Shown: in pieces, positions 1 to 32,000 of the stretch | Layout: every line of letters starts with the position of its first letter | Position numbering within the stretch: position 1 is the stretch's first letter | DNA from: Mycolicibacterium smegmatis | Lineage (GTDB): Bacteria > Actinomycetota > Actinomycetes > Mycobacteriales > Mycobacteriaceae | Direction: 5' to 3' | Assembly: GCF_001457595.1 (NCBI RefSeq) | Contig: NZ_LN831039.1 | Span: 6,180,001 to 6,212,000 of the forward strand | Length of the DNA stretch: 32,000 nucleotides | The notes under the pieces: model-generated | Told to the model about the DNA's origin: nothing | Databases searched by the model: none | What the model saw: only the letters and a program-made list of their open reading frames with translations | Made by a program: the position numbers and the translations under genes

Positions 1-331
1 CGCGCGCGGCCTGCAGCGCGGTGTAGCGCGCCGTGCGCGCGGCGGCCTCAGGCCCGCCGGAGCGGCCCACCACCACCGGGATGATCTCGGCGCCAACACA
101 TCCCACCGACAGCGCCTGCGCCCGAGCGGTCTCGGCCACCGCACGCGCCCCGGTCTGCAGGCCGTGGTCGACGATGAGCGCCGTGGTGGGACGCTCGGCC
201 GCCGCGACCGCGGTGAGCGCAAGCGAGTCCGGCCCGCCGGACAACGCCACACACCAACGCTCGCCGTCGACCTGCGCTGCGAAATCGGCCACCGCCCGAC
301 GCAGCGTCGCTACAGCACGCGATCGATCCAT
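1..331 (-). CDS. tilS: tRNA(Ile)-lysidine synthetase, N-terminal part (gene runs off the left edge)
   Basis: Not in the ORF track. Reverse-strand translation from ATG 331-329 reads MDRSRAVATLRRAVADFAAQVDGERWCVALSGGPDSLALTAVAAAERPTT... The PP-loop SGGxDS motif is present. The ORF overlaps the stop of the upstream gene by 22 nt. Its position next to the Rv3626c-like, dacB and ppa genes matches the mycobacterial order. Confidence 0.85.
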   Translation of the reverse strand, partial: MDRSRAVATLRRAVADFAAQVDGERWCVALSGGPDSLALTAVAAAERPTTALIVDHGLQTGARAVAETARAQALSVGCVGAEIIPVVVGRSGGPEAAARTARYTALQAAR

Positions 332-1383
332 CGCTGCGGTTCGTCGATCTCGGTTGGCAGCGGCAACGTCTCGGCGTTCGTCCACACGGTGTTGAACCGT
401 TGCATCCCCACCGCGGACACCACGTGGTCGACGAACGCCTTGCCGCGGGTGTACTGACTGAGCTTGGCGTCGAACCCCAGAAGTGCACGCACGACGCGCT
501 GCACCGGGGGCTGCTTGCGTTGCCTGCGTTCGTCGAAGCGCCGCCGGATGGTGCCCACGGTGGGCACCACGGCGGGGCCGACGGCGTCCATGACGTGATC
601 GGCGTGGCCTTCCAGCAGCGTGCCCAGCACGAGCAGCTGGTCGAGCGCGCGGCGCTGTGGTTCGGCTTGCACCGCACGCATCAGCCCCAGGATCCCGGTC
701 GAATTCGGTTCGGGCGCAGACCCGTTGGTGCCGCGCTGGTCACGCACATACTGCGCGAGGCGGCCGGCCAGTGCGGCGACATCGTCGCCCGCGTCCTGCG
801 TGAGCACCGCGAGCGCCTGCGACATGTGGTCGGCCAGCCAGGGGTTGGCACGGAACTGCACGCGGTGGGTGACCTCGTGCAGGCACACCCAGAGGCGGAA
901 ATCGGCTGGGGCGACGCGCAGTTGGCGTTCCACCGAGATGACGTTGGGGTACACCAGCAGCAGTTCACCGCCGTCGGGGCCGAACGGGTCGTACTGGCCC
1001 AGGATGCCCGACGAGATGAACGCCAGCAAAGCGCCGGTCTGCGCGCCGGTGACGCGCCCGGTGATGAACCCGGGCTTGTCCCCGTTCGCGTCACTGTCCC
1101 CGGTGTCGCCGCCCGTGGTCATCACGCGCATCGACCGGGTGGCCGCGCGGATCCAGGCGGGACGGTCGACGACACGGGCCTCGGGCACCTCGGCGCCCTC
1201 GTTGAGACCCGTGACCTCGCGGACGGGCAGCTCGGCGGCGCGTGCGCTCTCGGAGAGCTGATCGATGGCCTGGCGGCGCGTGTAGTCGGTCGAAGGCGGT
1301 TCGGGCCGCGCGAGCTTGGCGCCGACGGATGCGGCGAAATCCCAGTCGACCGCGCGGCCCGCGGTCATGGTGGGCCGGCTCAT
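310..1383 (-). CDS. zinc-dependent metalloprotease (Rv3626c-like conserved actinobacterial protein)
   Basis: HExxH motif in LHEVTHRVQF. The track ORF (310..1557) is trimmed to ATG 1383-1381, which forms an ATGA overlap with the dacB stop (1380-1382) and gives 357 aa. ATG 1392 is an alternative start. Confidence 0.8.
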   Translation of the reverse strand: MSRPTMTAGRAVDWDFAASVGAKLARPEPPSTDYTRRQAIDQLSESARAAELPVREVTGLNEGAEVPEARVVDRPAWIRAATRSMRVMTTGGDTGDSDANGDKPGFITGRVTGAQTGALLAFISSGILGQYDPFGPDGGELLLVYPNVISVERQLRVAPADFRLWVCLHEVTHRVQFRANPWLADHMSQALAVLTQDAGDDVAALAGRLAQYVRDQRGTNGSAPEPNSTGILGLMRAVQAEPQRRALDQLLVLGTLLEGHADHVMDAVGPAVVPTVGTIRRRFDERRQRKQPPVQRVVRALLGFDAKLSQYTRGKAFVDHVVSAVGMQRFNTVWTNAETLPLPTEIDEPQRWIDRVL

Positions 1384-2822
1384 GCGCCGCATCCGCAGCT
1401 GCGCAGCACCGCGGCGAGCCCGTCGATCGCGGTGCGTCCGGTGGGCCCGGCTTTGTTGGAGATCAGCGCGAACGTGAGCACCCGGCCGCTGTGGTCGGTG
1501 ACGATGCCTGCCAGCGCGTTGGTTCCGGTCAGCGACCCGGTCTTGGCGCGCAGCCACCCCGCTGCGGCACGGCCGGCGTCGGTGTCGAGGTAGCGGTTGG
1601 ACAGGGTGCCGCTGCCACCGGCGATGGGCAGCAGGTCCACCAGCGGCCGCAGAGCGGGCTGGGTGTGTCCGGCAGCGGCGTTGACCACCTCATCGAGGGT
1701 AAGCGCGGTCAGCCGGTTGTCGACCGACAGGCCGCTGGAGTCGACGAGCTTGGCACCCGAGGTGTCGATGCCCACGGATCGCAGCTGGGTCAGCACCGCC
1801 CCGACGGCACCCTCGAAGCTCTGTGGCCGGCCAAGCGCCTCGGCGACCTCACGGGCGATCGACTCGGCCATCACGTTGTCCGACTCGTTCATCATCTGCC
1901 GCAGCCGCTCGATGAGCGGCGCCGACTGCACCTCGGCGATTGTGGTGCCGCCACGCATGCCGGACGGCATCAGCGTCACCGACTCCGGTTCGACGCCCAG
2001 TGCAGCGGCCAGCGCCTTCCCCGCGTCGAGCGCGGGACTCTTCGACCGCCGCGATTCCACGGTGGTGGGCTGTGTGCGCCCGCCGTCGAGCATCACCGAT
2101 TCCATGGGGGCGATGTCGCCGCCGTCGATGTCGGCCGGGTCCCAGCCGGGTGCCATGGTGGGGCCGCTGTACGCGCTGGTGTCGACGCGCACACGGGTCA
2201 CGCGAATGCCGCGTGCGCGGACCTGGTCGGCGAGGTCGCTGATGCGGGCCGCACCCTTGTACCAGGTGTCGGTGCCCTTCGGCGCGGCCGAGAGTGTGGT
2301 GTCGCCGCCGCCGCGCAGCACCACCAGGCCGGGTTGGTCGTCGGCGGCGACCACCGTGGTGGTGAGCCGCGCATCGCGGTCGAGGGTCAGCAGCGCGGCC
2401 GCGGTGGTGAGCACCTTGTTGACCGACGCGGGCTGCATGGGCACGCGCGCACCCTGTTCCCACAGCTCGGCGCCCGTGTCGGCGTCGGTGATGCGGCCTG
2501 TGATCAGACCCAGATCGGGGTTTGCCAGCGCGGCCGCAAGGGCGGTCGCCAGCCCGCGGCGCGTCGGTGTGGGCGCCGACAGGTCGACCGGTACGACGCC
2601 GGGATCGGCGGTGGCAGGCGGCGGGGCGGGCGGCACGGCCTCTGCCGCGTCCGAGTGTTTGCCGGTGAACAGGGCCGCGGCGGCGACGACGGCGACGACG
2701 AGCGCGAGCACCGCAACACCTACCGCCACGTGGGTGGACCGTCTCCACCGAGTGGGCCGCATACTTCCCCTGCTCTCGATCGACCTTGGTGAGCCACCCC
2801 TGCGCGTCAGCCTATCGCTCAT
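1380..2822 (-). CDS. dacB: D-alanyl-D-alanine carboxypeptidase/endopeptidase, PBP4 (S13) family
   Basis: Penicillin-binding motifs SxxK (ASVNK), SxN (ESDNV) and KTG (AKTGSL). The N-terminal membrane anchor is [21 protein letters not shown]. The start is either 2822 or the internal ATG at 2762. Confidence 0.85.
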
Positions 2823-2905
2823 CTAAGGTTGGCCCGGCGGGGTCGTCCCCGCGTCGTCTGACAAGACGATCCCAGTCTGATTGCACATGCGAAGGAGCCG
2901 CGACG

Positions 2906-3394
2906 GTGGAGTTCGACGTCGTCATCGAGATCCCGAAGGGTTCACGCAACAAGTACGAGGTGGATCACGAGACCGGCCGGGTCAAGCTGGACCGGTACCT
3001 GTACACCCCGATGGGTTATCCCACCGACTACGGCTTCTTCGAGAACACCCTGGGCGAGGACGGCGATCCGCTGGACGCGCTGGTGCTGCTGACCGAGTCG
3101 GTGTTCCCCGGTTGCGTTGTCGAGGCGCGCCCGGTCGCGATGTTCAAGATGACCGACGAGGCGGGCGGCGACGACAAGCTGCTGTGCGTGCCTGCCGGTG
3201 ACCCCCGCTGGGACCACATCCAGGACGTCGGCGACATCTCGCAGTTCGAACTCGGCGCCATCAAGCACTTCTTCGTGCACTACAAGGACCTCGAGCCCGG
3301 CAAGTTCGTCAAGACCGCCGACTGGGTGGGCCGCGCCGAGGCCGAGGCCGAACTGCAGCGCTCGGTCGAGCGGTTCAAGAGCTCCGGGCACTGA
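2906..3394 (+). CDS. ppa: inorganic pyrophosphatase (family I)
   Basis: [62 protein letters not shown] is near-identical to the mycobacterial Ppa as I remember it. The GTG start at 2906 is preceded by the SD GAAGGAG (2891-2897). It encodes 162 aa. The upstream extension in the track (from 2786) is rejected. Confidence 0.95.
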
Positions 3395-3454
3395 TTTAGC
3401 CCGCAGTTAACACACCGTAACGCCGCTGTTCAATGCGGCTCCGATGATCATCGT

Positions 3455-3985
3455 GTGTTGATGCATCAGGGCATGGGGCTCGAGGCGTACAACGCGCTGC
3501 CGCTGCGCCGAGCCGTGCACGCGGTGTTCGAGTGCTGCTGCTGCGTGACGCTGGCCACCGATCTCGCGAAGGGGCGTCCCTACCCGGATCACGCTTCGCT
3601 GTTCGCCAAGGCCGACGAGCTGTTGTTCAGCCTGGGTGAGGCGTCGATGGACACGATCCTGCAGGCCTACCCGTGTGTGGGCAGCCGCCCGCACAGCGAG
3701 AAGTCCCGCGGCGAGCAGTGCGCGGTATGGGACGCCGACGCGACCGTGATGGCGCAACTGGACGAGGCCGCCCGGCGGTACTGCGAGCGGTTCGGGTTCG
3801 GGTTCGTGATGTACGTCGGCGACTCGTGTGCCCGCGATGTGCTCGCGGCCATGGACCTGCGGCTGCACAACGATCACGAAACCGAGCGCAAGGTGGTCCG
3901 CAACGAACTGTCGCGGATCAACCGCGCGCGCCTGGAGCGCATGCTGGGTCCCGAGGGCGGTTACGACAACTGGTGCCCGGACTGA
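3455..3985 (+). CDS. OHCU (2-oxo-4-hydroxy-4-carboxy-5-ureidoimidazoline) decarboxylase-like protein, atypical active-site motif
   Basis: Family pattern: YNALP...CC...RPYPD...(HPxIG position reads YPCVG)...SRGEQ...FGFGFVMYV...LRLHND...ELSRINRARLERM. The start could be any of the three N-terminal Met codons (3455/3461/3473). Confidence 0.6.
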   Translation: MLMHQGMGLEAYNALPLRRAVHAVFECCCCVTLATDLAKGRPYPDHASLFAKADELLFSLGEASMDTILQAYPCVGSRPHSEKSRGEQCAVWDADATVMAQLDEAARRYCERFGFGFVMYVGDSCARDVLAAMDLRLHNDHETERKVVRNELSRINRARLERMLGPEGGYDNWCPD

Positions 3986-4965
3986 CGATCCATACGGTCT
4001 ATCTGGTTCACCAGGGGCTCGCCGCGCTGCAGGCGGCCGATGTTGGCCGCGATGTCGTCGGCCCGTGCCGCGAAGGTGTCGGCGGTGACCCCGGAGACGT
4101 GCGGTGTCATGAGCACGTTGGGCAGCGTGTCGAACGGTAGATCGCTGGGCGTGCCGTCGCCGTCGGGGCCCGGGTAGCGGTACCACACGTCGAGCGCCGC
4201 GGCCGCGATCGTGCCCGCGGACAACGCCTCGTACAGCGCGGATTCCACCACGAGCGGCCCCCTGCCCACGTTGATCAACACCCCTGAGGGTCCCAGCGCC
4301 CGCAGTTCGTCCGCGCCGATCATGCCGACCGTGCGCTCGGTGAGCGGCGCGCACACCACGACCACGTCGGATTCGGTCATCAGCGCCGTGAGCCTGCCGG
4401 TGTCGCCTGCCCAGCGCAGCCCCTCGGCGGCCGCGTCGACACGGCCGGTGCCGGTGACCGCGACCGCTTCGGACCCGAAGGCGCGCAACAGTTTCCAACT
4501 GGTGCGGCCGATGTGCCCGAATCCGATGTAACCGATGCGCGCATCCCGCAGTGTGCGTGGCTGCGGGATCTGCCGGTCGTAGCCCGGGGTGGCCCATCGT
4601 CCCGTCCGCAGCGCACGGTCCTGCGCCAGGAAGTCCCGGCGCAGCAGCACCGCGGCACCCGCGATGTACTCGGCGATCGACTCCTCGTGGTGGAAGGTGT
4701 TGGCCACCAGGGTGTCCGCGCGCAGGTGCGCGAAGTCGATCTTGTCGGTCCCCGCCCCGTTGACGTGGATCAGCCGCAACCGGTGCGCGGCGGCCGCCAT
4801 GTCGGCGGTGAACCTGCTGCCCACGTAGACATCGGCGTCCGGTAGGTCATCGAGGATCCGGCTGTCGCCGGGTTCGCGCCAGCACACGGTGACCCCGGCG
4901 GGCAGGGCGGCTTCCAGCCGGGATCGGTGCGGCAGGAGGTGGGCGTCGGCGACCAGAACGTGCAT
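3961..4965 (-). CDS. D-isomer-specific 2-hydroxyacid dehydrogenase (NAD-binding)
   Basis: MHVLVADAH... with the Rossmann motif IGYIGFGHIGRT, then NVGRGPLVVESAL and TPHVSG. The ATG at 4965 is preceded by the SD GAGGAAG and lies 5 nt after the gudD stop. The track ORF 3961..5793 is an over-extension running through gudD. Confidence 0.85.
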   Translation of the reverse strand: MHVLVADAHLLPHRSRLEAALPAGVTVCWREPGDSRILDDLPDADVYVGSRFTADMAAAAHRLRLIHVNGAGTDKIDFAHLRADTLVANTFHHEESIAEYIAGAAVLLRRDFLAQDRALRTGRWATPGYDRQIPQPRTLRDARIGYIGFGHIGRTSWKLLRAFGSEAVAVTGTGRVDAAAEGLRWAGDTGRLTALMTESDVVVVCAPLTERTVGMIGADELRALGPSGVLINVGRGPLVVESALYEALSAGTIAAAALDVWYRYPGPDGDGTPSDLPFDTLPNVLMTPHVSGVTADTFAARADDIAANIGRLQRGEPLVNQIDRMDRQSGHQLS

Positions 4966-4970
4966 GATCG

Positions 4971-6320
4971 TCACTTCCTCTGCAGAGCAGGACGTTTGGG
5001 GTCGAATGTCCAGCCGGGGATCAGGTACTGCATCGCGACGGAGTCGTCGCGCGCGCCGAGCCCCTCGGCCAGATACAGCTCGTGTGCGGCCGCGACGCGG
5101 TCGTCGTCGAGTTCCACCCCGAGCCCCGGCGCGGTGGGCACGTCGAGGTATCCGTCGACGATCTCGAAGGGCTGCTTGGTGATGCGCTGCCCGTCCTGCC
5201 AGATCCAGTGGGTGTCGATCGCGGTGATGTCGCCGGGCGCGGCGGCCGCGACGTGGGTGAACATCGCCAGCGACACGTCGAAGTGGTTGTTGGAGTGTGA
5301 ACCCCACGTCAGGCCCCAGGCGTCGCAGATGGCCGCGACACGCACCGATCCGCTCATGGTCCAGAAGTGCGGATCGGCCAGCGGGATGTCCACGGCGCCC
5401 GCGCGGATCGCGTGGCCGAGTTCGCGCCAGTCCGTGGCGATCATGTTGGTGGCCGTCGGCAGCCCGGTGGCCCGTTTGAACTCGGCCATCACCTCGCGCC
5501 CCGAGAACGTGCCCTCGGGGCCGACGGGATCCTCGGCGTAGGCCAGCACATCGGTGAGCTGCCTGCACGTGACGATCGCGTCGCGCAGCAGCCAGCCGCC
5601 GTTGGGATCGAGCGTGATCCGCGCGTCGGGGAACCGTTCGGCCAGCGCGGTGACGGCCTTGGCCTCCTCCGCCGCGGGCAGCACGCCGCCCTTGAGCTTG
5701 AAGTCGCCGAACCCGTACCGCGCGCGGGCGGCCTCGGCCAACCGGACCACGGCCTCCGGGGACAACGCCTCGTCGTGGCGGATGCGCTGCCACTCGTCGG
5801 CGCCCGCGGGCTCGTCGTCGGGTGAGCGGTACGGCAGATCGGTGCGGTTGCGGTCGCCCACGAAGAACAGATATCCGAGCGCCTGCACGCGGTTTCGCTG
5901 CTGACCGTCGCCGAGCAGTGCGGCGACCGGCACGCCGAGATGCTTGCCCAGCAGGTCCAGCAGTGCCGATTCGACCGCGGTGACGGCGTGCACCGTGACC
6001 CGCAGGTCGAAGGTCTGCGCGCCCCGGCCGCCGCTGTCGCGGTCGGCGAACGCGCCGCGGATCGCGGCGAGCGTGGCGTGGTACTCGCCGATCGAACGGC
6101 CCACCACGAGTGGCGTGGCGTCGGTGAGGGTCCGGCGGATGGCCTCGCCTCCCGGCACCTCACCGACACCGGTGTTGCCGTCGGAATCCGTGAGTTTCAC
6201 GAGGTTCCTGGTGAAGTAGGGCCCGTGTGCGCCACTGAGGTTGAGCAGCATGCTGTCGTGCCCGGCGACCGGGATCACGGTCATCTCGGTGACCACCGGG
6301 GTCGTGCCGTGTGCGGTCAT
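4971..6320 (-). CDS. gudD: D-glucarate dehydratase (enolase superfamily)
   Basis: The N-terminus [36 protein letters not shown]... is almost identical to the E. coli GudD N-terminus as I remember it. Catalytic motifs: KLKGG, LDPNGGW, AEDP, ATNM, ADPHFW, HSNNH. The ATG at 6320 has the SD GAGGAGG. 449 aa. Confidence 0.9.
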
Positions 6321-6345
6321 GTGTCCTCCTCGATGAGTGTCGGGT

Positions 6346-7146
6346 TCACGCGAACCACTTGTCCCCGTTGGCCACCGGGCGCACGACACGCGACACCTTG
6401 TCGCACACCATGCGCAGCGCGTCGACGATCTCGCGTTCGTGTTCGGGGGTGAGCCGCGACAGCGGCACCGACGCGCTGATCGCGTCCTGCGCGGGTTGCC
6501 GGTAACGCAGCGCCACCGCGAAACACTTTGTGCCCAGCGTGTTCTCCTCGTTCTCGGTGGCATAGCCGCGTACCCGCGCCTCGCCGAGAGCGTCGTCGAG
6601 AACCGCGCGGTCGGTGATGGTGTGCGGCGTCAACGGAGTCAGGGTCTGCGGGACGTGGGCATCGAGGTCGGCGCCGAACCGCTCGGCCAGCAGGGCCTTG
6701 CCCAGTGCGGTGGTGTAGGCAGGCAACCGGCGGCCCACCTTGTTGGTGGTGCGCACGTACTGCCGGGACTCGCGCGTGGCCAGGTAGACGACGTCGTACC
6801 CGTCGAGGCGCGCGAGGTGGAACGTCTCGTCGAGTTCGCCGCGCAGATCGTCGAGAAACGGTGTGATCAGCGGCAGATACGGGTCGGCGTCCAGGTAGCT
6901 GGTGCCCACCAGCAGCGCGCGGATCCCGATGCTGTACTGCGTACCCGCCTCGTCCGATCGCACCCAGCCCTGCGCGACGAGCGTGCGCAGCAGCGCGTGC
7001 GCGGAACTGCGTGGCATGTCCAGCGCCGCGCAGATCTCCCGGATGCGTGTGGGCCGGTCCGGCCGGGCCGCGAGGTACTCGAGCAGTTCGACGGTGCGGA
7101 CCGCCGATTTCACCTTGCGCACCGAAACGGCGTCATCGGTTGACAA
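6346..7146 (-). CDS. IclR-family transcriptional regulator
   Basis: The N-terminal wHTH ([48 protein letters not shown]) is followed by an IclR effector domain. The TTG start at 7146 lies 1 nt after the TauE stop, with a GGGGGGA SD-like run upstream. In-frame GTG codons at 7122 and 7113 are alternatives. Confidence 0.8.
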
Positions 7147-7147
7147 T

Positions 7148-7870
7148 TCATCCCCCCATCAACTGTCGGACGATCAGGATCACCGCACCGAGAGTCGAGA
7201 TCGCGATCGCGGCCCGGCGCTGCCGGTTGCGGTCCAGATGCCGGTTGACCCAGCGGGACAGCGCGTATCCCACGGCCACGGCGGGGATCAGCAACGCGAA
7301 CATCACCAGGGTGTGGCGGTCGATGGCGCCGGTCGCCGCCAGAACCGCGAGCGAGAGCACCGAACCCACCAGGAAGAACCCACTCATCGTGCCGCGCAAC
7401 CGCGCGCCGGTGCTGTTCTGCCACACCAGCGCCATGGGTGGGCCGCCGATGGCGGTGGCGGTGCCCAGCACGCCCGACGTCGCGCCGGCCAACACGAGGT
7501 TGCGGCGGTGTGGAGCGGGCATCCACCCGAGGCTCGTCACCGCGACGCCCGTGAGCACCACGGCCGCCAGCGCGAACGCGAGCGCCTTCTCGGGCAGCGC
7601 CATCAGCAGCAGTGCACCGAGAACGGTTCCGGGCACGCGTCCCAGCAGCGCCCACCCGGTCCCGGACAGGTCGATCGACTCGCGTTCGCGGATCACGACC
7701 AGCAGGGTGACCGCGGTGGCCAGCATGATGAGCGTGCCGGGGATCAGCGCGGGATCCACGATCGCGACCACGGGCGCGGCGAGCATGCCCATGCCGAACC
7801 CGATCGAGGCCTGCATGCACGACGCCAGCAGGATCGCCGCGGCGACCACCGCATAGCCCGCGACTGTCAC
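7148..7870 (-). CDS. sulfite-exporter TauE/SafE-family membrane permease
   Basis: Multi-pass hydrophobic protein with a TauE-like N-terminus (AILLASCMQASIGFGMGMLAAP). It is trimmed to GTG 7870-7868, which forms a GTGA overlap with the upstream ATPase stop (7867-7869). The Arg/Pro-rich extension to 8020 in the track is rejected. Confidence 0.7.
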   Translation of the reverse strand: MTVAGYAVVAAAILLASCMQASIGFGMGMLAAPVVAIVDPALIPGTLIMLATAVTLLVVIRERESIDLSGTGWALLGRVPGTVLGALLLMALPEKALAFALAAVVLTGVAVTSLGWMPAPHRRNLVLAGATSGVLGTATAIGGPPMALVWQNSTGARLRGTMSGFFLVGSVLSLAVLAATGAIDRHTLVMFALLIPAVAVGYALSRWVNRHLDRNRQRRAAIAISTLGAVILIVRQLMGG

Positions 7871-8865
7871 GCCGGGACCGACATCGCGTGGTGCATCGGG
7901 TGATGGCACTCGGCGATGTGGGCACTGCCGTCTGTTTCCTCCGCCGGCTCGACCGCGTGCGGCGGGGTGGTCTGTGCGCAGATGTCGGTGGCCTTCCAGC
8001 ACCGGGTGCGGAACCGGCATCCCGACGGCGGGTTCAGCGGCGACGGGACCTCTCCGGTGAGCAGGATCCGTTCACGCCGCTGCGTGGCATCGAGTTTCGG
8101 CGCGGCCGACATCAGCGCCGCGGTGTAGGGGTGGCCGGGCCGGTTGTAGACGTCCTCGGTGCGTCCGGATTCGATCATCCGGCCCAGGTACATGACCGTG
8201 ACCCGGTCGGCCACGTGGCGGACCACCGACAGGTCGTGCGATATGAAGATGTAGGAGATCTGCAGTTGCTGCTGCAAATCGTTGAGCAGGTTGAGCACCT
8301 GCGCCTGCACCGAGAGGTCCAGCGCCGACACCGGTTCGTCGCAGATGATCACGTCGGGATCCAGCGCGAGGGCGCGGGCGATGCCCAGGCGCTGCCGCTG
8401 ACCGCCCGAGAACTCCTGCGGGTACTTGTCCGCGGCGTGTGCGCTCAGTCCGACCATGTCGAGCAGCTCGCGCACCCGCGCGTCGCGGTCCGAACGGCGC
8501 GGGTACATCGTCTTGTGGCTGCGCCACGGTTCGGCGATGATGTCGGCCGCGGTCATGCGGGAGTTCAGCGACGCGTACGGGTCCTGGAACACCATCTGCA
8601 CGCGGCGGCGGTAGGCCAGCAGGTCCTTGCCGCGCAACCGGAACGGATCGACCCCGTCGAACGTGACGGTGCCCGCGTCGGGCCGCTCGAGCATCATCAG
8701 CGTGCGCGCCAACGTCGATTTGCCGCAACCGGATTCGCCGACCAGGCCGAGCGTCTCGCCGCGGTCGAGGTGCAGGTTGATGCCGTCGAGCGCCACCAGA
8801 CGGTTCTTGCCCGCGACGCGGAACGACTTGCGCAGGTCGCGCACCTGCAGCAGGTGTTCACTCAT
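7867..8865 (-). CDS. ABC transporter ATP-binding protein, Dpp/Opp F-type
   Basis: Walker [10 protein letters not shown], signature FSGGQRQR, Walker B IICDEPVSALD, and the C-terminal oligopeptide-ATPase extension (HPYTAAL...CRFRTRC). The SD GGAGGAG precedes the ATG at 8865. Confidence 0.9.
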   Translation of the reverse strand: MSEHLLQVRDLRKSFRVAGKNRLVALDGINLHLDRGETLGLVGESGCGKSTLARTLMMLERPDAGTVTFDGVDPFRLRGKDLLAYRRRVQMVFQDPYASLNSRMTAADIIAEPWRSHKTMYPRRSDRDARVRELLDMVGLSAHAADKYPQEFSGGQRQRLGIARALALDPDVIICDEPVSALDLSVQAQVLNLLNDLQQQLQISYIFISHDLSVVRHVADRVTVMYLGRMIESGRTEDVYNRPGHPYTAALMSAAPKLDATQRRERILLTGEVPSPLNPPSGCRFRTRCWKATDICAQTTPPHAVEPAEETDGSAHIAECHHPMHHAMSVPA

Positions 8866-9889
8866 GGTGTTCTCCTCCCGTTCCGCCTGCCGCTCGATCG
8901 GAAAAGTGGCACGCGGCGCGGCGATGCTCGCCTTCGAGCACCGGCCTGGTGGTCACGCAGATGTCGGCAACGTGCGGGCAGCGGTCCTGGTAGACACAGC
9001 CTTTCGGGATCGCGCTGAGCTCGGGCGGCGCCCCGCCGATCGACGCCAGCGCCTCGCCGCGCACCGCGCTGACCGGCACCGAGTCCAGCAGACCTTTGGT
9101 GTAGGGATGCGCCGGGTTGGCGAAAACCTCGGCCACCGGGCCGGTTTCGACGATCTGTCCGGCGTACATCACCGCGACGCGGTCGGCCTCCTCGGCCACG
9201 AGCGCCAGGTCGTGGGTGATCAGCACGACCGCCATGTGGTATTCGGTGCGCAGGTCCCGCAGCAGCGCCATGATCTGCGCCTGCACTGTGACGTCGAGCG
9301 CGGTGGTCGGCTCGTCGGCGATCAGCACGGTGGGGTTGAGCGCGACGGCCATCGCGATGAGCAGGCGCTGGCGCATACCGCCGGAGAACTGGTGCGGGTA
9401 GTCGTGCAGGCGCGACTCGGGTTGCGGTATCCCGACGCGTTCCATCAGTTCGACGGCCTTGTTCCGGGCCTCCCTGGCACTCAGTCCCCGGTGGATGCGG
9501 AACGGTTCGGCCAGTTGGGTTCCCACGGTGTAGAGCGGGTTGAGCGCGGTGAGTGCGTCCTGGAACACGATGGCCAGTTCGGTGCCCGCGAGTGCGCGGC
9601 GAGTCTTGCGGTCGGCGCTGATCAGGTCCACCTCGCCGAGGTGCGCGGTGCCCGCCGAGACGCTCGCGACGGGTTCGAGCAGGCCGACCAGCGCGGTGGC
9701 CGTCATCGACTTGCCGCACCCGGATTCGCCGAGAAGCGCCAGGGTTTCGCCGCGGTGCGCCTCGAACGACACGTGGTCGACCGCGCGCACCGTGCCGGAC
9801 ATGCTGCGGATGTCCACACACAGTCCGTCGACCTTGAGCGCAGGATCGGCCAGCACGGCGGTGGTGGACCGGTTCGCAGGTGAGGTCAT
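8858..9889 (-). CDS. ABC transporter ATP-binding protein, Dpp/Opp D-type
   Basis: Walker [10 protein letters not shown], signature FSGGMRQR, Walker [12 protein letters not shown], plus [11 protein letters not shown] 9889-9887 forms an ATGA overlap with the permease stop. The track ORF 8858..10738 is over-extended. Confidence 0.9.
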
Positions 9890-10872
9890 GACAGAGCCCT
9901 TCCGGTCTTGGTGAAGCGGGACAGCCGCTTCTGCGGCACGGTGAGGCGCCAGCGCTGTCCCGGATCGGTGGCGATGCGCGCCCATGCGGCGAGAATCGTG
10001 GCCGATACCGTGGTGATCACGATGGCCAGGCCAGGGAAGAACGACAACCACCACGCGGTGTGCAGGTAGGTGCGCCCCTGCGCGACCATCAGGCCCCAGC
10101 TCACGTCGGGCGGCTGGATGCCGATGCCCAAGAAGCTCAGTGAGCTCTCGGCCAGCATGACGTAACAGAAGTCGAGGGTCGCGACCGTCAACAGCGTGGG
10201 CAGCACGATCGGCACGACGTGGCGCGTGATGATCGACGTCGCGCCCGCCCCGAAGGTGCGTGCGGCGTCGACGAACACGCGGCTCTGCAGCTCGGCGGAC
10301 TCGGCGCGCGCGGTGCGCAGGTACACCGGGATCCGCGTGATCGCCAGCACCAGGATGATGTTGGCCGCGCTCGGTGAGAACACGTACAGCACCACCACGG
10401 CCAGCAGCAGCGACGGGAAGCTCATGATCACGTCGGCGATGCGCATCGCGACGGTCTCGCGCCAGCCCCGGTGGTACCCGGCCCACATGCCGATCGCCGA
10501 TCCGATGACAGCCGAGAGCATTACGGCGGGAACGGCGACCGAAAGGGTCGTGCGACTCGCGACGACAAGGCGCGCGAGCATGCTGCGGCCCAGCGGGTCG
10601 GTGCCCAGGATGTCGGCCCACCCGTGGGCGAGACTGAACGGCGCGGCGTTGGAGTTGTCGAGGTCGATGTCGGTGGCGAGATCTCCGACCAGCATGGGGC
10701 CGAAGATCGCGGTGAGGAACACCAGGCCCAGTACGCACGCGGCGGTCGCCGCAACGCGGTCGTTGCCGAGCATCCGCAGCAGCGCCGCGCGGGACCGGCG
10801 CCGCGCGGGACCGGTGTCGCCGACGATGGCGGTGGTCGGCTTCGCCGGAACCAGATCGATCTGTGTACTCAT
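9886..10872 (-). CDS. ABC transporter permease (DppC/OppC-like)
   Basis: Six-helix BPD-type permease with the typical N-terminal anchor and an EAA-like region (ARAESAELQSRVFVDAARTFGAG). It lies 8 nt after the upstream permease. Confidence 0.85.
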   Translation of the reverse strand: MSTQIDLVPAKPTTAIVGDTGPARRRSRAALLRMLGNDRVAATAACVLGLVFLTAIFGPMLVGDLATDIDLDNSNAAPFSLAHGWADILGTDPLGRSMLARLVVASRTTLSVAVPAVMLSAVIGSAIGMWAGYHRGWRETVAMRIADVIMSFPSLLLAVVVLYVFSPSAANIILVLAITRIPVYLRTARAESAELQSRVFVDAARTFGAGATSIITRHVVPIVLPTLLTVATLDFCYVMLAESSLSFLGIGIQPPDVSWGLMVAQGRTYLHTAWWLSFFPGLAIVITTVSATILAAWARIATDPGQRWRLTVPQKRLSRFTKTGRALS

Positions 10873-10880
10873 GGCGGCTC

Positions 10881-11810
10881 CTAGACCTTTGCCGGTTCCC
10901 GCACCCGGGCGTCGAGCAGTGCGTAGCAGGCGTCGATGAGGATGTTGAGGACGAAAATGCTGACGGCGGTGAGCAGTACGGCGGCCTGCAGCACCGCGAA
11001 GTCGCGTTGCAGGATCGCGTCGATCATCAGCTTGCCGATGCCGGGCCAGCCGAAGATGGCCTCGACCACCACGGCGCCGTTGACGAGGCCGACCGCCAGG
11101 TCACCGGCCACGGTGAGCGCGGGTGCGGCCGCGTTGCGCAGCGCGTGGTGGCTCACGACGCGCACGTCGCCGGCACCCTTGCTGCGCGCCAACCGGATGT
11201 AGGGCGCCGACAGTGCCGAGACCATCGCGCCGCGCACCACCTGGGTGAGTACGCCGAGTGGGCGGATCATCAGCGTCGCGATCGGCAGGATCCACGACAA
11301 CACACCGCTGTCGACCCCCGAGGTGGGCAGCCAGCCCAGCAGCACCGCGAACAGCCACACCCCGGTGATGGCGAACCAGAAATCGGGGATCGACGCCGCG
11401 GTCATCGACAGCAGGCTGGAGAACCGGTCGGCCAACGAGTTGGGCCGGTAGGCGGCCCAGCAGCCGATCACGACGGCGCCGAGGATCGCGAGAAGCATTG
11501 TGGTGAGGGCCAGTTGCAGCGTGGCGGGGAACGCGCGCAGCGCCATCTCGGCGGCCGGTTCCCCGGTGCGCAGCGACGTGCCGAAGTCCAGGTGGACGAC
11601 GCCCTTGAAGTAGTCGAGCAGCTGGGCCCCGACGGACTGGTCGAATCCGTTGGCGGCGCGGAACTCCGCTCGCTGTTCAGGCGTCGCGGATTCCGGCAGG
11701 TACAGGTTGGTGGGATCCCCGGTGAGACGCGCCAGCAGGAACACCCCGAGCAGGACGATGATCAACGGCAGGGCGCTGGTGTACATCCTGCGCCGGACGA
11801 ATGGGAGCAT
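10881..11810 (-). CDS. ABC transporter permease (DppB/OppB-like)
   Basis: MLPFVRRRMYTSALPLIIVLLGVFLLARLTGDP is a typical DppB-type N-terminus. An EAA-loop region is present (YIRLARSKGAGDVRVVSHHALRNA). Confidence 0.85.
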   Translation of the reverse strand: MLPFVRRRMYTSALPLIIVLLGVFLLARLTGDPTNLYLPESATPEQRAEFRAANGFDQSVGAQLLDYFKGVVHLDFGTSLRTGEPAAEMALRAFPATLQLALTTMLLAILGAVVIGCWAAYRPNSLADRFSSLLSMTAASIPDFWFAITGVWLFAVLLGWLPTSGVDSGVLSWILPIATLMIRPLGVLTQVVRGAMVSALSAPYIRLARSKGAGDVRVVSHHALRNAAAPALTVAGDLAVGLVNGAVVVEAIFGWPGIGKLMIDAILQRDFAVLQAAVLLTAVSIFVLNILIDACYALLDARVREPAKV

Positions 11811-11837
11811 GCTCGAACCTTCCTCGGACCTTCGGCG

Positions 11838-13400
11838 TCAGTGCTCGACGGTGTCGTCAACCGCGAACGTCATCTGCGACAACCGCATCTCGTCGCCGGT
11901 CGCCGAGTTGGGCTGGTAATCCACGCGGGGCGACTTGGCGAGCACACCGGTCATGTGCGCGATGTAGGCGAACTGCGCGATCTCGTCGGGCTCGTCGGCG
12001 AAGATCTGGGCGTAGGCCTGCTGGCGCTGCTCGCCCGTGAGTTCGCCGGCCGCTTCGATCTTGGAGTCGAATTCCGGTGTGCCGTAGGCGCTCTGAGCGC
12101 CGTCACTGCGCATGTACTGGTCGACGCTGAACGCCGCGTCACCGGCCTGGTTGCCGTGCTGGATCAGCGCGATGAACGGGCCCGCATTCGGCGGGAACGG
12201 CCGCAGCTGGTACTGCAACTGGGCCGCGGTGTCCATCATCTCGATCTTCACGTTCAGCCCGATCTTGCTGAGTTCGTTCTGGATCACCTCGACGGTCTCG
12301 GTGACATTGGGGAACAGGCTGTTGCGCCCGATCAACCGGATCCCGCGGTCCACCGGCACACCGTCGGCCCTGGCCTCGTCGATCAGCTCCCTGGCGCGGT
12401 CGGGATCGTAGGGCCACAGCTCGAGATCCTCGTTGTGGCCGACGACGCCCTCGGGGATCAGTTGCGCGGCAGGCTCACCGAGCCCGCGGTACAGGGCCTT
12501 GACGATGCCGGTGCGGTTCACCGAGTAGTTGATCGCCTGGCGCACCCGCAGATCGTCGAGCGGGGGCTCGGTCGCGGTGAGCCGCAGTGCCGTGGTCTCG
12601 TTGTTGGGGAACGGCACGCCCAGATCACCTGCCCCGTCCTCGGGCCCGACCGACGTGCCGATGTCCGCCTCGTCGTTGACCACCATGGCGGCACGCACAC
12701 TGCCCTCGCTGCGCCACTGGTATTCGGCGCGGGTGAAATCCGGTGCGGCGCCCCAGTACTTCTCGTTGCGGTGCAGCACGAGTTTCTGTCCGTACTCCCA
12801 CCGTTCGATCTCATACGGGCCCGTGCCGATGGGTTCGCGCACCTTCTCGGTGACGCTCGTGGTGTGAGGCACGATCTCGATGAACGAGATGCGCAGCGGC
12901 AGAATCGGATCGGGTTTCGCCGTGCCGACCACGACGGTGTGGTCGTCGGGTGCGGAGACCTTCAGCGGGTCGTCGCCGAAGACGTAGCCGTCGACGTTGC
13001 ACTGCAGATCCGAGTTCACCGCGCGGTCGATCGAGAACGCCGCGTCGGCCGCGGTGAACGGCGTTCCGTCGGAGAACGTCACGCCGGGGCGGATGTCGAA
13101 AGTCCATTCTCGGGGCGAGGTCTGGTGCCATCCGGTGGCCAGCAGTGGCAGCAGGTCGCCGGTCTGCGGATCGCGTTCGATGAGCGGTTCGGTGATGTTG
13201 GACCGCACCACGACACCGGTCGAGGTCAGCGAACTCTCACATGGCTCAAGCGTGGGCGGTTCCTGCGGCAGGACGATGCGCAGCGTGTCGGTGTCGTATC
13301 CGCCGCGCGCGGTGTTGGCGACCGTGCAGCCGGCTGTGGCGCCGCTGGTGATGATCGCCAGGCCGGCGATGAGGGCCAGCGGGTGCGGCGCTCGGCGCAT
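11838..13400 (-). CDS. ABC transporter substrate-binding lipoprotein, family 5 (peptide/nickel/opine type)
   Basis: Family-5 SBP-like sequence throughout. It is trimmed to ATG 13400 (MRRAPHPLALIAGLAIITSGATAGC...) because this gives a signal peptide plus a lipobox-like TAGC, and it is preceded by the SD GGAGGA (13404-13412 on the + strand as tcctcc). Confidence 0.85.
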   Translation of the reverse strand: MRRAPHPLALIAGLAIITSGATAGCTVANTARGGYDTDTLRIVLPQEPPTLEPCESSLTSTGVVVRSNITEPLIERDPQTGDLLPLLATGWHQTSPREWTFDIRPGVTFSDGTPFTAADAAFSIDRAVNSDLQCNVDGYVFGDDPLKVSAPDDHTVVVGTAKPDPILPLRISFIEIVPHTTSVTEKVREPIGTGPYEIERWEYGQKLVLHRNEKYWGAAPDFTRAEYQWRSEGSVRAAMVVNDEADIGTSVGPEDGAGDLGVPFPNNETTALRLTATEPPLDDLRVRQAINYSVNRTGIVKALYRGLGEPAAQLIPEGVVGHNEDLELWPYDPDRARELIDEARADGVPVDRGIRLIGRNSLFPNVTETVEVIQNELSKIGLNVKIEMMDTAAQLQYQLRPFPPNAGPFIALIQHGNQAGDAAFSVDQYMRSDGAQSAYGTPEFDSKIEAAGELTGEQRQQAYAQIFADEPDEIAQFAYIAHMTGVLAKSPRVDYQPNSATGDEMRLSQMTFAVDDTVEH

Positions 13401-13693
13401 GTCGGATCCTCCAGAACAGTGATGTCCACGTATGTGGATGCTGGTTGTGACCGCAGACACACGTTAGGAATGCGTCTCTTGCGGCGTCAACCGGCCGAAA
13501 TCGGTCACCTCGGAGCGAAAATCGGCCTCGCGCAACACCGTTAGACCGCCTCGACGCCGCAAATGACCTGCACTTTTGCAGGCGAGTTCAGAACGGCAAT
13601 GCGTGCGACGCAACATGCCGAGGCCATTCATGCTGCTTGGATATCAAGCCATGCCATTTCCGTGTTAGACGGGTATTCGCGCGCCGCCTTACC

Positions 13694-14695
13694 GTGGTGG
13701 ATGTGTCCGCTCAAGAGGAAACCGACCGCGGCCCGCAGGGCGTCCTGCAGGTCGGCCCGCTCAAACCGTCCCTGAACCAGACCCTCGTGTCCACCTACGG
13801 CGCGTACGTGCTGCCCGACGGCCCCGAACGCGCGGACTTCCTCGCCGAGCACGGTGGCCGGATCACGGTGGCCGTGACCTCGGGCCGTACCGGCGTCGAC
13901 GCCGAACTGATGTCGGCGTTGCCCAATCTCGGCGCGGTGGTGAACTTCGGCGTCGGGTACGACACCACCGACGTCGACGCGGCCGCCGCACGCGACATCG
14001 TGGTCAGCAACACCCCGGACGTACTCAGCGACTGCGTCGCCGACACCGCGGTCGGGTTGCTGATCGACGTGATGCGCAGATTCTCGGCGTCCGACCGATA
14101 CGTGCGCGCGGGCCGTTGGGTCACCGACGGTAATTACCCTCTGGCGCACAAGGTTTCGGGTTCACGCGTCGGGATCATCGGGCTCGGCCGCATCGGCACC
14201 GCGATCGCGACCCGGCTCGGCGCATTCGGCTGCACCATCAGCTACCACAACCGCCGCGAGATCGAGGGCAGCGGTTACCGCTACGTGGGTTCGGCCGCCG
14301 ACCTCGCCGCGCAGGTCGACGTGCTGATCATCGCCGCGGCAGGCGGTGCGGGCACGCGTCACCTCGTCGACCGCGCGGTGCTCGACGCGCTCGGACCCGA
14401 CGGCTACCTGGTCAACATCGCCCGCGGCAGCGTCGTCGACGAGGACGCGCTCGTCGAGGCGCTGGCCGACGGCAGGCTCGCGGGCGCGGGTCTGGATGTG
14501 TTCACCGACGAACCCAACGTGCCGGAGGCGCTGCTGGGGATGGACAACGTGGTGCTGCTGCCGCATGTCGGAAGCGCAACCGTCGAGACCAGGAACGCGA
14601 TGGAGGCGCTCACGCTGGCCAACCTCGACGCCTACCTCAAGACCGGAGAACTCGTCACACCGGTGCCCATGCCGGCCCCGACACCGGCTCAGTAG
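13694..14695 (+). CDS. 2-hydroxyacid dehydrogenase (glyoxylate/hydroxypyruvate reductase-like)
   Basis: VLQVGPL... N-terminus, Rossmann motif VGIIGLGRIGTAIA, NIARGSVVDEDAL and PHVGSAT. The start is uncertain: GTG at 13694, 13697 or 13703. The ATG at 13637 adds an implausible leader. Confidence 0.8.
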   Translation: MVDVSAQEETDRGPQGVLQVGPLKPSLNQTLVSTYGAYVLPDGPERADFLAEHGGRITVAVTSGRTGVDAELMSALPNLGAVVNFGVGYDTTDVDAAAARDIVVSNTPDVLSDCVADTAVGLLIDVMRRFSASDRYVRAGRWVTDGNYPLAHKVSGSRVGIIGLGRIGTAIATRLGAFGCTISYHNRREIEGSGYRYVGSAADLAAQVDVLIIAAAGGAGTRHLVDRAVLDALGPDGYLVNIARGSVVDEDALVEALADGRLAGAGLDVFTDEPNVPEALLGMDNVVLLPHVGSATVETRNAMEALTLANLDAYLKTGELVTPVPMPAPTPAQ

Positions 14696-15618
14696 GCGAT
14701 CTGCTCGCCCACCAGTTCGTCGGTGGTCCATTCGCGTGGGGGCAGCACGTCCCGCAGCAGACGCAACAGGGCGGGGTTGGTGCTGTCGCCGCGCCACACC
14801 GCGTCGAGCTCCACGGGGCGTTCCCGGAACGCGCCGATTGAGCGGAACACCACGCCCTCGGGATGCAGCGTGGCGGCCGACGCGGGCACCAGCGCGATGC
14901 CGATGCCCGAGCGGACCAGCACCAGCATGGTGTGCACCTGCGTCACGTACTGCACGTAGCGCGGGGTGGCGCCCGCGATCGTGAACGTACTGATCAGCAG
15001 CTCGTTGAAATACCGTGCCTGCACGGGCGAGTACATGATCATGTCCTGGCCGTCGAGGTCGTTGAGGGTGAGCTGACGGCCCACATCGACCAGCGGATGC
15101 GACGCGGGCAGCGCCGCGATCAACTGCTCGTGCAACAGCGGCCGCGACACCAGGCCGGGGCGCTTGAGCGGTGGCCGCGCCATGCCGAGGTCGAGCTCAC
15201 CGGTCATGAGCCCTTCGATCTGCGCGGCGGTGACCATCTCCCGCAGGTCGAGCGTCACGTCGGGCAACTGCTCACGGGCCGCGTCGAGAAGACGCGGCAA
15301 CACCGCATGCGCCGACGCCGCGGTGAAACCGATGACCACGGTGCCCAGGTCGCCCGCGGGGACGCGTTTGACGTTGAGCGCGGCGCCTTCTGCGAGTTGC
15401 AGGATGCGCCGCGCATCCGGCAGGAAGGCGACGCCGGCCGGGGTGAGCGTGACCGAGCGTGTGGTGCGGTCGATCAGGTGCACCCCGAGTTCGTTCTCCA
15501 ACTGCTGTATCTGCCGGCTGAGCGGGGGCTGCGTCATGTGCAGGCGCTCGGCGGCCCGCCCGAAATGCAGTTCCTCGGCCACCGCGATGAAGCAGGACAG
15601 TCTCGACAAGGAGAACAC
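14689..15618 (-). CDS. LysR-family transcriptional regulator
   Basis: The HTH region is FSLSRLSCFIAVAEELHFGRAAERLHMTQPPLSRQIQQLENELGVHLIDRTTRSV. GTG start at 15618. The 3' end overlaps the convergent dehydrogenase by 7 nt. Confidence 0.9.
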   Translation of the reverse strand: MFSLSRLSCFIAVAEELHFGRAAERLHMTQPPLSRQIQQLENELGVHLIDRTTRSVTLTPAGVAFLPDARRILQLAEGAALNVKRVPAGDLGTVVIGFTAASAHAVLPRLLDAAREQLPDVTLDLREMVTAAQIEGLMTGELDLGMARPPLKRPGLVSRPLLHEQLIAALPASHPLVDVGRQLTLNDLDGQDMIMYSPVQARYFNELLISTFTIAGATPRYVQYVTQVHTMLVLVRSGIGIALVPASAATLHPEGVVFRSIGAFRERPVELDAVWRGDSTNPALLRLLRDVLPPREWTTDELVGEQIAY

Positions 15619-15874
15619 TGCGTCAGCCTATCGGCCCAACGGCTGATCAATGCCCGACCGGCATGAATAGCGCGCGTGGCCGACCCGATTGCGTATTCGT
15701 GGTGAACACCTGCAAAGCTGGTGGTCAGGAAACGCAGAGATCAGCCAGTAGTCTGATCTTGTGCCCCTCGAGGTTGAGCCAAAAGCCTCGGGGGTGGAGA
15801 GTTGGACGGCGTCGACACGGCTACCATTTGTCGACTGCTGCCAAGAGGGCGCACAAACACCGTCGGAGGTGACG

Positions 15875-16234
15875 ATGACGAGCCAGGACCCGGCGAACTG
15901 CACGGTGGAGGAACGCCGCCTAGGAGACATCACTGTGGTGGCGGTCACCGGAACGGTGGACATGCTGACCGCACCGAAGCTCGAAGACGCGATCGGTTCC
16001 GCTGCCAAGAGCGAGCCGTCGGCCGTGGTGGTCGATCTGAGCGCGGTGGATTTCCTTGCCTCCGCGGGCATGGGCGTGCTGGTGGCAGCACACGGCGAAC
16101 TCGCGCCGGCGGTGCGCCTGGTGGTCGTGGCGGACGGCCCGGCGACGAGCAGACCGCTCAAACTTGTCGGAATCGCCGACGTGGTCGACCTGTTCGCCAC
16201 GCTCGACGAAGCCCTCTCGTCGTTGAAGACATAA
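15875..16234 (+). CDS. anti-sigma-factor antagonist (STAS domain; RsfB/SpoIIAA/RsbV-like)
   Basis: The STAS signature VVVDLSAVDFLASAGMGVLV has a Ser at the SpoIIAA-Ser58-equivalent position (FLASAG). The ATG at 15875 is preceded by the SD GGAGGTG. 119 aa. The extension from 15761 in the track is rejected. Confidence 0.8.
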   Translation: MTSQDPANCTVEERRLGDITVVAVTGTVDMLTAPKLEDAIGSAAKSEPSAVVVDLSAVDFLASAGMGVLVAAHGELAPAVRLVVVADGPATSRPLKLVGIADVVDLFATLDEALSSLKT

Positions 16235-16267
16235 AACTGTGCGCAACCGGGTAGCCACCAGGTCGAT

Positions 16268-16714
16268 ATGACAGACGCAGGCGAGTCAACCAGTTTCATC
16301 AAGGCGGGCGTAGTTGCCGCCCCGGAACGCGCCGCCCAGTTGCGGCGCGAATTCTCGGAATGGCTCGGCACGCATTTCACGCTCGACCCGGTGAAGGCCA
16401 GTGACATCGTCCTGGCCGTCAACGAGGCGCTGGCCAACGCGGCGGAGTTTGCCTACACCAACGCCACAGAACCCGGTCTGATGCACGTGCGCGCCGATTA
16501 CGACACCGGGGCCGAGACCCTCACGGTCGTCGTCGCCGACGAGGGCACATGGCGGATAGGCGACACCGATCACAAGAATCCGGCACGGGGGCGCGGCATC
16601 CCGTTGATGCACGCGCTCACCGACCGTGCCGTCATCGACGCGACGCCCACCGGCACCAAGGTGCGCCTGCAGTGGGAGAACATCGCCCGCAGCGTCACCT
16701 CAGAACTGCGGTAA
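16268..16714 (+). CDS. anti-sigma regulatory factor / serine-protein kinase (RsbW/SpoIIAB-like, HATPase_c_2 type)
   Basis: N-box-like NEALANAAEFAY, VVADEGTW and GRGIPLMHAL. 148 aa. It lies immediately downstream of the STAS gene (33-nt gap). Confidence 0.7.
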   Translation: MTDAGESTSFIKAGVVAAPERAAQLRREFSEWLGTHFTLDPVKASDIVLAVNEALANAAEFAYTNATEPGLMHVRADYDTGAETLTVVVADEGTWRIGDTDHKNPARGRGIPLMHALTDRAVIDATPTGTKVRLQWENIARSVTSELR

Positions 16715-17146
16715 CCGCACCACCTGGACGAAGAACTCGTCGATCTGTCGCACCGCGCTCATGAACTGGTCCAGGTCAACCGGTTTGGTGACATAGGCGT
16801 TCGCGTGCAGCTTGTAGCTGCGCAGGATGTCTTCCTCGGCCGATGAGGTCGTCAGCACCACGATCGGGATGTGGCACAGGTTCTCGTCGGACTTGATCTT
16901 CTCCAGCAGTTGCCTGCCGTCGTACTTGGGCAGGTTGAGGTCGAGCAAGATCAGGTCCGGGCGGGGTGCATCCGCGTAGGGTCCCCGCCGGTACAAGAAG
17001 TCCAGCCCCTCTTCGCCGTCGTGCGCGACGTGCAGATTGTTCTTGATCTTGTTGTGCTCGAAAGCTTCCCGCGTGATGAGCTCGTCGCCCGGATCGTCCT
17101 CCACCAGGAGGATGTCGATCGCGCGGGTTTCGTCGGCTGACGTCAT
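16700..17146 (-). CDS. single-domain response regulator (CheY/Rcp1-like receiver)
   Basis: ILLVEDDPGDELI..., the acceptor region PDLILLDLNLPKYDG, then IPIVVLTTS and AYVTKP. ATG 17146-17144 forms an ATGA overlap with the kinase stop. The track ORF to 17521 is over-extended. Confidence 0.85.
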   Translation of the reverse strand: MTSADETRAIDILLVEDDPGDELITREAFEHNKIKNNLHVAHDGEEGLDFLYRRGPYADAPRPDLILLDLNLPKYDGRQLLEKIKSDENLCHIPIVVLTTSSAEEDILRSYKLHANAYVTKPVDLDQFMSAVRQIDEFFVQVVRLPQF

Positions 17147-18720
17147 GTGTTGTTTCCTTCCAGCTGGGCGTCGGTGAGGACGCCCGGCTTGTTTGTGGGC
17201 ATGACAGGCAAGGTGAAACAGAACCGGGTTCCGCCCGTGTAAGACGTGTCGATCCAGATGTTGCCGCCGTGGTGCTCGATGATCTTCTTGCACAGGGCAA
17301 GTCCGATACCGGTGCCGCTGTAGCTGTCGCGGCCGTGGAGCCGCTGGAAGATCACGAACACCTTGTCGACGAATTCCTCGGAGATGCCGATGCCGTTGTC
17401 GGACACCGTGAACAGCCAGCTGTCCACGCCGCCGCCGGTCTGGGCGTGGCACTCGATGACGATACGGGGCGCCACCCCGTCGCGGCGGAACTTCACCGCG
17501 TTGCCGAGGAGGTTCTGCCACACCATGATCAACAGCGTGGGGTCACCGTCGATGTGCGGCAGCGGTTCTTGCGGCCGGATGATCTCGGCGCCCGATTCCT
17601 CGACCGCGGTGGAGATGTTGTTCAGCGCGGCGTCGACCACCGCGTTGAGATCGACCTCGGTGGTCGTCGAATAGAGCCGGCCCACGCGTGAGAACGTGAG
17701 CAGGTCGTTGATCAGCACCTGCATGCGTTTGGCGCCGTCGACGGCGAAACCGATGTACTCGACGCCGCGCTCGTCGAGTTTGTCGCCATAACGCCGTTCG
17801 AGCAGCTGACAGAACGAGGCGACCTTGCGCAGCGGCTCCTGCAGATCATGTGAGGCCACGTAGGCGAACTGCTCGAGTTCGGCGTTGGACCGGCGCAGTT
17901 CCTCGGCCTGCTCGTCGAGCGCCAGGCGCGCCTGCTTGGACGCGTCGAGTTCATCCACGATGCGCTGGCGCATGTCCTCGACGTCGATGGCGATCGCGCG
18001 AATGTCCTTGGGACCCTTCGGTTCGATGCGCTCGGTGAAGTTGCCCTCGGTGATCCTGCGGCACGACGCGGCAAGTGCGGCCAGCGGACGGTTGACGGCG
18101 TTGCGCACCAGCACCGCCAGCACCACCGCCATTGCGAAGAACGCCACGATCATCGCGATCAGCACGCTGTTGCGCCACGTACGCATGCGTTCCATGTCCT
18201 CGATGCCGACGTTGCGCGCCTCGCTGAGATGGCGGTTCTGGACGTCGAAAAGTCCACGCAGCTGGTCGAACTGCGCTTTACCGCGCTCGGCGACCATGTC
18301 GTTGCCGATGTGCGGGCGTCCGGGCTGAATACTCGCGATCATCGGATCTGCGTAGGCGGCACGCCAAGCCGCAGCAGCCTTTTCGATCACGGCGAGATCG
18401 GCGAGGAGTTGGTCGCGGCCGTCGAGATCGTCGCGGATGCTCGCCGCGGCATCGGCCTCGGCCTGCTGCCCTTCGTCATACGGGGCCAGGAACTGGGGGT
18501 CGGCCGCGATTGCGTAACCGCGCACCGCCGTCTCCTGGTCGCGCAGCGCGGCCTGCAGTTGATAGGCCGCGACACGGGCCGGCTGGATCTCGTTGATCAG
18601 CTCATCGGAGAGGGTGTCGGTGCGGCCGACGAGCACGGCACCGGCGATCGCACCCGTGAAGACCACAACTCCCATGACCGACAGAACCAGGTTCTGCCAG
18701 CCTTGTACCGTCAATCTCAT
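17143..18720 (-). CDS. sensor histidine kinase, CHASE3-HAMP-HisKA-HATPase architecture
   Basis: Two TM helices flank a CHASE3-like segment (ETAVRGYAIAADPQFLAPYDEG). A HAMP segment follows (RPLAALAASCRRITEGNFTERI). The H-box is ASHDLQEPLRKV, and the ATPase region contains LGNAVKF, DNGIGI and GTGIGLALCKKI. Confidence 0.9.
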   Translation of the reverse strand: MRLTVQGWQNLVLSVMGVVVFTGAIAGAVLVGRTDTLSDELINEIQPARVAAYQLQAALRDQETAVRGYAIAADPQFLAPYDEGQQAEADAAASIRDDLDGRDQLLADLAVIEKAAAAWRAAYADPMIASIQPGRPHIGNDMVAERGKAQFDQLRGLFDVQNRHLSEARNVGIEDMERMRTWRNSVLIAMIVAFFAMAVVLAVLVRNAVNRPLAALAASCRRITEGNFTERIEPKGPKDIRAIAIDVEDMRQRIVDELDASKQARLALDEQAEELRRSNAELEQFAYVASHDLQEPLRKVASFCQLLERRYGDKLDERGVEYIGFAVDGAKRMQVLINDLLTFSRVGRLYSTTTEVDLNAVVDAALNNISTAVEESGAEIIRPQEPLPHIDGDPTLLIMVWQNLLGNAVKFRRDGVAPRIVIECHAQTGGGVDSWLFTVSDNGIGISEEFVDKVFVIFQRLHGRDSYSGTGIGLALCKKIIEHHGGNIWIDTSYTGGTRFCFTLPVMPTNKPGVLTDAQLEGNNT

Positions 18721-19925
18721 CTGCGCGAGCGCTCCACACGTATCACGGCGATGTCATCGGAGAGGCCGCCGTGCGTCTGCGCACGTGACTCGGCCTCGTT
18801 GATCAGCGAGGTGACGAAGTCCCGCCCGGGCGTCGCGGCGAGCGCGCGGGCGACGGCGAGCAGGCCGCTCTCCCCCAGCCGCTCGTCACCACGTCCGGCG
18901 TGGCCCTCGAACAGTCCGTCGGTCAACAGCAGCAACCCGTGGCCCTCCGGTAGCTCGTAGTGGTTCACGGGCCACTCCCTGGCGCCCAGCCCCAGCGCGG
19001 CGCCGGGCCGCGGCTCGAGCCAGTCGACGGTGCCGTTGCCGTGCACCAGCAGGCCGGGGTGACCCGCACGCACCACCGTGAAGCGTCCGCTGTCGGGTTC
19101 CAGTGCCACGCTGCACAGCGTGGCGAAGATGCCCTTGCCGGGACGCTCGGTGGTCAGGATCCGGTCGAGCTGGCGCATGCGTTCGTTACCGCGCAGCCCT
19201 GCGAAGGTCAGCGCGCGCCACCCGATTCGCAGGGCAACGCCGAGCGCGGCCTCATCAGGTCCGTGACCTGCGACGTCACCGATCATCACGTGGACGGTGC
19301 GGTCGGGCGTCTGCACGACGTCGTAGAAGTCGCCGCCGATCAGGGCGTGCTGGCGGCTGGGCCGCGCCTCGACGACGATGTCGACGCCCGAACCCTCCAT
19401 GAGCAGCGGGGACGGCAGGAGCCCGCGCTCCAGGCGCGCGTTCTCCTGAGCCCTCAGCTGGCTGGCGTGCAGGTCGACCGAGGTGAGCTCGGCGCGTTTG
19501 CGTTCGATGGCGTAGAGGACCGCGCGGCGCAGCATCTCCGGTTCGACACGGCCTTTGACCAGGTAGTCCTGCGCACCCGAGGCCACCGCGGAAACGCCGA
19601 AGTGCTCGTCGTTGAGGCCTGTGAGCACGATGATCGGGATCCGCGCGTCCAGCTTGCCGAGGTGATGAAGCGCGTCGATCCCTGCCGCATCGGGAAGATT
19701 GAGGTCGAGCAGGACACAGTCGGGGCGGTGGTCGGCCAGCGTCCGCTCGGCGTCGGACATCGATTTCGCCCACACGAAGTCGATGTCGGGAGCATCGGCG
19801 ATCAGTTCTTCGACCAGGATGGCATCGGCACGGTCGTCTTCGACCAGCAGCAGGGAGAGGCGCCGCTGGCCCGGACCAGTTAGGTCAACGGGCGACGCAA
19901 TGACTCGGTCAAATGGCGCGCGCAT
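18717..19925 (-). CDS. response-regulator receiver fused to PP2C (SpoIIE/RsbU-type) serine phosphatase
   Basis: The REC domain (LLLVEDDRADAILV, PDCVLLDLNLPD, IPIIVLTG, DYLVKG) is followed by PP2C motifs GGDFYDV, IGDVAGHG, LLTDGLFE and DDIAVIRV. The stop forms an ATGA overlap with the kinase start (18717-18720). It is trimmed to ATG 19925, giving 402 aa. Confidence 0.85.
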   Translation of the reverse strand: MRAPFDRVIASPVDLTGPGQRRLSLLLVEDDRADAILVEELIADAPDIDFVWAKSMSDAERTLADHRPDCVLLDLNLPDAAGIDALHHLGKLDARIPIIVLTGLNDEHFGVSAVASGAQDYLVKGRVEPEMLRRAVLYAIERKRAELTSVDLHASQLRAQENARLERGLLPSPLLMEGSGVDIVVEARPSRQHALIGGDFYDVVQTPDRTVHVMIGDVAGHGPDEAALGVALRIGWRALTFAGLRGNERMRQLDRILTTERPGKGIFATLCSVALEPDSGRFTVVRAGHPGLLVHGNGTVDWLEPRPGAALGLGAREWPVNHYELPEGHGLLLLTDGLFEGHAGRGDERLGESGLLAVARALAATPGRDFVTSLINEAESRAQTHGGLSDDIAVIRVERSRR

Positions 19926-20104
19926 GGGAAAAACACGTCCTTCACAACGATGGCCACCCTGGTCGCGCTGACCCTCTGCTTTAGTGACAACACTCCTGAC
20001 AATACCCAGTGAACGCGTATTACCGACAATTCGCGGAGAACACCGCATGTAACGTTCTGACTTCTGGCAGTCCGACGTGTGGACTGCAAACGCGCTTGCG
20101 GCGC

Positions 20105-20134
20105 AGGCAGAAATTGCTGACACGGCCCTGTCAG
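20105..20134 (-). terminator. candidate intrinsic terminator after the KGSADH-kdgD-glucD2 operon
   Basis: On the minus-strand RNA there is a perfect 6-bp stem, CUGACA-GGGCCG-UGUCAG (20134-20117). It is followed by CAAUUUCU, 22 nt downstream of the stop at 20156. The U-tract is short. Confidence 0.4.
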
Positions 20135-20155
20135 GCCGCTTCTACCTGCCCAGTG

Positions 20156-21427
20156 CTACCAACGCGGTCCCGACGCGTTGAAACCAGGATCGATGCTGCG
20201 CATGTACCCGGTGTCATCGCGGTCGCGGATTCCGCAGCGCAGATACTGCTCGTGCAGTGCGGCCAGAGCGTCCTCGTCGATCTCGACGCCGAGTCCGGGC
20301 GTCGCGGGAACCTGCACCTCGCCGTCACAAAAGTTCAGGGCGCCGGGTGCGACGACGTCTTCGTGGCGCCACGGCCAGTGCGTGTCGCACGCATAGGTCA
20401 GGTTGGGTGTTGCGGCGGCCAGATGCACCATGGCGGCCAGGCTGATCCCCAGGTGCGAGTTCGAATGCATGGAAAGCCCGAGCCCGAACGTGTCGCAGAT
20501 ACCGGCCAGCAGGCGTGAACGCTGCAGCCCGCCCCAGTAGTGGTGATCGGACAGCACCACCTGCACCGAGTTCTTGGCGACCGCCGCGGGCAGTTGGTCA
20601 AACGCGACGACGCACATGTTGGTCGCGAGCGGCATCGGTGCCTGCGCGGCCACCTCGGCCATCCCGTCGAGGCCCGGTGTGGGGTCTTCCAGGTACTCCA
20701 AAACCCCCTCGAGGCCCGCGGCGACCTTGACCGAGGTCTGCGGTGTCCACGCGGCGTTGGGGTCCAGACGCAGCGGATGGTCGGGGAACGCGGCGCGCAG
20801 CGCCTCGACGGCCGCCATCTCTTCCTCGGGTGCGAACACGCCGCCCTTGAGTTTGATTGCGCTGAAACCGTATTCATCGATCATGCGGCGCGCCTGCGCG
20901 ACGATGCCGTCGGGGTCCAGTGCGGCGCCCCAGCCGTCGGGTTCGGCGCCGGGATGCGCGGCCCACTTGTAGAACAGGTAGGCACTGAACGGCACGGCGT
21001 CGCGCACCGCGCCGCCGAGCAGGTCCGACACCGGCCTGCCGGTCACCTGCCCCTGCACGTCAAGACAGGCCACCTCGAACGGCGAGAACACCCGGTCGAC
21101 GACGCTGGCCGAGGTGATCATGCCGGCCAGACCGGATCCGTCCCCGGTGCGGTCACCGCCGAGTGCGTCCGAGATGAGTGCCCGGATCACGTTGGTGGAG
21201 AACACACTCCGGCCGACGATCGCGTGCGCCGCAGCCTGCAATCGCTCCAGGTGGACGGTGTCGGCGTAGGTCTCGCCCAGACCCGTCAGACCCGCGTCGG
21301 TGTCGAGTTGGATGACGGCGCGCAGCGCGTACGGCTGATGCACGCCGACCGTGTTGAGCAGCGGCGGATCCGCGAATGCCACGGGTGTGACGCGGGCGCC
21401 GGTGATGCGGATCCGGTTGTGCGCCAT
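20156..21427 (-). CDS. glucarate-dehydratase-family enolase-superfamily enzyme (second, divergent paralog; glucarate/galactarate dehydratase candidate)
   Basis: The GlucD catalytic pattern is retained: KLKGG, LDPNAAW, LEDP, ATNM, SDHHYW, HSNSH. The N-terminal half differs from canonical GudD. The ATG at 21427 has the SD GGAGAA. 423 aa. Confidence 0.8.
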   Translation of the reverse strand: MAHNRIRITGARVTPVAFADPPLLNTVGVHQPYALRAVIQLDTDAGLTGLGETYADTVHLERLQAAAHAIVGRSVFSTNVIRALISDALGGDRTGDGSGLAGMITSASVVDRVFSPFEVACLDVQGQVTGRPVSDLLGGAVRDAVPFSAYLFYKWAAHPGAEPDGWGAALDPDGIVAQARRMIDEYGFSAIKLKGGVFAPEEEMAAVEALRAAFPDHPLRLDPNAAWTPQTSVKVAAGLEGVLEYLEDPTPGLDGMAEVAAQAPMPLATNMCVVAFDQLPAAVAKNSVQVVLSDHHYWGGLQRSRLLAGICDTFGLGLSMHSNSHLGISLAAMVHLAAATPNLTYACDTHWPWRHEDVVAPGALNFCDGEVQVPATPGLGVEIDEDALAALHEQYLRCGIRDRDDTGYMRSIDPGFNASGPRW

Positions 21428-21437
21428 CGGCGTTCTC

Positions 21438-22361
21438 CTAGTGCACGAGCGCGTCGGCGAGCACCGCACGTCCCGCCGAGAGGATGCGCTGCAATTCGTC
21501 CACGTCGTCGGGTGCGGCGTCGATCAGCGGCGGGCGCACCGGCCCGGCCTGCAGGCCACCGAGGGTGACGCCGGCCTTGATCAGCGACACCGCATAACCG
21601 GGCACCTTGTTGCGCAGGCGCACAAGTGGATGGAAGAAGGACCGCAGCAGCGCGGCGACCAGTGGTTCCTTCCCGTCCTCCAGCGCCCGGTAGAACGCGA
21701 GCGACACGTCGGGGGCGAAGGCGAACGTGGCCGACGAGTACAGCGTGACCCCGATGGCCCGGTAGGCCTGCTGCGAGACCTCCGCTGTCGGCAGGCCGTT
21801 GAAGAACTGGAACGGCTTACCCTCGTTCTCCAGCGCGTCGGTCACCGCACGCACGATGCGGGCTACCTGATCGAAATCGCCTGTGCCGTCCTTGAATCCG
21901 ACGACGTTGGGAAGCTTGGCGACCTCGATGGCCGAGCCCTCGGTGAACCGTGCGTTGTTGCGGTTGTAGACCACGAGCGGCAGATCGGTGACGGCGCTGA
22001 CCGCGCGTGTGTACCCGACGAGACCGGCCTGCGGCATCTCGACGAGATACGGCGGCAACAGCAGCAGGCCGTCGGCACCCGACTCGGCGGCGACCTGGGC
22101 GAACGCCTTGGCCGAGGCGACGGGGCCGCCCGCACCTGCGTACACCGGCACCCGGCCTGCGGCCGCGTCGACCGCGGTGCGTACCACGGTGCGCATCTCC
22201 TCGGGTTCGAGGGCGTGGAATTCGCCTGTGCCGCAACCGATGAAAACTCCACCGGGTCCCGCTTCGACGCCTCTGGCGACGTGCTGGGCGAGCAGGTCCA
22301 CATCCACGTCACCCGACGCGGTGAACGGGGTGACGGGGAAGAAGAGGACGCCGTCGAGCAT
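21438..22361 (-). CDS. kdgD: 5-dehydro-4-deoxyglucarate dehydratase (DHDPS/NAL family)
   Basis: MLDGVLFFPVTPF..., GCGTGEFHAL, LLLPPYL and VGFKDGTG (Schiff-base Lys) fit the KdgD subfamily pattern. The SD AGGAG lies before the ATG at 22361. Confidence 0.85.
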   Translation of the reverse strand: MLDGVLFFPVTPFTASGDVDVDLLAQHVARGVEAGPGGVFIGCGTGEFHALEPEEMRTVVRTAVDAAAGRVPVYAGAGGPVASAKAFAQVAAESGADGLLLLPPYLVEMPQAGLVGYTRAVSAVTDLPLVVYNRNNARFTEGSAIEVAKLPNVVGFKDGTGDFDQVARIVRAVTDALENEGKPFQFFNGLPTAEVSQQAYRAIGVTLYSSATFAFAPDVSLAFYRALEDGKEPLVAALLRSFFHPLVRLRNKVPGYAVSLIKAGVTLGGLQAGPVRPPLIDAAPDDVDELQRILSAGRAVLADALVH

Positions 22362-22391
22362 GTGTGACTCCTAGAGGTTCGTGCGGGGTGA

Positions 22392-23990
22392 TCAGTCTTT
22401 GGTGAGTTGGCCGTCGACGGTGCGCCACAACCCGTCGGGGTTGCCGTCCGCAATGGCACTGGGCAGCAGGGATTTCGGTGCGTTCTGGTAGCAGACCGGC
22501 CGCAGGAAGCGTTCGATGGCCCTGGCTCCCACGGAGGTGGTGCGCGAATCGGAGGTGGACGGGAACGGCCCGCCGTGCACCATTGCGTGGCCGACCTCGA
22601 CGCCGGTGGGCCAGCCGTTGAACAGGATGCGGCCCGCCTTCAGCTCGAGGATCTCCAGCAGTTCACCGGCCTTGGCGTGGTCGGATTCCTCGGCGTGGAC
22701 CGTGGCCGTCAACTGGCCTTCGACTTCTGCGGCGACGCGCAGCATCTCGGCGTCGTCGGCACACCGGACGATCACGCCGGAGGCGCCGAACACCTCGGCC
22801 TGCAAGGCCTCGGTGGCCAGGAACGTGGGTACGTCGCTGCCGAACAGCGCGGCACGGCACGACACCGCAGGGGCGTTCTCGTCGGATCCCCGCGCGATGA
22901 GTTCCGCTGTGCCGGAGAGGGTCTCGACTCCGGTGCGGAAGTTCTCGGCGATGCCGGGTGTCAACATGGGCGTGGGCGCCGTGGCCGCGACGGCCTCGGC
23001 GGCCGCCGCGACGAACGCGTCGAGGTCGGGACCGTCGACCGCGATGACCAGGCCGGGGTTGGTGCAGAACTGCCCGGAGCCCATGGTGAGTGAGCCGACG
23101 AACGCGCGGGCCAGATCGGCTGCGCGTGCGGACAGCGCACCGCGCAGCAGGAACACCGGGTTGATGGCGCTCATCTCGGCGTAGACGGGGATCGGTTCGG
23201 GACGTGCGGCCGCGGCGGCCACCAGCGCCATGCCGCCCGCGCGGGACCCGGTGAAGCCCACGGCCTTGATGCGCGGATCGGTGACCAGGGCGCTGCCCAG
23301 ATCCGGCCCGTACCCGTACAGCAGGGAGAACGTGCCCGCGGGCATCCCGGTGGCGGTGACGGCCTGCGTGATGGCGCGTCCGACGAGCTCTGAGGTGCCC
23401 GGGTGTGCGTCGTGCGCCTTGACCACGACGGGGCACCCGGCGGCCAGGGCCGACGCGGTGTCGCCACCGGCGACCGAGAACGCGAGCGGGAAATTGCTCG
23501 CCCCGAACACCGCGACCGGGCCGAGCGGCACGCTGCGCTGCCGGATGTCGGGCCGTGGCAACGGTTCCCGGTCGGGAAGAGCCGGGTCGATGCGGGCCTG
23601 GTTCCAGCTGCCCTCGCGCAGCACACCGGCGAACAGTCGCAGTTGGCCCGAGGTGCGCCCCACCTCACCGGTCAGCCGGGCGACCGGCAGGCCGCTCTCG
23701 GCGTGGGCGCGCTCGACGAGCACATCACGGCTCGAGTCGAGGTTGTCCGCGATGGCCTCGAGGAAGCGGGCGCGCTGTTCGACAGGGGCATTGCGGTAGG
23801 GGCCGAACGCATCGGCCGCGGCCGCGCACGCGGCCTCGACGTGCGAGGTGTCGCCGTAGGGGTACGCGGGTTCGAGGAACGATCCGGTCTGCGGATCGAT
23901 GCCGCGGATCTCCCGTCCCGCGCCGCGCACCGGCGTACCCGCGATCAACATCTGCCCGGTCAGGTCTGTTGTCTGCACCATGGATGTCAT
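22392..23990 (-). CDS. aldehyde dehydrogenase, 2,5-dioxovalerate (alpha-ketoglutarate semialdehyde) dehydrogenase type
   Basis: ALDH fold with the catalytic Cys in GSGQFCTNPG and the Glu in YAEMSAINP. The GASNFPLAFSVAGGDTASALAAGCPVVVKAH block is typical of the KGSADH subfamily. It is co-operonic with kdgD. Confidence 0.8.
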   Translation of the reverse strand: MTSMVQTTDLTGQMLIAGTPVRGAGREIRGIDPQTGSFLEPAYPYGDTSHVEAACAAAADAFGPYRNAPVEQRARFLEAIADNLDSSRDVLVERAHAESGLPVARLTGEVGRTSGQLRLFAGVLREGSWNQARIDPALPDREPLPRPDIRQRSVPLGPVAVFGASNFPLAFSVAGGDTASALAAGCPVVVKAHDAHPGTSELVGRAITQAVTATGMPAGTFSLLYGYGPDLGSALVTDPRIKAVGFTGSRAGGMALVAAAAARPEPIPVYAEMSAINPVFLLRGALSARAADLARAFVGSLTMGSGQFCTNPGLVIAVDGPDLDAFVAAAAEAVAATAPTPMLTPGIAENFRTGVETLSGTAELIARGSDENAPAVSCRAALFGSDVPTFLATEALQAEVFGASGVIVRCADDAEMLRVAAEVEGQLTATVHAEESDHAKAGELLEILELKAGRILFNGWPTGVEVGHAMVHGGPFPSTSDSRTTSVGARAIERFLRPVCYQNAPKSLLPSAIADGNPDGLWRTVDGQLTKD

Positions 23991-24097
23991 AGTGGCACCG
24001 TAAGACCGGCGATAAATGCTTGTCCAAGTTAAGTTTGCGGCTTACTGATGCACTATTTGAATCGGTACCGGAAGCAGCGGTGAGCGCCCGGACGCTG

Positions 24098-24134
24098 TCG
24101 CGAAAGGCGCGAGGACTCCCCCGATCCGGGAGTC
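24098..24134 (-). terminator. tandem hairpins at or after the stop of the 24133..24594 ORF (terminator-like, no U-tract)
   Basis: GACTCCC-ccgatcc-GGGAGTC (24114-24134, 7-bp stem, overlapping the stop codon), followed by TCGCG-aaagg-CGCGA (24098-24112). Immediately downstream is an AT-richer stretch (24001-24065) that probably holds the promoter of the KGSADH operon. Confidence 0.3.
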
Positions 24135-24594
24135 AGGAGGCGCGGCGGGCCTGGCCGCGCAACTCCAGGCGGTGCAACACGTCGGCGCCGAGCGCGTGCA
24201 GGTTCTGGTCGCCCGCCGGGATGAGGGTCACGCCCTCGGCGACCCCGGCCGAGGCGATGTCCTCGATCAGACCCGCGAGGCCGTCGGCCGTGCCGACGTA
24301 ACGGACCACCGCGTCGCCGGCGGGCACGTCGGCGGCCACCTCGAGGCGGCGCGCGGAGCGGAAGTCGTTCGCGACGGCGACGGTCACGTCGAGGATCACC
24401 GCCACGGTGTCGTCCTCGGCCTTGATGCGCGTCCGTTTACGTCGCGCCTGCGCCAGGTCCGACGCCGATATCCGGACCGTCGGGGCGGCGTCCTGCGCAC
24501 CGTCGGTCAGTTCACTCCAGGAATCGGCGTCCGCCACGAATAACCGCACGCCCGCCAGACTATGCCCGACTGGTACATCCGTGCAGGGTTGCAC
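24133..24594 (-). CDS. hypothetical protein resembling only the C-terminal ~140 aa of LLM-class (luciferase-like) flavin oxidoreductases
   Basis: Coding-like GC3 bias across most of the ORF. ILDVTVAVANDFRSARRLEVA...VRYVGTADGLAGLIEDIASAGVAEGVTLIP resembles LLM C-termini. There is no room for the N-terminal TIM-barrel part, because terC ends at 24639. GTG start; the true start is uncertain. Confidence 0.4.
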   Translation of the reverse strand: MQPCTDVPVGHSLAGVRLFVADADSWSELTDGAQDAAPTVRISASDLAQARRKRTRIKAEDDTVAVILDVTVAVANDFRSARRLEVAADVPAGDAVVRYVGTADGLAGLIEDIASAGVAEGVTLIPAGDQNLHALGADVLHRLELRGQARRAS

Positions 24595-24638
24595 TCACCG
24601 AGAATGTAAGGACCTGGTTACGAACTTCACCGCACCCG

Positions 24639-25607
24639 CTACTGGGCATCACGCACGCGGGTCTTGTACAGGCTCGCGGCCGTGGTGATCAGCAGCGTCA
24701 CGACGATCACGCCCAGGCTGGCCAGCGTCGGGATCTCGGGCACGTGTACAGGCTCACCGCCGTTGATGAACGGCAGCTCGTTCTCGTGCAACGCGTGCAG
24801 GATCAGCTTCACGCCGATGAACGCCAGGATGAACGCCAGCCCCTGCGACAGGTACACGAGCCGCTTGAGCAGGTCGCCCAGCAGGAAGTACAGCTGCCGC
24901 AGACCCATCAGCGCGAACACGTTGGCCGTGAACACCAGGTACGGCTCCTGCGTCAGGCCGTAGATCGCGGGAATCGAGTCAAGCGCGAACAACAGGTCGG
25001 TGGTGCCCAGGGCCACGATGACCAGGAACATCGGCGTGATCAGCCGTTTGCCGTTCTCCCGCACCCACAGGCGCAGCCCGTCCCATTTGTCGGTGGTGCG
25101 CAGGTGTTTGCGTGCGAAGCGCACCACCGCGTTGTCGCCGTCGTCGTCATGGTCGGTGTCACGGACCAGGTTGACCGCGGTGTACACCAGGAACGCGCCG
25201 AAGATGTAGAACACCCACGAGAACTGGTTGATGGCCACCGCGCCAAGCGCGATGAAGATGCCGCGGAAGATCAGCGCCAGGATGATGCCTACCAGCAGGG
25301 CCTGCTGCTGGTAGATCCTCGGCACCTTGAAGCTGGCCATGATGATCAAGAAGATGAACAGGTTGTCGACCGACAGGCTGTACTCGGTGAGCCATCCGGC
25401 GAAGAACTCGACGCCGTACCGGTGGCCGTGGAACAACCACGTCCACACTCCGAAGGCGATCGCGAGCCCGATGTAGATCGACAGGTACGTCGCCGTCTCG
25501 CGTCGCGTGGGTTCGTGTGGACGACGCCCGATGATCACCACGTCGAACAGCAGTACGGCGATCGTCACCGACAGGGTGATGATCCACTCGAGCTGGGTTA
25601 CGTGCAT
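24639..25607 (-). CDS. TerC-family integral membrane protein
   Basis: The signature TerC blocks are EYSLSVDNLFIFLIIM and ALGTTDLLFALDSIPAIYGLT. About 9 TM segments. The ATG at 25607 is preceded by the SD GGAGG. Confidence 0.9.
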   Translation of the reverse strand: MHVTQLEWIITLSVTIAVLLFDVVIIGRRPHEPTRRETATYLSIYIGLAIAFGVWTWLFHGHRYGVEFFAGWLTEYSLSVDNLFIFLIIMASFKVPRIYQQQALLVGIILALIFRGIFIALGAVAINQFSWVFYIFGAFLVYTAVNLVRDTDHDDDGDNAVVRFARKHLRTTDKWDGLRLWVRENGKRLITPMFLVIVALGTTDLLFALDSIPAIYGLTQEPYLVFTANVFALMGLRQLYFLLGDLLKRLVYLSQGLAFILAFIGVKLILHALHENELPFINGGEPVHVPEIPTLASLGVIVVTLLITTAASLYKTRVRDAQ

Positions 25608-25613
25608 CGATTA

Positions 25614-25740
25614 CCTCCGGTCGCCAAACAACGCCGGAGGTCTCTTCCACCGGGCCGAGACGGCCGGCCTGCGGCACCGATCGGTTCCATGGCGACCGAC
25701 GTGATGACGACACCGCAGCGAAGGAATACTCCCCTCCGCG
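25614..25740 (-). promoter_or_regulatory. candidate yybP-ykoY (Mn2+) riboswitch with SD-sequestering expression platform in the terC leader
   Basis: The minus-strand RNA reads ...GCGGAGGGGAGUAUU...(stems CUGCGG/CCGCAG and GGCCG-UCU-CGGCC)...GGAAGAGACCUCCGG.... It carries the conserved GGGGAGUA and AGAGACC blocks, closed by a P1 helix CGGAGG (25738-25733) / CCUCCG (25640-25635). The same CCUCCGG (25640-25634) can instead pair with CCGGAGG (25620-25614), which is the terC SD. Confidence 0.55.
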
Positions 25741-25823
25741 GACAAGTGTGCCTGATCGTGACCGTGATCCGAAATCGAACAGCCACGCCGCGTCGTCTCC
25801 GGCCCGCCCGGGCACGGGCTTAG

Positions 25824-25829
25824 TAGTTT
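25824..25829 (+). promoter_or_regulatory. possible -10 element (TAGTTT, TANNNT class) for a leaderless transcript starting at the GTG of the Pls-like gene
   Basis: TAGTTT ends 6 nt before GTG 25836. There is no purine-rich SD in the 20 nt upstream of the start codon. Confidence 0.3.
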
Positions 25830-25835
25830 GTATCC

Positions 25836-28800
25836 GTGACAGCAACGGACGACGCAGTTGGTGGGCACGCGGTCCCCGCTCAGTACCTGCTCTCATCGCT
25901 GGCACCTGCACCGCGGACGCTCATCGACATCCTCTACGACACCGCGCGGCGGTTCCCCGACGCACCCGCGATCGACGACGGCACGGTGCAGCTCACCTAT
26001 GCCGAACTCGTCGCCGACATCGAGGAGAGCGTCGCGTGGCTGGCCGCACGCGGCATCGGCCGCGGCGACCGGATCGGCATCCGGATGCCGTCGGGAAGTT
26101 ACGCGCTGTACGTCGCGATCCTGTCGGTGCTGGCGGCCGGGGCCGCCTATGTGCCTGTGGACGCCGACGATCCCGACGAGCGCGCCCAGTTGGTGTTCGG
26201 TGAGGCCGGCGTCGTCGGCGTGATCACCGAGCGCGGCCTGATCCGCGGCGTCGGCCAGTCGCGCGGCTGGCGCGCGGCGGCCCCGCTCGGCCGCGACGAC
26301 GCCTGGATCATCTTCACGTCGGGCTCTACCGGCACTCCCAAGGGAGTCGCCGTGACGCATCGCAGTGCCGCCGCGTTCGTCGACGCGGAAGCACGAATGT
26401 TTCTGCAGGACAACCCGATCGGACCGGGTGACCGGGTGCTCGCGGGCCTGTCGGTCGCGTTCGACGCATCGTGCGAGGAGATGTGGCTGGCCTGGCGCAA
26501 CGGTGCGTGCCTGGTGCCTGCGCCGCGGTCGCTGGTGCGCAGCGGGATGGACCTCGGCCCCTGGCTGGTGAGCCGCGACATCACCGTGGTGTCCACGGTT
26601 CCGACGCTGGCGGCGCTGTGGCCCGCCGAGGCGCTCGAATCGGTGCGGCTGCTGATCTTCGGCGGCGAGGCCTGCCCGCCCGAATTGGCGCAGCGGCTCG
26701 CGGTCGACGGCCGCGAGGTGTGGAACACCTACGGGCCCACCGAGGCCACCGTGGTGGCCTGCGCGGCGCGCCTCGACGGCCTTGGCCCGGTCAGCATCGG
26801 GCTGCCGTTGAGCGGCTGGGATCTGGCCGTGGTGGACCGTGACGGGCTCCCGGTGGCGGTCGGCGAGGTCGGTGAGCTGGTCATCGGCGGCGTCGGGCTG
26901 GCCCGTTACCTGGACCCGGACAAGGACCGCGAGAAGTACGCGCCGATGCCGACGCTGGGCTGGAGCCGCGCGTACCGCAGCGGGGATCTGGTGCGACTGC
27001 AGGACGACGGCCTGTACTTCCAGGGCCGCGCCGACGATCAGGTGAAGGTCGGCGGCCGCCGCATCGAGCTCGGCGAGGTCGACACCGCGCTGGTCAACCT
27101 TCCCGGCGTCAGCGCGGGGGCGGCGGCGGTCCGCAAGACCGCGAGCGGCACGCCGCTGCTGGTCGGCTACGTCGCGAGCCACGACCCGTCGTTCGACCTC
27201 GCGGCCGCGCGCGCCGCGCTGGCCGAATCGCTGCCTGCCGCGCTGGTACCGCGTCTGATCCTGCTCGACGAACTGCCGACCCGTACCTCCGGCAAGGTCG
27301 ACCGCAACGCCCTGCCCTGGCCGCCACCCGACGGTACCGATCAGGACGCCCCCGAACTCGTCGGCACCATGGGCTGGCTGGCCGGCCTGTGGCGCGACGT
27401 GCTCGGCACGACCGTCGACGGGCCCGAGGCCGATTTCATCGCGCTCGGCGGCGGGTCACTGTCGGCCGCGCAGCTCGTCGCCGCGATGCGCAGGCGCTAC
27501 CCGCAGGTGACTGTTGCCGACATCTACGACCATCCCCGGCTCGGTTCGCTGGCCGGATATCTCGACGAGCTGTCCCCGCCCCCGGAGATCACCGCGCGCG
27601 AGGTCGCCCCGACGTCGCGGCTCACGCAGGCCGCTCAGGTCGCGCTTTCGGTGCCGCTGGCCACGCTGACCGGCATGCAGTGGGTGGTGTGGCTGGGCCT
27701 GTTGAACAACGTCGCCGCCGCGCTGGACCTCGTGCCGTGGGCGCAGCCGGTCAACTGGTGGCTGCTGCTCGCCGGCTTCGGAGTGTTCATCACGCCCGTG
27801 GGCCGCATGGGTATCGCGGTGCTGTTCGCCCGGATGCTGTTGAGCGGCCTGCAACCCGGGACCTACCGCCGCGGCGGCGCGGTGCACCTGCGGGTCTGGT
27901 TCGCCGAGCGGCTCGCCGAGGCCAGCGGCGCCGAGAACCTCGCGGGCGCACCGTGGATGGTGTACTACGCCCGCGCGCTCGGCAACAGCGTCGGCAAGGG
28001 CGTCGACCTGCACTCGGCACCGCCGGTGACCGGCATGGCCAAGCTGGGGCACCGCTGCTCGATCGAACCCGAGGTGGATCTCAGCGGGCACTGGATCGAC
28101 GGGGACCTGTTCCACGTCGGCCCCATCACGGTCGGCAACGACGCCACGATCGGCGCCCGCACCACGCTGCTGCCCGGCGCCACGGTCGGCAAGAACGCCG
28201 ATGTGGCACCGGGGTCCGCGGTGGTCGGCAAGGTCAAGAACGGCCAGTACTGGAAGGGCTCGCCCGCCGTGAAGTCGGGCAAGGCGCGCCACCCGTGGCC
28301 CGATCACCGGCCGCCGCGCGCCCCCGTGTGGGTCGCGGTGTACGGCGTGACCTCCATCCTGCTGGGCAGCCTGCCGCTGGCGGGCCTGGCCGCGGGTCTC
28401 GCCGTGATCGGCTGGGGCATCCGTGACACCGCCACCCCGGTCGACGCGATCCTGCCCGCGCTGGCGTGGACGCCCGTGGCGACGGTGGTCGCGGTGCTCA
28501 CCTACGCCGTGTTGACCGTGCTGGGCGTGCGCGTGCTCTCGGTGGGGCTCAGCGAGGGCTACCACCCGGTGCGCAGCCGCGTGGGCTGGCAGTTGTGGGC
28601 CACCGAACGCCTCATGGACGCCGCGCGCAACTACCTGTTCCCCGTCTACGCGAGCCTGCTGACCCCGTGGTGGCTGCGTCTGCTGGGCGCGAAAGTCGGT
28701 GAGGGCACCGAAATCTCGACGGCGCTGTTCACCCCGAAGTTCACCGAGGTACAGGACGGCGCGTTCCTGGCCGACGACACCATGGTCGCGTCGTACGAAC

Positions 28801-29771
28801 TGGGCGGCGGCTGGATCCACGTCGCCAAGGCCACCATCGGCAAGCGCGCGTTCCTCGGCAACTCGGGCATCACGCAACCCGGGCGCAAGGTGCCCGACGA
28901 CGGTCTGGTGGCCGTGCTGTCGGCCACGCCGCACAAGGCCAAGGCCGGCTCGTCGTGGCTGGGCAGCCCTCCGGTGCGGTTGCGGCGCAAGGCGACCGCC
29001 GCCGACGTGCTGCGCACCTTCCACCCGTCGCCGCGGCTGAAAGCCATGCGCGCGGCGGTCGAGACGTGCCGGATCATCCCGGTGATCATCACGTTCGGCA
29101 TCGGGGTGGCGGTGCTGGGTGCACTGCAGACGCTGGTGCTGCGGTTCGGTTACCTGTGGGCCGCGCTCGCGAGCGGACTGGTGCTGCTGGCCGCGGGTGC
29201 CCTGGCCGGGCTCATCGCGGTGGCCGCGAAGTGGTCGGTGATCGGGCGGATCCGCGCCGTCGAGCATCCGTTGTGGTCGTCGTTCGTGTGGCGCAACGAG
29301 GTCTCGGACACGTTCGTCGAGACCGTCGCGGCGCCGTGGTTCGCGCGGGCCGCGACCGGCACCCCGGTGATGAACCTGTGGCTGCGCGCACTCGGCGCGT
29401 CGATCGGACGCGGGGTGTGGTGTGAGACCTACTGGCTGCCCGAGGCCGACCTGGTGAGCCTCGGCGCGGGGGCCACCGTCAACCGCGGGTGTGTGGTGCA
29501 GACGCACCTGTTCCACGACCGCATCATGCGGATGGACAGCGTTGTCCTGGAAGCGGGTTCGACGCTGGGACCGCACTGCGTGGCGCTGCCTGCCGCCCGA
29601 TTGGGCGCCGGCGCCACGGTGGGACCCGGATCGCTCGTGATGCGTGGCGACGAGGTTCCGTCGTCGACGCGGTGGCAGGGCAATCCGATCGCGCCGTGGG
29701 ACATGTTCGGCAAGAAACGCACCGCCGCCGCGTCGGCGCGCAAGAAGACGACAGAGAAACCGGCCGCGTGA
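25836..29771 (+). CDS. Pls-type (epsilon-poly-L-lysine-synthetase-like) single-module membrane NRPS: A - T - (2 TM + soluble domain) x3
   Basis: 1311 aa. Adenylation cores: IIFTSGSTGTPKGV, FDAS, NTYGPTEATV, YRSGDL, GRADDQVKVGGRRIELGEV, SGKVDR. The carrier motif is LGGGS (Ser541, nt 27456-27458). Three hydrophobic helix pairs then alternate with three mutually similar hexapeptide-rich soluble segments. No HHxxxDG condensation motif and no recognisable thioesterase domain. GTG start. Confidence 0.9.
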   Translation: MTATDDAVGGHAVPAQYLLSSLAPAPRTLIDILYDTARRFPDAPAIDDGTVQLTYAELVADIEESVAWLAARGIGRGDRIGIRMPSGSYALYVAILSVLAAGAAYVPVDADDPDERAQLVFGEAGVVGVITERGLIRGVGQSRGWRAAAPLGRDDAWIIFTSGSTGTPKGVAVTHRSAAAFVDAEARMFLQDNPIGPGDRVLAGLSVAFDASCEEMWLAWRNGACLVPAPRSLVRSGMDLGPWLVSRDITVVSTVPTLAALWPAEALESVRLLIFGGEACPPELAQRLAVDGREVWNTYGPTEATVVACAARLDGLGPVSIGLPLSGWDLAVVDRDGLPVAVGEVGELVIGGVGLARYLDPDKDREKYAPMPTLGWSRAYRSGDLVRLQDDGLYFQGRADDQVKVGGRRIELGEVDTALVNLPGVSAGAAAVRKTASGTPLLVGYVASHDPSFDLAAARAALAESLPAALVPRLILLDELPTRTSGKVDRNALPWPPPDGTDQDAPELVGTMGWLAGLWRDVLGTTVDGPEADFIALGGGSLSAAQLVAAMRRRYPQVTVADIYDHPRLGSLAGYLDELSPPPEITAREVAPTSRLTQAAQVALSVPLATLTGMQWVVWLGLLNNVAAALDLVPWAQPVNWWLLLAGFGVFITPVGRMGIAVLFARMLLSGLQPGTYRRGGAVHLRVWFAERLAEASGAENLAGAPWMVYYARALGNSVGKGVDLHSAPPVTGMAKLGHRCSIEPEVDLSGHWIDGDLFHVGPITVGNDATIGARTTLLPGATVGKNADVAPGSAVVGKVKNGQYWKGSPAVKSGKARHPWPDHRPPRAPVWVAVYGVTSILLGSLPLAGLAAGLAVIGWGIRDTATPVDAILPALAWTPVATVVAVLTYAVLTVLGVRVLSVGLSEGYHPVRSRVGWQLWATERLMDAARNYLFPVYASLLTPWWLRLLGAKVGEGTEISTALFTPKFTEVQDGAFLADDTMVASYELGGGWIHVAKATIGKRAFLGNSGITQPGRKVPDDGLVAVLSATPHKAKAGSSWLGSPPVRLRRKATAADVLRTFHPSPRLKAMRAAVETCRIIPVIITFGIGVAVLGALQTLVLRFGYLWAALASGLVLLAAGALAGLIAVAAKWSVIGRIRAVEHPLWSSFVWRNEVSDTFVETVAAPWFARAATGTPVMNLWLRALGASIGRGVWCETYWLPEADLVSLGAGATVNRGCVVQTHLFHDRIMRMDSVVLEAGSTLGPHCVALPAARLGAGATVGPGSLVMRGDEVPSSTRWQGNPIAPWDMFGKKRTAAASARKKTTEKPAA

Positions 29772-31105
29772 CGAGGTCCAAGAAGGTCGCCAAGAAAGCC
29801 GGGCACCCGCCTGTCATCGACCCGTACCTGCCCGGAAACGGCAACTTCGGCTACCGGGTGTCGCGCTACGAACTCGACCTCGAATACAAGGTTGCGAGCA
29901 ACCGTCTGACCGGGACCGCGACCATCACCGCGGTGACGCTTGCGGCGCTGCGAACGTTCACCCTCGACCTGTCGGACAACCTCTCGGTGGGCAAGGTCTC
30001 GGTGAACGGCCGCAGGCCCGCACAGTTCCGCTGCTCCGGGGCGAAACTGCACATCACGCTGCCCTCGGCGCTGCCCGCTGGCTCCGCGATGACCATCGTC
30101 GTCCGCTACAGCGGCAATCCGCGGCCCATCGACACCCTGTGGGGTGACGTCGGTTTCGAGGAACTCACCAACGGGGCGCTCGTCGCGGGCCAGCCCAACG
30201 GCGCGGCGTCGTGGTTCCCGTGCGACGACCATCCCAGCGCCAAGGCCTCCTACCGTATCCAGATCAGCACCGACAGCCCGTACCACGCGATCGCCAACGG
30301 GGAACTGTTGTCGCGCAAGGTGCGTGCGGGCCACACCGTGTGGACCTACGAACTCGCCGAGCCCACCTCGCCGTATCTGGTGACGCTGCAGATCGGCATG
30401 TACGAATCGCACCGGATGACCAAGACCCCGGTACCGATGCACGCCGTGCTGCCGCCGCGCCTGCGATCGGCGTTCGACCACGACTTCGAGCGTCAACCGC
30501 AGATGATGAAGCTTTTCGTCAAACTCTTCGGCCCGTATCCGCTGAGCACCGGCTACACCGTGGTGGTCACCGACGACGACCTCGAGATACCGCTTGAGGC
30601 CCAGGGCATCTCGATCTTCGGCGCCAACCACTGTGACGGCAGCCGCGGGTCCGAGCGTCTCATCGCCCACGAGTTGGCCCACCAGTGGTTCGGCAACTCG
30701 GTGACGGCGCGGCGCTGGCGCGACATCTGGCTGCACGAGGGATTCGCGTGCTACGCCGAGTGGTTGTGGTCGGAGAACAGCGGCGGGCGCAGCGCGGCCG
30801 AGTGGGCACAGCACTACTACGACAAGTTGCGGCACTCCCCGCAGGACCTGCTGCTGGCCGATCCCGGCCCGCGCGACATGTTCGACGACCGCGTGTACAA
30901 GCGCGGAGCCATGACCCTGCATGTGCTGCGCGAGCGGATCGGCGACAAGGACTTCTTTGCGCTACTGCAGGATTGGACCACACGCCACCGGCACAGCACG
31001 GCGTTCACCGACGATTTCACGGGCCTGGCCGCCGGTTACACCAGTGAATCGCTGCAGCCGCTGTGGCAGGCGTGGCTGTACTCGGAAGCGCTGCCGCCGC
31101 TGTGA
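29768..31105 (+). CDS. M1-family zinc metallopeptidase (short, ~445 aa, no signal peptide)
   Basis: The gluzincin signature is HELAH (30668-30682) -X18- E (WLHEGFACY). Also present are FPCDDHP (the FPCFDEP-like block) and the catalytic-Tyr block VYKRGAM. GTG 29768-29770 forms a GTGA overlap with the synthetase stop. The track ORF from 29489 is over-extended. Confidence 0.85.
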   Translation: MTRSKKVAKKAGHPPVIDPYLPGNGNFGYRVSRYELDLEYKVASNRLTGTATITAVTLAALRTFTLDLSDNLSVGKVSVNGRRPAQFRCSGAKLHITLPSALPAGSAMTIVVRYSGNPRPIDTLWGDVGFEELTNGALVAGQPNGAASWFPCDDHPSAKASYRIQISTDSPYHAIANGELLSRKVRAGHTVWTYELAEPTSPYLVTLQIGMYESHRMTKTPVPMHAVLPPRLRSAFDHDFERQPQMMKLFVKLFGPYPLSTGYTVVVTDDDLEIPLEAQGISIFGANHCDGSRGSERLIAHELAHQWFGNSVTARRWRDIWLHEGFACYAEWLWSENSGGRSAAEWAQHYYDKLRHSPQDLLLADPGPRDMFDDRVYKRGAMTLHVLRERIGDKDFFALLQDWTTRHRHSTAFTDDFTGLAAGYTSESLQPLWQAWLYSEALPPL

Positions 31106-32000
31106 CCGACGGCGGTGCGCCTGCCCCATTCGATCCGGACGATCCGGCGCGTGGCGCGATCACCCGCAGCAGCATCGCCCGCGTCGGGTCGGCGACCGCC
31201 ATCACGGCACTGTGCGGCTACGCCGTGCTGTACCTCGCCGCGCGTGACCTCGAACCCGCGGGATTCTCGGTGTTCGCGGTGTTCTGGGGCGCCTTCGGAC
31301 TTGTCACCGGCGCGGCCAACGGCCTGCTGCAGGAGGCCACGCGTGAGGTCCGGTCGGTCCAGGTCGCGCCCCGGGTGTCCGGGGTTTCGGGGCCGCGCAC
31401 ACATCCGATGCGGGTGGCGGCCGCGGTCGGGGTGGTCGCGGCGCTGGTCATCGCGGGCACCTCGCCGCTGTGGAGCGGGCACGTGTTCGTGGAGTCGCGC
31501 GCCCTTTCCGTCGCCCTGCTCAGCGTCGGTCTGGCCGGGTTCTGCCTGCACGCGACATTGTTGGGCATGCTCGCCGGTATCGACCGCTGGACCGAATACG
31601 GCGCGTTGATGGTCACCGACGCGGGCATCCGTGTGGGGGTGGCCGCCGCGTCGTTCGTCTTAGGTTGGGGTCTGGGCGGTTATCTGTGGGCCACCGTCGC
31701 GGGGGCGGGCGCGTGGCTGATCCTGTTGCTCACCGCACCCGCCGCGCGTGTGGCCGCCCGCCAGGTCACCGCGGGCGGCACGTGGACGTTCGTCCGCGGG
31801 ACCGCACACTCGATCGCCGCGGCCGGGGCCAGCGCGATCCTGGTGATGGGATTCCCGGTGCTGCTCAAGGCCACGTCCGCCGATCTCGGTGCGGCAGGCG
31901 GTGTGGTGATCCTGGCCGTCACGCTCACGCGGGCCCCGCTGCTGGTGCCGCTCACCGCGATGCAGGGCAACCTGATCGCCCATTTCGTCGACCAGGCCCG
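31102..32000 (+). CDS. multi-pass membrane protein, MOP/Wzx (polysaccharide-biosynthesis/flippase)-like, 5' part (runs off the right edge)
   Basis: Not in the ORF track. From GTG 31102 (GTGA overlap with the peptidase stop) an uninterrupted frame reads VTDGGAPAPFDPDDPARGAITRSSIARVGSATAITALCGYAVLYLAARDLEPAGFSVFAVFWGAFGLVTGAANGLLQEATREV...AILVMGFPVLLKATS...LTRAPLLVPLTAMQGNLIAHFVDQA. It has strong GC3 bias and at least 6 hydrophobic helices. Confidence 0.55.
   Translation, partial: MTDGGAPAPFDPDDPARGAITRSSIARVGSATAITALCGYAVLYLAARDLEPAGFSVFAVFWGAFGLVTGAANGLLQEATREVRSVQVAPRVSGVSGPRTHPMRVAAAVGVVAALVIAGTSPLWSGHVFVESRALSVALLSVGLAGFCLHATLLGMLAGIDRWTEYGALMVTDAGIRVGVAAASFVLGWGLGGYLWATVAGAGAWLILLLTAPAARVAARQVTAGGTWTFVRGTAHSIAAAGASAILVMGFPVLLKATSADLGAAGGVVILAVTLTRAPLLVPLTAMQGNLIAHFVDQA

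Follow-up and report, generated by a model that had tools for sequence, protein, structure and literature searches.

A probable epsilon-poly-L-lysine synthetase gene of Mycolicibacterium smegmatis with coupled genes for a zinc peptidase and a membrane protein

Introduction

The end of a 32,000-nucleotide stretch of the M. smegmatis genome (the window) raises the question of what is made by a 1311-residue synthetase encoded beside a zinc peptidase and a polytopic membrane protein, and whether the three genes act as one unit. They were originally predicted to encode a Pls-type homopoly-amino-acid synthetase, an M1 peptidase and a MOP-like membrane protein in one translationally coupled operon. 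The synthetase is of a type known before and automatically annotated under the NCBI name 'Pls/PosA family non-ribosomal peptide synthetase'. The novelty implied by the original prediction was too high, being preceded by that name, by a 2014 report of Pls homologues as conserved Nocardia genes (PMC4035055) and by antiSMASH calls of Rhodococcus clusters as NAPAA/epsilon-PL (PMC10819586). In agreement with the prediction, the literature searched contained no report of a product from any mycobacterium. The reading favored here, which we consider likely, is that the first gene is the M. smegmatis copy of the epsilon-poly-L-lysine (hereafter epsilon-PL) synthetase gene, accompanied by genes for a polymer-degrading zinc peptidase and an extra membrane protein.

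Results

The synthetase gene, designated pls, extends from position 25836 to 29771 of the window on the + strand, as do all features described below, and begins with GTG. The deduced protein is 100% identical to the NCBI entry 'Pls/PosA family NRPS [M. smegmatis]'. The orthologue in strain mc2 155 is ABK71819.1/AFP42411.1, and the gene is probably MSMEG_6137 of that strain, judging from the gene count from ppa and the matching annotation. With a cutoff of 423.1, the protein scored 735.5 bits in the TIGR02353 profile of NCBIfam ("Pls/PosA family"), aligning with profile positions 2-695 of 695, and 325.8 bits against TIGR01733 (cutoff 317.4).

The proposed order of an adenylation (A) domain, a carrier domain and three repeats of a transmembrane (TM) pair plus a soluble domain was borne out by Pfam, TIGR02353, hydropathy and AlphaFold. 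The A domain occupies 25875..27332 (aa 14-499; Pfam AMP-binding at aa 35-357) and is followed by the carrier (thiolation) domain at 27375..27563 (aa 514-576; Pfam PP-binding, E=2.7e-12), in which the phosphopantetheine-attachment serine is Ser541 within LGGGS; G538, G539 and S541 are invariant in an alignment of 24 sequences (A2). The TIGR02353 terminal domain of NCBIfam covers aa 600-1285. The hydropathy profile and AlphaFold reveal six TM helices forming three pairs, each preceding one soluble domain. Unit 1 (27618..28283) contains TM1 (aa 595-629), TM2 (aa 641-668) and beta-helix C1 (aa ~675-816), in which Pfam also detects Hexapep at aa 764-796 (E=1.1e-10). Unit 2 (28326..28982) contains TM3 (aa 831-861), TM4 (aa 868-902) and beta-helix C2 (aa ~908-1049), and unit 3 (29073..29696) contains TM5 (aa 1080-1104), TM6 (aa 1106-1135) and beta-helix C3 (aa ~1143-1287). 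The AlphaFold model of aa 580-1311 (pLDDT 93.8, pTM 0.92) consists of two long helices and a beta-helix repeated three times, with the helix pairs at aa 595-668, 831-902 and 1080-1135.

The three soluble domains are mutually similar: BLASTP matched C1 to C2 with E=3.6e-11 and to C3 with E=3.5e-12. A near-invariant QTHLFxDR motif sits in C3, with T1223, H1224, L1225, D1228 and R1229 invariant in the 24-sequence alignment and H1224 (H645 in C-terminal numbering) invariant also in an alignment of 67 sequences (A4). When the C-terminal model was compared with the PDB by Foldseek, 48 of the top 50 matches listed had E <= 0.001 (best E 5e-5), and these 50 were GlmU, maltose, galactoside and serine acetyltransferases, QdtC and designed proteins on that fold. 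The soluble domains are related to the hexapeptide-repeat acetyltransferases with a left-handed beta-helix (LbH). As predicted, no condensation or thioesterase family was found in the 1311-residue protein, for which the four Pfam matches were solely AMP-binding, PP-binding, Hexapep and Hexapep_2. Every sequence-level feature tested that defines a Pls-type synthetase was present.

The A domain has as its best PDB match the A domain of Streptomyces albulus Pls (7WEW, 632 bits, 486 residues aligned), the closest solved structure. The 10-residue specificity code, DAESIGTVVK, has Ala and Glu as its second and third residues and is that of the experimentally confirmed S. albulus enzyme (PMC10522769 Suppl. 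Table 2); position 2, here Ala, governs the substrate's chain length (PMC10522769). Since the codes are identical, L-lysine is the predicted substrate of the A domain. The delta-poly-L-ornithine synthetase PosA of Acinetobacter baumannii shares the family and overall architecture but has the code DMEHNGTVSK, with Met at position 2 for ornithine, and is encoded by a single-gene unit that has no peptidase neighbor (PMC10522769). The type of linkage and the chain length of a product are not readable from sequence.

A conserved 13-nt motif, TTAGTAGTTTGTA, is located at 25820..25832 and ends 3 nt 5' of the GTG start of pls. It occurs once in the window, where 0.01 matches are expected by chance, and 5 other species carry an exact copy upstream of pls at an equal distance; copies with 1-3 mismatches precede pls in several more Mycolicibacterium. 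Within the motif lies a -10-like TAGTTT (25824-25829, -12 to -7 from GTG), and no Shine-Dalgarno sequence was found before the GTG. The motif may thus be a promoter, and the position of TAGTTT suggests that the pls transcript is leaderless. Rfam revealed no RNA elements anywhere in the window, and a search of the region between pls and TerC at relaxed settings yielded nothing beyond a sub-threshold match to HgcC, so these scans provide no evidence of a riboswitch. Scans of the start region and operon interior for E. coli-type promoters and terminators gave nothing useful, the consensus being unsuited to mycobacteria.

The second gene (29768..31105) overlaps the stop codon of pls by its start codon in GTGA (29768..29771) and encodes a two-domain, PldII-like protein of 445 residues. 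Pfam Peptidase_M1_N and Peptidase_M1 matched with 94.8 and 49.7 bits. The protein was aligned with those of 76 related loci and one from a Streptomyces-like genome (L084), giving 78 sequences. The zinc-binding site HELAH(301-305)-X18-E324 (30668..30739) and the catalytic Tyr Y377 are kept in 78/78. The GXMEN motif of M1 exopeptidases is absent, being replaced by P-L-E-A-Q at aa 275-279 (30590-30604); the form P-[LV]-E-A-Q, retaining only the Glu, is conserved across the 78 sequences. Absence of GXMEN is a variant feature that does not exclude membership in the M1 family. The best PDB match, found end-to-end with E=1e-40, was the 474-residue 'zinc metalloprotease, putative' (6A8Z/6IFF), which likewise has no C-terminal domain of the classical aminopeptidase N; the M. 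smegmatis protein stands apart by P-L-E-A-Q in place of GXMEN and by a gene context dedicated to a Pls enzyme. A secreted or membrane-anchored enzyme was considered and rejected, as none of the 78 aligned sequences has a signal peptide or TM segment; PldII of S. albulus, in contrast, has been described outside the membrane (PMC9223678).

Among the best 80 loci listed, which range from Mycolicibacterium to Kribbella in the Mycobacteriales and beyond, pls and the M1 gene are adjacent in 78. In 47 of these 78 loci the junction is a 4-nt NTGA overlap and in another 13 the overlap is 1 nt, for a total of 60 overlapping. The GTGA overlaps of M. smegmatis, both real as read from the sequence, recur at related junctions and are therefore not due to chance. 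Probing with the A domain of 7WEW yielded truncated proteins only, and one of these led to the Streptomyces-like locus. There pls and M1 stand in the same order, and the identity of the M1 protein to that of M. smegmatis is 51%. In S. albulus, pldII is coupled translationally to pls and its product degrades epsilon-PL (PMC9223678). Synteny, the Streptomyces-like locus and these published descriptions point to the second gene as the counterpart of pldII, which would make the locus the canonical pls-pldII pair of Streptomyces and Corynebacterium (PMC9223678, PMC8117764). Pfam and HEXXH-X18-E bear out the original prediction of an M1 zinc peptidase, which left the pldII counterpart unrecognized.

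The third gene (ORF3) starts in the second GTGA overlap, at the stop codon of the M1 gene (31102..31105). The window contains 31102..32000, encoding the first 299 of 426 residues, and the rest lies beyond the window end; the complete gene spans L001:15267-16547, and a convergent TetR gene comes next. Hydropathy and AlphaFold indicate a polytopic membrane protein of about 12 helices. ORF3 is similar in size and approximate predicted helix number to the MOP flippases (Wzx, MurJ, MATE), but the MOP-like identity proposed earlier was not supported. No Pfam or NCBIfam match at E<=10 was obtained for ORF3 and 39 homologues, and a profile search of the PDB gave none for ORF3; with three divergent orthologues the sole trace was PF01943 at E=0.31, for the Williamsia protein. 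In hhalign comparisons of ORF3 with E. coli RfbX, WzxC, WzxE and MurJ the probabilities were <=1.1%, equal to those of control proteins. ORF3 thus matches no MOP family profile such as Polysacc_synt, MurJ or MatE. An AlphaFold model from a shallow alignment (pLDDT 46) ranked MOP proteins first in Foldseek, at non-significant values (E>=0.27, TM-score about 0.25), and a test for an internal repeat detected no similarity between the N- and C-terminal halves. Some pipelines name homologues of ORF3 'O-antigen/teichoic acid export protein'.

Whether ORF3 belongs to the functional unit was judged from its distribution. It adjoins pls-M1 in 24 of the best 80 loci listed (Mycolicibacterium, Mycobacteroides, Williamsia, Speluncibacter) and is missing from Rhodococcus, Nocardia, Tsukamurella, M. 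asiaticum and Mycolicibacter, in which the operon ends at M1 and convergent genes follow. ORF3 also diverges faster, with 61% identity to Mycobacteroides compared with 78% for pls and 74% for M1, and Streptomyces secretes epsilon-PL without ORF3. These results are compatible with a functional unit composed of the pls-M1 pair alone, ORF3 being a lineage-specific, co-transcribed neighbor with an unrelated membrane function, a possibility that is less likely than not. However, wherever ORF3 is present among the best 80 loci listed it directly follows M1. The GTGA overlap at its start is shared by four further genomes examined (L004, L020, L028 and L067) and is retained in Mycolicibacterium, Mycobacteroides and Speluncibacter, and ORF3 stays beside the pair in Williamsia at 50% identity, a persistence not easily accounted for unless the genes are functionally linked. 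From the conserved overlaps the three genes look translationally coupled in M. smegmatis, as originally proposed, and ORF3 is most plausibly, if speculatively, an export or immunity accessory.

Discussion

The locus resembles the Pls-PldII system of S. albulus in the A-T-(TM pair + LbH domain) x3 order, in TIGR02353, in the code DAESIGTVVK and in an M1-type peptidase gene directly downstream with overlapping stop and start. It differs in the mycolic-acid host, in the third coupled gene for a membrane protein, in the apparently leaderless start with a genus-specific conserved upstream motif, and in the C-terminal region, which is ~50-55% identical to the nearest representatives at that distance. 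By comparison with work on S. albulus Pls, a pathway can be proposed. The A domain would adenylate L-lysine, as its Pls-identical code suggests, and lysine would be loaded as a thioester onto Ser541 of the carrier. The six TM helices would hold the three tandem LbH acyltransferase-like domains on the cytoplasmic side, and this C-terminal region would repeatedly pass the lysyl group either to free lysine or to the free growing chain, in each case at the epsilon-amine, setting free a cationic polymer of presumed isopeptide (epsilon) linkage and presumed length without a thioesterase. The coupled M1 peptidase, as the putative PldII counterpart, would hydrolyze the polymer for self-protection or turnover, and ORF3, found in only some Mycobacteriales, might serve in export or immunity.

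An experimental precedent is the Pls of Corynebacterium variabile, which belongs to the same order, is encoded in a pls and peptidase operon and has lysine as the predicted substrate (PMC8117764). Mycobacteria lie outside the coverage of that study, and the text consulted makes no mention of a third gene. Epsilon-PL of 26-35 residues was obtained from S. coelicolor M145 expressing the C. variabile pls under the S. albulus pls promoter, whereas native C. variabile showed neither Pls expression nor epsilon-PL (PMC8117764); native production is thus unproven in the order. Orthologues with 64-70% C-terminal identity and an M1 neighbor also occur in Nocardia (nfa3790-type; PMC4035055) and in Rhodococcus NAPAA clusters (PMC10819586), where ORF3 is absent and the homologues are known from genome mining alone.

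The silence of native C. variabile, in which Pls was not among the 1,647 proteins detected (PMC8117764), and the lack of a mycobacterial polycation in the literature searched would fit a cryptic locus in M. smegmatis, intact but naturally unexpressed and of no physiological consequence. This is very improbable in view of the intact catalytic motifs, the strong purifying selection over dozens of species and the conserved start region and junctions. Moreover, MSMEG_6137, the probable mc2 155 protein, was detected in the ClpC1 interactome (PMC10433963), which suggests that it is expressed.

The sequence conservation bears on the nature of the product. Identity of the synthetase across Mycolicibacterium is 84-94%, which together with the values for Nocardia and Rhodococcus is unusually high for a secondary-metabolite gene, and every Nocardia strain studied carries pls (PMC4035055), as would suit a housekeeping or envelope function. 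Thus, lysine might be activated in the Mycobacteriales not for free, secreted epsilon-PL but for short oligomers, or for lysyl or oligolysyl groups placed on a lipid, a cell-wall polymer or another acceptor in the envelope, with ORF3 moving the product across the membrane and M1 trimming it. The coupled polytopic membrane protein of some lineages, the teichoic acid export label of its homologues and the lack of detectable epsilon-PL in native C. variabile (PMC8117764) agree with this proposal, which we nevertheless consider unlikely. The C. variabile orthologue gave ordinary epsilon-PL once expressed (PMC8117764), confirmed Pls enzymes share the code and the entire architecture, and the locus has no linked gene related to an acceptor. 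Furthermore, most pls-M1 lineages among the best 80 loci listed have no ORF3, which is therefore not essential to the core function. An epsilon-PL synthetase with a degrading peptidase is the preferred reading.

A bolder extension of the preferred reading, also improbable at present, is that the conserved pls-M1 pair of Mycolicibacterium and some allied genera took on ORF3, from a family of membrane proteins not described before, and that the trio places or exports a lysine polycation at the envelope for a physiological role in surface charge, biofilm or phage and antibiotic tolerance, as opposed to a classical secreted antibiotic. If so, ORF3 would represent a novel kind of exporter or immunity protein for polycations.

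The locus reveals no new biosynthetic principle. Throughout the Mycobacteriales the pls-peptidase pair shows the conservation of a core gene, although production by a native host has not been observed in this order. M. smegmatis is the standard mycobacterial genetic model and is therefore convenient for asking what role epsilon-PL-type synthetases have. The practical value lies in a known enzyme class that is open to inexpensive experiments and in one membrane-protein family, that of ORF3, to characterize. Synthesis of a polycation at the membrane could alter the charge of the envelope, biofilms, competition or susceptibility to drugs and phages.

Architecture and substrate code of the synthetase

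The pls gene extends from 25836 (GTG) to 29771 (stop) on the + strand of a window with high GC content (about 0.64-0.73) and encodes a protein of 1311 aa. Pfam placed the AMP-binding domain at aa 35-357, the PP-binding domain at aa 514-576 and a hexapeptide repeat at aa 764-796, and revealed neither a condensation nor a thioesterase domain in the product, as had been predicted. Hydropathy analysis showed a hydrophobic pair ahead of each of three soluble C-terminal domains (C1, C2 and C3) that resemble one another (C1 versus C2, E=3.6e-11; C1 versus C3, E=3.5e-12). Thus, the predicted order of an A domain, a carrier domain and three repeats of a transmembrane pair plus a soluble domain is correct. 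The C-terminal region (aa 600-1285) matched the NCBIfam model TIGR02353, "Pls/PosA family non-ribosomal peptide synthetase", with 735.5 bits (curated cutoff, 423.1), and the nearest solved structure was the A domain of the epsilon-poly-L-lysine synthetase from S. albulus (7WEW, 632 bits over 486 residues), results that confirm a Pls-type synthetase. The product is 100% identical to M. smegmatis NCBI entries already bearing the Pls/PosA-family name and 99% identical to the copy in strain mc2 155 (ABK71819.1/AFP42411.1), with orthologues of 84-94% identity throughout the genus Mycolicibacterium.

The Stachelhaus code of the A domain, its ten positions placed via conserved motifs, is DAESIGTVVK, the same as that of the experimentally confirmed Pls of S. 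albulus (PosA paper, Supplementary Table 2, PMC10522769). Mutagenesis in that paper showed that position 2 of the code sets substrate length, with Ala specifying lysine, Met ornithine, and Phe DAB or DAP (PMC10522769). Most of 23 diverse family representatives have the lysine-type code, and a few have either the ornithine-type DMEHNGT[VI]SK or a code of the DFE... type, in which position 2 is Phe. The same Supplementary Table 2 assigns the Pls lysine code to PLV54557.1, labelled 'Mycobacterium tuberculosis' (PMC10522769), an entry that may be a true M. tuberculosis gene or may derive from a contaminated or mislabelled assembly.

The C-terminal region (aa 580-1311) was modeled with high confidence by AlphaFold using an alignment of 67 family representatives (pLDDT 93.8, pTM 0.92). 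The model consists of three repeats, each built from a pair of long helices, a helical linker and a beta-helix. The top 50 PDB hits listed by Foldseek were all acetyltransferases of the hexapeptide-repeat class (GlmU, QdtC, and enzymes acting on maltose, galactoside and serine; E 5e-5 to 1e-3) or designed proteins with that fold, none of the chains spanning the whole region, and a PDB sequence search gave no match past residue about 588. The Foldseek result agrees with the acetyltransferase-like C1-C3 domains described for Pls in a published study (PMC8117764). Since a transmembrane pair flanks each soluble domain, the topology predicts that C1-C3 should all share the cytoplasmic location of the A and T domains.

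The M1 peptidase and its pairing with pls

The second gene (ORF2, 29768-31105, + strand) begins within a GTGA tetranucleotide (29768-29771), which supplies its GTG start and also contains the stop of pls. It encodes 445 aa with Peptidase_M1_N and Peptidase_M1 domains (Pfam), a zinc site of the form HELAH-X18-E324 and Tyr377, consistent with the M1 peptidase originally predicted. The best solved relative is a two-domain M1 enzyme of 474 aa (6A8Z/6IFF, E=1e-40). In S. albulus, the epsilon-PL-degrading peptidase gene pldII is translationally coupled to pls (PMC9223678), and pls of C. variabile is reported to share an operon with the gene for a homologous peptidase (PMC8117764).

Synteny was scanned with one genome per species. 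Of the best 80 pls loci listed, 78 have an M1 gene immediately after pls, with a 4-nt NTGA overlap at 47 of the 78 junctions and a 1-nt overlap at 13. The loci listed with the pair represent Mycolicibacterium, Mycobacteroides, Mycolicibacter, M. asiaticum, Rhodococcus, Nocardia, Tsukamurella, Williamsia, some Gordonia, Kribbella, Kibdelosporangium and Humibacillus, and in a Streptomyces-like genome, with a chaplin gene nearby, pls is followed by an M1 gene 51% identical to ORF2. On the basis of synteny and the published statements, the M1 gene is the expected putative PldII partner and no surprise.

The alignment of M1 proteins comprised 78 sequences, 76 of them from related loci plus those of M. 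smegmatis and the Streptomyces-like genome. The zinc site is invariant in all 78, and all have P-[LV]-E-A-Q (aa 275-279 in M. smegmatis, window 30590-30604) in place of the GXMEN exopeptidase motif, a replacement that might be linked to endo-type cleavage or to the way in which an isopeptide backbone is recognised. Neither a signal peptide nor a transmembrane segment was found in the 78 sequences, which conflicts with the stated location of S. albulus PldII outside the membrane (PMC9223678).

Two Gordonia loci (L058, L073) have pls with no M1 gene within 8 kb. Extra genes amounting to 0.4-2.1 kb, including small opposite-strand DoxX-like membrane proteins and a small GNAT-like ORF, separate pls from M1 in Tsukamurella, one Gordonia MAG and Williamsia (L055, L065, L056, L046). 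In the Streptomyces-like genome (9.9 Mb; L084:9001-12876), the pls call is split into two ORFs (707 and 563 aa) about 60 nt apart, which reflects either a pseudogene with a frameshift or an error of the assembly, and the downstream M1 gene is intact.

The membrane protein encoded by ORF3

A second GTGA tetranucleotide (31102-31105) joins the M1 stop to the start of ORF3 (31102-32000, + strand, cut by the window end). Both overlaps had been predicted and were found by direct reading of the sequence. Together, the ORFs, overlaps, Pfam domains, hydropathy and C1-C3 similarity bear out the original prediction as a description of the sequence. In full genomes ORF3 encodes 426 aa, and the gene after it, a convergent TetR gene, limits the unit to three genes.

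The earlier label of a MOP-like protein was not substantiated. About 12 helices are predicted, and searches of Pfam, NCBIfam and the PDB with ORF3 alone, with 39 homologues or with a profile gave no match, the sole trace being PF01943 (Polysacc_synt, E=0.31) in the Williamsia orthologue. Homologues are mostly hypothetical, with JGI and some NCBI records naming them "O-antigen/teichoic acid export protein", "lipopolysaccharide biosynthesis protein" or "MATE family". The AlphaFold model was poor (pLDDT 46), and Foldseek with this model ranked MOP proteins first with E of at least 0.27 and a TM-score of about 0.25. Alignment by hhalign with E. coli RfbX, WzxC, WzxE and MurJ did not exceed the MFS, APC, Wzy and Wzz controls, and the N-terminal/C-terminal half repeat that was looked for was not found. 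ORF3 may thus be MOP-like, although the label is unproven.

Of the 80 best loci listed, 24 have ORF3 after M1; these are of the Mycolicibacterium type or belong to Mycobacteroides franklinii (61% identity), Williamsia (50%) and Speluncibacter (51%), and the M1/ORF3 GTGA overlap is usually retained. It is absent from the listed pls-M1 loci of Rhodococcus, Nocardia, Tsukamurella, M. asiaticum and Mycolicibacter. None of seven ORF3-lacking loci inspected has a same-strand gene coupled to M1, and in five a convergent gene directly follows M1. These results indicate that ORF3 is accessory to a two-gene pls-M1 core. A contig labelled 'MAG: Bifidobacterium breve' (L025, CAMCWJ010000011.1) contains a mycobacterial-type pls-M1-ORF3 locus (78/76/71% identity) and is almost certainly a mis-binned mycobacterial contig.

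Upstream region and genomic context

A gene encoding a TerC-family membrane protein (24639-25607, - strand) is divergent from pls, and Rfam at gathering and relaxed thresholds detected no yybP-ykoY or other riboswitch in its leader. The pls start codon (GTG, 25836) has no Shine-Dalgarno sequence ahead of it. The window contains the 13-mer TTAGTAGTTTGTA only once, at 25820-25832 (0.01 chance matches expected), and other species of Mycolicibacterium have it at the identical distance from the GTG of pls, exact in five and with a few mismatches in others, while the remaining intergenic sequence varies around it. Nocardia, Rhodococcus and Williamsia, unlike Mycolicibacterium, have purine-rich Shine-Dalgarno-like sequences upstream of pls. 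Within the motif, TAGTTT (25824-25829) at -12 to -7 from the GTG fits the mycobacterial -10 pattern TANNNT, from which we infer, reasonably, that the pls transcript would be leaderless. The 13-mer may be the -10 element of such a transcript or an operator.

Elsewhere in the window, 310-3394 encodes a Zincin_2 peptidase, an Rv3627c-like D-Ala-D-Ala carboxypeptidase and an inorganic pyrophosphatase, a trio syntenic with Rv3627c-Rv3628 of M. tuberculosis. This synteny suggests that the following ~28 kb, pls included, is missing at the corresponding M. tuberculosis site. A partner-switching/two-component cluster (15875-20123) encodes a STAS protein, an anti-sigma-type HATPase_c_2 kinase, a response regulator, a CHASE3-HAMP histidine kinase and a response regulator fused to a SpoIIE/PP2C phosphatase.

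Gene count from ppa, which we take to be MSMEG_6114, suggests that pls is MSMEG_6137 in mc2 155. A ClpC1 interactome includes MSMEG_6137 as a "nonribosomal peptide synthetase" (PMC10433963), which hints that the gene bearing this putative tag is expressed.

Proposed role of the pls-M1 pair

Literature searches on Pls, poly-lysine and NAPAA in mycobacteria yielded no study of a mycobacterial pls gene or product, in line with the original prediction, which cited no characterised mycobacterial product of the family. The family is already annotated and is described in sister genera. Pls homologues were reported in 2014 as conserved in all examined Nocardia strains (PMC4035055), and Rhodococcus has NAPAA/epsilon-PL clusters with 100% similarity by antiSMASH (PMC10819586). 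The C. variabile enzyme produced in S. coelicolor yielded epsilon-PL of 26-35 residues, the native strain being silent (PMC8117764).

The core prediction, that of a coupled operon encoding a Pls-type synthetase, is upheld by the TIGR02353 match, the lysine code and the GTGA overlaps. The best-supported mechanism, based on orthology, is that lysine would be activated and then polymerised iteratively through epsilon-isopeptide bonds at the membrane, and that the polymer would be degraded by the coupled M1 enzyme. The pls-M1 pair is conserved like a core gene.

Follow-up and report, generated by a model that had tools for sequence, protein, structure and literature searches.

The window, by which we mean the whole stretch of 32,000 nucleotides of Mycolicibacterium smegmatis that was analysed (GC 64-73%), carries near its end three consecutive genes on the forward strand, listed with their domains in Table 1. 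The first, read by translation of its open reading frame, encodes a synthetase of the Pls/PosA family. Pfam detected in it AMP-binding (PF00501, aa 35-357), PP-binding (PF00550, aa 514-576) and Hexapep (PF00132, aa 764-796) domains only, and no condensation or thioesterase domain was found with Pfam or NCBIfam. The family model TIGR02353 covers aa 600-1285 with 735.5 bits, for a cut-off of 423.1, and is matched over positions 2-695 of its 695. Within this terminal domain, soluble hexapeptide-repeat segments lie between hydrophobic segments. A single A-T module followed by a TIGR02353 membrane domain is the architecture that defines Pls/PosA enzymes, which are synthetases of cationic homopoly(amino acids). 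The catalytic motifs are intact (TSGSTGTPKG, FDAS, NTYGPTE, YRSGD, GRxDDQVK and SGKVDR), and the carrier serine S541 in GGGS is invariant in the alignment of family representatives.

Table 1 Features of the synthetase locus, in positions of the window
Feature	Position	Strand	Evidence
Pls/PosA-family synthetase gene, 1311 aa, GTG start	25836..29771	+	Pfam and NCBIfam
Adenylation (A) domain, ~aa 35-499	25938..27332	+	7WEW match, AF2/Foldseek
Ten code codons, D210 to K487	26463..27296	+	Codon script, Pls code and contacts
Thiolation (T, carrier) domain, Ser541 attachment site in LGGGS	27375..27563	+	PF00550, 47.2 bits
Pls/PosA terminal membrane domain	27633..29690	+	TIGR02353 E 6e-221; PF00132
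M1-family peptidase gene, 445 aa, PldII-type partner	29768..31105	+	PF01433, PF17900
426-aa polytopic membrane protein gene	31102..32000, to ~32382 (L081:103-1383)	+	Many hydrophobic segments

The GTG start codon of the peptidase gene overlaps the TGA stop codon of the synthetase gene in the tetranucleotide GTGA. The same arrangement is known from Streptomyces albulus, in which pls and pldII are translationally coupled (PMC9223678), and from Corynebacterium variabile (PMC8117764). The third gene in turn overlaps the stop codon of the peptidase gene and extends about 380 bases beyond the end of the window. Its product matched no family in Pfam or NCBIfam; in a protein atlas it lies near polysaccharide-synthesis and flippase-like clusters, a proximity that we treat as a lead only. 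No NRPS genes stand beside the synthetase at the locus. A search of positions 24000-32000 against Rfam at gathering thresholds returned no family, the terC leader (25605-25740, reverse strand) being included in the interval.

Specificity pocket of the adenylation domain

A script run on the codons of the 1311-aa open reading frame returned DAESIGTVVK for the ten Stachelhaus positions, which are occupied by D210, A211, E214, S253, I274, G276, T298, V306, V307 and K487. These are the ten letters given in the initial annotation, which had located them at 26463-27296; this span does run from the first to the last code codon, since it is bounded by those of D210 (26463-26465) and K487 (27294-27296). 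The code residues are held by the core motifs AFDASCEEMW, ITVVSTVPT, LLIFGGE, WNTYGPTEATVV and SGKVDR, and NTYGPTE was also read among the code-bearing motifs of the synthetase.

The pocket region (aa 196-325) was compared with GrsA-PheA (1AMU) using phmmer, query positions 4-115 pairing with positions 224-334 of the chain. From the ends of this alignment, D210, E214, S253, I274 and G276 correspond to GrsA positions 235, 239, 278, 299 and 301, and T298, V306 and V307 to positions 322, 330 and 331 once one extra residue in the loop before NxYGPTE is counted, the mapping being arithmetic on the alignment end-points and motifs and not a residue-by-residue comparison. In the phmmer ranking, 1AMU came 12th with the whole A domain as query and 7th with the pocket region alone. 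The second-best solved match of the pocket region was PosA, with 94 bits.

The top solved match of the A domain (aa 14-499) was 7WEW with an E-value of 6.4e-189, the next entry being at 4e-106. This structure is the A domain of Pls, the epsilon-poly-L-lysine synthetase of S. albulus, with Lys-AMP, in which lysine is contacted by D213, E217, S256, T301 and K495, its amine and carbonyl being held by D213 and K495 (PMC11253843). The residue-by-residue alignment of query positions 146-449 with 7WEW contains zero gaps, and the segments FDASCEEMW, ITVVSTVPT and YGPTE.TVVAC are identical between the two proteins. Once the numbering is transferred by the alignment offsets, with a correction of one for an additional first residue in the deposited chain, the five Pls contacts correspond here to D210, E214, S253, T298 and K487, and all five are conserved. 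An AlphaFold2 model of aa 1-505 (mean pLDDT 82.8), submitted to Foldseek, likewise retrieved 7WEW first (E-value 3.9e-70, 65% identity over 477 columns) and 1AMU second. Since the gapless 7WEW alignment places the same residues in the pocket, the earlier assignment is upheld against a structure. The protein of a Streptomyces locus (L079) was considered as a proxy for Pls and dropped, being no closer to 7WEW than the window protein itself (662 versus 633 bits).

From its code, the domain had been predicted to activate L-lysine or a close diamino acid. The lysine prediction is supported both by the conservation of all the Lys-AMP contact residues and by a ten-out-of-ten match with the published code of S. 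albulus Pls, DAESIGTVVK, an enzyme whose lysine substrate is experimentally known (PMC10522769, Supplementary Table 2), a ten-letter code being a heuristic and an imperfect predictor. Lysine analogues may also be accepted by the pocket.

The comparison on which the prediction had been built fared less well. It took as reference the lysine module of the bacitracin synthetase BacB, with DAESIGSVCK as its code. The first eight letters, DAESIGSV, are indeed those published (PMC3207962) and agree with the window code at 7 of 8 positions, while the full code gave no match in a literature text search. The proper comparator is Pls, which is a membrane-bound iterative homopolymer synthetase rather than one module in a multimodular NRPS.

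Conservation among relatives

The code is DAESIGTVVK in 119 out of 120 close homologues (83-100% identity), the remaining one reading DAESVGTVVK. We also examined 80 loci from Mycobacterium, Rhodococcus, Nocardia, Gordonia, Tsukamurella, Dietzia, Kribbella, Amycolatopsis, Arthrobacter, Streptomyces and others. Wherever the pocket was covered (79/79 loci, from other actinobacterial genera, 59-87% identity) the code was identical, and the pattern DAESIGTV[VI]K is kept even where the A domains of family representatives share as little as 31-45% identity. Because it is nearly invariant in close homologues and identical across genera, the code pattern is not due to chance. The closest named homologue is that of Mycolicibacterium goodii, with 94% identity.

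A peptidase homologue lies directly downstream of the synthetase in 76 of the 80 loci. In most of the Mycobacterium loci the next gene after the peptidase is that for the 426-aa membrane protein, which recurs more weakly in Williamsia, Speluncibacter and Dietzia; after the pls-peptidase pair it is absent from the Rhodococcus, Nocardia and Streptomyces loci among the 80. Two contigs stood out in this set. One, labelled as a Bifidobacterium breve MAG (L020), carries a Mycobacterium-like pls-peptidase-membrane locus with 78% identity and a terC neighbour, and the other, a 'Candidatus Melainabacteria' MAG (L074), carries an actinobacterial-type locus with 61% identity. Both contigs appear to have been mis-binned.

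TIGR02353 was matched above its cut-off in 104 of the 151 sampled genomes of the genus. In several genomes (G017, G081, G089, G106, G108, G142 and others) this match is fragmented or interrupted by TGA stops, which suggests decay or frameshifting of the synthetase gene in some species of the genus.

To describe the family more broadly, its proteins were clustered at 50% identity, and the codes of the 64 full-length representatives were classified: 45 are of DAE type, 9 of PosA type, 9 of DF type and 1 of beta-Lys type. In a FastTree phylogeny of 66 family proteins, in which deep branches are weak, the window protein falls in a clade of 16 rows with 100% support. DAE-type codes are found in 15 of these 16 rows, and one row comes from the fungus Metarhizium; fungal Pls enzymes have been confirmed in the literature.

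Odd codes were encountered in otherwise uniform clades, the representatives concerned being P0177, P0183 and P0256. The code DSESIGSVGK occurs inside a lysine-type clade and DVEFNGTVAK inside an ornithine-type clade; the beta-Lys-type DGESISVVNK is sister to the DAES-type proteins. The odd pocket codes of these three representatives may be substrate switches.

Predicted substrate and product of the synthetase

In enzymes of this kind the A domain fixes the monomer only, and the terminal domain governs the epsilon linkage and the chain length. We assign a probability of roughly 85% to the reading that the pocket residues, domain order, homology and synteny best suggest, namely that the A domain is part of a Pls-type enzyme that would use L-lysine to make an epsilon-polylysine-type product. 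By analogy with the Pls structure, L-lysine would be held at its alpha-amino group and its carboxylate by D210 and K487, and E214, at the pocket floor, would form a salt bridge to the epsilon-ammonium group with the assistance of S253 and T298. The small side chain of Ala211 would leave space for the four-methylene side chain of the substrate. Following the mechanism of the family, the A domain would form Lys-AMP and the lysine would then be loaded onto the carrier Ser541. The C-terminal membrane domain would link lysines repeatedly through their epsilon-amines, in a template-free manner, to yield a polycationic isopeptide, and the coupled M1 peptidase would trim or degrade the polylysine.

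No specific report of mycobacterial polylysine or NAPAA clusters emerged from our literature search. The Pls homologue of C. variabile, 51% identical to Pls, directed the synthesis of 26-35-mer epsilon-PL in S. coelicolor, and the native C. variabile gene is silent in culture (PMC8117764). Because of this precedent, the synthetase gene of the window may be silent in the same way.

A first alternative accepts that L-lysine is activated and concerns only what is made from it, the product being, for example, short oligomers, or polylysine bound to the cell envelope or exported into it, and not a free 25-35-mer epsilon-poly-L-lysine. In the envelope or export variant, the co-located flippase-like membrane protein would help. 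This alternative draws on the third gene, which is translationally coupled, is restricted mainly to Mycobacterium loci and a few relatives, and is foreign to the gene pair described in Streptomyces or Corynebacterium (PMC8117764). The atlas lead towards polysaccharide-synthesis and flippase-like clusters points the same way, and the terminal domain is just about 40-59% identical to those of other family representatives. Nevertheless, that domain fits TIGR02353 from end to end and the pls-peptidase pair is kept as in proven producers; moreover, the role of the third gene is a guess because it has no family assignment. We hold this alternative to be unlikely.

Activation of some other cationic amino acid, whether ornithine, beta-lysine, DAB, DAP or arginine, is considerably less probable still. 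It finds an argument in the imperfect predictions of ten-residue codes and in the composition of the family: all its members, including the ornithine enzyme, share an Asp in code position 1 and a Glu in position 3 (PMC10522769), corresponding in the window protein to D210 and E214. Each of the two binds one amino group of a diamino acid. As these two residues are common to the family, an acidic floor alone cannot separate diamino acids. For the same reason, the statement in the initial annotation that ornithine-type codes carry the acid elsewhere does not hold in this family, since the Glu of PosA also occupies code position 3.

The remaining positions nevertheless set the window code apart from those of the enzymes with other substrates, which are DMEHNGTVSK for A. 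baumannii PosA (Orn), DFECLSAVTK for the S. celluloflavus enzyme (DAB), DFEYVGTVTK for the S. albulus PD-1 enzyme (DAP) and DGESVSVVNK for the Streptoalloteichus enzyme (beta-Lys) (PMC10522769). They differ from the window code at 4 to 5 positions, namely position 2 (M, F, F and G, respectively, versus A) and 3 to 4 others, and the A4-A5 region around the code is nearly identical to that of Pls. Code position 2 is the one that sets the chain length accepted, with Ala in Pls, Met in PosA and Phe in the DAP and DAB enzymes, and the M218A mutant of PosA gains Lys activity, a shift of its activity towards lysine (PMC10522769). The window protein has Ala211 at this position, as in characterised Pls, and lysine is therefore favoured over ornithine, a distinction that the placement of Glu has no power to make in the Pls/PosA family. 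That the protein could be a lysine module resembling BacB in a conventional multimodular NRPS, as the 7 of 8 first code letters shared with BacB-M1-Lys might suggest, is scarcely credible and is refuted by the domain architecture, which lacks condensation, epimerisation and thioesterase domains as well as NRPS neighbours and whose C-terminal 700 aa form a Pls/PosA membrane domain.

Judged by its sequence, the mycobacterial synthetase is thus an ordinary copy of a well-known enzyme, already named as Pls/PosA family in databases, and its predicted lysine pocket is the textbook Pls pocket found throughout Actinomycetota. The analysis nonetheless yields L-lysine as a firm substrate call, one that can be tested at little cost, for a conserved gene of a mycobacterium in wide use as a model. 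A rule of thumb is corrected as well, in that within this enzyme family code position 2, and not the location of the acid, parts lysine from ornithine and shorter diamino acids. The third coupled gene, that of the 426-aa membrane protein, is the sole unusual feature of the locus. We raise as a speculation, with low confidence, that fast-growing mycobacteria, M. smegmatis included, may make a polylysine-type polycation which this lineage-specific flippase-like protein could export or anchor in the envelope. If true, this would be a polylysine-type polycation unreported from mycobacteria, and one that could do more than act as a secreted antimicrobial.

Comparison with known systems

BacB module 1, which incorporates L-Lys into bacitracin, differs from the window protein in the 8-residue signature solely by Ser in place of Thr at position 322 (PMC3207962). 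Its assembly line is multimodular and includes condensation domains, and the window protein has only the A and T domains in common with it.

PosA, the delta-poly-L-ornithine synthetase of Acinetobacter baumannii (PDB 8G95-8G98), is of the same family and architecture, with the same Asp and Glu at code positions 1 and 3. Its code departs from that of the window protein at position 2, among others, where Met shortens the pocket and the window protein has Ala. PosA has no co-transcribed neighbours (PMC10522769), whereas the window synthetase is followed by a coupled peptidase gene.

The C. variabile system comes from the same order, Mycobacteriales, and is likened to the window locus, from its published description (PMC8117764), by its pls-peptidase operon and its pocket type.

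The closest likeness in the pocket is with S. albulus Pls, which has the identical code, the five lysine contacts in common and an A domain 65% identical to that of the window protein. The two synthetases share the A-T-membrane domain order and are about the same size, and each is followed by a translationally coupled metallopeptidase gene. The window locus differs from that of S. albulus by its host, a Mycolicibacterium, and by the extra coupled membrane-protein gene downstream.
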